Assembly: GCA_963675665.1 (NCBI GenBank)
Contig: OY776510.1
Coordinates: 2,432,001 to 2,496,000 of the forward strand
Length of the DNA: 64,000 bases
Direction: 5' to 3'
Origin: Spirochaetia bacterium
GTDB lineage: Bacteria; Spirochaetota; Spirochaetia; UBA9216
Part shown: positions 1 through 64,000 of the stretch, one piece after another
Layout: each line of letters starts with the position of its first letter
Position numbering within the stretch: the stretch's first letter is position 1
The notes under the pieces: model-generated
The model's database searches: none
The model's input: only the letters and a program-made list of their open reading frames with translations
Told to the model about the DNA's origin: nothing
Translations under genes and position numbers: made by a program

Positions 1-588
1 AATACTTCCGGCCGCCGGATTCACGTTGGCCGTTGCCGAGAAAGTGCGGGCCGTTCCGTCGGGAACCTCTATTACGGCAGACGTGGCCGTGCCGGCAAGC
101 GATTGCGTTACAGACGTCATATCCGCCCCGCTTATGACCAGGTCAATAGAGCTTATGTTTGCATTGTTGTTGGTTATCGAAACGGTCACTGTAGAGCCTT
201 TGTCGAAACCGGAGACAGGTTCGCCGGCTTCGGATTCTCCGACTTCATTTGTTGAATAAACCAGCAGGTATTCGGCCCCGTCCGGTATCTTCGTGTTTGC
301 CGGAATGGCTACCTCTATCTCTCCCCCGGTTGCAGTTGCTTCGGCTATCGCCGCAGCGCCCGCAAGTTTTTCAGTCGCGCTGCTTCCCCAGTAAACGGTG
401 AAGCCCGTAACATCATAGTCGGATTCAGCGGGCGTGACGGTTAAGGTCCCTGCTATCTCGCCTGAGCCCATATCGGTATCGGTAAAACTGACGGTAATAA
501 ATCCTGTGCCGGGAATTTGGCCGGTGCATGAATAAAAGACAAGAACAGGAAGCACAATTAAAACGAAATGAGTGATAAAACGTTTCAT
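1..588 (-). CDS. Lipoprotein, 3'-partial (runs off window); Thr/Ser/Ala-rich surface protein
   Basis: Not in the ORF track. ATG at 588 with GGAGG RBS; reads MKRFITHFVLIVLPVLVFYSCTGQIPGTGFITVSFTDTD... with a lipobox-like FYS-C; the frame stays open to the window edge. Confidence 0.8.
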   Translation of the reverse strand, partial: MKRFITHFVLIVLPVLVFYSCTGQIPGTGFITVSFTDTDMGSGEIAGTLTVTPAESDYDVTGFTVYWGSSATEKLAGAAAIAEATATGGEIEVAIPANTKIPDGAEYLLVYSTNEVGESEAGEPVSGFDKGSTVTVSITNNNANISSIDLVISGADMTSVTQSLAGTATSAVIEVPDGTARTFSATANVNPAAGSI

Positions 589-729
589 AATAGTCCTCCA
601 GTTAAAAAGGTAGCCCATTGGAACACAGCTGTCAATAATAAAGGAAGGAAACCGGGAATATGGATAACTTTACGGACAAGTATGGTTAACTTACGGTTCT
701 AATTCTTTATCTTTTCTTTATCTTTTTTC

Positions 730-758
730 TTGACAAGTTTTCAAGTATAACTTATTAT
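730..758 (+). promoter_or_regulatory. Sigma70-type promoter for the GntR gene/catabolic cluster
   Basis: TTGACA-N17-TATTAT. Confidence 0.7.
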
Positions 759-806
759 TTACTGGTAGGTACAACATGATGTCCCTATAAGGAGACGATG
801 TAAGTA

Positions 807-1547
807 ATGGAAGATTCAATAGCCGGTGCGCCGGTGCCGCTTTACTACAAGCTTAAAAAAACAATTCTTTCAATGATTGAGAACGGAGAACTTCAGGCGG
901 ATGAGATAATTCCATCCGAACGCGTTCTGCAGGAAACTTATAATATGAGCAGGACCACAGTCAGGAAGGCGATAGATGAACTGGTAAACGAAGGCTTTCT
1001 GTACAAGCGCCACGGCAAGGGGACTTTTGTTAAGGGCAGAAGGTTTGCTCAGGAACTGATAAACCTGACGACGAATACCGAGTCACTTAAAGCGCTCGGT
1101 TTTGATCCCAAATCAAGGGTTATTGAAAGCGGGATTATAGAGCCCAAGAAGGTCATCGCTGAAAATCTGGGCCTGGCTTCCGGAGAAAAGGTTTTTCATA
1201 CGCAGCGGGTTTTCTATGGCGATGATGAGCCAGTCAATTACACCTTTTCCTACATCCCTTATAAACATGTTACAGATATTGAAAAACATGATTTTGCAGT
1301 CGACTCTATCTACGATGCAATTAAAAACGAATACGGGATTAAAATTCTCAGAGTTGAAAGAACGATCGAAGCGGTGCGATCCGCCGAACAGATAGCGCTT
1401 TCTCTGGAGACGGATAAAACCAGTCCTTTACTGAAGGTAACAGGCTGGGTGTTTGCCGGGAGCGGCAAAGATAATTTTATTGTGGAATATTTTGTTACTT
1501 ATTACAGATCGGATAAATCCAAGTTTTTTATCAGCCTGGAATACTGA
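807..1547 (+). CDS. GntR family transcriptional regulator (HutC/UTRA type)
   Basis: N-terminal wHTH (IPSERVLQETYNMSRTTVRKAIDEL...GKGTFV), C-terminal UTRA-like domain, AGGAG RBS. Confidence 0.93.
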   Translation: MEDSIAGAPVPLYYKLKKTILSMIENGELQADEIIPSERVLQETYNMSRTTVRKAIDELVNEGFLYKRHGKGTFVKGRRFAQELINLTTNTESLKALGFDPKSRVIESGIIEPKKVIAENLGLASGEKVFHTQRVFYGDDEPVNYTFSYIPYKHVTDIEKHDFAVDSIYDAIKNEYGIKILRVERTIEAVRSAEQIALSLETDKTSPLLKVTGWVFAGSGKDNFIVEYFVTYYRSDKSKFFISLEY

Positions 1548-1825
1548 TTTGTGTTTTCATTGAAATCAGAACCGGAACCTTGCGGTTCCGCAGGAGATTG
1601 TTGCCTATGACTGAAACGGGTAAAACAGTTTAATTTATATTTAAGAATTTAATTAAAAGTATACTCAAAAAACCGGCTAAAATGCTGCCTCGAGCCTGGA
1701 TTGTATCATTTTTCGGCAGCTAAGACTGAATTGTAAGAATTGTCTCTGATTTTTTGCAAAACCCGATGGTTTTGAAAGCCCGGAAAATATCCGCCAGAAA
1801 TTGCCTCAGGGATGATAAGGGGAAT

Positions 1826-2821
1826 ATGAAAACGAGTAATGAAATAAAGGAAGTATGCATAGGGCATTTAACACTGGATGATGTAGTCAACTATGACGGA
1901 ACTACGATGTTCAATACCGCCGGCGGGGCTGCGTTATACTCCGCAGCCGGGGCAGCGCTATGGTCGGAGCAAGTCGGAATTTTTGCCAAAGTAGGAAGCG
2001 ACTATGCGAAAGATAAAATACAGGAGCTTACCGGTATGGGAATAGATGTACAGGGGCTGAAAAAGGTCGGGTACCCCGGCATAAGCATCTGGGCGCTTTA
2101 TGAAAAAGACGGTGCAAGAAAATTCATTCCCAAGAGTTACTCGGGTGATTACGGGCATCTGGCGCCTGAGCCGGATGATTTTCCCGCGTCATACAGGGAG
2201 CAGGCTGAAGCGGTTCATATTTCACCTATGCCGCTTTCCTGTCAGTTGGAATTTCTCAAAAGCGGCTGGAGCAGGGACAAACTGGTTACTCTCGATCCAC
2301 ACTATGACTGGTGCGGACCTGAATATCATGACGAATGGACGGAAATCTTTCAGCGGGTTCACACTTTTCTTCCGAGTGAAGATGAAATAGTGGATTTGAT
2401 GGACCTGGACGGGAAAAAAGAGAAAATTAATGATTACAAAACGGTAATCGAAAAGATTGCCGCTGCCGGTGTCAGGGTCGTCGCGCTGAAACTGGGCGTA
2501 CGCGGGATACTTGTGTTTGATTCGGTGAAAGATTTGTTTTTCCATGTACCCAGCTGCGCCGGCCGGATTGTTGATGTCACAGGTGCGGGCGATGCATTTG
2601 CCGGCGGGTATCTTGCCGGGCTGTCAAAGGGTGAACCTGCGTTTGAAGCTGCTCTTAAGGGATGTGTTTCCTCATCAGCAGCGCTGGAAGGCTTCGGTGC
2701 GTTCAGCATGCTGCAGCATGCCGACGGAAAAATTGAAAGGCGGCTGGAAACACTCAGAAAAGAGTTTTTCTATAAATACGGAGAGTTGGCAACTCAGTTA
2801 TTTCAGGAGGAATTATCGTGA
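1826..2821 (+). CDS. PfkB/ribokinase-family carbohydrate kinase
   Basis: AGGAALYSA N-terminal motif and DVTGAGDAFAGG signature; start moved to ATG 1826 (AAGGGG RBS). Confidence 0.9.
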   Translation: MKTSNEIKEVCIGHLTLDDVVNYDGTTMFNTAGGAALYSAAGAALWSEQVGIFAKVGSDYAKDKIQELTGMGIDVQGLKKVGYPGISIWALYEKDGARKFIPKSYSGDYGHLAPEPDDFPASYREQAEAVHISPMPLSCQLEFLKSGWSRDKLVTLDPHYDWCGPEYHDEWTEIFQRVHTFLPSEDEIVDLMDLDGKKEKINDYKTVIEKIAAAGVRVVALKLGVRGILVFDSVKDLFFHVPSCAGRIVDVTGAGDAFAGGYLAGLSKGEPAFEAALKGCVSSSAALEGFGAFSMLQHADGKIERRLETLRKEFFYKYGELATQLFQEELS

Positions 2822-3945
2822 CCAATAATATCTGGACTCCGATGCTGGATGAAATCCGGAGTCAGCAGGAATACCTGCTTTCATGTTACAGGGAAGGTCT
2901 TGAACAGGCGGACCGGCTTTTAAAATCGTCTGAAGAAATCAGTATAGATAAAATATACATAACCGGCTGCGGAGATTCGTTCTATGCGGGGACCGTTTGC
3001 AAAATGTTTTTTTCAAAGTATGCCGGTGTTTCCACCGAGGTTTACCAGGCCCTTGAGTTCTCAAGATATATATGGCCGGAAATTGAAGAAAACAGTCTTG
3101 TCGTCGGCATATCCAGTTCGGGAGAGGTTGCAAGAACAATCGAATGCCTGAAGAGGGCAAAAAAAGCAGGAGCCCGGACTGTAGCGATAACAGCCGATCC
3201 GAATAGCAGACTGGCCCGGGCAGCCGATTCCGTTATCGAGGTAAAGATACCTTCATCCTACGGTAAACTGCCGGGTACCAGATCATATATGGGATCCGTT
3301 GCATCTCTGATGGGGCTGGCGGCAGTCATCGGGATAATTAAAGAGTTTATAACCCGCGATGATGCCGTACGTATTGAAAACATAATGGAAAATATTTCCG
3401 GTGCAATTGCTGAAACGATTGAGATTAATCTGACTGAAATCGAATCGATAATAGAAAATGAAAATATCGAACAGATTCAGCTTGCAGGCAGCGGTCCGAA
3501 CCTGGGAACTGCCGAATTCGGTGCCATGAAAATTCTGGAAGCAGCGGGTTTGAATTCATCCGTGCAGGGAACGGAAGAATGGGCACATACCCTTTATTTC
3601 ACTGCAGGAAGAGGCACATGCGTGTTTTTTATTGCTCCTGAAGGAAATTCCTTTGACCGTACAATTGAAATAATACCGGCTGTGAAAACAGTGGACGGAA
3701 CGGCAATTGTAATAACCGAAGAACGTAAAGCCGAAACTTTCAGCAGCGCCGACTACATCCTCAGAATCAGGGGCGTTGCTAATCTTCCGGAAGAATTCAG
3801 CGGCCTGCTTTTCATAATACCGCTTGAGATTCTGGCATATAAACTGGCCGTTTCGCTGAATGCCACGCCGATGGGCTTTGAAGACAATCCGGCAAAAAAG
3901 AAAGAGAATTTCAGGCAGATAAGGGAGTCCAGAATAACCGTATGA
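2818..3945 (+). CDS. Double-SIS-domain phosphosugar isomerase/deglycase (GlmS C-terminal/FrlB-like)
   Basis: GCGDSFYAG, ISSSGE, KILEAAG and EEWAH motifs; no glutaminase domain; overlaps the kinase stop. Confidence 0.88.
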   Translation: MTNNIWTPMLDEIRSQQEYLLSCYREGLEQADRLLKSSEEISIDKIYITGCGDSFYAGTVCKMFFSKYAGVSTEVYQALEFSRYIWPEIEENSLVVGISSSGEVARTIECLKRAKKAGARTVAITADPNSRLARAADSVIEVKIPSSYGKLPGTRSYMGSVASLMGLAAVIGIIKEFITRDDAVRIENIMENISGAIAETIEINLTEIESIIENENIEQIQLAGSGPNLGTAEFGAMKILEAAGLNSSVQGTEEWAHTLYFTAGRGTCVFFIAPEGNSFDRTIEIIPAVKTVDGTAIVITEERKAETFSSADYILRIRGVANLPEEFSGLLFIIPLEILAYKLAVSLNATPMGFEDNPAKKKENFRQIRESRITV

Positions 3946-4751
3946 AAATAAAAAGTGTTTACGCGATGGTCGGGCTTGAACCGCTTCCCGGAACATATAA
4001 CCACCGGGGGAAATGTATTCGTGATATTGCCTTTGCTGCTGTCGCTGAGGCGATAAAGCTTGAGAAAGCCGGTTTCTGCGGCCTGATAATTCAGAATATC
4101 AACGACTTTCCGGGAATGAAGAAAGTCAATCCTGAAATAACTGCTTATATGTCGGTTATCGGAAACGAGATAAGGGCGGCAGTTTCGCCGCAGATGCGTC
4201 TCGGGGTAAGTGTCCTTTGGAATGACGGCGAAGCTGCAGTGGCAGTAGCAGATGCGATTCAGGCCGACTTTGTAAGGCTGAAGGTCTTTATCGGGGCAAT
4301 GGTAAACGCGGAAGGAATAGTTCAGGGGTGCTCCGGAGAGGTTTTGCAGATAAAAAAACGGCTCGGAAGCAGAGTGGAACTCTGGGCTGATATTCTGGAC
4401 CGGACGGGATTTCCTCTCGGAGTTGTGAGCCAGGAAGAAGCGATAGTGCAGGCGATTAAACGCGGCGGCGCAGATGCCGTTATTCTGACCGGAAAAGAAC
4501 CGGAAAGGACCTGTGAAATGCTTGCAGCCGGTAAAAAGAAATTCGGCGATCTGAGAATATTCGCCGGGGGCGGGTGCACTCCCGGAAACCTGATGGAAAT
4601 ACTGAATTATGCAGACGGGGCGATTGTTGCTTCGAGTTTCAAGAAAGACGGAAACATGTACAACGCTATTGATGAAAAAAGGCTGAAAGAGTTTTCAGCC
4701 GCACTTAAAGAGGTACCAGACATATATTCCGGAAATATGTGTAGAAAATAA
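3942..4751 (+). CDS. BtpA/SgcQ family TIM-barrel protein
   Basis: AMVGLEPLPG, IIQNINDFP, GVSVLWND, ADAVILTG and ADGAIVASSFK motifs typical of BtpA. Confidence 0.85.
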   Translation: MKIKSVYAMVGLEPLPGTYNHRGKCIRDIAFAAVAEAIKLEKAGFCGLIIQNINDFPGMKKVNPEITAYMSVIGNEIRAAVSPQMRLGVSVLWNDGEAAVAVADAIQADFVRLKVFIGAMVNAEGIVQGCSGEVLQIKKRLGSRVELWADILDRTGFPLGVVSQEEAIVQAIKRGGADAVILTGKEPERTCEMLAAGKKKFGDLRIFAGGGCTPGNLMEILNYADGAIVASSFKKDGNMYNAIDEKRLKEFSAALKEVPDIYSGNMCRK

Positions 4752-4771
4752 AATTTGAAGGAGTTTGTCAG

Positions 4772-5818
4772 ATGAAAAAGTACAGTGTTTTGATATTAAC
4801 TGTAATCGTATCGATCGTTCTTATTGCCGGCTGCGCAAAAGAATCCTCAATTGAAGACGCCGGATCGGCTGAAAAGACGCCGGCCGGGAATGAACTGAAG
4901 GTAGCGCTTGTTTCGGATGTGGGAGGTGTAAACGACAATTCATTTAACCAGTCGGCATGGGAAGGATTACTCAGGGCTGAGACTGAACTGGGGGTCAATG
5001 TTTCATATGTTGAGTCAATGGACAGAAGCGAGTATTTTCAGAACCTTGAAACAATGCTCGAGAGTGAAAACAACCTGATATGGGGCGTAGGCTATATGAT
5101 GGCGGATGCAATGATAGAAGCCGCTCATACTAACCCGGACCAGAAGTATGCAATTATTGATAAATCATACGGAGATGAAACCCCGGAAAATCTTGTAGGT
5201 GTTGAGTTCAAGGCTGAGCAGGCTGCTTTTCTTGTGGGGTATATAGCCGGGAAAATGACGGAAACAGGAACAGTAGGGTTTATAGGCGGAATAAAGGGCG
5301 CAATCATCGACCAATTTGATTACGGTTACCATGCAGGTGTCCATACTGCAAACCCTGAGGTTAAAGTACTCAGACAGTATGCTAATTCTTTTACCGATAT
5401 AGCGATGGGAAAGGCTATTGCCAATTCAATGTATGAAGATGATGCGGATATTGTTTTTCATGCTGCAGGTCCCGTAGGAGACGGTTTGATTGAATCGGCG
5501 AAGGAAAGGGAAAAATGGGCGATCGGTGTCGACAAGGACCAGAACAGTCTGGCTCCCGACAATGTCCTGACTTCCGCAATGAAAAGAGTGGATAATGCAA
5601 TGTTCAATGTTGTGAAGGATCTGCAGGAAGGTAAGTTCAACGGCGGAAGCTCGGTTGTTTACGGACTTTCGGATGGAGGCGTTGATATAGCGCCGTCTTC
5701 AGATAAACATGTTCCCGCTTCAATACTTGAAGAAGTAGACGCTCTTAAAAAGAAGGTAATCAGCGGCGAAATTGCCGTTCCTTTCAATAAAGAGAGTTAC
5801 ACAGCTTTTATTAAGTAA
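4772..5818 (+). CDS. BMP family (nucleoside) ABC transporter substrate-binding lipoprotein
   Basis: LIAG-C lipobox; DVGGVNDNSFNQSAWEG, AIGVDKDQ and LTSAMKRVD motifs. Confidence 0.93.
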   Translation: MKKYSVLILTVIVSIVLIAGCAKESSIEDAGSAEKTPAGNELKVALVSDVGGVNDNSFNQSAWEGLLRAETELGVNVSYVESMDRSEYFQNLETMLESENNLIWGVGYMMADAMIEAAHTNPDQKYAIIDKSYGDETPENLVGVEFKAEQAAFLVGYIAGKMTETGTVGFIGGIKGAIIDQFDYGYHAGVHTANPEVKVLRQYANSFTDIAMGKAIANSMYEDDADIVFHAAGPVGDGLIESAKEREKWAIGVDKDQNSLAPDNVLTSAMKRVDNAMFNVVKDLQEGKFNGGSSVVYGLSDGGVDIAPSSDKHVPASILEEVDALKKKVISGEIAVPFNKESYTAFIK

Positions 5819-5829
5819 AGTTTTTTAAA

Positions 5830-7422
5830 TTGACGCAGCAGCCTGTATCAAGCAGGCTGCCTGGGTTTATCCGGAGGGAAAAATTGTCCAACAGCGAACG
5901 GGAAGAAGCTGTAGTAGAGATGCGGAATATTACAAAGATGTTCGGCAGTTTTACTGCAAACAATAATATTGATTTCACCCTGAGGAAGGGAGAAGTCCAT
6001 GCTCTTTTAGGGGAAAACGGCGCCGGAAAAACCACATTGATGAATATTCTATATGGGCTGTTGCATCCCGATTCAGGAGAAATATTTATATGTAACAGCA
6101 GGGTTAGAATGAAAAACCCCGCTGTGGCAATAGCTCACGGAATAGGGATGGTTCATCAGCACTTCATGCTGGTCCAGCCTTTCACAGTGACGGAGAATAT
6201 CATTCTCGGGTGTGAGACAACTAAAACGGGCTGGATCCTGGATATTGCCGCCGGAAGGAAAAAGGTCAGGGACCTTTCGGAAAAATACGGGCTTCAGGTA
6301 GATCCTGATGCGAGAATTTGTGATATTACCGTCGGAATGCAGCAGAGGGTAGAGATTCTCAAGGCACTATACCGGGGAGCTGAAATACTAATTCTGGATG
6401 AACCGACGGCTGTTCTTACGCCACAGGAGATCATAGAGCTTCAGAAGATTATGAGAAATCTTACTGCAAACGGCAAGTCGATTATCATAATTACTCATAA
6501 GCTTAAAGAAATTAAACAATCGGCTGATCGCTGTACAATCATCCGGAGAGGTCACTATATAGATACCCTGGATGTATCCGGAGTAACGGAACGTGAACTT
6601 GCATCAAGAATGGTAGGAAGGGAAATAAATTTTTCTATCGATAAAAAGGAATGCAGCAGGGGCAACAGGGTGCTTGAACTCCGGGACCTGGTTCTGTTCA
6701 ATAAACGGAATATCAGGATGCTTAACAATCTGACGCTCGATGTTCATGCAGGAGAAATAGTAGGACTTGCGGGAGTCGACGGAAACGGTCAAAGCGAACT
6801 GATCGAATCTATAATGGGGGTACTGCCGGTATCATCGGGCAGTATTTTCATAAACGGAACCGACATGGCGAATAAAGCCCCCCGAAAGGTGATTGAAAGC
6901 GGAATAGCGAGCATACCGGAAGACCGTCAGAAACGCGGGCTGGTTCTTGAACACTCTGTTTCGGAAAACATGATAATCGAGAATTATTACAGAAAGCCTT
7001 TCTCCAGTAAAGGGCTGCTGGATAAAATTTCCGTGAATAAACATGCACGGGAGCTTATTGAAAGGTTCGACATCAGGCCGGATGATCCGCAGATAAAAGC
7101 AGGCGCTTTATCCGGGGGTAACCAGCAGAAGGTAATAATTGCGCGTGAAGTCTCTAACAATCCTGATTTGTTGATAGCTGCACAGCCTACAAGGGGGCTG
7201 GACGTCGGTGCGATTGAATTTGTTCACAGAACCATTATTGAACAGAGGGACAGGGGGAAAGCTGTTCTTCTTGTATCCTTTGAACTTGATGAGATCCTTC
7301 AGCTATCCGACCGGATAGCTGTAATATACGAAGGCAAGATTACGGGCGTGCTGAATGCACAGAATACTGATGAGAATGAAATAGGCCTGATGATGGCGGG
7401 AGGTGCGCACAATGAAAGCTAA
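5830..7422 (+). CDS. Nucleoside/sugar ABC transporter ATP-binding protein (two NBDs)
   Basis: GENGAGKTT, LDEPT, LSGGNQQK and AAQPTRGLD motifs; the true start may be TTG 5884 or ATG 5920. Confidence 0.92.
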   Translation: MTQQPVSSRLPGFIRREKLSNSEREEAVVEMRNITKMFGSFTANNNIDFTLRKGEVHALLGENGAGKTTLMNILYGLLHPDSGEIFICNSRVRMKNPAVAIAHGIGMVHQHFMLVQPFTVTENIILGCETTKTGWILDIAAGRKKVRDLSEKYGLQVDPDARICDITVGMQQRVEILKALYRGAEILILDEPTAVLTPQEIIELQKIMRNLTANGKSIIIITHKLKEIKQSADRCTIIRRGHYIDTLDVSGVTERELASRMVGREINFSIDKKECSRGNRVLELRDLVLFNKRNIRMLNNLTLDVHAGEIVGLAGVDGNGQSELIESIMGVLPVSSGSIFINGTDMANKAPRKVIESGIASIPEDRQKRGLVLEHSVSENMIIENYYRKPFSSKGLLDKISVNKHARELIERFDIRPDDPQIKAGALSGGNQQKVIIAREVSNNPDLLIAAQPTRGLDVGAIEFVHRTIIEQRDRGKAVLLVSFELDEILQLSDRIAVIYEGKITGVLNAQNTDENEIGLMMAGGAHNES

Positions 7423-8515
7423 TCATTTTATCAGCAGAAAACTTGTTTTTACCCTGATTTCAATTTTTACAGGCTTTTTTGTGGGTGCGGTTGTTCTGCT
7501 TATAATCGGTATAAATCCGTTTACTGCATATTCGATAATGATTAAAGGCTGTTTCGGTAAAACAAAATACCTTGCTTACGTAATAATCAATTCAACCCCG
7601 ATAATCATGACGGGACTTTCGGTTGCATTCGCTTTCAGAACCGGTCTTTTTAATATCGGTGTCGAAGGACAACTGGTTACCGGGGCTATGGCAGCGGCGG
7701 CTGTAGGGGTTTTTATTTCATCCCCGCCTCCTGTTCATGTTCTGCTGGCTATTTCAGCCGCAATTGCCGCGGGTGCCGCCTGGGGAGGCATTGCCGGTGC
7801 TCTGAAGGCAAAATTCGGTATAAATGAAGTTATTTCCTCCATTATGCTTAACTGGATTGCGTTATATCTTAATAATTATTTCGTGTTTTTCGAATCGTTC
7901 AAACGCGTAGACAAGGAAGCATCCAGAAAAATCCTGCAGTCCGCCAGCATCAGGATTCTGGAAGGATGGAAGACTTCAGGTTTCGCCCGCGAATGGCTCG
8001 GAACACACCCTGCTTTGGAGGGCATATTAAGTACGCCCTTTAACTGGGGAATATTTATAGCATTGGCTGCTGCAATCCTGGTCGCCTTCATTCTGAATAA
8101 AACTACCCTGGGTTATGCACTCCGGAGCGTCGGGTTCAATCATCTTGCGGCTGAATACTGCGGAATCAATGTCCACCGGAGCGTACTTATTTCAATGATG
8201 ATATCGGGCGGCATCGCGGGTGCAGCCGGAGCTGTTCATGTTCTCGGGCATACAGGAGAAGTCCTTGTACTGTCGACATCCTACGGTTACGGTTTCGACG
8301 GGATCGCGGTAGCGCTGATAGGCGCCAATACGGCTGCGGGTTCGGTTTTTGCAGGTTTTCTTTTAGGTGCCTTGAAATACGGCGGACAGAAAATTCAGCC
8401 TTTAACAGGGGCGCCTTCCGAAGTGATTCAGATTATTATCGGAACTATTATTTTCTTTACGGCAATTCCGCTGGCCGGAAAATTAAAACTGAAAGGCAGG
8501 AACAGTAATGAATGA
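7412..8515 (+). CDS. Nucleoside ABC transporter permease
   Basis: AFRTGLFNIGVEGQ, INEVISSIMLN and GFDGIAVALIG motifs; ATG 7412 after GGAGG. Confidence 0.92.
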   Translation: MKANHFISRKLVFTLISIFTGFFVGAVVLLIIGINPFTAYSIMIKGCFGKTKYLAYVIINSTPIIMTGLSVAFAFRTGLFNIGVEGQLVTGAMAAAAVGVFISSPPPVHVLLAISAAIAAGAAWGGIAGALKAKFGINEVISSIMLNWIALYLNNYFVFFESFKRVDKEASRKILQSASIRILEGWKTSGFAREWLGTHPALEGILSTPFNWGIFIALAAAILVAFILNKTTLGYALRSVGFNHLAAEYCGINVHRSVLISMMISGGIAGAAGAVHVLGHTGEVLVLSTSYGYGFDGIAVALIGANTAAGSVFAGFLLGALKYGGQKIQPLTGAPSEVIQIIIGTIIFFTAIPLAGKLKLKGRNSNE

Positions 8516-9431
8516 TATCTGGTTAATTGCAGGTATAACACTGATGTATTCTTCTCCGCTGATATTTGCTTCTCTCGGCGGTGTCATTTCGGAGAATTCA
8601 GGAGTGATCAATATAGGTCTGGAAGGGATCATGACGCTTGGTGCATTTGTCGGTGCCGCAGCCTGTTTTTTTTCTCATAATCCCTGGCTCGGGTTTCTTG
8701 CGGCAGGAGCGGCAGGTGCGGCGCTGGCCCTGCTGCATGCTGTTGCATGCATAAGTTTTGAGGCAGACCAGGTTATTTCCGGTATTGCGCTTAATTTTCT
8801 GGGCGGCGGGTTGTCGTTATTCCTGTGCCGTATTTTCTTTAACGGTTCCACCCAGACAAAAACAATAGCGCTCGGTGAAAAAATCAGCAGACCTTTCGAC
8901 GGCTTATTTCCGGAATCAAGATTTTTTGAACTGGTTATCAACCAGTATGCCACTGTCTATATTGCGCTTCTGCTTGTCGTATTGTTATGGTTTCTGCTCT
9001 ACAGAACAAAGCCGGGTTTAAGGATAAGGGCGGTCGGCGAACATCCTAAAGCCGCTGACACCCTCGGCATCAATATTTACAGTATACGATATTTCTGTGT
9101 AATTTTTTCCGGTATTCTGGCAGGGTTCGGCGGAGCATCAATGAGTATTGCAATGGTATCCAGTTTCAGACCGACATTGATTTCCGGCCAGGGGTTTATT
9201 GCGCTTGCTGCTATGATTTTCGGTAAATGGAAACCGCAGGGGGCTTTTCTTGCCTGCCTGCTGTTCGGCTCAACACAGGGACTGGTGGTATACCTCGGAG
9301 GCAGAGGCTTCGATATTTCTGCGCATTTGCTGGCAATACTGCCGTATTTAATAACATTGGTTGTACTGATGGGGTTCGTCGGCAGGGCAGTCGCTCCCGC
9401 TGCTGACGGAATCCCCTACAGAAAAGGGTAG
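8508..9431 (+). CDS. Nucleoside ABC transporter permease
   Basis: SENSGVINIGLEG, RAVGEHPKAADTLG and GFIALAAMIFGKW motifs. Confidence 0.92.
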   Translation: MNDIWLIAGITLMYSSPLIFASLGGVISENSGVINIGLEGIMTLGAFVGAAACFFSHNPWLGFLAAGAAGAALALLHAVACISFEADQVISGIALNFLGGGLSLFLCRIFFNGSTQTKTIALGEKISRPFDGLFPESRFFELVINQYATVYIALLLVVLLWFLLYRTKPGLRIRAVGEHPKAADTLGINIYSIRYFCVIFSGILAGFGGASMSIAMVSSFRPTLISGQGFIALAAMIFGKWKPQGAFLACLLFGSTQGLVVYLGGRGFDISAHLLAILPYLITLVVLMGFVGRAVAPAADGIPYRKG

Positions 9432-9478
9432 ATGTAACGGGGCATCAAGTAATAATTCAGTAATGGAGAAATAATATT

Positions 9479-10144
9479 ATGGAAGAATTTGAAAGGGAAA
9501 TGGCAGCAAGAATAGACCATACGATTCTGAATCCCGATGCAACAGATCTGGATATAAAACGAGTGTGTGAAGAAGCGGTGAAATACGGTTTTTATTCGGT
9601 TTGTGTGAATCCGGTTAATGTTGCAGTGGTCAAAAACCTGCTTGTGGGTTCGGATGTGAAAACATGCACGGTGGTCGGGTTTCCGCTCGGAGCATCCGGG
9701 ACAAGTGTAAAGGTCTTCGAAACCGAAGAGGCAATAGCCGCGGGTGCTGATGAAATAGATATGGTAATAGATATAGGGGCATTTAAAAGCGGGAACAGCG
9801 AAAAGGTTTACACGGATATTGCCGGGGTTGTTAAGGCGGCGGGTAAAAACGCCCTGGTAAAAGTGATAGTCGAAACCTGCCTACTTACAGAAGCGGAGAA
9901 AATCGGCGTTTGCAGGGTAGTCAAAGATGCAGGTGCCGGTTATATTAAAACCTCCACCGGTTTCAGCAGAAAAGGCGCCGAGCTTGAAGATATAAGACTT
10001 ATGCGTGAAATCCTCGGCGGTTCCGTGCTGATAAAAGCCTCCGGCGGTATAGGCGATTACAGTACTGCCTGTGCCATGCTTGCCGCAGGTTCGGACAGGA
10101 TAGGCACGAGCAAGTCCGTAGCTATAGTCAGTAAAGGAAAATAA
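9479..10144 (+). CDS. deoC: Deoxyribose-phosphate aldolase
   Basis: IDHTIL, TVVGFPLGA, GADEIDMV, KTSTGF (Schiff-base Lys), KASGGI and RIGTS motifs. Confidence 0.95.
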   Translation: MEEFEREMAARIDHTILNPDATDLDIKRVCEEAVKYGFYSVCVNPVNVAVVKNLLVGSDVKTCTVVGFPLGASGTSVKVFETEEAIAAGADEIDMVIDIGAFKSGNSEKVYTDIAGVVKAAGKNALVKVIVETCLLTEAEKIGVCRVVKDAGAGYIKTSTGFSRKGAELEDIRLMREILGGSVLIKASGGIGDYSTACAMLAAGSDRIGTSKSVAIVSKGK

Positions 10145-10154
10145 AATTCAGAGT

Positions 10155-11057
10155 TTGAGAAGCAGGCTTATTATCGGGCTGATAAGAAACAGGAACATCT
10201 TAAAAAAAGGTACTGAAACCTATGATGAATCGTTTTCGGTTCAGGAATTCAGGGACCGTACCGAGAAGGTCTCAAGGAAGCTGAGGCTGCCGAAAAATAT
10301 CAGTACCGAGAAAATTAAGATTGGTAATATTGAAGCTGAATGGATAATTCCCGATTTGGTAAAATCAGACGGCGTACTGTTTTATATTCACGGGGGCGGG
10401 TTTATTTCCGGTTCGTGCAATACTCACAGAACTCATGTTGCCAAATTTGCCGCCGGCACCGGCCTGAGGTCTCTTGTTTTCAATTACCGGCTTGCCCCCG
10501 AACATCCCTTTCCGGCAGGACTTAACGACTGCATAGATGTGTACAAGTGGCTGATGACGCGGGCAGATGAGGAAGGTTCCGGCGGTATTATAATCGGCGG
10601 GGAGTCAGCCGGCGGAACACTGGCATTATCACTGCTTCTTGCCCTGAAAGAGGAGGGGGTAAAGCTGCCAAAAGGGGTTTTCTCCATTTCACCGGCAACT
10701 GATCTGAGCTGCCGGGCAGCCTCTTTCAGCTATAATGCCGGAAAAGATATTGCGCCTGAAGGCTCATGGGGACTGTGGACAGGTTACTATACCGGCAGCG
10801 AATCAACTGATAACCCGCTACTTTCCCCTCAGTTCGGCAATTATTCAGGATGCCCGCCGCTTTATTTCTGTATTGGAACGCATGAAATACATTATGACGA
10901 CTGTCTAAATGCCGCTGAAAAAGCCCGCAAAGACGGTGTCGACGTGACTTTGCGGAAATGGCCGGGGATGGTGCACGCCTTCCCCCTGCTGTCGCCTTTG
11001 TTCCCCGAGGCCCGAAAAGCGCTGAATGATATATGTCGGTTCTGTTCTAATCTCTGA
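10155..11057 (+). CDS. Alpha/beta hydrolase (HSL-family esterase)
   Basis: HGGG oxyanion motif, YRLAPEHPFPA, GESAGG nucleophile elbow, MVHAF; start uncertain. Confidence 0.88.
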   Translation: MRSRLIIGLIRNRNILKKGTETYDESFSVQEFRDRTEKVSRKLRLPKNISTEKIKIGNIEAEWIIPDLVKSDGVLFYIHGGGFISGSCNTHRTHVAKFAAGTGLRSLVFNYRLAPEHPFPAGLNDCIDVYKWLMTRADEEGSGGIIIGGESAGGTLALSLLLALKEEGVKLPKGVFSISPATDLSCRAASFSYNAGKDIAPEGSWGLWTGYYTGSESTDNPLLSPQFGNYSGCPPLYFCIGTHEIHYDDCLNAAEKARKDGVDVTLRKWPGMVHAFPLLSPLFPEARKALNDICRFCSNL

Positions 11058-11082
11058 CCTACGGCCTGGAAGGCCGTTGCTC
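11052..11082 (-). repeat. Partial direct repeat of tRNA-Arg (anticodon arm region); att-like scar
   Basis: ctctgacctacggcctggaaggccgttgctc matches 12351-12381 at 29/31 nt. Confidence 0.85.
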
Positions 11083-11088
11083 AATACT

Positions 11089-12110
11089 TTAATTCTTTAC
11101 CTGTATCCTGCTAATCTCATTTATAAAGTCAGACAGCGGGCATGCTTCTATTAATTCATGAATAGGATATCTGTCTGAACCGGGATATATGACGTAGAGT
11201 TTTGAAAGATCCAGTTCTTTTATTGAACTGTGCATGGATTTTGTTGTTTTTGGTGTTTCGGTAAATTTAATTTCTATCCCAATTCTTTTATTACCCAGAA
11301 TTGTAAAAAGGTCCAGCTCTGCTCCGCTGTATGTCGACCAGAAGTAAGATTGCAGGATTGGGTTAATTCGCATTATTTGCTCTATGACAAAACTTTCCCA
11401 TGATGCTCCTGATTGAGGGTGTCCCATCAGAGTGTCCATTGTTGTTATACCAAGCAAATGATGCAGCAGGCCTGTGTCTCTTATGTATATTTTAGGTGAT
11501 TTCACCTGTCTTTTTTTTAAATTTGCATGCCACGGCGGCAGGGGTCTTATCATGTAGGTAGAGCTGAGAATGTCGATATAGGAACGGATAGTTTTATCAC
11601 TCATTCCCATTGAGCCTGCAAGCTGTGAGCTGTTCAGCAGCTGTCCATGGCTGTGGGCAAGCATTGTCCAGAAGCGTCTCAGTGTTTCCGGCGGTATGTT
11701 TATGCCGAATTGGGGGATGTCTCTTTGCAGAAAGGTCCTTACAAAACCCTCTCTCCATGCTATGCTGTCATCATCGTTTTCTGCGAGATAGGAGAGGGGG
11801 AATCCACCTCTTAGCCAGAGCCGGTTTATTTTATCGGTTCCGGTCTCTGAAATGTCGAACCCGTGAAGATCTACAAACTCAACCCGTCCGGCCAGAGATT
11901 CGGAAGCTTTTTTTATAATATCAGGCGATGCACTTCCGAGAATTAGAAAACGACCGTTATTCTGAACCTTGTCAGACAGTACCCTGAGCACGGGAAACAA
12001 TTCAGGCATTTGCTGGATCTCATCAATTATTATCAAGCCGGAAATATTTGACAGATAGAGTTCGGGATTCTGCAGTTTTGCCCGATCTGAAGGAGATTCA
12101 AGGTTAAAGG
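11089..12110 (-). pseudogene. 5'-truncated AAA_14 + DUF4143 ATPase
   Basis: IIIDEIQ Walker B, LILGSAS, ESLAGR, KRQVKSPKIY and ELD...IEIK are present. The frame continues upstream of 12036 (FNLESPSDRAKLQNPELYL) but reaches a TAA before any Walker A. Confidence 0.8.
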
Positions 12111-12186
12111 GGGGTATCTTTTTTCCGTTTACATATCTCGACTTCGTCTCGATGCTGCTTTATAGCATAATTTTGGATAAAGCGCA

Positions 12187-12279
12187 GTCCGGGAGGATTT
12201 GCTCTCTGTCGCCTGCGGCGATTCCTTTTGGAGTTTGACAAAGGCAAACTCCATCAAACCTTTTAACGGTTCGAATCCT
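12187..12279 (-). repeat. tRNA-linked structured repeat (anti-T-arm copy, internal hairpins, degenerate tRNA 3' end)
   Basis: ggttcgaatcct (12268-12279) is the reverse complement of 12340-12351; gtccgggaggatt (12187-12199) matches the tRNA 3' end 12333-12345 at 11/13; internal hairpins tggagtttg/caaactcca and tcgcc/ggcga. Confidence 0.6.
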
Positions 12280-12293
12280 TCTGATTTGCACAT

Positions 12294-12330
12294 AAAAAAA
12301 CCGAAGCCACCTGGCGGTGACCTCGGTTTT
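12294..12330 (-). terminator. Intrinsic terminator after tRNA-Arg
   Basis: On the minus strand AAAACCGAGGTCACC-GCCA-GGTGGCTTCGG followed by T7. Confidence 0.8.
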
Positions 12331-12403
12331 ACGTCCAAGAGGATTCGAACCTCTGACCTACGGCTTAGAAGGCCGTTGCTCTATCCAGCTGAGCTATGGA
12401 CGC
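12330..12403 (-). tRNA. tRNA-Arg (TCT)
   Basis: GCGTCCATAGCTCAGCTGGATAGAGCAACGGCCTTCTAAGCCGTAGGTCAGAGGTTCGAATCCTCTTGGACGTA folds as a cloverleaf; CCA not encoded. Confidence 0.96.
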
Positions 12404-12454
12404 ATATTAAAAATAATTTTTCAGGCCGCGGCTTTTCAGCGGTTGCCCGGGAAT

Positions 12455-12527
12455 TCGGAATGAGAGGACTCGAACCTCCGATTTCCTGCTCCCAAAGCAG
12501 GCGCCTTAGCCACTAGGCAACATTCCG
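12455..12527 (-). tRNA. tRNA-Pro (TGG)
   Basis: CGGAATGTTGCCTAGTGGCTAAGGCGCCTGCTTTGGGAGCAGGAAATCGGAGGTTCGAGTCCTCTCATTCCGA; CCA not encoded. Confidence 0.95.
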
Positions 12528-12545
12528 TCTCTCTAACGTCCGCAA

Positions 12546-12574
12546 AGTATAAGAATTATATTTCGGTGAGTCAA
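12546..12574 (-). promoter_or_regulatory. Sigma70 promoter of the tRNA-Pro/tRNA-Arg operon
   Basis: TTGACT-N17-TATACT on the minus strand. Confidence 0.8.
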
Positions 12575-12576
12575 GG

Positions 12577-12645
12577 GAGAAAGAGCATAAAAACTGTCGT
12601 TTTTATGCTCTTTCTCTGAAGTATTTTCAAGAGAAAATACTTCAG
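12577..12645 (-). terminator. Two adjacent stem-loops downstream of the DUF4037-like gene
   Basis: gagaaagagcataaaaac/gtttttatgctctttctc and ctgaagtattttc/gaaaatacttcag inverted repeats. Confidence 0.55.
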
Positions 12646-12698
12646 GAGAATTTACCGCCTGGAGTTCTTATTCCTTATATCAAAACATTTTAAGCCGC

Positions 12699-13481
12699 TC
12701 AGTAATCAAGTTTTACAAACGGAATTATGCTCTTTGCCATCAGTTCTGCAATGTCTGACTTGCGCTCCATTGATGTTTCATCGTCGCACCGGATCAGGTT
12801 TTCAAACCTGCTCAGAAAATGTTCGGGCAGGGTGTGAAGCTTTTTCAGCCTGGGGATTATATTCCGCCGGGGCGGCTCGAACTCATGGTTGAAGATAAAT
12901 AAAAGGCTGCAGCATGTTTTCAGGAACCCGCTTAGAGACACCATGAAAAAGTAATTGTCCTTCTCCATGGCCGCAGACTGAAGATCGATCAGGTAGTGTT
13001 CCATTGATGCAAATGATGCTATTGCAAGCATGTTCCAGAATTCATCGGGAAGTTTGTCGAGTTTCTGCTTTATATGATCAAGCCAGAGGTTTTTCTGGAT
13101 CAGCACTTTACCGGTAAGGATTCTGTAAAACATATAGGTGCCTGAAGCCCTGAATGCGTTGTAATTCTCGGATTTAAGTTCCAGAATGGTGTTTATTCTG
13201 TCGAGGTTTTTAAATTCGATTCTTACCGGAATATCATCAATAAAAAAACGATCTTTTGTTCCGTAGCTTGAAGTTTCGAAGGCTCCGGCGTCTGAGAAAA
13301 GCGCCTGACGAATATTCTTGTCGGGAATTTCCCCTTTATAGTAGACATCCAGACTGATAAAAAAATAGGGGCTAATCAATTCTTCTTCTGCAGATTCAAG
13401 AATAGTTATAGCATCAACCTGTTCCCATTTTGAAAGGCGTTCGGCCAAATCTGTAGATATCTTTTGTACTTTGCGTTTCAT
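12699..13481 (-). CDS. DUF4037-like / nucleotidyltransferase-fold conserved protein
   Basis: 260 aa ORF; SPYFFISLDVYY and KDRFFIDDIPVRIEF resemble a conserved spirochaete family. Confidence 0.65.
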   Translation of the reverse strand: MKRKVQKISTDLAERLSKWEQVDAITILESAEEELISPYFFISLDVYYKGEIPDKNIRQALFSDAGAFETSSYGTKDRFFIDDIPVRIEFKNLDRINTILELKSENYNAFRASGTYMFYRILTGKVLIQKNLWLDHIKQKLDKLPDEFWNMLAIASFASMEHYLIDLQSAAMEKDNYFFMVSLSGFLKTCCSLLFIFNHEFEPPRRNIIPRLKKLHTLPEHFLSRFENLIRCDDETSMERKSDIAELMAKSIIPFVKLDY

Positions 13482-13507
13482 GTTGTCTATTTTATCATAT
13501 TTATATT

Positions 13508-14056
13508 ATGATTCAAAGTAATAAAGGAGGCGCTTTGTATTTAGCCGTGATATTGCCGCCGAATAATTCGGAAACAGGTTTACTAAAACTCAAACGACGT
13601 ATTTTCCAGGAAACCGGGGCTGTTTCAGCCTGGGCTCTGAAACCTATGATCCCTTTCGCGTTCATGGAGCAGAAACCAGCGATTATCAGCAGAAGAGATC
13701 TGCCGCAATTGCCGCCGGAAGGCCTGGCGATAGACCGGATTATCGAAAAAAGCGGCCAGGTTTGCCTCGGTTCAGAGGTCTGCGCCGGGTTTTGCAAAGA
13801 GCTCATTTCATTATTTAAAGAATATGGTTTGTCCGAAGGTTTTGACGGGCTTCACCTCTTTGATTCGTCCGACTGCGGCTACCTGTTATTGTCAAAGGAT
13901 GTTGCAGAAATGGAGGAGACTGTTCTGCACTGGCACAGTTGTACGCTTTCCGTTTACAGAACGGAGACTAAACTCTTTCGGAATGCTGAGTGGTGGGAAA
14001 GAGTAGTGCTGGAAGATATTTTTGAAATTAAATTTCCAGGAGTTCCGAAGACATAA
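13508..14056 (+). CDS. Hypothetical protein
   Basis: 182 aa ORF filling the gap between genes; the start may be TTG about 13535. Confidence 0.55.
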   Translation: MIQSNKGGALYLAVILPPNNSETGLLKLKRRIFQETGAVSAWALKPMIPFAFMEQKPAIISRRDLPQLPPEGLAIDRIIEKSGQVCLGSEVCAGFCKELISLFKEYGLSEGFDGLHLFDSSDCGYLLLSKDVAEMEETVLHWHSCTLSVYRTETKLFRNAEWWERVVLEDIFEIKFPGVPKT

Positions 14057-15692
14057 CAATTTTGTTTCTGCCTGATTCCTTGGCTTTATATAATGCCTGG
14101 TCGGCTATTGAATTCAGCTCGGAAGGATTTTTAATATCAGGATAGCAGGCAATACCGCAGCTGAATGTGACGTAAAAATCGCCTTCGGTTGAAACGTGGC
14201 GAATTTGCGAGAAGCTCTCTCTGATTTTTTCCATTATCGTCCTGGCGTTTGAAATACCGGTATTTAGCAGGATGACAGCAAACTCCTCTCCACCGTATCT
14301 TCCGATTATATCAGTTCTTCTCAGTCTGTCCTGAAGCAGGCGCGACAAACTTTTTAAAACCCGGTCTCCGGTCATATGGCCGTGGACATCATTGACCTTC
14401 TTGAAATGATCTATATCTATCATGGCAAAGCAGAGTTCCGATTCAGTGCGTTCGGCCCGCAAAAGTTCGTTGTACAGGAATTCCTTTATATTAACATGAT
14501 TAAGCAGGCCGGTAAGCGAATCGCGCTCCATAAAATATCTCATCTGGCGGTTGCGTTCAGCCTTGGATGTCACTGACGATATGAGAAAGTCGGGCTTTAT
14601 AGGTTTTGTAAGAAAATCATCGCCACCGTGTTTTATAGCTTCAAACTGGATTTCCCTGTTGGATTCAAATGACAGGAATACTATCGGGATGCTGACAAAT
14701 GCTTCCTGCTGACGGATAATTGCGGCAAGATCGGGTCCGTCGCAATCAGGCATGTACATATCCATTAAAATCAGATCAGGTTTGGATTCAGCAAGAATAT
14801 CAAGAACCTTTTTCGGATCCGAAGCGACGGAAGTGATCATCCCGGCCTGTTGAAGAACGAGAGCATAATAGGAAACCTGCTCCGGATCATCATCAATAAT
14901 CAGAATATGAAATGGTTTGATATTTTCATCGTTGGTAAGAGAATCTACCCTGTCAATAAGTCTGCTTACATCCAGCGGTATGGTGAAAAAATCATCTCCT
15001 CCGGCTTTCACACACTCATGTCTTATCTCAAAATTGTCATTATCCGAGAAAAAGATAACGCTTAATTTACGACTGGAATTATCTTTTATTCTACGTACGG
15101 CTGATGCTGTCATGGGTTTGTGTTCAATCATGTTCGTGTTCATAATCAGCAGTTCATTTTCAGCTTCCTTAAGATGTTCTTTAAGCGAAGAGAAACTGTT
15201 AACAATCTGTACTGTATAGCCGAAGTATCCGAGCTGTTCGGAAAGATCTTTTGAGATCAGATCATCCTCCCCGAGTACAAATACAATCTTTTTTATATGA
15301 GAATCAGACTCTTCAGGAATAGTCCCTGGGGTTTCGGTTTGAAGGTCGAATTTTTCGGGTTCTGCACAGATTTCCCTGATGTCTTTCAGATATTTCACTA
15401 TAAGTTTTGATTCAGAATTTGAAACATGTTCTTTTTTTCTGATAATTTCATCAATCAGCCCTTCGAAATCTCTGGCCGCATCAGTAAGCGCCAATAGTCC
15501 GAAAGTTGCTGCCGAGCCGGCAATCTTGTGGATATGAATTTTGAGATCAGGCAGATTTTTTTGAATGTCCCTTTGTTCAAGGATTTCAACAGCAATATGT
15601 TTCAGCTGGTTATATCTGCCCGGCAGTGTTTTAAGGTAATTCTCTTTCAGCGTTCGAAGTCTTTCATTTGTTTTTTCAGACATTCCATCCAT
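14028..15692 (-). CDS. Diguanylate cyclase, Hpt-REC-REC-GGDEF
   Basis: Hpt (IHKIAGSAATFG), degenerate REC1, REC2 (DLILMDMYMP, FLTKP), GGEEF with an RRTD I-site. Confidence 0.92.
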   Translation of the reverse strand: MDGMSEKTNERLRTLKENYLKTLPGRYNQLKHIAVEILEQRDIQKNLPDLKIHIHKIAGSAATFGLLALTDAARDFEGLIDEIIRKKEHVSNSESKLIVKYLKDIREICAEPEKFDLQTETPGTIPEESDSHIKKIVFVLGEDDLISKDLSEQLGYFGYTVQIVNSFSSLKEHLKEAENELLIMNTNMIEHKPMTASAVRRIKDNSSRKLSVIFFSDNDNFEIRHECVKAGGDDFFTIPLDVSRLIDRVDSLTNDENIKPFHILIIDDDPEQVSYYALVLQQAGMITSVASDPKKVLDILAESKPDLILMDMYMPDCDGPDLAAIIRQQEAFVSIPIVFLSFESNREIQFEAIKHGGDDFLTKPIKPDFLISSVTSKAERNRQMRYFMERDSLTGLLNHVNIKEFLYNELLRAERTESELCFAMIDIDHFKKVNDVHGHMTGDRVLKSLSRLLQDRLRRTDIIGRYGGEEFAVILLNTGISNARTIMEKIRESFSQIRHVSTEGDFYVTFSCGIACYPDIKNPSELNSIADQALYKAKESGRNKIVMSSELLEI

Positions 15693-15737
15693 AATCTACT
15701 TTATTCTCTCAGGGTTTTGCATTATAGTATTATTAAT

Positions 15738-16187
15738 ATGGATAATTGTAAATCTCTTTCACCGAGTCTTGAAGATTATCTTGAAGCGATACTGATCCTC
15801 GAAACAAAACATCGTGTCGCGAGGGTTCGTGATATAGCTGCTCATCTGGAGGTCCAAATGCCTTCAGTAACAGGGGCTGTTAAAAACCTTCGTGAAAAAG
15901 GCCTTGTTAATTACGAAAAAAACTCATTTATCAGTCTTACCGAGGAAGGGAAAAAGATCGCGGATGAGATACTCAAAAAACATTCAGTTCTTGTTGATTT
16001 TCTCGAAAGCATTCTGTTGCTTTCGCATGAAAAGGCAGTTGAACAGGCATGCAATATTGAGCATGTAATTGATTCTGAGACAGCAATAAGGTTCAGCAAT
16101 TGTACAGCTGTATTAAGAAGTAAACTGGCTGATAATGAAAGAGTTTCCATGGATGATTGGAAACTGAGTATTGAAAAAGGCTTATAG
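15738..16187 (+). CDS. DtxR/MntR family metal-dependent repressor
   Basis: SLEDYLEAI, VQMPSVTGAVKNL, KHSVLVDFL and ACNIEHVI motifs; real start at ATG 15738. Confidence 0.9.
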   Translation: MDNCKSLSPSLEDYLEAILILETKHRVARVRDIAAHLEVQMPSVTGAVKNLREKGLVNYEKNSFISLTEEGKKIADEILKKHSVLVDFLESILLLSHEKAVEQACNIEHVIDSETAIRFSNCTAVLRSKLADNERVSMDDWKLSIEKGL

Positions 16188-16817
16188 AGCTTTTTTTATT
16201 TCCGGCCAGCAACAGTAGTCCGAAACAGGACAGGTCATGCACAAGGGTTTTTGTGCCTTGCAGAAATCCCTGCCAAGTTTGTTCAGAAGCATTGAGAATC
16301 TGTAACTTATAGCGGCAGGTACTTTCTCTATCAAATCATATTCGATTTTTTCCGGCTCTTTTGCCGTTGTAAGATCCAGGCGCGCGGCAGTTCGGGCAAA
16401 ATGCGTATCCACTATAATAGCCGGAAGATGAAAGCAGGTGCCCCTGATTACGTTAGCACTCTTTCTGCCCACACCGGGCAATTCAAGCAGGTCTTCCATG
16501 TCAGACGGGACATGATCGCTATGTTGGTTATGAATAATTGCGGCAGTTTTTATAATATTGGATGCTTTAATATTGAAAAATCCTACAGATTTTATTATGC
16601 CAGCCGTTTCAGCCGGATCCGCTTCAGCAAGATGCTCAGGCGACGGAAATCTTGCGAATAAATTCGGAAGAATTGAATTTACCTGTTTGTCGGTGGTTTG
16701 AGCTGACAGAATAACTCCTATCAGCAGTTGAAAGCAGTTTTCTGCTTCAAGAAAAGTGATTTCCCCATCAGTCAGCGAGTCAAGTCTGTTGTAAATCTGC
16801 ATTATCTTCATTATCAA
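16182..16817 (-). CDS. nth: Endonuclease III
   Basis: ILSAQTTD, HhH LPGVGRKSAN, VDTH and C-terminal CKAQKPLCMTCPVSDYC 4Fe-4S motif. Confidence 0.95.
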   Translation of the reverse strand: MIMKIMQIYNRLDSLTDGEITFLEAENCFQLLIGVILSAQTTDKQVNSILPNLFARFPSPEHLAEADPAETAGIIKSVGFFNIKASNIIKTAAIIHNQHSDHVPSDMEDLLELPGVGRKSANVIRGTCFHLPAIIVDTHFARTAARLDLTTAKEPEKIEYDLIEKVPAAISYRFSMLLNKLGRDFCKAQKPLCMTCPVSDYCCWPEIKKAL

Positions 16818-16893
16818 ATAGCCTTTACATTAAATTGATTTTCTGTTATGTTACTGATCCAGTATAAGTATACAAGCGTAAGGTAGGAATATA

Positions 16894-17085
16894 ATGGCTC
16901 GTAAATGTGATATATGCGGAAAAGGGACTATTGCAGGCAATAATGTCAGCCATGCCCATAACAAAACCAGAAGGGTTTGGAAACCGAATCTTGTAAAAAT
17001 GCAGGCGCTGATTGATGGCAAGAAGAAAACCATTAAAATCTGCACCCGCTGCCTCAGATCCGGAAAAGTTCAGAAAGCCGTCTAA
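16894..17085 (+). CDS. rpmB: 50S ribosomal protein L28 (zinc-binding type)
   Basis: [10 protein letters not shown]...[19 protein letters not shown]...CTRCLRSG. Confidence 0.97.
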
Positions 17086-17101
17086 TACCACAAACATAGA
17101 T

Positions 17102-17875
17102 TTAAATTTTAACTTTCAACCCGTCAAAAGCAGGAGCAATGCCGCCAGGCAGATCCTGCTTTAGATCTTTATGCAGTGTATCATGGCAAAGGTGTGTAAA
17201 CCATGTCTTTTCAGCTCCGATCCTGCGTGCCGCTTCGATTGCTTCAGGTATAGAAAAATGTGTTGAATGCGGTTTGTATCGTAAAGCATCAATGATCAGG
17301 TATTTAACACCTTTAAGCTTTGCGAAACTTGAATCGGGAATACTGCTGCAGTCGGTAAGATAAGCAAAGTCGTCTATCCTGTATCCCAGTACATCGAGAT
17401 CGCCGTGCTTCATCGGAACAGGCAGAAACTCCAGTTCGCCTATTTTTATAGTATCGTTGTTTTCAAGCATAATATTACTGATAGTATGAATTGAGATCCT
17501 GGGTTTTCCGCCGCCTCGCTGAGTCTGGTGGAATAAATATGAGAATCTGTCTTTAAATTCAGTCATTGTCCATTCGTTGCCGAATACGGGGACCGGATTT
17601 CTGAATGTGTACGGCCTGATATCGTCCAGTCCGTGAACATGATCAGCATGGCAGTGTGTAATAAGCAGCCCGTCCACTGTGCTGATCTTTTCGCGAAGCG
17701 CCTGTTGCCTGAAATCAGTCGAGGTATCGATAACAACAGAGGTATTTCGGCTTTGAATCCATATTGACGCCCTGGTTCTTTTATCATGAGGATCTTCCGA
17801 AGTGCAGACAGGGCAGTTGCAGTTTATTGAGGGAACTCCGAAAGAAGTTCCGGATCCAAGTACGGTTATCAGCAT
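17102..17875 (-). CDS. MBL-fold metallo-hydrolase (PhnP/YcfH-neighbour phosphodiesterase type)
   Basis: LGSGTSFGVP, CNCPVC, THCHADHVHGLDD, AYLTD and THLCH motifs; start set at ATG 17875. Confidence 0.9.
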   Translation of the reverse strand: MLITVLGSGTSFGVPSINCNCPVCTSEDPHDKRTRASIWIQSRNTSVVIDTSTDFRQQALREKISTVDGLLITHCHADHVHGLDDIRPYTFRNPVPVFGNEWTMTEFKDRFSYLFHQTQRGGGKPRISIHTISNIMLENNDTIKIGELEFLPVPMKHGDLDVLGYRIDDFAYLTDCSSIPDSSFAKLKGVKYLIIDALRYKPHSTHFSIPEAIEAARRIGAEKTWFTHLCHDTLHKDLKQDLPGGIAPAFDGLKVKI

Positions 17876-17980
17876 GGGATGATAATATAGATAATTATCA
17901 GGAATTTCCATAGCTGTAACTCCCGGGGACATCTAAAACTGAGGTTATATAAAACTACAGTTGTCGATGTCTCCCCCTTG

Positions 17981-18520
17981 TTATATTTCGATAATATGGG
18001 CACCGACAATTTCACCGTAAAACATGGTATGGTAGTCCCTGTTTGAGCCGGGGAAGTCAGAGGCGACATCTGACGGATAGTAGTCGGATTTAAAGCGGTC
18101 CTGTATCGTTCCGGCATCCTGCTTCTGTTTGTATATTATTCTGCATTCAAGCGTCATCGGCAGTTCTTTAAATCCGGGAACGGATATTTTTCTGCCGTCA
18201 ACTACAGTTAATCCCAAATCTGCAATTTTATCTGTATTTCGGCCGCTTTTTGTTCCGGCGTAACCTGTTATCCTGCCCACAGGGCCTGTTCCATATGGAA
18301 TATTAATGGAGAACTCTCCGTAATCAAGTAATTCATGGGTGTAGCGTCCCGAGCGTACAAATACGGTAAAAATCGGAATTCCCCATTCAATTCCAATCTG
18401 GCCCCAGGCGATGGTCATTGTATTATACCCTTCATCTTTTTTGGTGGTCAGGAGAACACCTTTTTTAAGCGGTTGTAAAATGTCGGTCATATAGTCGAAG
18501 GGATCAATTTCTTTATACAT
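17981..18520 (-). CDS. Flavin reductase-like FMN-binding protein
   Basis: NTMTIAWG, VFVRSGRYTHELL, GTKSGRNTDK and YHTMFYGEI motifs. Confidence 0.85.
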   Translation of the reverse strand: MYKEIDPFDYMTDILQPLKKGVLLTTKKDEGYNTMTIAWGQIGIEWGIPIFTVFVRSGRYTHELLDYGEFSINIPYGTGPVGRITGYAGTKSGRNTDKIADLGLTVVDGRKISVPGFKELPMTLECRIIYKQKQDAGTIQDRFKSDYYPSDVASDFPGSNRDYHTMFYGEIVGAHIIEI

Positions 18521-18785
18521 TATTTACCTCAGCTATTGTTTATTCTGTGGGATAAGCTTCAGACCTAATATAACTGAACCATGCAGGCATATCAAGTCCG
18601 GAATTATTTTTTCACAGAGTAAGGATCATGTTAAACCTGAAATCAAAAAAGCAGCAAAGCATATAAGAAGAACCTTATCTTAAGCCCGGTAATTGGTGTA
18701 ATGGCTGAAGCAATAGACTCAGTTGAAAATGATGTAGTCTCATGGTATTATTCTTTATTCCAAAAAGAATATTTTGAGGATTTAA

Positions 18786-19829
18786 ATGCGAACCTTGTTT
18801 GCTGTTTCCGTTCTTTGTTTAGTTTTAATAACCGGTTGTGTTACGTCTCCTCCCGTATTATTTACTTTTGATCTGCCTGAGTATTCGTCCTATACCAGGG
18901 AAGTGAATAACCGGGAACTCGTTCTGAATGTTATTGATGTTAATAACATCGGTGTTAAAATAATAAAACATCCTGCTGCATATGAGAATGGTTACAGTGA
19001 CAAACCAATTAAATCTTACTATACCGAATCAATGAATAAAGTTTTAACTGATATCGGGTTTAAATTAAGTGAATTTACCGATTATGAATTCAGGGTTTAT
19101 ATACTTGATGCATACGTCCAGTGGGGAATGGGATTAAATGTAGAGGTAACATCCGTTTTCAGATCGCGGATTGAAATAACCTGTATTCCGGATGATAAAA
19201 TTGTGTTTGAAAATGAATACAACACAAAACGTGTAGTGAAAGCAACTGCCGGAGGGCCGTCTTCAATCCCATATGTAAAAAGGCTGTTCAAAAATACACT
19301 TGAAGCACATATGAATGAAATAATCTCAAGTATTAACTTTCATGAAATATTTATCAAATCAGATGATGATTCTGATAATATAAATCAGGGAGATACTCCT
19401 GGATTGTACATAAAAGATGCCAGGCGTAATAATCTTCCGATTATTACCGTTTTCGATTTCGAATATGAAGGAATATCAAAAAATGAAGCAAGTTTTTTGG
19501 TAGATTTCCTGGGCGGAGCATTATTTGATACAGGGAATTATCGTATTATTGACAGAAAGCAACGTGAATCGATATTGTCCGAAATACAATTCTCAATGTC
19601 GGGTTGTACTGAGGAGTCATGCCAGTTGGAAATAGGCAAGCTGTTGGCAGCAGATTATCTGGTTATCGGAAGCCTGGGAAAATTGGGGTCGAGGTTTATC
19701 ATAAATGCGAAACTAATCGATATTGAACTTGGAGAAACTGTTTTGTCTGCTCGCGAAATTTATCCAAATGTTGATGCAATGATTGATGGTTGTGATGAGT
19801 TCGCCGTTCGCTTGTCGGTAATTAATTAA
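18786..19829 (+). CDS. Lipoprotein with C-terminal CsgG/TolB-N-like domain
   Basis: LITG-C lipobox; IIDRKQRESILSEIQFSMSG...IGKLLAADYLVIGSL. Confidence 0.7.
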   Translation: MRTLFAVSVLCLVLITGCVTSPPVLFTFDLPEYSSYTREVNNRELVLNVIDVNNIGVKIIKHPAAYENGYSDKPIKSYYTESMNKVLTDIGFKLSEFTDYEFRVYILDAYVQWGMGLNVEVTSVFRSRIEITCIPDDKIVFENEYNTKRVVKATAGGPSSIPYVKRLFKNTLEAHMNEIISSINFHEIFIKSDDDSDNINQGDTPGLYIKDARRNNLPIITVFDFEYEGISKNEASFLVDFLGGALFDTGNYRIIDRKQRESILSEIQFSMSGCTEESCQLEIGKLLAADYLVIGSLGKLGSRFIINAKLIDIELGETVLSAREIYPNVDAMIDGCDEFAVRLSVIN

Positions 19830-19871
19830 TCCATTACCCTTGATCGAATACAATTCCACAGTAATATGCAT

Positions 19872-21278
19872 TTATTTTACTGCCGGTATTGAAAGGAAAA
19901 AAGTCGAACCTTCGTTAATTTTACTTTCTACCCGTATCTGGCCGCCAAGTTTTTCAACGAACTCTTTACATAAAATTAAGCCCAGACCGGTACCCTGTTC
20001 GGCTTCTGTTCCCGGAGTTGAGTGATGCACATCTATTCTGAACAGGTTTGTAACAATTTCCTCTTCCATACCGAGGCCGTGATCCCTGATCTTGATAAGT
20101 ACCTTGTCATTAATTTTTTCTGTGGAAATATCAACAACGCCGGTAGGAAAAGAGAATTTTATGGCATTGGAGACAAGGTTTCGAAGGATGGTTTTTACCA
20201 TGTGTAAATCTGCATATACCATTACGGGATCCGGGGTTTCGAAATTAAATTTAATGCCTTTTTTGGCAGACGGCAGTTTGAAGAGCTCAATAGTATTAGT
20301 AATTGTATTATTAATATCAAATTCTACAGGTTCAAATGCGTTTTTACCTATCTCATTTGTCGACCATTCCAGTAAGTTCGAAAGCAGATCCATAACCCGC
20401 CCTGAAGATTGTTGAAGTAATTCGGTGGCCATAATAACATCTTCAGGAGCGTTATCTTTTGTTTTTTCAACAAGCAAATTACTGATGCCTATTATGGAGC
20501 TTATAGGGTTTCGCAGATCGTGGGCAATAATCGAAAAGAATTTATCTTTCTTTGCATTCAATTCCTGAAGCTGGGTCCTTCCTCTCATCAGTTCCTTTAT
20601 CAGGTTCTCCTGTCTCTTTTGAAAGACGAAGAACAGCCTGGCTATGCAAAAAAGCAGAAAGATAAGTATGGAAAAATAAAGAACCTGTTTTATCAGGAAT
20701 GAATAGATTTCAGCATCATCCAAAATCTCTTTTTCAGGTGTTGACAGGCCGAGCGTCCAGGTTTGGTCATGGAAGCGAAATGAAGTCCAGGCAACCCATT
20801 CCTTGCCCTTATCCGGCAGCCAGATATACCATCCCTGTCCCTCGGTTGCATTCTCCACACCACGGGTCATCTCTTCATAATGAGATGCTCCGTGTTCTTT
20901 CTGTATCTCAAATATCTGACGCATCGATTTCCCGCGGTAATAATCAGGAAAATCACTGCTTTTGTCGAAAATCACGTAATCTTTGTTGTATATCCAGGCA
21001 TCTCCGTTTTTCAGTAAGTGTATCGGTTCTACAATGAAAGAAAGAATCTCCTGTTCAATCTGATCAACAGTAGCGCCTTCTTCGGAAATTCTTTTATTGA
21101 ACCAGAGATCAGCCATTTGCTTTGCTTCCTGGATTATTGCCGACTCCATATCCAGATAGTTGTCTATAACAATGCTGTATTGTCTTTTAAAGCTGAAATA
21201 TACAACGAATGTAAGCATTATCGAAAATAATATTATGCTTATATAAAGCATTTTCTTCATGGATTTATTATTGGTCAT
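19872..21278 (-). CDS. Membrane sensor histidine kinase
   Basis: Two TM segments, IIAHDLRNP H-box, NLVSNAIKF, DHGLG, GTGLGL. Confidence 0.93.
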   Translation of the reverse strand: MTNNKSMKKMLYISIILFSIMLTFVVYFSFKRQYSIVIDNYLDMESAIIQEAKQMADLWFNKRISEEGATVDQIEQEILSFIVEPIHLLKNGDAWIYNKDYVIFDKSSDFPDYYRGKSMRQIFEIQKEHGASHYEEMTRGVENATEGQGWYIWLPDKGKEWVAWTSFRFHDQTWTLGLSTPEKEILDDAEIYSFLIKQVLYFSILIFLLFCIARLFFVFQKRQENLIKELMRGRTQLQELNAKKDKFFSIIAHDLRNPISSIIGISNLLVEKTKDNAPEDVIMATELLQQSSGRVMDLLSNLLEWSTNEIGKNAFEPVEFDINNTITNTIELFKLPSAKKGIKFNFETPDPVMVYADLHMVKTILRNLVSNAIKFSFPTGVVDISTEKINDKVLIKIRDHGLGMEEEIVTNLFRIDVHHSTPGTEAEQGTGLGLILCKEFVEKLGGQIRVESKINEGSTFFLSIPAVK

Positions 21279-21783
21279 TTTCCAAGTACCTATTCTCCTG
21301 TTAATCCAAACTCAATGAGGAAATAATCAGCACTTTTTCAAAATCCTTTTGGGTTTTTATAAGATTTATTATTTTTAATGACACATATTGTATCACAGGA
21401 TTTATGATAACAGAATCAAAAAATTGATAAAAAAATGTAAATGTATGAAAGAGTAAGCCATTTTTTTGATTTCCATATTAAAAATTGGATGAAATATCAA
21501 AAAAATTGCAATTCCACCTTTTTCCGGTATATATACAGCGTTTGCTTATTTCTGTCTGGCAGCAGGAACCATACTTGGAGGCAGAATATCCGACAGCATA
21601 TCAAACCGGCGACTTTTACTGATTCTTCTGAGTATAATTCTCCCCCTGGCTGCAGTTCTGGTTTTATTAATTCGTCCGGCAGAACCTGCGGAAGGTTAAT
21701 ACTGTTCTTAAGGATCATATTAAAACTTTGTACAATCCGGAGATGATTTTGGATAGCTGTCTACGGAATACAGGATTGCGCTA

Positions 21784-23292
21784 TTATATGGTAAGCTTTC
21801 CTTTCCACAGCCTGTTCTTTACTTTTCTTATTTTTCCGGAGATAATCATCTGAGTAACAGCTGCCCCGGCGTCGTCTTCTGATAATTGCGGATGTTTTGC
21901 ATGAAGCATTCTGACCGCTGAGGGTTGCGACAGTACTCTCCGGTTATGCTTGATCAAATGAAATATTTCTTCTTCCCAATCTGCGGTATTCATAACATTT
22001 TTGCGGCAGACATCGCATCCGAAGCAAATATCCGGTTCAGAGCCCAACAGCCGCATCAGCGATTCGCGCCGGCAGGTTGTGCTGTCTGAGGCGAAACGTA
22101 GAAGGGCGGCATGGCGGGCGTTATGTTTCATGCCGGCTGCCGTATCGGACGGCGACAGCAGAAGAATTGCCTCGGCGGGGTCCATGTCCCGTCCGGCGCG
22201 GCCCGATTCCTGCAGGTAGGCTTCAACCGACGGTGACAGATCATGATGGATAACGGTGCGGATATTCGGTTTATCTATGCCCATACCGTAGGCTGTCGTA
22301 GCGCAAAGTATACCGTTAGCAGATTTAAAAAACCATTTCTCAATCCCTGCTTTTTCTTCCCTGCTCAGCCCGGCATGATAAAAGAAAATGTCATTTTCTT
22401 TAAGTCTCAGCCGCAATTGCAGAGCCGTCCGCTCAGCAGATCTGCGTGTGGAACAGAACACAAGAGCCGGGCGGTTGACAAGTTCGGCGTGCGAATACCC
22501 TTTACCGGTTTGCGGTTTATCTCCATTTTGTACAAGAAGCAGCTGCAGGCTGTTTATCTTGCACAGCGAAGGCATCACCGTGTAGGAAATGTTTGGACGA
22601 TCGGGGTTTGCGGAAACCACATGTGGTGCATCCTCAGGAAACAGTACTTCCCGGACTCTTGAAAGTACGGTTTCAGAAGCTGTTGCTGTAAAAGCGGTAA
22701 CAACCGGAATGCCGCCTTCCGCATAAATCCTCCGGCTTTCAAGATAGGCCGGCCTGAATGTATCGCCCCATTCGCTTACGGTATGAACCTCGTCAAAGAC
22801 TATGTGCATGAAACAGCTTTTTGCCAGCATGGGCAATACCTGCGGGGAAAGGGCTGTTTCCGGGTTTGTCAGAACAATCTTTATGCTTCCTTTTACAATT
22901 CCGTTGAAAATATTTCTGCGTTCGGCTGCGTTTTGTCCGCCCGTCAGCGCGGCAGCTCCAATGCCTGCATCCACGCAGCGGCGGAGCTGGTCGGATATCA
23001 GGGATAGCAGCGGAAAAATTACAAGCGTCGGTCCGGCAAGCAACAGCGCCGGCAGCATAAAGCAGAGGCTTTTTCCTGCTCCGGTCGGAAGAATCACTAT
23101 CTGCTTTGCCGGCGGATCTTTTTCGTCTCCCTGCTCGGAAGTCGTTTTCTTTTTCCCGAGGTTCGAGAAATACTCTCCGGACTCCAGTATATTTGAAATT
23201 ACCAGTCTTTGATAAGGAAAAAGATAATTTATACCAAATGAGCTTTGTGCTGTTTCTGTTATCGGATCGGAAATACTGAAAGGTTCTTCCAT
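21784..23292 (-). CDS. RecQ family ATP-dependent DNA helicase (no HRDC domain)
   Basis: LPTGAGKSLCF, DEVH, TATA, YHAG, QESGRAGRD and Zn-binding CRR...CFGCDVC. Confidence 0.92.
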   Translation of the reverse strand: MEEPFSISDPITETAQSSFGINYLFPYQRLVISNILESGEYFSNLGKKKTTSEQGDEKDPPAKQIVILPTGAGKSLCFMLPALLLAGPTLVIFPLLSLISDQLRRCVDAGIGAAALTGGQNAAERRNIFNGIVKGSIKIVLTNPETALSPQVLPMLAKSCFMHIVFDEVHTVSEWGDTFRPAYLESRRIYAEGGIPVVTAFTATASETVLSRVREVLFPEDAPHVVSANPDRPNISYTVMPSLCKINSLQLLLVQNGDKPQTGKGYSHAELVNRPALVFCSTRRSAERTALQLRLRLKENDIFFYHAGLSREEKAGIEKWFFKSANGILCATTAYGMGIDKPNIRTVIHHDLSPSVEAYLQESGRAGRDMDPAEAILLLSPSDTAAGMKHNARHAALLRFASDSTTCRRESLMRLLGSEPDICFGCDVCRKNVMNTADWEEEIFHLIKHNRRVLSQPSAVRMLHAKHPQLSEDDAGAAVTQMIISGKIRKVKNRLWKGKLTI

Positions 23293-23418
23293 TATTAATA
23301 GATAACCGGATTTATTTCTCAGAATTCAATTCGTTAATATTCCATTAGGGCTTTCTCGGTTTCAGAATATCGTACGCCTTTATTCAATTTAGAGGAGATT
23401 TTTATCAATTCCGCTTCT

Positions 23419-23451
23419 GAAACACGGAGTTCCCCGAAAACTCCGTGTTTC
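23419..23451. repeat. Perfect 13-bp inverted repeat in a divergent intergenic region
   Basis: gaaacacggagtt-ccccgaa-aactccgtgtttc. Confidence 0.7.
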
Positions 23452-23562
23452 GTTTAATTATACTGTAAGGTTTTAATTCGCGGTCGAAACCTTTATAATA
23501 CCGGTTCGGCGTTTAGCGAAATAACAACAAATAACAATAAAAAAAAATAAATGATATTATAC

Positions 23563-23591
23563 TTGACCCGGTAAATATACGGTGCTACTAT
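23563..23591 (+). promoter_or_regulatory. Sigma70 promoter of the MCP gene
   Basis: TTGACC-N17-TACTAT. Confidence 0.6.
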
Positions 23592-23635
23592 TTATCAATA
23601 TTATAATGTATTAAAAAAACTAACAGGAGTTTGTT

Positions 23636-25696
23636 TTGCATTATAACGTATTCCCTAAAATTTTAATCATTCAATTAGCCGGGTCATTTATTCTTTCCGT
23701 CTGTATATTAATTTTGCTTTCTTTATCAGGCATGGCAAATCTGAGTCTGAATCCGGTCGGAATACTGCTGGTTTCCGGCCTTATCTCTGTGAGCCTCTCC
23801 GGCTGGACTTATTTTTTATTGCATGTATTTATTAACAAACCGATTTACAGAATTCACACCAGAATAAAATGTATTGCAGATAAAACTGAAACAATTCAGA
23901 AAGAGTATACGGGGCCCGGTTCAAAGAGCTTCTTTGAATTGTCTCAATGTCTTGAATCGTTTTTATCGGAATTGGATCAAACTATCGGAACTCTGCAGGA
24001 GCTTGCGGATAAAAGCACCGAGATCGGAGAAACCGTCGAAGGTTCATTACGCAAGGCGGATCTCCTGAATACTGATGTTTCAAGATCCATCAGTGATAAT
24101 CTTTTAAAGATATCCTCATTAAACACCGATATCGACAAATCGGTCGACGAGATTAATAATGTCGGAACTTCGGTAAAAAAACTTACCGAGCTGATTACGG
24201 AAAGGCAGAGTTCATCTGTGAATGAATCTACAGCCGCAATAGAAGAAATGCTGGCCTCGATAGAGAATATCTCGAGAACGTCAACTGAAAAAAGCAGGGT
24301 GACCAGCGAGCTGGATTTGATCACCAAAGCCGGTTCCAAAGAAATGGAAAATACTCTAAGGGCTATTGAACAGGTTTCAAATACTGCCGATTCGGTCGTT
24401 TTACTGGTCGGGGTAATAAATGATATTGCGGAAAAGACGAATCTTCTGGCCATGAATGCAGCCATTGAAGCCGCCCATGCCGGTGAGGCAGGACGCGGCT
24501 TTTCTGTTGTTGCTGCAGAAGTAAAAAAGCTTGCCGAACAGACAAATAACAATTCCAAACAGATAACCGAATCGCTGTCGGCAATGAAAAAACAGATGAA
24601 AGATGCTACTGAGCGGACTGTTCAGACCGACGCAAGTTTTAAGCGAATTGCTGAAAAAATCTCTGAAGTTAACGACGGGATAACAGAAATCTCCAACGGC
24701 GTAAATGAAATTTCGATCGGCGGGGCGGAGATAATGACCGCCATGCAGAACTTGCTGACAATTACCGACGAGGTAAAAGACTTTTCAGGTCTCACTGATC
24801 AGCAAATTAATCTTATTATTCAGGCGATGGGTAATGTCTCGGTCCTCTCTGCCGAGAACCTTGATAAAGCGAATAAAATGGATACTCTTGTTCAGGAAAT
24901 ATCAGCATCCATGAAAACCCTGGGTACGCTTGGCGAGTTGAATGCCGAACAACTCAACGGAATCGACACAGCGCTATCGAGGCTGTCGATCTCAACCAAA
25001 AAAAGCAGTTTTGTTATTGCCTATAATGAAGTTCCGCCCTTTTGCATGAGCGGAAAAAATGCTGTTCCTGAAGGTGCGGCAAATGATTATTTAAGAGAAA
25101 TCCTTGGAGAAATGGGAGTCACAGACATAAAGTATCGGCATGTTCAATCGCTTGAACGCATTTATGAAATGCTTGATCGTAACTACATTGATGCCTACAC
25201 TCTGGCGACAAAGACATATGATCTCAGGCCTGAATTAAAATACAGCGTACCTGCAAAGCCGAGTATTACCCCGGCTGCGGGACTGCTAGTCAGTATTGAT
25301 AATCCGCTTTCAGCGATTTCGAACCCTGATGATCTCGGGAATATGGTTATAGGCACAAAAACCGGTATGCCGATAAACGACACACTGCAGAAGTCCGGTG
25401 CAAAGATTGAGATAATCGGCGGTGAGAATCCCCTTATGGATTGTATAAGCCTGGTCGCAAAGGGCCGTCTGGATGCGGTCTATTCATTAATTTATACGGA
25501 GCTTGAGTATATGGCTAAAACTCTCGGGCTCCAGGGAAAACTTAAAACAGTTGTTCTGCCTGATCCGTTACTCGAAATCTACACTGCTTTTTCACCTGAA
25601 GCGTCACAAAGATATCTTGATAATTTTAATAAAGCTTTTGAAAAAGTAAGCAGGGAAAAACCCTTTGCTTCTTTTCTTAAAAAATATATGTTCTGA
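23636..25696 (+). CDS. Methyl-accepting chemotaxis protein with C-terminal family-3 solute-binding domain
   Basis: Two close TMs, [38 protein letters not shown] hairpin, C-terminal YNEVPPF...GRLDA PBP fold; TTG start with AGGAG. Confidence 0.9.
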
Positions 25697-25708
25697 ATTA
25701 TCTGTTGT

Positions 25709-27058
25709 TTACCTTACAGTATTAACTCTTATACCCATGGATCTCATCCTGGTACATACATCGTCGACGGCAGTTTTTGCGGAATCATCCATTTTCGTTA
25801 TCTTAGTCATGTCCAGAGTAACCACTTCCCGGTTTCTCAGCATTTCAAGTTTCAGTATATGAACAAGATAATAAGCATTTGACAGGGTCAGTGCTCCGCT
25901 AAGCGCGAATTTGCCCGGCTTTGTAGCATCAAGAACGATTCCAAACGGCAGGTTCCATTCTCCTGCCGGTTCTGCTATATCTTCACCGCGCTCATATCTC
26001 ATTATCATTTCGTTTGTGTCCCGCAGTCTCTCAACAAGACTCCTGATAAGTTCAAGAAACCATGAAGGAACATTATAAACATTATTATAGAAATCGCGGA
26101 CATCAAGAACGTGAACAGTTCCGGGTTTGTCGGCTCTGACATCGGCGGATCTTATACCTTCCTTTATCAGCGACATTTCTCCGATAACATCTCCGCTTTC
26201 TGCCTTGCCAAGTACAATTGTACCTGTTTCAGTTTCGCGTGAAATTGTAAAGCTGCCGTTTTTTACTACGTACATTACATGCTCAAGTGCCCCCTGCCTG
26301 ATCAGTAAATCGCCTTTTTCAACATGTTTAATAGGGATATGTGTTCTTGCCAGTATGTTCTGCAATCCCTTTATTGAAAGCACCTTGTCTCTGATCAGCT
26401 GCATGTTTTCAATCTGAATTCTTTTCTCCGCAACCTCGCTTGACTTGATCAGATTAAATATAAAATTGATGCCGGCCTGGTCTATATCTATGACATCCGA
26501 GAAATCAAGAATGAGAATTGAATTGTTTTTAAGTTTGATTTCGCGAATCTTGTTTTTAATAGGCTCGATAGAAGCTTCGGTAAATCTGCCTTTAAGAAAA
26601 AGTCTTCGGGCCCTTTCCGTTTTGGGCGCCCCTGACTCCGGCTGCCCGGCTACAGGCTGGGGGGCGGGGACAGCTTCGGTCATCCCGGGTGTTTTATGCC
26701 CTGTCATGTATTCACCCAGCTGTTCGGTTGTCGTTCGAATACGTCTGACCAGAACTTTTGCAATTGATACCGCCCATGATGAAATGCCCAGGTGCTCATC
26801 TTCAAGGATGCTGTAAGGCAGATCATTTACCAGGGTAGGCGATGTTGCAATAACTGTTGCTGATCGCTTGATTCCGGTAAGAAAAGACATCTCTCCGACA
26901 TATTGGCCGGGGCCGAGTTCCGTGATTGGTATCTGTTTACCTTCTTTTTCGATCAAAACCTGAACCGAACCGGTTCTTATTATATACATATTCCGCGAGG
27001 TATCTCCCGCCTTGAAGAGCAAATCGCCTTTATTGAATCGTACAAGCCTGGTGTTCAT
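25709..27058 (-). CDS. Tandem cNMP-binding/STAS domain protein (cNMP-STAS-cNMP-STAS)
   Basis: Two GEMS...RSA phosphate-binding cassettes, each followed by an L(K/S)G.../LD(F/M)S/T..(I/M)D STAS-like segment. Confidence 0.8.
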   Translation of the reverse strand: MNTRLVRFNKGDLLFKAGDTSRNMYIIRTGSVQVLIEKEGKQIPITELGPGQYVGEMSFLTGIKRSATVIATSPTLVNDLPYSILEDEHLGISSWAVSIAKVLVRRIRTTTEQLGEYMTGHKTPGMTEAVPAPQPVAGQPESGAPKTERARRLFLKGRFTEASIEPIKNKIREIKLKNNSILILDFSDVIDIDQAGINFIFNLIKSSEVAEKRIQIENMQLIRDKVLSIKGLQNILARTHIPIKHVEKGDLLIRQGALEHVMYVVKNGSFTISRETETGTIVLGKAESGDVIGEMSLIKEGIRSADVRADKPGTVHVLDVRDFYNNVYNVPSWFLELIRSLVERLRDTNEMIMRYERGEDIAEPAGEWNLPFGIVLDATKPGKFALSGALTLSNAYYLVHILKLEMLRNREVVTLDMTKITKMDDSAKTAVDDVCTRMRSMGIRVNTVR

Positions 27059-27118
27059 GAATAAAGAATAACTGAGATTAAGGTTTATTGCAAACAGGTT
27101 TTGGTTTTGATCTGATTT

Positions 27119-28021
27119 TTAGATCTCGTCGGCTATCCGGCAGAACAGCCACCAGGCCGCGTAGGCTTTCATGTTTGAGTTGATTGATTCAGTATGGGCC
27201 CCGCCGCAATCGTACCAGTCGGATCCTTCGGTGTGTGTGTTCTGCCAGGCTGTTGCCCAGTTGCCGCCTGTGTAATTACAGGCATCATCGGCATTTTGCG
27301 AAAGGTAGTTTCTTCCGTCGGGATCGTGGCTTTCTATATCGGCGAAGTCAAACAGCCATTTATCATTATTTTTGCAGAAGCTTCTGATTTGCTCGTTTCG
27401 TTGATTTAAATTACCGTCTTCGCCTGTTCCGTCGAGATGTCCCGTCATATATATAAATGTAATTTCAGGGTGCGCTTTCTCAAAGGCCGACATTGGAGCA
27501 AGATACTCATCAATCATCGCCTGTTCGGTTTTGGAAGATACCTGGCCGCACCACGACCACATTATTACGTTGTATCTGTCGTATTCGGAATCATCAAGAA
27601 AATCCTGTGTTTCATTTACCCATGAAGGATAATAACCCGCATCCAGCTCCAAATGTCCGTCGCCATACCCTGCGCCCTCAAAATAATCAAGAGCGCCATC
27701 CGAACCTGTTGAATTAAAATTAAAGAGATCAGTTGAGTAATCTCTGTTCAGATTTCCTTCATTGGAGAAATAGATGAGGCCGTTCATTCCGGTTGTAATT
27801 TGGCTTCCGTGTGATGTGTGACCGTAAGCTATATGCAATTTGCTTTTTACCTGTTTGATATCCGATTCGCTTATACGGCCTTCCGGGAGTTCATGAATGA
27901 CTTTGTGATCAGCTGTTTTTGATTTTGCTGTTTCTTCATCAATATTATCATTACAGCTGTAAAGCTGAAATAAACAAACCAGAGAAAGCAGAAAATACAA
28001 GCGGCCTATTTGAATTTTCAT
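27119..28021 (-). CDS. Lipoprotein of unknown function (SGNH-hydrolase-like fold possible)
   Basis: LYS-C lipobox; YGHTSHGSQITTG, WSWCGQ and FDFADIES motifs. Confidence 0.65.
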   Translation of the reverse strand: MKIQIGRLYFLLSLVCLFQLYSCNDNIDEETAKSKTADHKVIHELPEGRISESDIKQVKSKLHIAYGHTSHGSQITTGMNGLIYFSNEGNLNRDYSTDLFNFNSTGSDGALDYFEGAGYGDGHLELDAGYYPSWVNETQDFLDDSEYDRYNVIMWSWCGQVSSKTEQAMIDEYLAPMSAFEKAHPEITFIYMTGHLDGTGEDGNLNQRNEQIRSFCKNNDKWLFDFADIESHDPDGRNYLSQNADDACNYTGGNWATAWQNTHTEGSDWYDCGGAHTESINSNMKAYAAWWLFCRIADEI

Positions 28022-28101
28022 ATGAACAATTATACCACGATATGATTATGATTTCATAAATGCTGTACTAATGAAGATATTGAAAGATTTATAATGATAA
28101 A

Positions 28102-28130
28102 CTGCCCGGATTGTGTATCAATCCGGGCAG
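28102..28130 (-). terminator. Terminator of the aldehyde dehydrogenase gene
   Basis: ctgcccggattg/caatccgggcag 12-bp stem followed by TTTAT on the minus strand. Confidence 0.75.
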
Positions 28131-28138
28131 GAGCAGTA

Positions 28139-29548
28139 TTACAACATGCCCTTGAGTACTATGGTTTTTAATTGACTCATTTCTTCAAGGGTATTGAGCA
28201 TCCCCTCGCGTCCGATTCCGCTTTTCTTGTAACCGCCGAAAGGCTGATCAAGCGTCCGGTATGTACCGTGACCATTAATGACGGTACAGCCGCATTCAAG
28301 CGCAGCAGCCTGCTGCAGCGCCCGTTTATAATTACCCGAGAACACCGCCCCCGACAGGCCGAACTGTGAAGAATTGGCAATACGAACGGCCTCTTCATCG
28401 GTTTCAAACCCTATAATCGGAAAAACCGGTCCGAAAATTTCCATATCGGTTGCTACACTGCATTTCGGCAAAACATTGGTGATAACTGCAGGTTTGAAAA
28501 AATTGTTCTCCAACCTTTCCCCTCCCCAGTAAAGCGTACAACCTTCCGAAATGCATATGTCAATCTGTTTCATAACGGTATCAAGCGCTGATTTACTTAT
28601 AATACATCCCAGATCACTGTCTTCATCGGCAGGATTAGTTATTCTGATTTTTTTCAGCCTGTCGACAAGCAAATCGGCAAAAGTGTCTTTCACTGAATTG
28701 TGTATAATAAACCGCTTGGGCGCGCAGCAGGTCTGTCCTGTATTCTGAAGTCTGCCTTCAATTGCTTCGTTTGCAGCAAGTTCAAGATCAGAATCTTCAT
28801 GGACAATAAAAGCATCATTTCCGCCGAGTTCAAGAAATACTCTGTGCAGATTCGGCGCCGCATTAACCATTATCCGGATTCCTACATCAGTACTGCCGGT
28901 AAGGCTTACAGCCGCAATGTCCGGGTTTGTAACAAGCCATTTACCGACATCTGCGCCGCTTCCCGATACGAACTGAATCAGATTCTCCGGAAAACCGATA
29001 TCATCGGCCAGTTCAATCATCATCTTTACCGCCAGCGGATTGGTGCTTGCAGGCTTAACGATTATGGGGTTGCCGGCGGCAATGGCCGGTGCAGCCTTCT
29101 GACTGTAAAGTTCCACCGGATAATTAAACGGTACGATGCATGCTATCGGCCCTATCGGCTCCCGGACTGTATAGATGATATCGCTTTCGATTCCGGGCTG
29201 CGACTGGGGAAGGACTTCCGAGTACATATGTTTTATACGCTCGGCGTATCCCTCAAAAATGCGTGCTGCAACATCTGCCTCGCCGCGGCATTCGGTTATC
29301 CGTTTTCCCATCTCAGCACACTCAAGCCTTGCAATGCTTTCCTGTTTTGTACGAATTTTGTCCGCATACTTGTACATAAGTTCCGCACGGCGGTATACCG
29401 GGACTCTCTTCCATTCTGAGGCGGCTTTGAGGGATTTTTGTACGATGCTCTGAATTTGAGCTTCGGAGGCGCGTGGAACGGATCCTACAAGTGATCCGTC
29501 CACCGGGTTGTGGACATTGATGCCGGATTCCGGCATAACTGAGTTCAT
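28139..29548 (-). CDS. NAD(P)-dependent aldehyde dehydrogenase
   Basis: PFNYP, VKPAS, TGST, LELGGND (catalytic Glu), GQTCC (catalytic Cys), EIFGP, PFGGYKKSGIGREG. Confidence 0.95.
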   Translation of the reverse strand: MNSVMPESGINVHNPVDGSLVGSVPRASEAQIQSIVQKSLKAASEWKRVPVYRRAELMYKYADKIRTKQESIARLECAEMGKRITECRGEADVAARIFEGYAERIKHMYSEVLPQSQPGIESDIIYTVREPIGPIACIVPFNYPVELYSQKAAPAIAAGNPIIVKPASTNPLAVKMMIELADDIGFPENLIQFVSGSGADVGKWLVTNPDIAAVSLTGSTDVGIRIMVNAAPNLHRVFLELGGNDAFIVHEDSDLELAANEAIEGRLQNTGQTCCAPKRFIIHNSVKDTFADLLVDRLKKIRITNPADEDSDLGCIISKSALDTVMKQIDICISEGCTLYWGGERLENNFFKPAVITNVLPKCSVATDMEIFGPVFPIIGFETDEEAVRIANSSQFGLSGAVFSGNYKRALQQAAALECGCTVINGHGTYRTLDQPFGGYKKSGIGREGMLNTLEEMSQLKTIVLKGML

Positions 29549-29551
29549 ATG

Positions 29552-29662
29552 AATCTCCTTTCCAATGAGGGAGGCATTGCTGTTTCCGGCAATACCCTGT
29601 CGGTCCGGTTCCCGTAGCCAGGCTGAAACAGCTGATCCTTAGGGAGAAGGGACTCGAAGATT
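29552..29662 (-). ncRNA. Moco RNA motif (molybdenum/tungsten-cofactor riboswitch), P3-less variant
   Basis: On the minus strand AATCTTC-GAGTC...CCTAAG...TACGG...GGAC-CGAC-AGGGTATTGC-CGGAAACA-GCAATGCCTCCC-TCATT-GGAAAGGAGATT; P1 pairs over the RBS. Confidence 0.8.
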
Positions 29663-29703
29663 TTTTACAAGATTAATACAGGCATGCAGGCCATGTCAAG
29701 AAC

Positions 29704-29715
29704 ATTGTATACAAT
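29704..29715. promoter_or_regulatory. Palindromic operator candidate just upstream of the ALDH -35 box (TTGACA at 29699-29694)
   Basis: Perfect palindrome ATTGTATACAAT, GntR-family-like. Confidence 0.45.
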
Positions 29716-29813
29716 AAGATCGTTTACTGCATGTAACAAGGTTGTCACATTCTTCTGTTTTTACTTTTTTTATGATATAATCATCTATATTTTATATTGG
29801 AACGAGGTTCAGG

Positions 29814-30592
29814 ATGAAAAAATTGATGATAATTTTTCTTGTGTTTTCTGCTTTAATCTTCAGCAGTTGTGATTTTTTTACAGTATTTTCGGATCCCCGG
29901 ATGCCTACATAATTACGTTCTCAATGCAGGGAAGTGTTGGTGAAGCTGAAATAGATAATGAAAACCGAACTGTTGTTATTACAGTTGAACCGATGGATAT
30001 CTCTGATATCTCGCCCGACATAACGATATCTGAAGGAGCCACTATAACCGGACCATCATCTATCGAGGACGGAGTAGCTGCTGTATATACTCTTACAGCT
30101 GAGAACGGTGATATTCTGGAATGGGAAGTAACAATTAATGTACAGTACGGTGTTTCATTTACCGTTGAAGGCCAGAAGGTTGTTCTGACCGGAGGTTTTA
30201 AAGACAGCGGCGATTTCACAGCCAATGAGGCTTGCGGCCACGGGGTTCCAGGCATTCAGAAAATTGACGGAGATGGTATGGCCCTTGAACATGTCTACGA
30301 CTGGAATGTTTTATCCGAAGCACCACCGTACGATTATTTGGATATATATGTTAATGGTATGACAACAGGTACATTTAAAGGAGAATTTGATTTCTATGAT
30401 TATTCGGAAGACTCCTTAGAATACTTCTACGGTAATATAGCAGTATCAGAGTTCGGTGCAATCGGCGGAAATTTCCGGGCTGAGTTCTCAGGAGTTAACG
30501 AAGGTGAAACAAAAAGTCTGATAAACGGTTTTGCCAAGCTTATGGTCATCGAGGACCTTGGCTTCGGGAGCATCGAAGAAGTATTGTATTAG
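29814..30592 (+). pseudogene. Frameshifted lipoprotein (DUF5018/Ig-like domain)
   Basis: MKKLMIIFLVFSALIFSS-C signal peptide stops at 29912; one extra T in the T7 run at 29873-29879 fuses it in frame to ORF 29924..30592. Confidence 0.78.
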
Positions 30593-30609
30593 AATTTATG
30601 TTCCTGGCT

Positions 30610-30647
30610 GCTTACGCCGTTTTCCTGTAATTTCTTCGGCGTAAGCT
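30610..30647 (+). terminator. Stem-loop after the lipoprotein gene
   Basis: gcttacgccg/cggcgtaagc inverted repeat. Confidence 0.5.
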
Positions 30648-30708
30648 GATGTTTCAAAATATCTGTTCATTTTTTTGATTTATTCCTGTTTTTTACTATA
30701 ATAAAAAC

Positions 30709-32493
30709 ATGAAAAGCTTTAAGGACCCTTTTCTTTTTATTATTGCCGCTTATACTGTTTTTTTTACTGTGCCCGCCGTTCTGTCTGCGCAGGATGATAT
30801 TGAAAGTTTAAAAAAGAAAGTTCTGGTTATACACCCGTTTCATGAGCTCAGTGAATGGGAAAGCAGTTTCAATTATGCTTTTCATTCGGCACTTAGCAAA
30901 AGAGAGGATGTTCAGGTAAGCATTTTTCATGAATTCAGCGCTGCAGATCTTGCCGACGGGTTTAAGACAGAAGAAGAACTGGCTGAAGATCTGGGAAATC
31001 TTGTAGATTTTATCAAACCGGATGCCATTGTTTCATTATTTTCATCGATACATAATCTTATGATTGATTATCAAAGTATAATTAATGCAAATGTACCAAA
31101 TATCTGTGTTCCGGTAACGGAACAGATGATGAAAAAGCTGGAATCGTTACCGGGCTTTTATGGTGTAAAAAGTATCTCCGGAAAAGCCATGGCTGAGACA
31201 ATTAATGTAATGAAGTTGCTGATACCTGAATTACGGCAGATATATGTTGTCGGAGGCGTTTCAGTTACTGATAATACATACAGAAGACTGTTTCAATCCG
31301 TAATCAGTACCGGGCAGACAGATTTGGAATACCATTACCTGACAGGTTTGTCTCTGGCCAAGCTTCTTTCCGAGGTTTCGGGGCTGCCTGCAAATTCAGC
31401 AATATTTTATTTAACAGTGAACGAAGATAATAAAGGCGACTATTATAATACGAATGCAATATTGCCTGAAATCGTAAAAAAGGCATCTGTACCCATCTTT
31501 TCATTTTATGATTCGCTTCTTGGTTTCGATATAGTCGGCGGAAATATGACGAGCGCTGAATTTTACGGAAATTATACTGCAGAATTACTGATCAAGCTTA
31601 TGACCGAAGCATCTTCCGATATTCAGGAAAATGAGGAGAGAAGCAGCTTTATATTTAACTGGCCGCAGTTGAAACGTTGGGGGATCGATGTCGATATGCT
31701 TCCGGAAAACAGTATAGTCATGGATCGGGAGTACACATTCCGGGAACAATATAAAGGCCGCATTATTGCGGCTATTGCAATCGGAATTCTTCAAGCCGTA
31801 CTGATAATTGCTTTGATATATTTCCTGAATAAGAAAAGACTTGCGGAGAAAATGCTTCAGCAGAGAAAGAACCAGCTTGAAGAATCTCTTAATGAGAAAG
31901 AGATTCTGCTGAAAGAAATTCATCATCGCGTAAAAAATAACATGGCCATAATAAGCTCTTTTCTGAACCTGCAGTCTGATAATCTAGATAAGGATCTTTC
32001 AGAAATTTTTATCACTGCTGAAAACAGGGTTCAATCCATGGCTTTGATACACGAACAGCTATATAAAAATGATACATTCGGAGATATCAACCTGCAGGAC
32101 TATTTTAAGGATCTGATAAACAATTTGGTACAGAGTTATAAACTTGCATGTGTGCTGGATCTTAAAATGAATATTCAGAAGCTGAGTCTTGACCTGGACA
32201 AGCTGATACCTATAGGAATTATTACCAATGAAATAATCTCCAACTCGATGAAGCATGCATTCAATTGCGAAAAGAAGCCCGCGCTTGAAATTCAACTGAA
32301 AGCTCTGGAACATTCGAGATGTATTCTTGAAATAACAGACAACGGGCCCGGTTTTCCGCTGGAAATTTTAACGGATAAAAAAGACTCTATCGGAATAATT
32401 ATTATTAAATCCCTGGTTGAACAGCTGAACGGCAAGATAGAATTATCAACTGTAGAAGGGGTTAATTATAAAATTTCTTTTCCAATGCATTAA
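30709..32493 (+). CDS. Sensor histidine kinase (HisKA_2 type) with periplasmic ABC-SBP-like sensor
   Basis: EIHHRVKNN, SMALIHEQLY, NEIISNSMKHAF and DNGPG motifs; signal peptide plus one TM. Confidence 0.92.
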   Translation: MKSFKDPFLFIIAAYTVFFTVPAVLSAQDDIESLKKKVLVIHPFHELSEWESSFNYAFHSALSKREDVQVSIFHEFSAADLADGFKTEEELAEDLGNLVDFIKPDAIVSLFSSIHNLMIDYQSIINANVPNICVPVTEQMMKKLESLPGFYGVKSISGKAMAETINVMKLLIPELRQIYVVGGVSVTDNTYRRLFQSVISTGQTDLEYHYLTGLSLAKLLSEVSGLPANSAIFYLTVNEDNKGDYYNTNAILPEIVKKASVPIFSFYDSLLGFDIVGGNMTSAEFYGNYTAELLIKLMTEASSDIQENEERSSFIFNWPQLKRWGIDVDMLPENSIVMDREYTFREQYKGRIIAAIAIGILQAVLIIALIYFLNKKRLAEKMLQQRKNQLEESLNEKEILLKEIHHRVKNNMAIISSFLNLQSDNLDKDLSEIFITAENRVQSMALIHEQLYKNDTFGDINLQDYFKDLINNLVQSYKLACVLDLKMNIQKLSLDLDKLIPIGIITNEIISNSMKHAFNCEKKPALEIQLKALEHSRCILEITDNGPGFPLEILTDKKDSIGIIIIKSLVEQLNGKIELSTVEGVNYKISFPMH

Positions 32494-32565
32494 CCGGTAT
32501 TTCAGGAACACAGAAGGACGGCGCCTCTTGATTATTTTGTATACGATTTATAAAATGTCTTTAAA

Positions 32566-33711
32566 TTGAAAAATAATCAGCTATTATCATTTTTATCTTT
32601 TCTTCGTTCCCCGAAAATAAACGATGACATCAAATTGGATTATCTATTTTATAAATTCAATACAAATAATTTCAGGATAATCATTCTCGCAAGTGTTCTT
32701 TTTTTTGAACAGCTGCTGCTTGGAATTCTTGTTGCCGGAAAAGAATCAGTATTAAGGTATGTTTATTTTATTTCAGCTATAATAATGTTGCTCTATATTA
32801 TGGCGGGAATATTTTTCTACAATAAAAGACCGGGAAAAATAAGGGGGCATCACCAGATTTATGAAATAAGTTTCGCATTTATCGGAATATATATTGCTGT
32901 TTTTCGGATTCTGGTGGTAGAAAACGGAAATCCTGGAGTGCCTGCTGTTTATATGGCCGTACTTTACGGAGTTGCCGTTATTTTTGTTTTCAATCTATGG
33001 CAGGGTGTTGTATTATATGGATCTGTTACTATTGCAGCTGTAATTCTAATGCCTTACTTTAATTCCGGAATTACTGTTTCAAATTACAGATCTGATATTA
33101 TTACTAACGGAATAATTGCCTGGGTTGTTTTGTTTATAAATTATCGCAGATTCCAGAATGCTTTTATTGATAAGAAACATATTGAAGAAATTAATCTCGA
33201 ATTGCATGAAAAATCAATTCGGGACGGACTGACCGGACTATATAACAGGCGTAAGCTGGACGAAGTATTTCAGGAAGTGTGTCTTAAAGCTGAACGGTAT
33301 AAAAATGATTTTGCGGTAATAATGATGGATATAGATCATTTCAAGGATATAAACGATCGGTTTGGTCATAGTTTCGGTGATGTGGTTCTGACAAAAATCG
33401 CCAGAATTCTTGAGAACAATATACGGGAAGTAGATGTTTGTGGCAGGTGGGGCGGTGAAGAATTTCAGATCATCTGCCATGAAACTGAAATGGAAGCAGC
33501 AGGACAACTGGCTGAACGGCTTCGGCTGATGATAGAAGAACAGTTGTTTCGGGACGGAATTCATATCACTGCCAGTTTCGGGGTATCGTCATGGAGCGAA
33601 TGCGGTAATGATTCGGAAAAACTGATCGAAACGGCTGATTCAAGACTTTATCAGGCCAAGGCTGACGGCCGGAACCGGGTTAATGCCGGCCAATGGATGA
33701 AATCAACCTGA
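32566..33711 (+). CDS. Membrane diguanylate cyclase
   Basis: About six TMs; DGLTGLYNRR, DIDHFK, REVD I-site, GGEEF. Confidence 0.92.
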   Translation: MKNNQLLSFLSFLRSPKINDDIKLDYLFYKFNTNNFRIIILASVLFFEQLLLGILVAGKESVLRYVYFISAIIMLLYIMAGIFFYNKRPGKIRGHHQIYEISFAFIGIYIAVFRILVVENGNPGVPAVYMAVLYGVAVIFVFNLWQGVVLYGSVTIAAVILMPYFNSGITVSNYRSDIITNGIIAWVVLFINYRRFQNAFIDKKHIEEINLELHEKSIRDGLTGLYNRRKLDEVFQEVCLKAERYKNDFAVIMMDIDHFKDINDRFGHSFGDVVLTKIARILENNIREVDVCGRWGGEEFQIICHETEMEAAGQLAERLRLMIEEQLFRDGIHITASFGVSSWSECGNDSEKLIETADSRLYQAKADGRNRVNAGQWMKST

Positions 33712-33746
33712 TCTTGCAGATGTAAGAAACAGAATATGGAGAAATC

Positions 33747-35033
33747 ATGAGGAAAAACGTTATTGTTGCCCAGTCCGGCGGGCCTTCGCCTGTAATAAAT
33801 GCGTCTCTTTTGGGAGTGATAGAAGAATGCCGGAACAGACCCGATGTCTTCGGTAAAATCTATGCTGCATGGCACGGAGTTGAAGGCATACTGAAAGAAG
33901 AGCTTATCGATATAGATAAAGAGGATGATGCCGAGATTGAATTGCTGCAATATACGCCTGCAAGCGGGGCGATAGGCACCTGCCGATATAAACTGAAAGA
34001 GAACAATGCGGAGGATTTTGAACGCATTATTGAAGTATTCAAAGCCCAGAACGTAGGCTGGTTTTTTTATATCGGCGGAAATGACTCCATGGATACTGCA
34101 ATGAAAGTTTCAGCGCTTGCCGAAAAGCATGGAATTGAACTGGTTGCGGCCGGTGTTCCTAAAACAATCGACAACGATATAGGAGATGAGCAGTTTACAA
34201 TTATTGATCATACTCCGGGTTACGGCAGTGCGGCACGTTACTGGTCTCATATTATTCAGCAGACGGAAGAAGAGAACCGGGCCATAGGGGTTTCGGAGCC
34301 AGTTGCCGTTCTTCAGGCAATGGGAAGAACCAGCGGGTATATTCCGGCTGCCGCCCGCCTTGCAGATCCAAAGCGGGAAATGCCGCTTCAGCTTTACCTT
34401 GCTGAAGCTGATCATAATCTTGAATCGTTGACTGAGAACGTCAACCGTTTACTGAAAGAGCGGGGCCGCTGTATTGTTGTTGCGAGCGAAGGGTTTAATG
34501 CCGGCAGTCTCGGCGAAGCCCGGGACGGGTTTGGTCATATTGAATACGGTGCAAGCCGAACAACAGTTGCGCAGAAGATTGTGAACCACCTCAATGAAGC
34601 CGGGCTTAACGCACACGGACAGGCTACAGGACAGGTTCCGGGAATCCTTCAGCGCAGTACAAGCCTTTTTGCTTCAACAGTTGATATAGAAGAGGCGCGG
34701 TTTGTCGGCCGAAAGGCGGTAGATATTGCCGTAAAAGACGGTTCAGGATGGATGGCGACCATACTTCGCGACAGAAGCAAAACAGAATACAGCATCTATT
34801 ACGATAAAGTTAAACTGGAAAAGGCGGCAAATGTAGCGCGGCAGCTTCCTGCCGGCTGGATAACTGCGGACGGGCTTGATGTGACTGATGATTTTATCGA
34901 TTATGCGCTGCCGCTTATAGGAAACGGACCTCCTCCGGTTCCGTTTGAAAACGGTCTGATGCGTTTTGCCAGGTTTAAAAGAATTTTCATTGAAAAGAAA
35001 GCCTCGTCGTACGTTCCTGTTAATCTGCGCTAA
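33747..35033 (+). CDS. Phosphofructokinase (PPi-type GGND motif)
   Basis: QSGGPSPVIN, IGGNDSMD, PKTIDND and MGR motifs. Confidence 0.9.
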   Translation: MRKNVIVAQSGGPSPVINASLLGVIEECRNRPDVFGKIYAAWHGVEGILKEELIDIDKEDDAEIELLQYTPASGAIGTCRYKLKENNAEDFERIIEVFKAQNVGWFFYIGGNDSMDTAMKVSALAEKHGIELVAAGVPKTIDNDIGDEQFTIIDHTPGYGSAARYWSHIIQQTEEENRAIGVSEPVAVLQAMGRTSGYIPAAARLADPKREMPLQLYLAEADHNLESLTENVNRLLKERGRCIVVASEGFNAGSLGEARDGFGHIEYGASRTTVAQKIVNHLNEAGLNAHGQATGQVPGILQRSTSLFASTVDIEEARFVGRKAVDIAVKDGSGWMATILRDRSKTEYSIYYDKVKLEKAANVARQLPAGWITADGLDVTDDFIDYALPLIGNGPPPVPFENGLMRFARFKRIFIEKKASSYVPVNLR

Positions 35034-35737
35034 TCGGATGTAATTGTAAAAAGAAGCCGGTTTCCGTCTTTGCCGTAGTTTTCAATCAGATCAAGTTTGC
35101 GAAGAAGGTATGTGATTTGTCCCGCAAGTTTCATTTGCCCGCGGCGGCCGGTGCCGAGAGGAGGAAGTTTTTCAGCCACCTCGCGGTTTCCGAAAGGGAA
35201 GGAAAGTCCGGAAGGCAGCAGCTTAAGGTAATCTGTTTTTTCATAAAATTGTTTACAGTCGATTACTTCCGTCAGAAGCCGGTCTTCAATTGATATTCCT
35301 CCGCGCCGCCATGAACCTTTTCCGTTGTCGCACCTGATTTCTTCCTGTTTTACAAGCAGGATTTCAACTGTAAGGTTGATATTGTCAAGGATGTCAGGAA
35401 TGTACAGGAGCTCCGAAGCTGCTGTGCATGTTGTTGCGCGTTTAGGCGAACGGCGACGTGATCGAAGACTTCCGTCGTTGTTATAAACCGAGATTATTGT
35501 TTCGGCAGCAAGCGGATAAACAAGACGAACCGGGTGCTTCTGCAGCAGCACTTTCAGTTTTTTCCTTATTCCCGAGAAATTTCCGGTTTGAATCTCTATG
35601 AGTTCTTCAGGATTTACGACATCAACGACATAGCCGGACACCGATTGTTCGGTAACTGATTTTACCGATGAATACCTCTCTTTCAGCTGCCGGTGAAGGC
35701 TTTTTTCGTTTAATCCGCCTATTATCGAAGAACTCAT
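35030..35737 (-). CDS. Conserved hypothetical protein, PD-(D/E)XK nuclease-like
   Basis: EKSLHRQLK...GYVVDV...IEIQT pattern and RRRSPK basic patch. Confidence 0.6.
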   Translation of the reverse strand: MSSSIIGGLNEKSLHRQLKERYSSVKSVTEQSVSGYVVDVVNPEELIEIQTGNFSGIRKKLKVLLQKHPVRLVYPLAAETIISVYNNDGSLRSRRRSPKRATTCTAASELLYIPDILDNINLTVEILLVKQEEIRCDNGKGSWRRGGISIEDRLLTEVIDCKQFYEKTDYLKLLPSGLSFPFGNREVAEKLPPLGTGRRGQMKLAGQITYLLRKLDLIENYGKDGNRLLFTITSD

Positions 35738-35743
35738 ATTTTA

Positions 35744-36547
35744 TTATCGGTTCCTTCGTCTTAAAGAGATTTCCCGGTATTCGGCACAAATTTCAAATCC
35801 GACCTTCCTGTAACAGGCAACCGCGGAGAGGTTTTCCTTTTTTACATTCAGCCCGACACGCAGCCCTTCCGAGACTAATGCCCTGCACAGGGCCGCTGTC
35901 ACTTTTGTGCCGTAACCTTTCCCCCTGTAATCAGGATGGGTTGTGATGTTCCCTGCAGCTGAAGCTGCGTATTCAGGTGAAAACACGTGCGTGCCTGCAA
36001 TGCTGATAAGCCGGCCGTTTACGCTGATTCCGTAGTATCGGTTTAGTTCAAGCATATCAGGATCAAACCAGTTGCCCGGATAACTTTCGCGGTACAGTTC
36101 AAGCATCTGTGGGATATTTTCACGGCCGAGACGGACGGCATTACCGGTGTCCGGTGATTCAGGCCCGGGGAACTGTTTTAACGCCATTTTATAGTGAGGA
36201 ACCGACGATTTAAAATCATGAGTATCTGCGAACAGTTCTTCAAGTCCGGGACTCAGATGCGCAACAAAGCATTCGGGCAACAGAGCTGAAGTGCCTGATA
36301 TTAATTCTTTCATATACGCGAATTCGGTTTCGGTATTGCCTGTTAACGCCATGACGGCCGGAAGCCCGCCTCCCCGGTAAATACAGATTATTGCGGAAAG
36401 ATTTCCTCCTGCAGTCGTCAATCCATGCCATGTTATAAATGGCTTGAAACGTTCGTCGAGATCGCCTATCGAATAAATATGAAGGTAAGGCTGTTCTTCT
36501 AGCAGCTGAAGAATTTCAGAAGTATCTGTAGGGGTAACGATCGGCAC
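35744..36547 (-). CDS. GNAT family N-acetyltransferase
   Basis: GNITTHPDYRGKGYG acetyl-CoA motif; NLSAVACYRKVGF. Confidence 0.88.
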   Translation of the reverse strand: MPIVTPTDTSEILQLLEEQPYLHIYSIGDLDERFKPFITWHGLTTAGGNLSAIICIYRGGGLPAVMALTGNTETEFAYMKELISGTSALLPECFVAHLSPGLEELFADTHDFKSSVPHYKMALKQFPGPESPDTGNAVRLGRENIPQMLELYRESYPGNWFDPDMLELNRYYGISVNGRLISIAGTHVFSPEYAASAAGNITTHPDYRGKGYGTKVTAALCRALVSEGLRVGLNVKKENLSAVACYRKVGFEICAEYREISLRRRNR

Positions 36548-36564
36548 GGCTCGGCGCTCCCGTA

Positions 36565-37308
36565 TTAAAGCCTTCCGGCTTCGATTATTCTCTGTAGAAA
36601 TTGCCGCGTTCGGGGGTTTTCAGGCGATGAAAAAAGCTGCTCCGGCGGAGCTTCTTCAAGAATCCTGCCGCCGTCGAGAAAACAGACGCGATCGGCAACA
36701 TCACGGGCAAAACCCATCTCGTGGGTTACAATCAGCATGGTCATCCCCTGGTCTCTGAGACTTTTTATTACGGAAAGTACATCGCCAATAAGCTCGGGAT
36801 CGAGCGCGGCAGTTACCTCGTCGAGCAATAGCAGTTCGGGTTTTGTAGCCATGGCCCTGACAATAGCAACGCGCTGCTGCTGCCCTCCCGAAAGCTGTTC
36901 GGGGTATGATGTTGCAAACGTTTCAAGTCCGAACAAACCGAGAAGTTCAAGCGCGTAAGCCTCGCTTTCATTTTTTGAGATCCCGTGGACTTTTCGGGGA
37001 GCAAGGGTAATGTTGTCGAGCACCGTCATTGTAGGAAACAGGTTGTATGCCTGGAACACAATGCCGATCCTTTTGTACAGCTCTATTGAAGGCAGCGCCG
37101 GGTCGTGAATCGATACGCCGTCGATTTTTATTTCGCCGCTGTCGAAATCAACAAGATCATTAACACACCGTAGAAGCGTAGATTTTCCCGAACCCGAAGC
37201 ACCTATAAGACATACAACTTCGTGTTCCTTTACTTTGAGGTCCACGTCGTCAAGGACAAGTTTTTCTCCATAATATTTTGTCAGATTTTTTATTTCTATA
37301 CGGTACAT
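36565..37308 (-). CDS. Polar amino acid ABC transporter ATP-binding protein
   Basis: GASGSGKST, LSGGQQQRVAI, LLDEVTAALDPEL and VTHEMGFA motifs. Confidence 0.95.
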   Translation of the reverse strand: MYRIEIKNLTKYYGEKLVLDDVDLKVKEHEVVCLIGASGSGKSTLLRCVNDLVDFDSGEIKIDGVSIHDPALPSIELYKRIGIVFQAYNLFPTMTVLDNITLAPRKVHGISKNESEAYALELLGLFGLETFATSYPEQLSGGQQQRVAIVRAMATKPELLLLDEVTAALDPELIGDVLSVIKSLRDQGMTMLIVTHEMGFARDVADRVCFLDGGRILEEAPPEQLFSSPENPRTRQFLQRIIEAGRL

Positions 37309-38157
37309 CTATGTTGTCCTTTGCAAACGCCTTTCACGGTCTTTTGTCGTTACGTAATCGGTAAGCCTTGCCATTGGAATTGTTGCCGCAAGAAAAAGCA
37401 GCGCGGCGGCGATCAGGGTTGAATAGTTAAAGGTTCTTGCGGTGTATATCTGTGCTTCGCGCACGGCGTCCCGAATTCCCAGAACCGAAAGCAGCGCAAC
37501 GTCTTTCTGAAGCGCAACTGCAAGGTTCAGCAGCGACGGTATGACGTTTCTGATTGCCTGCGGCAGGATTGCATAACGCAGGGTCTGGCCCTGGTTGAGG
37601 CCCAGGGCTTTGGCTGCCGCGCGCTGACCGTCATGGACCGAATCCATTCCCGACCGGTATACTTCAGCGGCATAGGCTGAATAGCTTGAAATCATTGCAA
37701 GCGCTCCCCAGAACAAACTGCTTCTCGGCAGCCCCGGGATATTCAGCGCCGGCATGCCGAAACCGAAAAGAAGTACAAGCAGCAGTGAAGGAAGGCCGCG
37801 CAGAAGGTCTATATAAACTATTGAAAAAACCCTCAGCGGAGCGAACCATGGACCGTGAAGCGAACGGAATATCGCAAGCACAAGCGCCCAGACAGCAATG
37901 ACTACAAGGGCCACAGCCCAGACAGCCATATTTATGCCGAAACCGTGAAGTACCTTCGGAAAGACGTCGATAATTACATCCAGATTAAAAAATTGCGCTT
38001 TTATACGGGGCCATTGTTCAGCGCGGATTATAATTGATCTTAAAATAAAAAAAGCCGCCAGAACGGTAGCTGTACTTATAAGATGGGGAAGAATCCTTTC
38101 GCGCATTGGAAGGTTATGCCCCCTCCGCCTTTGCGGACGGGGACTTTTTAAACTCAC
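37309..38157 (-). CDS. Polar amino acid ABC transporter permease
   Basis: YIDLLRGLP and AYAAEVYRSG...GQRAAAKALG EAA loop. Confidence 0.93.
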   Translation of the reverse strand: MSLKSPRPQRRRGHNLPMRERILPHLISTATVLAAFFILRSIIIRAEQWPRIKAQFFNLDVIIDVFPKVLHGFGINMAVWAVALVVIAVWALVLAIFRSLHGPWFAPLRVFSIVYIDLLRGLPSLLLVLLFGFGMPALNIPGLPRSSLFWGALAMISSYSAYAAEVYRSGMDSVHDGQRAAAKALGLNQGQTLRYAILPQAIRNVIPSLLNLAVALQKDVALLSVLGIRDAVREAQIYTARTFNYSTLIAAALLFLAATIPMARLTDYVTTKDRERRLQRTT

Positions 38158-39038
38158 TCCGAAATCTCCGGGATGGATTCATCGCCTATAAGATACTCGG
38201 ATGTCAGGTCGGCAACTACGCCTTTCGCAATTATTGCTTTAAGACCTTCGTTAATCCATTCTGCAAGCGGATTGCCTTTTTCAAAAATCAGTCCGTGCCC
38301 AAGGTCCTTGGGATCATGGGGCAGAATGGCCGCTACGGTTGCCTCGGGGACCTGAACGGCTGTTACAAAAAGGGCTGTAGGAAGCTCGATACAGGTCACA
38401 TCAATCTGACCGCCGAGTAATGCCTGAAAGGTGCCTATCTGATCGTTGAATACTGCAACATCGTCAACACCTATCATGTTTTCGATATAATCCAGGTCGG
38501 CTGTCCCGATGGTTGCTCCCCATTTCAGGCCCTGCAGATCCTTGAAGCTTTTGGCATTGGACGCGCCGCTTCCGGGAAGGGCTACAACTGCCTTTTCCGG
38601 TTTGTAATAAACCATGGAAAAGTCCACGAATTCCTTACGTTCCTCGGTAACGGTATACTGCTGAATATTGAAATCATAAGGTTTTGCTCCCGGAGCAATG
38701 CCCTGATCGAAGGTCTGTCTTACCCATACAACGTCTTCACTCGCAAAACCAAGCTCTTCTGCGAGTGCATAAACAAGACCGTTCTCGAATCCGATACCTG
38801 CCGCCGGATCATCATCCATCATCCACGGCGGATAAGCGGGATCTCCGGTTGCAACGGTGAGCTTGCCGGGTGTATAAAGCCTCGGATCGTTCGGTGTTTT
38901 TTCAAGTGATACTGTTTTTTCTTCTACAGATGGGGTTTCTGCAGGCGCTTTTTTCTGACAACCGGTTAGAACAAACAATGTAAGAAGGCTTGCCGCAAGC
39001 AGAATTAAAAGAATGCGTCGAGTCATGTTTTCCTCCAT
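38154..39038 (-). CDS. Amino acid ABC transporter substrate-binding lipoprotein (family 3)
   Basis: LTG-C lipobox; GKLTVATGDPAYPPW; the start may be ATG 39026. Confidence 0.9.
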   Translation of the reverse strand: MEENMTRRILLILLAASLLTLFVLTGCQKKAPAETPSVEEKTVSLEKTPNDPRLYTPGKLTVATGDPAYPPWMMDDDPAAGIGFENGLVYALAEELGFASEDVVWVRQTFDQGIAPGAKPYDFNIQQYTVTEERKEFVDFSMVYYKPEKAVVALPGSGASNAKSFKDLQGLKWGATIGTADLDYIENMIGVDDVAVFNDQIGTFQALLGGQIDVTCIELPTALFVTAVQVPEATVAAILPHDPKDLGHGLIFEKGNPLAEWINEGLKAIIAKGVVADLTSEYLIGDESIPEISE

Positions 39039-39251
39039 AGGACTTTTTTCACAGTTTGAATAAACTGTCTGTTAAAAACAGATTAGGGGCAAATTGCGAA
39101 TTGGTCAATGATTATACTTATCAAAAAATATAAACTCCGAATAAATTTATATAGCTGTTAAAATATAAAAAAAAATTAAATTATTGTTATAATCTCAATC
39201 CTGGCTTAAAATAAATGTTGGTGTAAAATATACTTAAAAAAGGAGAAAAAA

Positions 39252-40889
39252 ATGAAAAAAGCACTAAGTATCCTTATTGTGATGCTGCTTCTGGTTACAG
39301 TAGCCGGAAACGTTTTTGCCGGCGGTAAACAGGAAGAACCTGCAGCCGGCGCCGACGCTGCAGCCCCGGCCCCCGCCGCTGTGGAGAAAGATAAAAACGG
39401 AGGTGTTCTTGTTTTCGGAAGATCCGGCGATTCAGTAGGTCTCGACCCTGCACGGGAAACTGACGGAGAATCGTATTACGGCTGTACTCAGGTATATGAC
39501 AACCTGGTAGAATTCAAGGAAGGCACAACAGAGGTTCAGCCCGCATTGGCCAAAAGCTGGGATATTTCTGCCGACGGCCTCGAGGTAATGTTTCACCTCA
39601 GAAGCGGAGTTAAATTCCACGACGGCACAGCCTTCAATGCTGATGCAGTTGTCTTTTCACTGGGCAGACAACTTTATGAAGATCATCCTTATCATGATTA
39701 CGGCCCATGGAAATACTGGGGTTACATGGATATGAGCAACATTATTCAGGATATTATCGCTGTTGACGATATGACTGTAAAATTTGTTCTGAAAAAGAAA
39801 GAAGCTCCTTTCATTGCAAACCTGGCAATGGATTTTGCCGGTATTGTTTCTCCTGCGGCAGTTGAGAAATGGGGAGAAGATTTTCCGAACCATCCTGTAG
39901 GTACCGGACCGTTCAAGTTCGTATCCTGGAAGAAGGAAGATTCGATTGTATTTGAGAAAAATGCAGATTACTGGAGGCGCCCTGCCTATCTGGACAGAGT
40001 AATCCTTAAAGTCATACCTGATGCAACAGCCAGGTACCTTGCCCTGCAGAAGGGCGAAGTTGACCTTATCGACTTTCCGTCTCCTGAAGATCTTGCCGAC
40101 ATGAAGGCTAATGCAGATATCAAGGTTATTCAGCAGGAAGGTCTTAATGTCGGTTATCTTGCATTCAACTGTGACAGGGAACCTTTCGGAGACAAACGTG
40201 TAAGGCAGGCCCTGAATTATGCGGTTAACAAAGCCGAAATAATCACAGGCGTATACGGAACAGCCGGAACTCCTGCAAAAAACCCGCTTCCGCCGACAAT
40301 GTGGTCATACAATGATTCTATTGTTGACTATGAATATAATCCTGCGAAAGCAAAAGCCCTGCTTGCCGAAGCCGGTTACCCGGACGGTTTCTCCACAACC
40401 CTATGGGCAATGCCTGTAGCAAGACCTTATAATCCTAACGGAAGAAAAGTAGCCGAGATTATGCAGGCGCATCTTGCGGAAATCGGGGTAGAAGCTGAAA
40501 TAGTTTCATACGACTGGGGAACATACCTTGAGAAAACCGATCACGGCGAACATGATATGGCCCTGCTTGGCTGGACCGGCGATAATGGTGATCCCGACAA
40601 CTTCCTATGGGTTCTTCTTTCAATTCCTGCAGCCGAAGTTCCGGCAGGAAATATTTCATTCTGGAGAAACGAAGAATTCAATAGTCTTATTAAAGATGCA
40701 AAAGAAACAATGGATGTTGCAAAACGTGAAGATCTGTATAAAAAAGCACAGGTAATTTTTCATGAAGAAGCTCCCTGGCTTCCTGTTGCACATTCTGTTG
40801 TATCGGAACCCATGCTCAATCATGTAATGGACTTTAAGCTTTCTCCTGTAGGAAAGCGTCAGTTCTATAATGTCTGGCTTGACGACTAG
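39252..40889 (+). CDS. dppA: Dipeptide ABC transporter substrate-binding protein
   Basis: SBP family 5: GLDPA, PVGTGPF, WAMPVARPYNPN and GWTGDNGDPDNF motifs. Confidence 0.92.
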   Translation: MKKALSILIVMLLLVTVAGNVFAGGKQEEPAAGADAAAPAPAAVEKDKNGGVLVFGRSGDSVGLDPARETDGESYYGCTQVYDNLVEFKEGTTEVQPALAKSWDISADGLEVMFHLRSGVKFHDGTAFNADAVVFSLGRQLYEDHPYHDYGPWKYWGYMDMSNIIQDIIAVDDMTVKFVLKKKEAPFIANLAMDFAGIVSPAAVEKWGEDFPNHPVGTGPFKFVSWKKEDSIVFEKNADYWRRPAYLDRVILKVIPDATARYLALQKGEVDLIDFPSPEDLADMKANADIKVIQQEGLNVGYLAFNCDREPFGDKRVRQALNYAVNKAEIITGVYGTAGTPAKNPLPPTMWSYNDSIVDYEYNPAKAKALLAEAGYPDGFSTTLWAMPVARPYNPNGRKVAEIMQAHLAEIGVEAEIVSYDWGTYLEKTDHGEHDMALLGWTGDNGDPDNFLWVLLSIPAAEVPAGNISFWRNEEFNSLIKDAKETMDVAKREDLYKKAQVIFHEEAPWLPVAHSVVSEPMLNHVMDFKLSPVGKRQFYNVWLDD

Positions 40890-40919
40890 GGGATTCAACT
40901 TTATATTTGTATATCCAAT

Positions 40920-40942
40920 CAGGGGCGGCTTCGGCCGCCCTG
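40920..40942 (+). terminator. GC-rich stem-loop after dppA
   Basis: gggcggc-ttcg-gccgccc. Confidence 0.65.
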
Positions 40943-41078
40943 TAATTTATGGACATGTCTTGGAGTTTATTTATTTCCTTATCCGGAAATAAATAAACAT
41001 CCGGTAAATCTAAGGTAAATCTCTAAAAACTGCAGTTGAAAACTGAAGTTTTTAGAGATTCCTTATTAAGGTACACTA

Positions 41079-42095
41079 ATGGGAAGATTTCTTATAAAGA
41101 GGCTATCGCTTCTTATTCCGACATTACTCGGAGTGGTAACGCTTGTTTTTTTCATGATTGCGTTGTCGCCCGGAGACCCTGCAAGGGTAATGCTCGGAGA
41201 ACGTGCAAATGCACAGCAGCTTGAGGCTTTAAGGGCTGAACTGGGTCTGGACGAACCTCTCGGAGTTCAGTATGGACTTTATCTTAAAAGGGTTATCAGA
41301 CTGGATTTCGGAAAATCGATTAAATCCGGCCGGCCTGTAATGGACGAAATAAAAGACCTGTTTCCGGCAACAATTGAACTGGCTTTTTTTGCAATGATTT
41401 TTGCATCGGTTGTGGGAATAATCATAGGAGTATTATCTGCTACAAGGAAAAATACATGGATAGATTATACTTCCATGGTCGGGGCCCTGTTTGGTGTTTC
41501 CATGCCGGTCTTCTGGCTGGCTCTTGTTCTTATAATGGTTTTTTCTGTAGGGCTTGACCTGCTTCCTACAGGCGGGCGAATGAATGTCCGCTTTTATTTT
41601 GAACCGATAACGAATTTCTACATTATCGACGCAATTATTCTTCTGATAAGGGAAGGGGATCCAAAGTATCTCAGTTCCGCTTTAAAACATCTCATACTTC
41701 CGGCGGTTGCCCTGGGCACAATTCCTCTCGCAATTATAGCAAGAGTTACCCGCAGCAGCATGCTTGAGGTATTGAAACAGGACTATATAAAGACAGCACG
41801 GTCGGCGGGCATCAAGGAACGCCGGGTTGTATACCGCTATGCGCTGAAAAATGCGCTGCTGCCCGTAATCACAATAATAGGCCTTCAGTTCGGCCTTCTT
41901 TTATCCGGAGCAATTCTTACCGAAACGATCTTTGCCTGGCCGGGAATAGGGAAGTGGCTTTACCATGCGATAGAAGCAAGGGATTACCCTGCTGTCCAGG
42001 GCGGTGTTGTGATTATCTCTACAACTTTTGTTTTAATTAACCTGATAGTTGATATTCTTTACACAATAGTTAATCCAAAGATCAGGCTGCAATAG
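41079..42095 (+). CDS. dppB: Dipeptide ABC transporter permease
   Basis: PGDPA, FPATIEL, TRSSMLEVLKQDYIKTARSAG and ETIFAWPGIG motifs. Confidence 0.92.
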   Translation: MGRFLIKRLSLLIPTLLGVVTLVFFMIALSPGDPARVMLGERANAQQLEALRAELGLDEPLGVQYGLYLKRVIRLDFGKSIKSGRPVMDEIKDLFPATIELAFFAMIFASVVGIIIGVLSATRKNTWIDYTSMVGALFGVSMPVFWLALVLIMVFSVGLDLLPTGGRMNVRFYFEPITNFYIIDAIILLIREGDPKYLSSALKHLILPAVALGTIPLAIIARVTRSSMLEVLKQDYIKTARSAGIKERRVVYRYALKNALLPVITIIGLQFGLLLSGAILTETIFAWPGIGKWLYHAIEARDYPAVQGGVVIISTTFVLINLIVDILYTIVNPKIRLQ

Positions 42096-42104
42096 GATTA
42101 TTAT

Positions 42105-43001
42105 ATGAGTGAACATACAATTCAGATTACAAATATTGATGAACAGCCTGAAAAAGAGCCCGGACGCATTCAGGAGGCTTTCCATCAGCTGAAGAAGAAC
42201 AAGGGCGCCATAGCCGGGCTGATTATTATCGTCCTTTTCCTGCTTATGGCTGTATTTGCGCCTCTTATCGCGCCGCATGACCCGCTGGAACAGACAATAG
42301 ATTTGCGTAAATCACCGCCGCTGACAGAAAATTATATTTTGGGGACTGATGACCTCGGCCGTGATCTGCTTAGCCGTATCATATACGGCGGCAGAATCTC
42401 AATGATTATCGGGGTCGTCAGCGTCGGCATAGCCCTTGTTTTCGGGCTTCTGATAGGTGTGATTTCAGGCTATTACGGCGGTTGGCTTGATAAAATTATA
42501 ATGCGTTTGATTGATATCATGCTGGCTTTCCCGTATGTGCTTCTTACGATAGTCATTGTGGCGATCCTGGGGCCCTCGCTTATAAACGCCATGATAGCAA
42601 TCGGAATAAGCCAGATTCCGCGTTATGTGCGTATGGTCCGCGCAAGTGTTCTGGCCGAAAAAGAAGCCGATTATGTTGCGGCTGAACGTTCGCTGGGGGC
42701 TTCTGATTTTGAGCTGATGTTTCGGTCAATCCTTCCCAACTGCCTGGCGCCGATTTCCGTGCAGGCAACCCTCGGAGTCGGAGAAGCTATATTGAGCTCG
42801 GCCGCGCTTTCGTTTCTGGGGCTGGGTGCCCAGCCGCCTGCTCCCGAGTGGGGGCTTATGATCGCCAGCTCGCGCGAGTTTATTACAAGCGCCTGGTGGA
42901 TTGTAACCTTTCCGGGCATTGCCACGCTTCTGGCGGTTCTCGGTTTTAATCTCTTCGGAGACGGTCTGCGCGATATGCTGGATCCGAAATTAAGAGATTA
43001 G
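42105..43001 (+). CDS. dppC: Dipeptide ABC transporter permease
   Basis: LGTDDLGRD, LSFLGLGAQPPAPEWG and GDGLRDMLDP motifs. Confidence 0.92.
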   Translation: MSEHTIQITNIDEQPEKEPGRIQEAFHQLKKNKGAIAGLIIIVLFLLMAVFAPLIAPHDPLEQTIDLRKSPPLTENYILGTDDLGRDLLSRIIYGGRISMIIGVVSVGIALVFGLLIGVISGYYGGWLDKIIMRLIDIMLAFPYVLLTIVIVAILGPSLINAMIAIGISQIPRYVRMVRASVLAEKEADYVAAERSLGASDFELMFRSILPNCLAPISVQATLGVGEAILSSAALSFLGLGAQPPAPEWGLMIASSREFITSAWWIVTFPGIATLLAVLGFNLFGDGLRDMLDPKLRD

Positions 43002-43009
43002 GGGGTAAT

Positions 43010-44011
43010 ATGACTGAAAACATGAACAACGGAGAAGTCCTCCTGTCAATAAGAAATCTGGATGTTAATTTTTATACATACCGTGGAATAGTAAGGGCTG
43101 TCAGGTCGGTTTCGTTTGATATCAGAAAGGGTGAAACCCTGGCGCTTGTAGGCGAATCCGGATGCGGAAAATCTGTAACAGCCCATTCAATCAACCAGCT
43201 TATACCGATGCCGCCCGGCAGAATAGACAACGGGGAGATTTTCTTTGAAGGCAGGGACTTGCTCAAGCTATCCGAGAAAGAAATAAGGGATTACAGGGGC
43301 GACAAAATCAGCATGATTTTCCAGGAGCCGATGACCAGCCTGAATCCGGTTTTCAGAATCGGGGATCAGATAGCTGATGTTTTCAGAACTCATCACGGGC
43401 TGAAAAATGAAGAAGCCCAACAGAGAGCGGTCAAACTGCTGGAGCTGGTTAAGATCCCGTCGCCCGCGCAGCGCGCCCGTTCATATCCTCACCAGCTGTC
43501 CGGAGGAATGAGGCAGAGGGCAATGATTGCAATGGCCCTGGCTTCACCAAACCCGGGGCTGATGATAGCCGACGAGCCGACAACGGCTCTGGACGTTACC
43601 ATCCAGGCGCAGATCCTGAGACTGCTTGCCGAACTGAAGAGCGAGATAGAAATGAGCGTTCTTCTGATTACTCATGATATGGGTGTCGTTGCTGAAACAG
43701 CCGACAGGGTTGTCGTCATGTATGCCGGCCGAAAGGTGGAAGAAGCTGAAGTTCATGAGCTTTTTGAGAATCCCAGGCACCCGTATACACTGGGGCTTTT
43801 AAATTCTCTTCCGTCGAATGAAAAGTATAAGGGGCAAAAAAGGCTCGAAGCCATAAGAGGGCAGGTCCCGGACCTGCTGAAAATAGGCGACGGGTGTCCT
43901 TTTGAGAATCGTTGTGATCTTGCAACGGAAATATGCAGAAAAAAGTTTCCTGAAAGAACGGAAATCGCTTCAGAGCATTCAATATGGTGTCATCCAGGTG
44001 GTAAACAATGA
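43010..44011 (+). CDS. dppD: Dipeptide ABC transporter ATP-binding protein
   Basis: GESGCGKS, YPHQLSGGMRQR, ADEPTTALDVT and C-terminal Cys cluster. Confidence 0.92.
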   Translation: MTENMNNGEVLLSIRNLDVNFYTYRGIVRAVRSVSFDIRKGETLALVGESGCGKSVTAHSINQLIPMPPGRIDNGEIFFEGRDLLKLSEKEIRDYRGDKISMIFQEPMTSLNPVFRIGDQIADVFRTHHGLKNEEAQQRAVKLLELVKIPSPAQRARSYPHQLSGGMRQRAMIAMALASPNPGLMIADEPTTALDVTIQAQILRLLAELKSEIEMSVLLITHDMGVVAETADRVVVMYAGRKVEEAEVHELFENPRHPYTLGLLNSLPSNEKYKGQKRLEAIRGQVPDLLKIGDGCPFENRCDLATEICRKKFPERTEIASEHSIWCHPGGKQ

Positions 44012-44973
44012 AAAAGCTTCTTGAAGTAAATAATCTTAAAACCTATTTTACAATTAAGCCCGAGAACCTCCAGGAAAAGAAAGCAATTTTAAAAGCAGTG
44101 GACGGCGTCAGTTTTGAAGTTTTTGAAGGCGAAGTTCTCGGTATTGTAGGTGAATCCGGTTGCGGGAAATCTACGCTCGGCCGTACAATCCTCAGACTGG
44201 AAGAAAAAACGGAAGGCGAAGTTCTATACCGCGGCAGGGATATATATGCAATGCCTGACAACGAGCTGAAGAAAGCAAGGACATCCATGCAGATGATATT
44301 TCAGGATCCGTACAGCTCGCTGAATCCCAGAAAAAAGATCAGTTCGCTTCTTGAGCAGCCCCTCCGGATTCATAATGTCTGTGCAAAGGAGGAAAGACCT
44401 TCAAGAATTGACGATCTGCTTGAAGAGATCGGGCTTGCGCCGAAGTACAAAAACCGGTTTCCGCACCAGTTTTCAGGAGGTCAAAGGCAACGAATCGGTA
44501 TTGCGCGCGCACTTGCGCTTAATCCTGAATTTATTGTCTGTGATGAGGCTGTTTCCGCCCTTGATGTGTCGGTTCAGGCGCAGATAATAAATCTTCTGCT
44601 GGACCTTCAGGACAAATACGGGTTCACTTACCTGTTTATCGCCCATGATTTATCCGTAGTTGAATTTATCTCCAACCGGATAATGGTTATGTACCTGGGG
44701 CGGATTGTCGAATACACCGGGAAAGAGGAATTATTGAAAAACCATCTTCATCCTTATACAAAGGCCCTGTTTTCAGCTTTCCCTAGTAATACTCCCCGGG
44801 GCAGGGAAAACCGCAAGCCGATTGTTATGGGTGATGTTCCGTCTCCGATTAACCCGCCGACGGGGTGTCATTTTCATCCCCGATGTCCTTTTAAAAAGGA
44901 CATCTGTATGAAAGAGTATCCCCAAATGAAGGAAGCCTCACCGGGACATTTTACAGCCTGTCATTTGTATTGA
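44008..44973 (+). CDS. dppF: Dipeptide ABC transporter ATP-binding protein
   Basis: GESGCGKST, FSGGQRQRIGIARAL and GCHFHPRCP motifs. Confidence 0.92.
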   Translation: MKKLLEVNNLKTYFTIKPENLQEKKAILKAVDGVSFEVFEGEVLGIVGESGCGKSTLGRTILRLEEKTEGEVLYRGRDIYAMPDNELKKARTSMQMIFQDPYSSLNPRKKISSLLEQPLRIHNVCAKEERPSRIDDLLEEIGLAPKYKNRFPHQFSGGQRQRIGIARALALNPEFIVCDEAVSALDVSVQAQIINLLLDLQDKYGFTYLFIAHDLSVVEFISNRIMVMYLGRIVEYTGKEELLKNHLHPYTKALFSAFPSNTPRGRENRKPIVMGDVPSPINPPTGCHFHPRCPFKKDICMKEYPQMKEASPGHFTACHLY

Positions 44974-44983
44974 CGAAGCAGAC

Positions 44984-46174
44984 CTATTCGGTTAACCCTT
45001 CTTCCCTGTGCAGCCCCTGATAGACGTCGTTTCGCCAGAGATCCCAGTCGGCTTCAATTCTGTTGCGGTACCGGCACGACAGTTCGATTCCGAGCCTGAT
45101 TAAACCTATATCGCGTTCAAGCTCAACCGCTTCTCCGGGGCGGCATTGAAGGTCGAAAACATGCCTTTCGGTATTATATATAAGCATTGCCTGGGCCGTT
45201 ACCCCTCCGACTTCGGTAGGCGTCAGAAGTACTGTTAAACTGCCGGTTACCGGATTGCCTTTTCGATCAGTGAAACTGAAGTCATACTCGCTGTTAAAAG
45301 GCTTGGAATCCGGCAGGTAGAATGTTTTATCGTCCCGGATAATTTTCTGCAGGTCGTAAAGCCTGTCGTTGAAATGACGGCTTGGGTCTTCCAGAACAAC
45401 CGATTTACCCGATTTGATCTCAAATTCCGTTTCCCATTTTTTAAAAAGAATTTCTGGTTCCTTGACAATACCGAAGTCATGACCTACATCAGTTTTTATA
45501 GTGTGCAGTCCCGGCTGAAGTTCAACTTCAACAGGTATCGTTGCATTTCCGGTGGTATAACCGTAAAACTCGCCGTCAATATAGATCCTGGCTCTTATCA
45601 TGGGTGAGAAAAACTTCAGAGTCCCCGGTGGCATCAGCGTCTCTTTTATGATAGGCCTGTCGCTCTCGGCAGTGCGAAATATGTGCCGCTTCCCGGTAAG
45701 TTCGCGAACGATTTTTTCAGCTACAAGGTGGATAATGTCTTCAGAGTTGCCCCGGCTTGAGAACGAAACAACCGCGCCGGTTTCAACATCAATCAGGGTT
45801 ATGTCGACCAGTACTTCAGTATCCATTACTATATAACCGCCGCCGGCCAGGTAATCGCTACCCAGCAGTTTTCCGGCTTCAACCGCATTCTGATCGTCAA
45901 AAAGTCCCGAGATCTGCATTTTCTGTTCATCAAGGACTTTATTCATAAGGCTTCGTTCCAGGAGGATTATTCCCTCGGTTCCTGAAATGTCCTCGCGAAT
46001 GACTGCAGTTATCAGAGCAGTCAGGTAATCATGCTCATCGTTTTCGTCCATGTTATCAAACCCGATAAGCGCCAGCCGTTTCTCCGGCTGTGCTTCCTGG
46101 CCGGTAACAGAGAGTGTAATAACAAGCAGAAGAAGCAGGAACAGGAGGGTTGTCTTTTTAATTGCAGTTTTCAT
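44984..46174 (-). CDS. Secreted protein with CsgG/FlgO-like and PEGA-like domains
   Basis: Signal peptide; LERSLMNKVLDEQ...GKLLGSDY; ARIYIDGEFYG...PGLHTI. Confidence 0.65.
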   Translation of the reverse strand: MKTAIKKTTLLFLLLLLVITLSVTGQEAQPEKRLALIGFDNMDENDEHDYLTALITAVIREDISGTEGIILLERSLMNKVLDEQKMQISGLFDDQNAVEAGKLLGSDYLAGGGYIVMDTEVLVDITLIDVETGAVVSFSSRGNSEDIIHLVAEKIVRELTGKRHIFRTAESDRPIIKETLMPPGTLKFFSPMIRARIYIDGEFYGYTTGNATIPVEVELQPGLHTIKTDVGHDFGIVKEPEILFKKWETEFEIKSGKSVVLEDPSRHFNDRLYDLQKIIRDDKTFYLPDSKPFNSEYDFSFTDRKGNPVTGSLTVLLTPTEVGGVTAQAMLIYNTERHVFDLQCRPGEAVELERDIGLIRLGIELSCRYRNRIEADWDLWRNDVYQGLHREEGLTE

Positions 46175-47775
46175 TTTTTATTTCCCCTTATATCTGATTT
46201 CAGATCTTCAACAGGGACGGGCTTCCATCCTTCTGAAGAATCCTTCATTCCGTACACTTTATTAAGGCTTGATTTTAGACCCTCAAAAAGATTTTCAGCA
46301 GTTTGCTTGAAATCCTGTGAGGGATCAGTATCTGTCGGAAAGCGGCTGTCTTCAAGCATCAGACCGCTTGTCATAAACGATTCTATCAGCAGCTTTGCGG
46401 CAAGGTAGCGTTCATATTTATTAACGCCTATAATTAACGGATCATCAAGCATCCCGATGATTTCCCAGGTGACCTGTTCAGCCTGTGAATACGCCCCGGC
46501 GTCTTTATTCTGGTCGGTTATGCGCATCGGAAGGTTGCGGATAATGTTATCCAGATTTTCGGTAAGGTATTTTAGATTGAATAGTCCGGTTGCGCAGTTG
46601 TAAAGAATCTTTTTCCCTGCTGCTTCGTGGCTGTCCACTGTTTCACGTGATACTGCCGGACCGATGTCGGCGCAATTGAGTTTGCCGTACTGGTCGATTA
46701 TAAGAATACCGCCCTTGATATCTACAGGTGTTTTAAAGGAAAACTCGAAAGACGCCTGTTTGCCGGACAGCGCGGTTATTGCTACAGCAACCGGATCCGG
46801 CATGTTTCCAATATTATCAACATTGCTGATGTATATAAAACGCTTTCCGGGTTCTTTATACATATAACGGTAAATTTCGGAAAGAATAAGAAAGTTCTGT
46901 CCGTGACCTCCGGGTATCGGAAGCATTTCGCCGTCGCGTCCGTAAGCATTTGTAAAGATCTGTTTGGGCCTGCCGACATCAGAATGGGTAAATGCCGCAA
47001 TCATGGGCTGAATTCCGGTTAAAACATTTGTGATATCTATTCCTGTTTCCGCTATCAGATCTTTAAGAAGCGGGCTTGATTTGTATTCTTCAAGAGCTTC
47101 TGATATCCGGGCGTCTGTATGAACACTGGTCATCTGAAACATTGGGTTAAGGGCTGCACTTGCTTTATGGGCGGAGTCGCCTGAGAACAGTTCATTATCT
47201 GCATCGATCGTAAGCCTGTACCTGAGATTTTCTATCATCAGGGCGCGGAGTTTCAGTTCGATAAAAGTCGGGCCTTTTTCCCCGTTTGTATTTGTAAAAG
47301 CAGGTGTAATTCCCTTGGGCTTTCCTTCAGCGTGTCTTGATGATTTTTCAAACAGGCTTTTATAAAGCACCATCAGTTCCGGGTGTAGCGCGCTGTTTTT
47401 TTTGCTATCGATATAACTTGTTGCGGAACCGCCGTTTAGAATACCGTATGCAACATAGGGATAGAGCTGTACGCCTATACTGTGCAGATCTTCAACGGAA
47501 AAGCGTATGCTTTTTTGACTGTTTTGTTCGGATATCTTTCCGTACAGTGTTCCGAACAGGTATTCCCTGAGTTCCGGGTTGATTTCGCGAAGGTTGTCGC
47601 ATGCAGTATTAAAGTCACAGCTCCATGATGTTAAGCCTGCCCGGTCTATGATTCTGATTCCGTCTATTCCGGGGATACCGTTAACTTCAACCGGAACAAC
47701 ATTATCGTACAGACCGTTATTAATATTTTGTAAAATCTCGTTAGTCAGAGCCAGATCTATATATTTATTGTTCAT
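46171..47775 (-). CDS. UTP--glucose-1-phosphate uridylyltransferase (UDPGP family, eukaryote-like)
   Basis: LNGGSATSY, PKG, PGGHG, ISNVDN and DIKGGIL motifs. Confidence 0.8.
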   Translation of the reverse strand: MNNKYIDLALTNEILQNINNGLYDNVVPVEVNGIPGIDGIRIIDRAGLTSWSCDFNTACDNLREINPELREYLFGTLYGKISEQNSQKSIRFSVEDLHSIGVQLYPYVAYGILNGGSATSYIDSKKNSALHPELMVLYKSLFEKSSRHAEGKPKGITPAFTNTNGEKGPTFIELKLRALMIENLRYRLTIDADNELFSGDSAHKASAALNPMFQMTSVHTDARISEALEEYKSSPLLKDLIAETGIDITNVLTGIQPMIAAFTHSDVGRPKQIFTNAYGRDGEMLPIPGGHGQNFLILSEIYRYMYKEPGKRFIYISNVDNIGNMPDPVAVAITALSGKQASFEFSFKTPVDIKGGILIIDQYGKLNCADIGPAVSRETVDSHEAAGKKILYNCATGLFNLKYLTENLDNIIRNLPMRITDQNKDAGAYSQAEQVTWEIIGMLDDPLIIGVNKYERYLAAKLLIESFMTSGLMLEDSRFPTDTDPSQDFKQTAENLFEGLKSSLNKVYGMKDSSEGWKPVPVEDLKSDIRGNKK

Positions 47776-47824
47776 AGCATGATAATATCATATTATTACA
47801 ACATAAGCATTAATGGAGTTTTAA

Positions 47825-48790
47825 ATGGCAGCAAGAGTTTTCAGAATATTCTTTGCAACGGTTCTGCTTGTTTCTACAGCCGGATTGGTTTTTGCAGATG
47901 CGGAACAGTCTTCAACGGTAGCCGAAGTAAACGGCGCAGCGATAAGTTCGTTTGATGTAAGACGCGAAATGAATCTGATGTATCAGCAGGCGGTCACACA
48001 GGGCTATATGCCTGATCAATCGGAGCTTGATGTATACTGGAACCAGGCGCTTCAATCGCTTATCGGTCGCGAACTTCTTATGCAGGATGCTGATTCAAAA
48101 AACTATAAAGCTGATCCCGTCGAAGTTGACTCCTATATAAATGCTCTGACCATGAACTACGGTGGATCGGAAGGGCTTGAAGCTGCGCTTGACCAACAGG
48201 GCATGACGCTGGAAAAGCTTAGAAACGATACGATGCGCTATCAGGTGATAAGCGAATTTGTAGAGAAAGAGCTGAGACCCGGAGTCGTTGTAACGATGGA
48301 AGAAGCCGAAAAGTATTATTCTGAAAATAAAGAGTATTTTAATACTGAAGAAACTGTCACTGCCAGCCATATACTTCTGACTGTGCCGGAAGACGCCGAT
48401 GAAGAACAGCGCAGGGAAATATATGAAAAGATCAGCGGAATCAGAGAGCGTATTACAGCTGGTGAATCGTTCGAAGATCTTGCCAGAGAATTTTCCGACT
48501 GTCCCAGCGCAGAAAGGGGAGGAGATCTCGGCGAGTTCGGTCATGGCATGATGGTGCCCCCTTTTGATAAAGCTGCATTCGAACTTGAGCCGGGAGAATT
48601 GAGCGAACCGGTTTTGACACAGTTCGGGTATCATCTGATTAAGCTGACCGAAAAAAACGTAAGCCAGACTATTCAGTTCAGCGAATGCAATAATCAGATT
48701 ATTGATTATCTGACAGACGTGAAAATTGAGGAAGAGGTTAATCGGCTTGTGGCTGAATTATGGGAGAAAGCTGAAATTAACTTTTTTTAA
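47825..48790 (+). CDS. Parvulin-type peptidyl-prolyl isomerase (SurA/PrsA-like)
   Basis: VAEVNG, ASHILL, FEDLAREFSDCPSAERGGDLG and TQFGYHLI motifs. Confidence 0.92.
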   Translation: MAARVFRIFFATVLLVSTAGLVFADAEQSSTVAEVNGAAISSFDVRREMNLMYQQAVTQGYMPDQSELDVYWNQALQSLIGRELLMQDADSKNYKADPVEVDSYINALTMNYGGSEGLEAALDQQGMTLEKLRNDTMRYQVISEFVEKELRPGVVVTMEEAEKYYSENKEYFNTEETVTASHILLTVPEDADEEQRREIYEKISGIRERITAGESFEDLAREFSDCPSAERGGDLGEFGHGMMVPPFDKAAFELEPGELSEPVLTQFGYHLIKLTEKNVSQTIQFSECNNQIIDYLTDVKIEEEVNRLVAELWEKAEINFF

Positions 48791-48891
48791 TAGATGCCGG
48801 TGGCAACTGATTAAAAAGTTATCGATTTAGCTTGACTTATAAAACCTTATATATTATTTTAGATATATAAGAGTAATAAAGGAGGGCCGGT

Positions 48892-49242
48892 ATGGCTGAA
48901 GTAATAACATCGGAAGAATTTAAAGCAAAGGTTTTCGATTACGAAAATAACAAGGAATGGAAATATGAAGGCGACACACCCGCAGTAATAGATTTTTATG
49001 CTGACTGGTGTATGCCCTGTAAAATGCTTGCCCCGACAATAGAGAAATTGTCGAAGGAATATGAAGGGAAGGTTAATTTCTATAAGGTAAACACTGAAGA
49101 TGAACCGGAACTTTCCGGAGCATTCGGAATACAAAGTATTCCTTCACTTCTTTTTATTCCCATGGAAGGTCAGCCGCAGATGGCTGCGGGAGCGCTTCCG
49201 GAAGGGCAGCTTAAAAAAATAATCGATGAAAATCTGTTATAG
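48892..49242 (+). CDS. trxA: Thioredoxin
   Basis: DFYADWCMPCK and FGIQSIPSL motifs; AAGGAGG RBS. Confidence 0.93.
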   Translation: MAEVITSEEFKAKVFDYENNKEWKYEGDTPAVIDFYADWCMPCKMLAPTIEKLSKEYEGKVNFYKVNTEDEPELSGAFGIQSIPSLLFIPMEGQPQMAAGALPEGQLKKIIDENLL

Positions 49243-49266
49243 ATTTCTCATTTTCTCCTCCGACAG

Positions 49267-49300
49267 TAAAGCCTGATCTGCTGATGCAGACAGGCTTTTA
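49267..49300. terminator. Bidirectional terminator between convergent genes
   Basis: aaagcctg(a)tctgc-tgat-gcagacaggctttta. Confidence 0.65.
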
Positions 49301-49306
49301 TTTTAT

Positions 49307-50452
49307 TCACGCAGATAAATCAGCGTTGCAGACAAGCGGGTTCAGTTCCCCTGTTTTTTTTACTCCGCTCAGTAGATTTATGGAATCAAAAATATAATCA
49401 AGTTTGTCACTTCGCAATACCACCTTGTGTATTGTGGTATTTTTTTCAAGGGGTTCGGGAACAGGTTCGGAATTGAACAGAAATCTGTTGCTTACTCTGG
49501 AATCAAACCAGTGGACAAGAGAAATAGTATCCGAAGTGACTTCAATTCCGGTTATTCCGCGTTTCCCGATTGTGCACCCTGTATTGAAAAGACAGGGGAC
49601 AGGTATCCCTTTGCTGTACAAAAGCGACGCGGGTTCATATTCCGGTTTTGAATCGATGCAGATGTCATATTTGCGCTTCAGCTCCAATATTTGTAATTCA
49701 ATGTTCTTTCTGTTCTGAAAATCAGCTTTTCGGTACATTCGCAAAAGCGTTTCGATTGAGAAATGAAGAGAATCAGCTCTTGAAAGAGATTCAAAAAGGG
49801 GACGGTGGGTATGTCCGATGATTGATATAATCCGGTTTGTTCTTGAAAAATTGTAGGATCGTTTCTCAATCCTCATTTTTTTCATATGCCTGTGTTTTTT
49901 GGAGAAATTCCTGATCCCTACCGGATTTACAATATATCTCAGTAAAAAACTGTTTAACCTGTTAAGATACCTGTAGTAAACAGAAGCCTGATGGCCGTGA
50001 AAAATAAAAATTGGCGTGGCATTATTCTTGCCGATAAGTTTTACGGCCTGTTGTTCATTGTAGCGCTGGTCGTTCAGTTCCGAGAGTATATTATCATCAT
50101 GATTGCCGGTTATTTTAATCAATCTGTCTTCAAAAGCAAAATTGTCGAAAAGCCTGTAGGTATCGGCCCACCTGCTTCGTATCGAACTCATATTGAATTT
50201 CTGAAGTTCTTCAATATCACCGTTCAGAACAAGAGTGTAGTTTCTGTTAAAATAATATTCCTGCAGGGCCGAATTGAAGATTTCTGCATTCTTTTTAAAA
50301 TCGTCATTTTTCCTGCCGTTACCCATGTGAAGGTCGCTGAAGATAATAAAACCAGAACCCTTCTGAACTGTTATTTCGGCAGCTTCGTTGTAAAGCCTGG
50401 TCAGGTAAGAATTTATGGTTTTTTCGTAGTTTTCGAGTAATTTGTTTAACAT
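49307..50452 (-). CDS. Calcineurin-like metallophosphoesterase
   Basis: SDLHMG, NGDIEE, GNHD, HGH and GHTH motifs. Confidence 0.88.
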   Translation of the reverse strand: MLNKLLENYEKTINSYLTRLYNEAAEITVQKGSGFIIFSDLHMGNGRKNDDFKKNAEIFNSALQEYYFNRNYTLVLNGDIEELQKFNMSSIRSRWADTYRLFDNFAFEDRLIKITGNHDDNILSELNDQRYNEQQAVKLIGKNNATPIFIFHGHQASVYYRYLNRLNSFLLRYIVNPVGIRNFSKKHRHMKKMRIEKRSYNFSRTNRIISIIGHTHRPLFESLSRADSLHFSIETLLRMYRKADFQNRKNIELQILELKRKYDICIDSKPEYEPASLLYSKGIPVPCLFNTGCTIGKRGITGIEVTSDTISLVHWFDSRVSNRFLFNSEPVPEPLEKNTTIHKVVLRSDKLDYIFDSINLLSGVKKTGELNPLVCNADLSA

Positions 50453-50605
50453 TCAATATTTATATAAGATTTCTGAATAAGGCTATTGTTAAATAATCAT
50501 TAAATTACTATGAAATAATCGCAGACCTTGCCGAATTCCCGATTTTTCTATATATTGTATAGATATAAAAACTACTCGAACAACTCTTGAACACAGGGGA
50601 AAGCC

Positions 50606-50920
50606 ATGAAACGTACTGATCTTGCACGTAAAGAAAGAGAAATAAAAAGAGCTATCAAGAAGGAGGAACGCATTGCCAAGGGTGAGAAAGTTGAACGAAC
50701 CATTGGTGATTATATAAATGAATTACATTCCTTCCTGTTTCATGATGAAACAAAAATCTACAATATTGCTGTTGATGAGCGGATTCCCGATCTTCTTGAA
50801 GAGATGATGATTGAAATGCCCGACAAACAATGGGAGAACATCATACGAAAAGCTGTTAGAAAAACAGGTGTGAAAGAAAAAGAGCCCGCAGTAAAGGAGC
50901 TCCTCGATTTTATTCAATAG
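50606..50920 (+). CDS. Hypothetical protein
   Basis: 104 aa charged ORF with AGGGG RBS. Confidence 0.75.
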   Translation: MKRTDLARKEREIKRAIKKEERIAKGEKVERTIGDYINELHSFLFHDETKIYNIAVDERIPDLLEEMMIEMPDKQWENIIRKAVRKTGVKEKEPAVKELLDFIQ

Positions 50921-50986
50921 AAAAATCAATAATTACAGAAAAATATGGAGTTTTGATCATATCAAAACTCCATAAAATTATAAATA

Positions 50987-51511
50987 TTAATAGTTGGTAT
51001 CAGCAAATTCCACCCAACCGCCTGCTTTGACAAGAGACTCATCGAAACCTGAAATACTGAAATCAAGAACTGTTTCTTCTCCGTCGGCTGAGATAATGAA
51101 TTTCCTGGCATCGAAATCGGTTTTGACGTCTGCTGACTTGGCTGAAAACTTTTTAAACAGCTGATCGATTGTATCGGCATCGATCTCTACAGCCATCATT
51201 CCGCAATTATACATGTTCTGTCTGAAAATACGGGCGAAATTCGGCGCAATCACGAGGTTTATGTCGTTAACCTCAAGTGCCCAGGGCGCGTGTTCCCGGG
51301 ACGAGCCGCATCCGAAATTTTCCCTTGTAATAATCACCTTTATATCTTTCAGATCCGTTGCCGGATCGAAACCGTCCATTTTCAGATCTTCCAGCAGGTG
51401 AGGGCCCATTGCTTTTTTTGTAATCTCGGTCAGGTACTTTGCCGGTATTATTTCATCGGTATTTATATCACTTCTGTCCAAAAAGAGCGCTTTTCCTGAA
51501 AAATTCTTCAT
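50987..51511 (-). CDS. leuD: 3-isopropylmalate dehydratase small subunit
   Basis: DINTDEIIPAKYL, NFGCGSSREHAPWAL and FARIFRQN motifs. Confidence 0.9.
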   Translation of the reverse strand: MKNFSGKALFLDRSDINTDEIIPAKYLTEITKKAMGPHLLEDLKMDGFDPATDLKDIKVIITRENFGCGSSREHAPWALEVNDINLVIAPNFARIFRQNMYNCGMMAVEIDADTIDQLFKKFSAKSADVKTDFDARKFIISADGEETVLDFSISGFDESLVKAGGWVEFADTNY

Positions 51512-51520
51512 TTATTCCTC

Positions 51521-52801
51521 CTAAAGCTGGTCTGCAGTTGTGATTTCGCCTTTTACAGCTGTAGCCGCCGCGGTTGCCGGGCTTGCAAGATGGACCATTC
51601 CGCCTTTACCCATTCTCCCGTTAAAATTCCTGTTGGTTGTAGAAACACAGACTTCGCCCGCGGCGAGTACGCCGTTGCTCATGCCCAGACAGGCGCCGCA
51701 GGTTGGATTTGTAAGACAGCATCCGGCGTTCATGAATATTTCAATCAAACCTTCGGCCAAAGCCTGTTTGTAAACATCCGGAGTCGCCGGTGAAACTATA
51801 ACTCTTACGGAATCAGCAATCTTTCTTCCTTTCAGAACAGCTGCTGCGGCTCTCAGGTCTTCAATTCGCCCGTTTGTACAGGATCCTATATAAACCTGAT
51901 TGACTTTTTCTCCCGTCATTTCCCTGACGGTTTTAACATGATCCGGTTTGTATCCGTATGTGATAAGCGGAGTAAGGCTGCTTAAATCCATTTCGAGATC
52001 CCTGGCATAAGCAGCATCGGTATCAGGAAGGAATTCCGAGTATGATTCAAGGGCTTTTTCCTTACTATCAAATTCATCCTTGATGAAGGGCCACAGGTAG
52101 TTTACTGTTGTCATATCAGGATAACAGATGCCGCATGTAGCGCCGGCTTCGATAGCCATATTACATACCGTCATTCTGCCTTCCATCGACATGGCGCCGA
52201 TTACCGGACCGGTAAATTCAATTACATGATCGGTTGCACCGTTAACCCCCAGGTTGCCGATAATATGGAGAATTATATCTTTAGGCGTAACCTCTTTGCC
52301 TGGATTTCCTGTAAGCCTGATTCTGATGGTTTTTGGTGATTTGAAAGAGCAGATGCCTTTAAGAATGCCGACTTCAAGGTCTGTAGTTCCTACCCCGGCT
52401 GCAAAAGCACCAAATGCTCCATGCGTACATGTATGCGAATCACCCATAATTATTGTGTACCCCGGACGCGCGAATCCCTTTTCGGGAAAAATTGCGTGGC
52501 AAACGCCGTTTCGTCCGATATCGAAAAAATCTTTAATACCGTGGCGGTTTGCCCAGTCGCGGAGAACCTTTCCCTGTTCCGCTGTCAGGGAATCCTTTGC
52601 CGGTGTAACATGATCAATTACAGCCTTGATTTTTGTCGGATCAAAAACACGATCCTTGCCGCGTTCGACAAGATCCACTATAGCTGTGGGTGTTGTGATT
52701 TCATGACAGAAAACAGCGTCCAATTTAATGACTTCTATACCTTTTGAAGGTTCGTCCAGCCTGTGAGCGTCAAATATTTTTTGTGCTGTTGTTTTTCCCA
52801 T
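51521..52801 (-). CDS. leuC: 3-isopropylmalate dehydratase large subunit (short LeuC/HacA type)
   Basis: IDH, GDSHTCTHGA, GSCTNGR, CGACLG and STTNRNFNGRMG motifs. Confidence 0.88.
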   Translation of the reverse strand: MGKTTAQKIFDAHRLDEPSKGIEVIKLDAVFCHEITTPTAIVDLVERGKDRVFDPTKIKAVIDHVTPAKDSLTAEQGKVLRDWANRHGIKDFFDIGRNGVCHAIFPEKGFARPGYTIIMGDSHTCTHGAFGAFAAGVGTTDLEVGILKGICSFKSPKTIRIRLTGNPGKEVTPKDIILHIIGNLGVNGATDHVIEFTGPVIGAMSMEGRMTVCNMAIEAGATCGICYPDMTTVNYLWPFIKDEFDSKEKALESYSEFLPDTDAAYARDLEMDLSSLTPLITYGYKPDHVKTVREMTGEKVNQVYIGSCTNGRIEDLRAAAAVLKGRKIADSVRVIVSPATPDVYKQALAEGLIEIFMNAGCCLTNPTCGACLGMSNGVLAAGEVCVSTTNRNFNGRMGKGGMVHLASPATAAATAVKGEITTADQL

Positions 52802-52813
52802 ATATTACTCCTG

Positions 52814-53392
52814 TTAATTCCGTACGAATATTCTGCCCGGGGTGATTATCCACATTGCCTTGAGTGTTACATTCCCGGTATTCCTTACTATATGAGGTAT
52901 ATCCGACGGAAACGATATAGTGTCTCCGGCTTCAAGTTTATAAGTTGAAGTTCCGTAGATCAGTTCGCCTTCACCCTGAATAATTGTACCAAGCTCCCGT
53001 CCGGGATGGCCGAATTCAATATCGCCCTTTTCTTTTCCGGGCGGGATGTCAATATAAAATGCTTCTACAGACGGATTAATCTCGGTCTCGGGGATGAATG
53101 AAAGCTGCTGGTAATCGACTCCGTTCATTAAAAGCTTGTTGCGATCTTCAGGTTTTATTATCGAAACAACCTTGTCATGCTTGAGATCTTTGAACAGGTA
53201 TTCAAGATCAATGTTAAGGGTGTTTGCAATTGCTATCAGTGTGTCGATCGAGGGAGAAACCCTGTTCCGCTCTATCTGACTTATCAGGCTTTCGCTTACC
53301 CCTGCTTTTGCCGCTACATCTTTAAGAGTCATATTTTTGCGTTCGCGTACGAGTCTTAATTTATTACCAAACTCAACATTCTTCTTTATCAA
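52814..53392 (-). CDS. XRE-family regulator with cupin domain
   Basis: HTH (TLKDVAAKAGVSESLISQIERN) plus cupin (HPGRE...GDTISFPSDIPH). Confidence 0.92.
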   Translation of the reverse strand: MIKKNVEFGNKLRLVRERKNMTLKDVAAKAGVSESLISQIERNRVSPSIDTLIAIANTLNIDLEYLFKDLKHDKVVSIIKPEDRNKLLMNGVDYQQLSFIPETEINPSVEAFYIDIPPGKEKGDIEFGHPGRELGTIIQGEGELIYGTSTYKLEAGDTISFPSDIPHIVRNTGNVTLKAMWIITPGRIFVRN

Positions 53393-53441
53393 TACTTAAA
53401 CCTCTTAAGTATAGTTTAAATCGAAAAGGGTGATTTGTCAA
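53392..53441 (-). promoter_or_regulatory. Promoter plus palindromic operator of the XRE-leuCD operon
   Basis: TTGACA-N17-TAAACT followed by ATACTTAA-N5-TTAAGTAT overlapping the RBS/start. Confidence 0.6.
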
Positions 53442-53496
53442 GCTGACTTGCAAAACAGTTATATTTACTGTATTTTATAGCCTGACGGAGGGTTCT

Positions 53497-54684
53497 ATGG
53501 CAATATCAAAGCATATCAATGATCTGATGGCAGGGTCATCCTTTATCCGTAAAATGTTTGAAACAGGTTCCCGGCTGAAAGCGGAATACGGAGCCGAAAA
53601 TGTGTATGATTTCAGCCTCGGCAATCCCGACATTGCCCCTATAGATGATTTCAGCAGGATCGTAAACCGGATAATAAACGAGGATATTCCCGGAAAACAC
53701 GGTTATATGCCGAATGCCGGATACCCTTTTGTTCGGGAAGCAGTCGCCGGTTATGTATCAAAAGAACAGAACACTCCTCTTGACGGGAATAGTATTATTA
53801 TGACTTGCGGGGCCGGCGGCGGAATGAACGCTGTTTTAAAGTCAGTTTTGAATGCAGGCGACAGGGTTCTGGTCAGCGCTCCGTGTTTTATGGAATACAG
53901 GTTTTACGCGGATAACCACGGCGGAAAGCTGGAAATTATCAGGCCGACAGCAACCCTTGATCTTGATCCTGACGCATTTGAAGCGGCTATTGATGATGAT
54001 GTTGCCGCGGTTATCATCAACTCTCCAAATAATCCTTCAGGCAGGATATATTCCGAAGAAAACCTCCGGGAGCTTTGCAGGGTCCTGGAAAAAGCCTCGG
54101 AGCGGACGGGCAGGAGCATATATTTGATTTTTGACGAGCCTTACAGAAAGATTGTATTCGACGGCAATACAGTGCCTGCGGTTTTTCCGCTGTACCGTAA
54201 TTCCATTGTAATAACCTCCTATTCGAAAGATCTTTCGGTTCCCGGTGAACGAATCGGGTTTGCCGCAGTAAATCCGGCATCTGACGATTACAATAAACTC
54301 ATAAATGCGATTATTCTCTGTAACCGCATACTCGGTTTTGTTAATGCTCCGGCCCTGATGCAGCGGGTTGTTGCCGAGCTGCAGGGAAGAAGTGTAGACA
54401 TAAACGAATATCAAAGGAAACGTGAACTTTTGTGCGACGGCTTGTCCGAAATAGGATATGAATTTAAAAAACCCGAAGGAACATTCTATCTGTTTCCCAA
54501 AGCCCCCGGAGGCGATGATGCCGGAGTAGTTGATCTTCTGTTAAAAGAAAGAGTTCTGGTTGTTCCCGGAAGCGGTTTTGCAATGCCCGGCTATTTCAGA
54601 ATTGTTTTCTGTGTAGAGGACAGTGTAATCAGCGGTTCCTTGGACGGATTCCGGAATGTATTTGAAAAGGTCAGGCAGGGATAA
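53497..54684 (+). CDS. PLP-dependent class I/II (aspartate/aromatic) aminotransferase
   Basis: DFSLGNP, NSPNNPSG, DEPY and SYSKDLSVPGERIG motifs. Confidence 0.93.
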   Translation: MAISKHINDLMAGSSFIRKMFETGSRLKAEYGAENVYDFSLGNPDIAPIDDFSRIVNRIINEDIPGKHGYMPNAGYPFVREAVAGYVSKEQNTPLDGNSIIMTCGAGGGMNAVLKSVLNAGDRVLVSAPCFMEYRFYADNHGGKLEIIRPTATLDLDPDAFEAAIDDDVAAVIINSPNNPSGRIYSEENLRELCRVLEKASERTGRSIYLIFDEPYRKIVFDGNTVPAVFPLYRNSIVITSYSKDLSVPGERIGFAAVNPASDDYNKLINAIILCNRILGFVNAPALMQRVVAELQGRSVDINEYQRKRELLCDGLSEIGYEFKKPEGTFYLFPKAPGGDDAGVVDLLLKERVLVVPGSGFAMPGYFRIVFCVEDSVISGSLDGFRNVFEKVRQG

Positions 54685-54690
54685 ACTCTA

Positions 54691-54945
54691 ATGGGATTAA
54701 TGGATAAATCGCTTGACGCCCGGCGGGTATTTGCGGCGACCAATAAACGTATGCTTGACGCAATAAATGCGGCCTCTGAAACAGGGGATACAAAGCTGCT
54801 CGAAGAGATTGAATTCGTAATGACCGTCGGCGCTTATGAACAACTCATAGACAGCGGACTATATACATCACTTAAAAGGAAGAACCCCGACAGGCGTTCG
54901 GTTGACCGGAGGACCAATGACCGCCGGAAATCCGGTAAACGTTGA
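54691..54945 (+). CDS. Hypothetical protein with C-terminal DRR repeats
   Basis: 84 aa; tail NPDRRSVDRRTNDRRKSGKR. Confidence 0.7.
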   Translation: MGLMDKSLDARRVFAATNKRMLDAINAASETGDTKLLEEIEFVMTVGAYEQLIDSGLYTSLKRKNPDRRSVDRRTNDRRKSGKR

Positions 54946-55051
54946 TATCCTGTGGAGTATCTGTGGATAATTATTCGATTTATAATTGGATAATTTAAAA
55001 TTATATGTTAAAATACCGATATTAAAAATAAATCATACCGGGAGTAGTTAA

Positions 55052-55192
55052 ATGGGTGTAGCAGCATACGCTTTCCTTTTTGTATCGATAATCGGATGTA
55101 TCGCTTACGGGCTGATAAACTGGAGCAAAGAAAGTACTGTGCCGCCGGTCACTGAAGCGGGCGACGGCGACCGGGATAAGGCTGCTGTATAA
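55052..55192 (+). CDS. Small membrane protein, symporter small accessory protein-like (46 aa)
   Basis: Not in the ORF track. GGGAG RBS; MGVAAYAFLFVSIIGCIAYGLINWSKESTVPPVTEAGDGDRDKAAV; CxxYGxxNW motif. Confidence 0.72.
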   Translation: MGVAAYAFLFVSIIGCIAYGLINWSKESTVPPVTEAGDGDRDKAAV

Positions 55193-55207
55193 CAGCGGCT
55201 TTTTTTT
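55180..55207 (+). terminator. Intrinsic terminator overlapping the small ORF stop
   Basis: ggctgctgt-ata-acagcggct followed by a T run. Confidence 0.8.
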
Positions 55208-55424
55208 ATCTTTATTTTTTACCTGTCATCTTTATCAACTTTTCAAAGACTTTTTAAACCGACTGATTTTAAACACCACGCTTGCACTCGAAGAAGGAAT
55301 TTTAAAAATCTCTGTTTTTTGAAATTCCTTCCATTGTATAAAAAACGATACATGGGTATTATATAGAAACCGAAATTATTCTTTTCGGTTTCTGTAATTA
55401 TTAACCAAATCAGAGGAGAATGGA

Positions 55425-57029
55425 ATGGGCGAAATGGTCCTTTTGGGAGACGAAGCTCTTGCTCTAGGCGCAATTGATGCCGGCATATCATCAGCATACG
55501 GATATCCCGGAACTCCCTCAAGCGAGATAATGGAATATCTTCTGGATTATTCAGAAAAGAACGAAGGTCTGTTTGCGACATGGTCTTCCAATGAAAAGAC
55601 TGCGTATGAAGAAGCCTTGGGCGCTTCATTTGTCGGGAAAAGGGTCCTCGTGACGATGAAACATGTCGGACTCAACGTGGCTGCGGATCCGTTTATGAAT
55701 TCAGCGCTGCTTGATATAAAAGGCGGACTTGTTCTGGCTGTTGCCGATGATCCCGGAATGCATTCCTCCCAGGGCGAGCAGGATTCACGCTATTTCTCCG
55801 CATTTGCCAGAATCATGTGTTTTGAACCGCGTAATCAACAGGAATGTTATGAGATGACGCGCGAAGCATTTGATATATCCGAGATGTTTCATATTCCTGT
55901 AATGATTAGAATGGTAACGCGGCTTGCTCATTCAAGGGCCGTTGTCGTCCCCTCGACACCGCGGGAGCGAAATCCCCTTGCGAAGACGGACAATCCCAAA
56001 GGCTGGATGCTTTTACCCGCCCTGGCCAGAAGAAACTGGTCGTCTCTGCTTGCGCGGCAGGCTGATTTTGAAAAGTACACAACGGAAACCCGTTATAATC
56101 CGCTTACGATAAACAGGGACTTTCGGAAGTTCGGCGTGATTACCAGCGGTCTTGGAAAAAACTACTATGATGAAGCAAAAAAAGAACTTGGCAGCCAGCC
56201 TTCGCATCTGCATATAAGCGCTTATCCGGTCCCGGTCGTAAAGGTCAGGGAGCTTGCCGCTGCAGTTGATAAAATTGTTGTGATTGAAGAAGGCTGTACC
56301 TTTATTGAAGATTACCTGTGTGGATACCTTCCGCAACCGGTTGAAATAACAGGCAAGAAGGACGGCGCAGTTCCTTTAACCGGAGAACTCAATCCCGACA
56401 ATATCCGGGGTGCGCTTGGATTGGCTCCCCGCGAAGGACTCGGTACCGATATGGAAATCCCGGGCAGGCCGCCGCAGCTTTGTCAGGGATGTCCACATGC
56501 CGACACCTACGCGGCATTGAACGAAGCCCGTGAATCATTTGATAATTCCATAGTAACCTCGGACATAGGCTGTTATTCTCTGGGCGCGTTGCCGCCGTAC
56601 AATGCCATTGAGACAATCATCTGCATGGGGGCTTCCGTCGGTACTGCAAAAGGCGCTGCTGAAGCGGGTTTTGAACCTGTAGTTGCGGTGATTGGCGACA
56701 GCACATTCCTTCATTCGGGAATTTCACCGCTTATAGACGCAGTTTCATGCCGCACTCCGATGACGCTTGTGATCCTGGACAACGGAACCGTTGCAATGAC
56801 AGGCGGTCAGAAAACAATCCTGCCGTCGTCAAGACTGCAGACGCTGCTTGAAGGAATAGGCGTAGAACCGGAACATATACGTACAATAACTCCGCTGAAA
56901 AAGCACCATGAGGAAAATGTAGGGATATTTAAAACTGAAATGAATTACAAGGGCCTCTCGGTAATAATTGCATTACGGGAATGTCTTGAGACAGCCAGAA
57001 AACAAAAAAAAGCCGGAGGCCAGAAATGA
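55425..57029 (+). CDS. iorA: Indolepyruvate:ferredoxin oxidoreductase alpha subunit
   Basis: GYPGTPSSEI, MKHVGLNVAAD, RPPQLCQGCPH, SDIGCY and GDSTFLHSG...DNGTVAMTGGQ TPP motif. Confidence 0.93.
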   Translation: MGEMVLLGDEALALGAIDAGISSAYGYPGTPSSEIMEYLLDYSEKNEGLFATWSSNEKTAYEEALGASFVGKRVLVTMKHVGLNVAADPFMNSALLDIKGGLVLAVADDPGMHSSQGEQDSRYFSAFARIMCFEPRNQQECYEMTREAFDISEMFHIPVMIRMVTRLAHSRAVVVPSTPRERNPLAKTDNPKGWMLLPALARRNWSSLLARQADFEKYTTETRYNPLTINRDFRKFGVITSGLGKNYYDEAKKELGSQPSHLHISAYPVPVVKVRELAAAVDKIVVIEEGCTFIEDYLCGYLPQPVEITGKKDGAVPLTGELNPDNIRGALGLAPREGLGTDMEIPGRPPQLCQGCPHADTYAALNEARESFDNSIVTSDIGCYSLGALPPYNAIETIICMGASVGTAKGAAEAGFEPVVAVIGDSTFLHSGISPLIDAVSCRTPMTLVILDNGTVAMTGGQKTILPSSRLQTLLEGIGVEPEHIRTITPLKKHHEENVGIFKTEMNYKGLSVIIALRECLETARKQKKAGGQK

Positions 57030-57589
57030 AATACGACATTATCCTTGCAGGAGTAGGCGGGCAGGGAGTTCTTTCCGTTGCCGCCGGAATTGCTACCGGA
57101 GCAATGCTTCAGGGGCTTAAGGTCAGGCAGTCGGAGGTTCATGGAATGGCCCAGCGCGGCGGCGCGGTAATGTCGCACCTGCGCCTTTCAGATGAAGAAA
57201 TCCCGGGCGACCTTGTCGGCAAGGGCAATGCCGACATGATTCTGAGCATGGAACCGCTTGAAGCTCTCAGGTATCTGGAATATTTAAAACCCGACGGGAA
57301 ATTGATTACTGCTTCCGAACCGGTTGTCAATATTCCGAATTATCCCGATGAGGCCGATATAATGTCAGGAGTTGAAGCGACCGGGGCAGCTGTTATCGTC
57401 GATGCGAAAACCATTGCCAGGGAGTCCGGAAACATGAAAGCTGCCAATATGGCCATGGTAGGAGCGGCGTCCGCATATCTGCCTGTTGAGCAATCCAGAA
57501 TTGAAGAAGCTATCAGAAATATGTTTGCTTCAAAGGGCGACAAAATAATTGAGCAGAATATTAACGCATTTAAAGCCGGACGAGGCTGA
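57026..57589 (+). CDS. iorB: Indolepyruvate oxidoreductase beta subunit
   Basis: GVGGQG and SEVHGMAQRGGAVMSHLR motifs. Confidence 0.94.
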   Translation: MKYDIILAGVGGQGVLSVAAGIATGAMLQGLKVRQSEVHGMAQRGGAVMSHLRLSDEEIPGDLVGKGNADMILSMEPLEALRYLEYLKPDGKLITASEPVVNIPNYPDEADIMSGVEATGAAVIVDAKTIARESGNMKAANMAMVGAASAYLPVEQSRIEEAIRNMFASKGDKIIEQNINAFKAGRG

Positions 57590-57607
57590 TAAACGGGGTA
57601 AGGCATT

Positions 57608-58918
57608 ATGGAGATTAAATACTGGAACAGGGAACTTGAAACAATCAGCAGGGACAAACTTGAAGAACTCCAGCTTGCAAAGCTTAGAAAGACCGTATCC
57701 CAGGCATTAAAAACCGAATATTACGGTAAAAAAATTCCCGAGGCTGGGATCAAAAGCCCTGAAGATATCAGGAGCCTGGATGATCTGCAAAGGCTGCCTT
57801 TTACAACGAAGCTGGATCTCCGCGAAGCTTACCCTTTCGGAATGCTGGCCGTCGATCTCGACGATGTAGTGCGTATGCATGCTTCCAGCGGGACTACCGG
57901 AAAGCCTACAACAATTTACCTGACGGCGGATGACCTCGACCGTTCAACTGACATTACAATACGTTCGATAGTTGCCACGGGGACCGGCAGGGGCGATGTG
58001 TTTCAGAACATGATGACTTACGGTCTTTTTACCGGAGGGATTGTTCTCCATTACGGCGCGGAAAAGCTTGGAACCATGGTTATCCCTGCAAGCTCCGGAA
58101 ATACAGCACGACAGTTCCAGTTGATGAAAGATTTTAAAACAACAGTAATTCACGCAACCCCCAGTTATATGCTTTATCTGCACTCCAGAATGGCTGATTT
58201 CGGAATAAAACCCTCAGATTTGCATCTGAAAAAGGCTTTTGTAGGCGCGGAACCCCACTCTGAGGATATTCGAAAAAAGATTGAGAATCTATGGGATATT
58301 GATGTTTACAATTCATATGGATTATCGGAGATGAACGGACCGGGGCTTGCTTTTGAATGTGTTTATAAAGACTGCATGCATGTATGGGAAGATGCGTATA
58401 TCATGGAAATAATTGATCCGGTGACCCTTGAGCCTCTGCCTGAAGGAGAAGAGGGCGAACTGGTATTAACCATTCTGCAGAGAGATGCAATGCCGTTGAT
58501 TCGCTATCGCACGCGGGATCTTACCCGTATAATTCCCGGGCAGTGCAAATGCGGGCGTACTCACAGAAGGGTTGCCAGGATGAAGGGTCGTTCCGATGAT
58601 ATGCTTATAATAAACGGGGTAAATATATTCCCGTCGCAGATTGAAGAAGTAATCATGCGGATGCCGGAAGTTGGAACCAATTACCTGATAGTAGTGGAGA
58701 AATCCGGTCCTCTCGATAAGCTGATAGTAAAAACCGAGGTCACCAGAGACGCTCTTACCGACGATACACGTGATTTATATGCCCTTAAAGCAAAAATTGC
58801 CGAGAACCTGAAAGCCTCGATATTCATAAACCCGGTAGTGGAACTTCATGAGCACGGAGCCCTTCCTGTATCTGAGGGCAAGGCAAAACGGGTATTGGAC
58901 AACCGGGCAGCAGAATGA
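57608..58918 (+). CDS. paaK: Phenylacetate--CoA ligase
   Basis: HASSGTTGKPT, YGLFTGG, YGLSEMNGPG, RYRTRD and GRSDDMLIINGVN motifs. Confidence 0.92.
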   Translation: MEIKYWNRELETISRDKLEELQLAKLRKTVSQALKTEYYGKKIPEAGIKSPEDIRSLDDLQRLPFTTKLDLREAYPFGMLAVDLDDVVRMHASSGTTGKPTTIYLTADDLDRSTDITIRSIVATGTGRGDVFQNMMTYGLFTGGIVLHYGAEKLGTMVIPASSGNTARQFQLMKDFKTTVIHATPSYMLYLHSRMADFGIKPSDLHLKKAFVGAEPHSEDIRKKIENLWDIDVYNSYGLSEMNGPGLAFECVYKDCMHVWEDAYIMEIIDPVTLEPLPEGEEGELVLTILQRDAMPLIRYRTRDLTRIIPGQCKCGRTHRRVARMKGRSDDMLIINGVNIFPSQIEEVIMRMPEVGTNYLIVVEKSGPLDKLIVKTEVTRDALTDDTRDLYALKAKIAENLKASIFINPVVELHEHGALPVSEGKAKRVLDNRAAE

Positions 58919-58983
58919 AACCGGCAGGAGTAGTTGAAACAGGTCAGTTATGGATTCTGATATTAAAGAGTCCTAATTGTTTA

Positions 58984-58996
58984 TTTGTCAGACAAA
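58984..58996. promoter_or_regulatory. FadR/GntR-type operator palindrome, probably autoregulatory
   Basis: TTTGTC-A-GACAAA directly upstream of the FadR-type regulator. Confidence 0.55.
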
Positions 58997-59034
58997 GGGA
59001 TTGTCTAAACTATACATATAGTACATAATAGGTT

Positions 59035-59793
59035 ATGAGTGATAATAACAGTAAAAAGGTAATTAAGCAGAAAACCGTAGTAGCACAGGTAATGGAGCAG
59101 ATCCGTGAGCTGATTGCCTCCGGTGAATATAATGTAGGTGATAAAATACCTACCGAGGGAGAGCTTGCCGAGATGTTCGGACTCGGCCGATCATCAATAC
59201 GTGAAGCCCTCAAGGTCTTTAATTATCTTGGAATTCTTGAGTCAAAGGCTGCTCTTGGCACTTTTGTATCAGATCGGACAAATGTGTCTTCTGAAGCCCT
59301 TTCCTGGGCGATTCTTCTGGGTAAAAACGAACTTTTTGAAATGGTTGAAATCAGGGGCGCACTTGAGACCTGGACGCTGCTGAAAATTTCCAGGGAAGCT
59401 GAAGATTTCCCTGAATTAGTGCAGAAACTTGCTGATGATCTGGAAGAAGAACTTGAAAATTTTAAAACATCAATTGCCCGCGGTTCGATTGAAGAGTTGA
59501 TAACCGCTGATTATAATTTTCACAGGATACTGATCAAATACTGCAATAACAGTCTTTTTACGACGATATATGACCTTCTTCGTGATTTCATGTTTGAAGA
59601 GATTAAAGCTACCTATGTTATTTTCGACAGCTATGAATTTGCAATAACCGAACACATGGCAATAGTTAACAGCATAAGAACCGGCGATACTGCAAAGATG
59701 CAGCATGCCATGAGAAAACACATCGGGGATATTACCGCCAGGCTCAGAACCTTCAGGGCGGAACAGGAAGCGGGTATTATCACAGAAAATTAA
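59035..59793 (+). CDS. GntR family regulator (FadR/FCD type)
   Basis: IPTEGELAEMFGLGRSSIREAL wHTH; DYNFH and EHMAI FCD motifs. Confidence 0.93.
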   Translation: MSDNNSKKVIKQKTVVAQVMEQIRELIASGEYNVGDKIPTEGELAEMFGLGRSSIREALKVFNYLGILESKAALGTFVSDRTNVSSEALSWAILLGKNELFEMVEIRGALETWTLLKISREAEDFPELVQKLADDLEEELENFKTSIARGSIEELITADYNFHRILIKYCNNSLFTTIYDLLRDFMFEEIKATYVIFDSYEFAITEHMAIVNSIRTGDTAKMQHAMRKHIGDITARLRTFRAEQEAGIITEN

Positions 59794-59826
59794 ACCTGAA
59801 TCTTTTTATTAAAATAAACCGGCTGA

Positions 59827-61215
59827 TTATTTGCAGTAGATTTTTTTATCGTTTTTTCCAAACTGATAATTAACCCATTTACCCCTTTGCGCGGGATAGT
59901 TGTAACCGGTATCCGTGTTTTTGGTTCTTGCCCCTGCGGTTTTCCATCCGGCCGGAGAGAGTTCCTCGAACAGCCATTTCTGGGCAGGTAAAAAGGAACT
60001 TTCGCTTTCGGCAAATACGGGGGCGTGTCCGTTAAGTTCAATCCAGCCTGCCGCCCGTTTTGTCCAGGCCCCGCTCTGCTTAAGGGTTTCGATATCGTTA
60101 ATTACACCACAGCGCCTGATCATGATGATTCTTTCAGCGGCCACGGGGCCTATGCCCGGGACATGCAGCAGGGTGTCAAAATCAGCCTTGTTGATCTCAA
60201 CCGGGAAAAAACCCGGATTCATTACGGCCCATGCCGTTTTGGGGTCGGTTTCAAGCGGAATGTCTCCCATACTGTTGAAAACCAGGTCAGGAAAGCGAAA
60301 CCCGTATGCCCGCATAAGAAAATCACATTGGTAAAGGCGGTGTTCCCTTAGCAGCGGAGAACCTTCAAACCCTTTCCCTGATATCTCGTCTTTTTTCTTT
60401 TGTATCGCCGATTTTGTCGCTTCAGAAGTTGACGGGCCATGCTGTTTCTGATATGCGGAAAAATAGGCTCTGAACATGAAATAATCACGGTAAAGCCTGT
60501 CTACGGATCTCATTATATCGAAATCCTTTTCACCGGCGGCTCCTATCACAAACTGGGTGGTCTGACTTGTCGTTTTTATTGCCGTGCCGGATAAACCGTT
60601 CTTCTTTGCCTGAAGCAGACCCGAAACACGGGAAACAGCAGGCAGTATGTCACGCTCCAGTTTTTTATCCGGTGCAATGGCCTCCAGATGTCTTTCGGTA
60701 GGGGCTTCAAGATTAATGGAAAGCCTGTTCGCCAAAGCCGCCGCGGTATCAATAAGGTGTTCTGAGCATCCCGGAATGATTTTTAAGTGGATGTAACCGT
60801 TAAAACGGTATGTGCGGCGAAGAATTACAGCAGTTTTAACCATATCTTCCATGGCCCGGGAAGGGGAACCGCATACGCCTGAAGAAAGAAAAATACCTTC
60901 TACCAGTCCGCTGTATACCATTTCCATAAACGAAGCAGCCAGTTCATCCGGACTCAGGCTGACTCTTTTTACATCATCATTATTTACGGCAAACCGGCAG
61001 TAGGTGCAGTTATTTTTGCAGCTGTTGCTTTGAAGGATTTTCAGAATATGGACTTTCCCCTGTCCGGGAACCGAAGCAGGGTAAATCCATTCATGGAGGG
61101 GGTTTTCGGGCTTGCGGGTTCTTCCCGGTTTCCCGGCTGCACCGCTTGAACAGGAAGCAAGGCAGACATCGTATCGTGCCGACTCGGCAAGCTCGGTTAC
61201 TTTATTACTTAACAT
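59827..61215 (-). CDS. Putative DNA modification/repair radical SAM protein with HhH (TIGR03916-like)
   Basis: ARYDVC, CKNNCTYC, GYIHLKIIPG, REHRLYQCDFLMRAYGF and VPGIGPVAA HhH motifs. Confidence 0.88.
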   Translation of the reverse strand: MLSNKVTELAESARYDVCLASCSSGAAGKPGRTRKPENPLHEWIYPASVPGQGKVHILKILQSNSCKNNCTYCRFAVNNDDVKRVSLSPDELAASFMEMVYSGLVEGIFLSSGVCGSPSRAMEDMVKTAVILRRTYRFNGYIHLKIIPGCSEHLIDTAAALANRLSINLEAPTERHLEAIAPDKKLERDILPAVSRVSGLLQAKKNGLSGTAIKTTSQTTQFVIGAAGEKDFDIMRSVDRLYRDYFMFRAYFSAYQKQHGPSTSEATKSAIQKKKDEISGKGFEGSPLLREHRLYQCDFLMRAYGFRFPDLVFNSMGDIPLETDPKTAWAVMNPGFFPVEINKADFDTLLHVPGIGPVAAERIIMIRRCGVINDIETLKQSGAWTKRAAGWIELNGHAPVFAESESSFLPAQKWLFEELSPAGWKTAGARTKNTDTGYNYPAQRGKWVNYQFGKNDKKIYCK

Positions 61216-61250
61216 TTGTATAGCATAACATCCGTTAAGTAATTTGGCAA
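61204..61250 (-). promoter_or_regulatory. Leaderless promoter with flanking inverted repeat
   Basis: TTGCCA-N17-TATGCT-N6-ATG; ATTACTTAAC (61204-61213) and GTTAAGTAAT (61234-61243) form a perfect inverted repeat. Confidence 0.55.
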
Positions 61251-61321
61251 GATTTATTTTTTCTTTCGCTCACACTATATTGAGTTTATAATAAAAACCA
61301 TAACGACAGACGGAGGACAAT

Positions 61322-63583
61322 TTGACGCAGGATATACTTGCAGGGATTGAGCAGATTCTTGACGAAGCGCATTTATCAAAACGATCACAGTTATATGAAT
61401 ATGAGGTTTACAAGGTTCTTGATCTGATGAAGATCAGGACTCCTGTTCACAGGGTTGTGTCCGACGAAGCCGGGGTAACAAGAGATCTTCTTTCAGGGTT
61501 CGGAAGCAGCCGTATAGTAATCAAGATTATCAGCCCCGAAATTGCGCATAAACAGAAAGCCGGCGGCGTTCAGATACTTTACAAAGATCTTGATTTTGTT
61601 AAATACAGCATCAGGAAGATGATTGACAGTTTTAAAAACCAGGATATTCCTGTTGAAGGTGTTCTGCTTGTGGATTTTATCGAATATTCTCCTGAACTCG
61701 GAAACGAAGTGCTGATAGGATTTCAGGAAAGCGGTGTTTTCGGGCCGGTGCTGTCTTTCAGTAAAGGCGGGTCCGACGCGGAACTGTTCGCAAAACATTT
61801 TTCCGCTCCGAACCTGCTGCTTCCGCCTGTTACACGCGAATGGGCCGGAGCATTGCTTGCGTCCACCGAGATACACAATAAGTATCTGCAGGAAGGAAAA
61901 GGCGATTATATCGACAAGATTCTTGAAATAAAGATAAAGCTCGGCGAACTGGCAATGGCTTTTTCTAATTTTTTCGACAGCTCTTCGACCTATGTTCTTA
62001 ATGAGTTTGAGATTAACCCTTTCGTGTTTAATCCGGACGGTAACCTGATAGCACTTGATGGTTATGCAGTTTTCGGGAGGAAAATGAAAAACGGGGTTCG
62101 AAGGCAGAAGCCTGATAAATCAACCCTCGCGTCGTTTTTCCATCCTGACGGAGTTGCGGTCATCGGCGTCAGCAGTACGGACAGCAGCAGCGCCGGAAGC
62201 GTTATTGCCTCGAATATTCTGAAGCTCGGCCGGAAGGATCTTTATTGTGTTAATCCGAAAGGCGGAAATGCACTGGTAGCAGGTGTTCAGACAAGGCTCT
62301 ATGAAAGCCTGGCGGATCTTCCGCAGCAATGCGAGCTGGTGATAGTAACGGTCCCGGCTGAAGCAAGTTTAAAGGTTGTAAAGGAAGCTGCCTCTTCAGG
62401 CTGCAGGGCGCTGCTTCTTATCCCCGGGGGATTCAGCGAGTCAGGCAGTAACGAGGGACTTGAAGAAGAAATCGGACGCATAGCTGCGGAAGCCGGGATC
62501 AGGGTGATGGGACCGAACTGCCTGGGGATTTTATACGCTTCCGACGGCGGCGGCGGCGGGCTTAATACATTCTTCATACCTGAAGCAAAGTTCAAGCTGG
62601 ATATGAACCGTGAACAGAATATTGCGCTGTTCAGCCAGAGCGGAGCGCTCGGGCTTGTTGAGCTTGCAAACTTAAAAAAATCCGTAAGCCCCAGAGTCGC
62701 TGTCAGTTACGGAAATCAGCTTGATGTAGATCCCGGCGATCTGGTTGAATATTTTCAGGATGAAGAAGGAATCAAGGCTATCGGTATTTATATTGAAGGA
62801 TTCAAACCCGGAGCAGGGCGACGTTTTTTTGAAATTACCAGGCGCAGCAGGATTCCGATTGTTGTTTACAAAGCTGGAAGGACCGCTGCCGGGCAGATGG
62901 CTACCCAGTCGCATACCGCAAGCATGGCTGGTGAGTACGCTGTTGCCCGTGCCGCCCTCAAGCAGGCCGGTCTTGTTGTTGCAGACACCATGGCCGATCA
63001 TCTCGGTTGTCTTAAAATCTTTGCCATGCTGCACGATAAAAAAATCAGCGGCAGGCGCACCGCAGTAATAACCAATGCCGGGTATGAGAAAGCAAATGCA
63101 GCGGATAACCTTAGAGAGCTGGAACTGGCAGAGCTTTCTGAAAAAACCACTGCAATGCTTGCCGGCGTACTTCCGTCGTTTGTAACTGTTGAACCGCTGC
63201 TCGATTTAACTCCCATGGCTGACGATGAAGTTTTTGCCCGATCCGTTGAGATTATGCTTGATGCGCCTGAAGTAGATGCAGTATGTATTTCGATTGTTCC
63301 GCATGCAGGAGCAATACATACTACCGATGATGAAATTGCCGGCTGCAGCAATAATCTCGGCGCGCTGCTTGCCCGCATAGCCGGAAAATCGGACAAACCG
63401 GCGGTTGTTTCGCTTACCGCCGTAAGCGGCGGTGACGACCTGTTCGGCAGGATGATCGGAGTTATGGATTCCGGGGGCCTGCCCACATACCTGAGCGCCG
63501 AACAGGCAATGTCGTATCTGAACGAGTTTATCCGTTACAGGATGATTCGGGAGCTGAATCTTCTGGATGAATGGATGAAATAA
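61322..63583 (+). CDS. Acyl-CoA synthetase (ADP-forming), fused beta(ATP-grasp)-alpha order
   Basis: N-terminal KIISPEIAHK...GGV, FGPV, EINP; then VAVIGVS, GPNCLG, SQSGALG and QSHTASMAG phospho-His. Confidence 0.88.
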   Translation: MTQDILAGIEQILDEAHLSKRSQLYEYEVYKVLDLMKIRTPVHRVVSDEAGVTRDLLSGFGSSRIVIKIISPEIAHKQKAGGVQILYKDLDFVKYSIRKMIDSFKNQDIPVEGVLLVDFIEYSPELGNEVLIGFQESGVFGPVLSFSKGGSDAELFAKHFSAPNLLLPPVTREWAGALLASTEIHNKYLQEGKGDYIDKILEIKIKLGELAMAFSNFFDSSSTYVLNEFEINPFVFNPDGNLIALDGYAVFGRKMKNGVRRQKPDKSTLASFFHPDGVAVIGVSSTDSSSAGSVIASNILKLGRKDLYCVNPKGGNALVAGVQTRLYESLADLPQQCELVIVTVPAEASLKVVKEAASSGCRALLLIPGGFSESGSNEGLEEEIGRIAAEAGIRVMGPNCLGILYASDGGGGGLNTFFIPEAKFKLDMNREQNIALFSQSGALGLVELANLKKSVSPRVAVSYGNQLDVDPGDLVEYFQDEEGIKAIGIYIEGFKPGAGRRFFEITRRSRIPIVVYKAGRTAAGQMATQSHTASMAGEYAVARAALKQAGLVVADTMADHLGCLKIFAMLHDKKISGRRTAVITNAGYEKANAADNLRELELAELSEKTTAMLAGVLPSFVTVEPLLDLTPMADDEVFARSVEIMLDAPEVDAVCISIVPHAGAIHTTDDEIAGCSNNLGALLARIAGKSDKPAVVSLTAVSGGDDLFGRMIGVMDSGGLPTYLSAEQAMSYLNEFIRYRMIRELNLLDEWMK

Positions 63584-63619
63584 AGCTGAATGTCAACATT
63601 GGTTTTAAAGGTAGATAAA

Positions 63620-64000
63620 ATGAAGAAGTTTTTCAGAATTGTTCTGATTTTTATTATTTTGATTATTCTTATTTTTGCCGCTCTTGTGCTTTCACTCCGG
63701 TTTGTAAGGAATGCAGATAAAACTGCTCAGATGGAACGTATTGAACTGTTGACGGAAACGCCTTTTCCGTCGATGAGTATTCCGGATACGCTGCTTGACG
63801 ATTCGCTCAGGCTAAACCAGATACGATGGCTGGCGACGCATAACAGTTATCACGGCAAGGCCAGTCTGCTGCAGCTTGTTCTGCTGGATCTGTTTCAGCC
63901 CGGCGAGGCTGATAAGCTGAAATATTCGCATTCCGGTTTTTACAGCCAGCTTGAGCTTGGGGTGCGAAGTTTTGAACTGGATCTGCGGCGTTATCGCAGC
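63620..64000 (+). CDS. Ca-dependent PI-PLC-like phosphodiesterase, 3'-partial
   Basis: Not in the ORF track. ATG 63620, N-terminal TM, then LRLNQIRWLATHNSYH...QLELGVRSFELD. Confidence 0.8.
   Translation, partial: MKKFFRIVLIFIILIILIFAALVLSLRFVRNADKTAQMERIELLTETPFPSMSIPDTLLDDSLRLNQIRWLATHNSYHGKASLLQLVLLDLFQPGEADKLKYSHSGFYSQLELGVRSFELDLRRYRS

Follow-up and report, generated by a model that had tools for sequence, protein, structure and literature searches.

The Moco RNA upstream of Escherichia coli moaA acts as an OFF switch, with the ribosome-binding site covered by its expression platform (Regulski et al. 2008, PMC2408646). According to the same report, members of the class that lack the P3 helix correlate with the use of the tungsten cofactor (Tuco), which is a correlation only and has exceptions, and are almost exclusively tied to MPT biosynthesis genes or to Tuco-using enzymes (PMC2408646). 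Since 2008 it has been proposed that the P3-less form is specific for the tungsten cofactor. On the enzyme side, an Aromatoleum study describes a mutant without its aldehyde dehydrogenase in which the aldehyde:ferredoxin oxidoreductase (AOR) took over (PMC6365974). Here we describe a P3-less Moco RNA that precedes a gene for an NAD(P)-type aldehyde dehydrogenase (ALDH) in a Spirochaetia genome, within a window of 64,000 nucleotides, the whole stretch of DNA that was analysed. As an RNA it is an unremarkable representative of its riboswitch class; the novelty is its target. Our literature search turned up no link between RF01055 and an NAD(P) ALDH outside subscription journals and supplements (such as PMC2408646 Fig. 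S4/Table 1, PMC11725836 SI), which might contain one.

A P3-less Moco RNA in the leader of an aldehyde dehydrogenase gene

A cmscan of the whole window places an RF01055 match at 29539-29671 on the minus strand (61.5 bits against a gathering score of 36, E 2.4e-12, model positions 1-135), and the whole-genome search recovered the same copy. The preliminary description had named Moco RNA hallmarks in this leader, had noted the absence of P3 and had proposed a covariance-model search as a check; the match is significant, and all the elements quoted are present. P2 is formed by CCCUAAGG...CUACGGG and contains the receptor-like bulge CCUAAG...UACGG, whose 3' half reads UACGG in this copy and AUGG in the other copies of the genome. 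P4 is capped by GGAAAC, with the closing GAAA tetraloop at 29583-29586 (minus strand; sequence and RF01055 alignment), and CCUCCC...GGAAAGGAG is found as well. The P3 model positions (about 62-76) are deleted in the alignment, and tungsten-cofactor genes are present in the genome, in line with the P3-less subtype. RNAalifold, applied to five ALDH leaders, recovered P1, P2, P4 and P5 with changes on both sides in 7 of 26 pairs. By its score, coverage of the full model, four helices, GNRA loop and 5'-leader position with an expression platform, the element is a genuine full-length P3-less Moco RNA.

The expression platform is contained in P1. Its 5' strand AAUCUUC, an anti-Shine-Dalgarno sequence (29656-29662, minus strand; RF01055 alignment, folding and RNAalifold), pairs with the 3' strand GGAGAUU (29552-29558, minus strand; sequence, RF01055 alignment and folding) in seven pairs, one of them U-G. 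The Shine-Dalgarno GGAG (29558-29555) lies inside this 3' strand, as had been claimed, and is separated by 6 nt from the ATG at 29548. Reading of the sequence between the aptamer and the ATG revealed neither a second Shine-Dalgarno nor a terminator.

The downstream ORF (28139-29548, minus strand) encodes 469 amino acids and matches Pfam Aldedh (PF00171) over its full length (484 bits, residues 9-463). Its frame is intact and it contains ELGGND and GQTCC, which we take to be the ALDH active-site motifs, placing it in the ALDH superfamily. It reaches no NCBIfam equivalog, the best being lactaldehyde dehydrogenase (380 bits, cut-off 650), and its best solved relatives are generic ALDH, SSADH and BADH. 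ALDHs need no pterin cofactor. A terminator-like hairpin follows the stop codon (28102-28130, minus strand; 12-pair stem with 8 G-C pairs and the tail TTTATCATTA), so that the unit would be monocistronic.

Upstream of the aptamer, sequence reading identifies a -35-like hexamer TTGACA (29694-29699, minus strand) and, 15-16 nt further, a weak -10-like TATTAAT (29672-29678, minus strand). A consensus promoter scan did not list this promoter because of its weak -10 box; three related ALDH leaders (G008, G010 and L057, described below) have a TTGAC(A/C) box similarly far upstream of the aptamer. Transcription would start close to where the RF01055 match begins. The palindrome ATTGTATACAAT (29704-29715, unstranded), 4 nt upstream of TTGACA (29699-29694), had been suggested to provide a second, protein-level input. 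It is present, but the 5.15-Mb genome has a single copy, against a chance expectation of about 0.8; its 10-mer core occurs five times against about 10 expected, and it is absent upstream of the G008, G010 and L057 leaders, the three related promoters examined. Given this chance-level copy number and lack of conservation, we found no evidence of function and rejected an operator as unsupported.

Recurrence of the leader and its genomic setting

A search of 5.8 billion proteins found only one that is more than 52% identical to the ALDH of the window, an orthologue of 65% identity on the metagenome contig L057. Its leader is likewise a P3-less RF01055 (67.1 bits), with compensatory changes in P2 and P4 relative to the leader of the window. 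More distant relatives lack the RNA: RF01055 is missing from all nine loci examined whose ALDHs are 43-47% identical (L020, L049-L056) and from the three ALDH paralogues in the same genome, and of 31 loci scanned with Rfam (homologues and paralogues), only L057 has it. The survey of ALDH orthologues for the same leader, suggested in the preliminary description, thus finds it in the sole 65% orthologue, and a general link to the family would be an overstatement; we rejected the leader as a general trait of this ALDH family.

Seven further loci (L040-L042, L044-L046 and L048) were left out of the Rfam scan and instead compared with the RF01055 coordinates of the class sample, which revealed G008 and G010. 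In this sample, 54 of 151 genomes carry RF01055, and an Aldedh gene lies directly downstream of 3 of the 108 above-cut-off matches outside the present genome (G008, G010 and G049). Such an association is uncommon, with 4 of 119 RF01055 matches in the class sample, and the three additional ALDHs belong to two other subfamilies, 28-32% identical to the ALDH of the window and 38% between groups. Among 119 aptamers compared, those most similar to the one in the window are G010, G008 and L057, all ALDH-linked. The preliminary description had allowed for a leftover of a deleted Moco gene, an origin that we rejected on the conservation of the leader in L057, G008 and G010: the L057 leader is kept with compensatory changes, and three further ALDH genes are wired alike.

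The genome contains 11 RF01055 copies, 8 P3-less and 3 P3-bearing, as judged by a MAFFT alignment of 12 aptamers that is roughly in register and was used solely for the presence of the P3 insert. Behind P3-less copies lie a TupABC-like operon and a ferredoxin and AOR gene pair; a ModABC-like operon lies behind a P3-bearing one. With 16 AFOR_C matches in the AOR family, the genome is by its gene content that of a heavy user of tungsten-type enzymes, and MoaC, two MoeA matches and one PF00384 molybdopterin oxidoreductase are encoded as well; the AOR, TupABC/ModABC and moa genes for which a search had been suggested are thus in place. Like the rarity of the association and its absence from the more distant homologues and the paralogues, two observations count against the reading that we favour below. 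Only one of the 16 AOR genes lies behind a riboswitch, and genomes of the same genus have neither the ALDH gene nor the RNA at the corresponding position. Between the conserved cNMP/STAS and GGDEF genes, G003 has an MCP, a 254-aa ORF and an ArsP permease but no RF01055, which places the ALDH unit in a variable stretch.

The same inventory bears on what the RNA senses. It could respond to Moco, to molybdopterin or to both metal forms, in which case the ALDH would follow general pterin-cofactor status. Direct binding has been shown for no Moco RNA, the link between P3 and Tuco is a correlation with exceptions (PMC2408646), and this genome has the MoaC, MoeA and PF00384 genes. Within one and the same genome, however, TupA-like and AOR genes lie behind P3-less copies and a ModA-like gene behind a P3-bearing copy, which is the pattern to be expected of two forms that tell the ligands apart. 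We regard a general pterin response as quite improbable, and the ligand of the ALDH leader is probably the tungsten cofactor.

A cofactor-repressed ALDH might serve some other need at low cofactor, such as an aminobutyraldehyde, lactaldehyde or semialdehyde pathway or redox balancing, rather than substitute for AORs. The riboswitch-linked ALDHs span three subfamilies: that of G010 scores above the NCBIfam cut-off for the aminobutyraldehyde dehydrogenase subfamily (637 bits against 615), and that of the window is nearest to lactaldehyde dehydrogenase or SSADH. The regulon of the genus also takes in a purB-guaB-purA-guaA operon and thus reaches beyond cofactor-using enzymes. Yet the common denominator of the three subfamilies is aldehyde oxidation, which is likewise the reaction of AOR and MOP enzymes, and in G049 the ALDH adjoins a 916-aa MOP-type pterin aldehyde oxidoreductase with its own RF01055. 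The neighbours of the G010 gene (an aminotransferase, a Zn-ADH and an acetate kinase) form a setting typical of amino-acid-derived aldehydes, which also speaks against a separate need. On balance, we consider such a separate role unlikely.

Leader architecture and the proposed switch

We compared the position of the Shine-Dalgarno among the class-sample leaders, counting a spacer of 3-12 nt between the GGAG of P1 and the start codon as direct. All three ALDH leaders have a direct spacer (6, 6 and 8 nt), and the spacer is 6 nt in the window and 7 nt in L057. The same holds for 18 of 24 TupA-like and 26 of 28 SBP_bac_8 transporter leaders, together 44 of 52 uptake-transporter leaders. By contrast, no enzyme leader among 31 has it (AOR 0/14, ferredoxin 0/15, MoCoBD 0/2), and most of these have a second GGAGG further downstream. 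The architecture of the ALDH leader is therefore that of the uptake transporters, unlike that of the cofactor enzymes.

Thermodynamic folding points clearly to neither direction of the switch. The minimum-energy structure of the ALDH leader lacks P1, which counts against the reading that we favour, and when the ensemble is computed without constraints, most of the pairing of the Shine-Dalgarno GAG is already in place, in part with codons 2-3 in a small local hairpin. An ensemble in which P1 is forced is only about 1.9 kcal/mol less favourable, a cost that ligand binding could plausibly offset. These folds lend some weight to an ON switch, to an action mainly on transcription or mRNA stability, or to a decaying aptamer without effect, since the Shine-Dalgarno can pair locally without ligand. 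Against all three stand the single Shine-Dalgarno and missing terminator before the ATG, the transporter-like architecture, the high, full-length RF01055 score, the conservation of the leader, including compensatory changes, in L057, G008 and G010, and the ALDH linkage of the three most similar aptamers. We judge this group of explanations to be very improbable.

The reading that we favour, and hold to be fairly probable, is a translational OFF switch by which the cofactor represses a pterin-independent, tungsten-sparing ALDH that substitutes for AORs. The leader has the P3-less form proposed to sense Tuco. When the cofactor is plentiful, the aptamer would fold and P1 would close; as the 3' strand of P1 holds the only Shine-Dalgarno of the gene, translation of the ALDH would be blocked. 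When it is scarce, P1 would stay open and the ALDH would be made, oxidising aldehydes that the many tungsten AORs cannot handle without their cofactor. Since the enzyme needs no pterin, its most likely role is that of a tungsten-sparing substitute, and since a cofactor sensor sits on the ribosome-binding site, the metal-free ALDH is probably made only when the tungsten cofactor is short. It is the leader architecture that points to the OFF direction, and overlap between the substrates of the ALDH and those of AOR is assumed. That RF01055 directly precedes an ALDH gene in a genome with 16 AOR-family genes for the same kind of reaction is consistent with a cofactor-sparing switch, and the logic of a backup enzyme under an OFF switch, put forward in the preliminary description, would fit the comparative leader architecture.

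More tentatively, and with less than even confidence, this arrangement may extend to an RNA-only reciprocal swap in tungsten-using anaerobes, in which transporter and ALDH leaders are OFF, AOR and ferredoxin leaders are ON, and at least three ALDH subfamilies have been recruited independently. With the sole Shine-Dalgarno inside P1, the leaders of transporters and NAD(P)-ALDHs would be turned off by the cofactor. The leaders of AOR and ferredoxin genes have another Shine-Dalgarno 12-20 nt beyond P1, which cofactor binding would free. The ALDHs would then be tungsten-sparing substitutes and the Tuco counterpart of the principle known from B12 and metE, the latter the B12-independent methionine synthase.

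Comparison with known cofactor riboswitches

The leader of the window resembles the E. coli moaA riboswitch in belonging to RF01055, in its P1-P2-P4-P5 core with a GAAA tetraloop, and in having the ribosome-binding site in or at P1, for which the moaA work reports OFF logic. It differs in lacking P3 and in its target, which neither makes, transports nor uses the cofactor. A closer parallel is offered by the 'Tuco' riboswitches of Eubacterium limosum (PMC11725836), likewise P3-less RF01055 copies in an anaerobe that uses tungsten AOR/WOR enzymes. As far as the available text of that study goes, its regulon includes, as here, TupABC, a WOR operon and FecCD-type ABC transporters, and the targets that it names (WOR1, TupABC, two Fe ABC transporters and FocA) include no aldehyde dehydrogenase. 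Compact and acting on translation of a single gene, the ALDH switch, together with the P3-bearing and P3-less transporter leaders, makes this genome convenient for testing Tuco specificity.

In its logic, the ALDH leader is most like the B12 riboswitch on metE, in which a cofactor sensor is likewise placed on the gene of a cofactor-independent counterpart enzyme (PMC11260477). RNA family, ligand and enzyme pair all differ from that system, and here ALDH and AOR are assumed to be isofunctional. If our reading is true, an ALDH under cofactor repression shows how AOR-rich anaerobes cope with tungsten shortage, and the principle of the cofactor-sparing isozyme known from B12 and metE extends to the tungsten/molybdenum cofactor.

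The riboswitch leader of the aldehyde dehydrogenase gene

The RNA upstream of the NAD(P) aldehyde dehydrogenase (ALDH) gene is a regular P3-less member of the Moco RNA family RF01055. Three Rfam matches above gathering score were found in the 64-kb window (cmscan), two tRNAs and an RF01055 element at 29539-29671 on the minus strand, which scores 61.5 bits against a gathering score of 36 (E 2.4e-12) and spans model positions 1-135, with those of stem P3 deleted in the alignment. P2 (CCUAAG...UACGG) leads to P4 via GACCGACAGGG, P4 is capped by GAAA, and the 3' portion reads CCUCCC...GGAAAGGAG. In P1, AAUCUUC (29662-29656) and GGAGAUU (29558-29552) form seven pairs, including one U-G, and the GGAG of the 3' strand lies 6 nt 5' of the ALDH ATG (29548). 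The Moco RNA hallmarks that the preliminary description had recognized in this leader are thus borne out by a significant full-model covariance match.

The product of the downstream ORF (28139-29548, minus strand) is 469 aa long, and Pfam Aldedh covers its full length (484 bits). The protein reaches no NCBIfam equivalog, the top model being lactaldehyde dehydrogenase (380 bits versus a cut-off of 650), and among solved structures it is closest to generic ALDH, SSADH, and BADH. On the same strand, a TTGACA box precedes the aptamer (29699-29694) and a terminator-like hairpin lies past the stop codon (28130-28102), so that the unit looks like a promoter, a riboswitch, a single gene, and a terminator. 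A perfect 7-bp hairpin (AUGCCGG AAU CCGGCAU; 29520-29536, minus strand) spans ALDH codons 5-10 and is present in every predicted fold; no counterpart was seen by eye at the start of the 65% identical metagenome orthologue.

A second, protein-level input had been proposed from the palindrome ATTGTATACAAT at 29704-29715. We reject this proposal as unsupported: the palindrome occurs once in the genome, with about 0.8 copies expected by chance, and is missing upstream of all three related ALDH leaders, where a TTGAC(A/C) box is the sole common element.

Targets of RF01055 in the source genome and its class

The single 5.15-Mb contig of the source genome (43% G+C) carries 11 RF01055 copies above cut-off. 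Besides the window ALDH, they precede a TupABC-like operon (PBP_like_2, permease, ABC-TOBE), a ModABC-like operon (SBP_bac_11, permease, ABC-TOBE), a ferredoxin and tungsten aldehyde oxidoreductase (AOR) pair, an SBP_bac_8/Oxidored_molyb/permease cluster, a purB-guaB-purA-guaA operon, and five FecCD/Peripla_BP_2 ABC-transporter clusters (L009, L011, L013, L016, L017). Only three copies contain a P3 insert, namely those of the ModABC-like operon and two of the five FecCD clusters; the other eight, those of the TupABC-like operon, the AOR pair, and the ALDH among them, lack P3. Radical-SAM genes occur in three of the FecCD/Peripla_BP_2 clusters, and two of these genes have products of ~750 aa; FecCD-type transporters are named iron transporters for E. 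limosum in passages of PMC11725836. In the SBP_bac_8 cluster (L015, G000:C1:1417678-1425121), the genes after that of the ~500-aa SBP_bac_8 protein encode a protein with an Oxidored_molyb domain and a fused permease.

Profile searches of this genome returned 16 AFOR_C, one MoaC, two MoeA_N, and one PF00384 molybdopterin oxidoreductase match, which indicates an organism rich in tungsten-type aldehyde oxidoreductases and able to make the pterin cofactor. Cofactor control of the ALDH, as proposed in the preliminary description, presupposes Mo/W enzymes in the genome, and the 16 AFOR_C matches supply them.

The purB operon leader is also P3-less (78.4 bits; G000:C1:3452594-3452715, plus strand; positions 301-422 of locus L010), with a terminator-like hairpin in between, and purB is likewise the first gene after RF01055 in two same-genus genomes (L077 in G003, L093 in G004). 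Since the pterin cofactor is made from GTP, the purB riboswitch may place purine/GTP supply under cofactor control. A purine operon is not named as a target in the available parts of PMC2408646 or PMC11725836.

Across the class, RF01055 is present in 54 of 151 sampled genomes, the source genome included. For the 108 above-cut-off matches outside the source genome, each taken with 2.2 kb downstream (two below cut-off were left out), the first downstream ORF was scanned against Pfam at E 1e-10. The commonest target is the SBP_bac_8 binding protein of ~500 aa (28 of 108 leaders), followed by TupA-like PBP_like_2 (24), 4Fe-4S ferredoxin (15), AOR (14), Aldedh and radical SAM (three each), MoCoBD of the xanthine dehydrogenase/MOP type, purB, and Peripla_BP_2 (two each), and Big_5, ModA-like, MoeA, and methyltransferase (one each); 11 ORFs had no Pfam match at this threshold.

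Conservation and origins of the riboswitch–dehydrogenase link

The three surveyed ALDH cases come from G008 and G010, two genomes of one genus in the family of the source genome, and from G049, a genome of another family. Their ALDHs share 28-32% identity with the window ALDH, and the two groups share 38% with each other; the G010 enzyme exceeds the cut-off of the NCBIfam aminobutyraldehyde dehydrogenase subfamily and neighbours aminotransferase, Zn-ADH, and acetate kinase genes. All three leaders are P3-less, in cmscan alignments for G008 and G010 and as read from the sequence by eye for G049. In G049, a tandem arrangement (L169, G049:C1:4000-14000; 2329-3920 and 4056-7030) comprises RF01055, ALDH, a second RF01055, a 916-aa MOP-type pterin aldehyde oxidoreductase, and a 759-aa Fe-S/NAD-binding protein. 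Immediately past P1, the second leader contains a 9-codon ORF, and a hairpin stands ahead of the true start.

No close relative of the window ALDH was found in 40 related genomes, where the best identity is 47% (G007) and same-genus genomes reach 33-34%. Among 5.8 billion proteins, a single one (P0002, 65%) exceeds 52% identity. On L057, the 1.9-kb metagenome contig that encodes it, a P3-less RF01055 (67.1 bits) precedes the gene, with GGAG 7 nt 5' of the ATG; the differences between this leader and the window leader include compensatory changes in P2 and P4. The leader is shared with this 65% identical protein but does not extend to nine loci with 43-47% identical homologues (L020, L049-L056) or to three paralogues within the source genome, none of which has RF01055 nearby.

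Between conserved cNMP/STAS and GGDEF genes, the window (27119-33711) contains a 300-aa ORF, the riboswitch–ALDH unit, a 116-aa ORF, and a HisKA_2 kinase. In the same-genus genome G003 (L166, G003:C28), an MCP, a 254-aa ORF, and an ArsP permease occupy this interval and a Moco RNA is absent, so the unit belongs to a variable region.

When 119 other aptamers were compared with the window copy, the three most similar were those of G010, G008, and L057 (scores 61.5, 58, and 56.5; next best 39.5), all of them ALDH-linked. Judged by aptamer sequence, these four leaders are one lineage, sitting on two very different ALDHs, and the G049 leader is a separate recruitment.

Direction of control and proposed function

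In all 108 leaders, we counted the nucleotides between the purine tetramer on the 3' side of P1 and the start codon of the next ORF, taken mechanically as the first one in frame; where this spacer is 3-12 nt long, the P1 GGAG is itself the Shine-Dalgarno. Such spacers occur in 3/3 ALDH leaders (6, 6, and 8 nt; window 6, L057 7), 18/24 TupA-like and 26/28 SBP_bac_8 transporter leaders, and 0/14 AOR, 0/15 ferredoxin, and 0/2 MoCoBD leaders, whose start codons lie at least 17 nt past P1. Most of the 25 AOR and ferredoxin leaders inspected have a second GGAGG just 5' of the start codon; it lies 12-20 nt past the P1 GGAG, with the start 5-8 nt later (for example in L094, L106, L138, L143, L144, L126, and L145). 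Pairing of CUCC in the 5' strand of P1 would be possible with each of the two copies, which points to ON control of the cofactor-using enzymes. For uptake transporters, repression by the end product is the only sensible control. The ALDH leaders are wired like those of transporters and unlike those of cofactor-using enzymes, which supports the view that the cofactor represses the ALDH. A proven OFF switch of similar build is the moaA RNA of E. coli (PMC2408646, in part).

Thermodynamic folding, unable alone to decide the direction, gives a minimum-energy structure of the window leader without P1; imposing P1 costs ~1.9 kcal/mol in ensemble folding, and the Shine-Dalgarno is predicted to be partly paired already in the free ensemble. 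The comparative architecture is more telling on this point.

As a family, ALDHs use NAD(P) and need no pterin, and AOR and MOP enzymes rely on a tungsten or molybdenum pterin for aldehyde oxidation. The simplest reading, and a plausible one from the sequence comparisons, is the one suggested in the preliminary description, namely that the ALDH would be made as a cofactor-sparing substitute when the tungsten cofactor (Tuco) is scarce. An Aromatoleum mutant without its aldehyde dehydrogenase depends on AOR (PMC6365974, in part). The targets of RF01055 listed in the available parts of PMC2408646 and PMC11725836 are MPT/Moco biosynthesis genes, molybdate/tungstate transporters, cofactor-using enzymes, Fe-type ABC transporters, and FocA, and a full-text search of accessible main texts found no RF01055 linked to an NAD(P) ALDH. 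A related idea comes from Regulski et al (PMC2408646, in part), who described two P3-less RNAs before sulfite-oxidase-like genes of S. wolfei and raised the possibility of repression as Tuco rises, provided that there is a Tuco-dependent alternative. For a cofactor-sparing substitute as such, B12 and metE are the well-known precedent (PMC11260477, in part).
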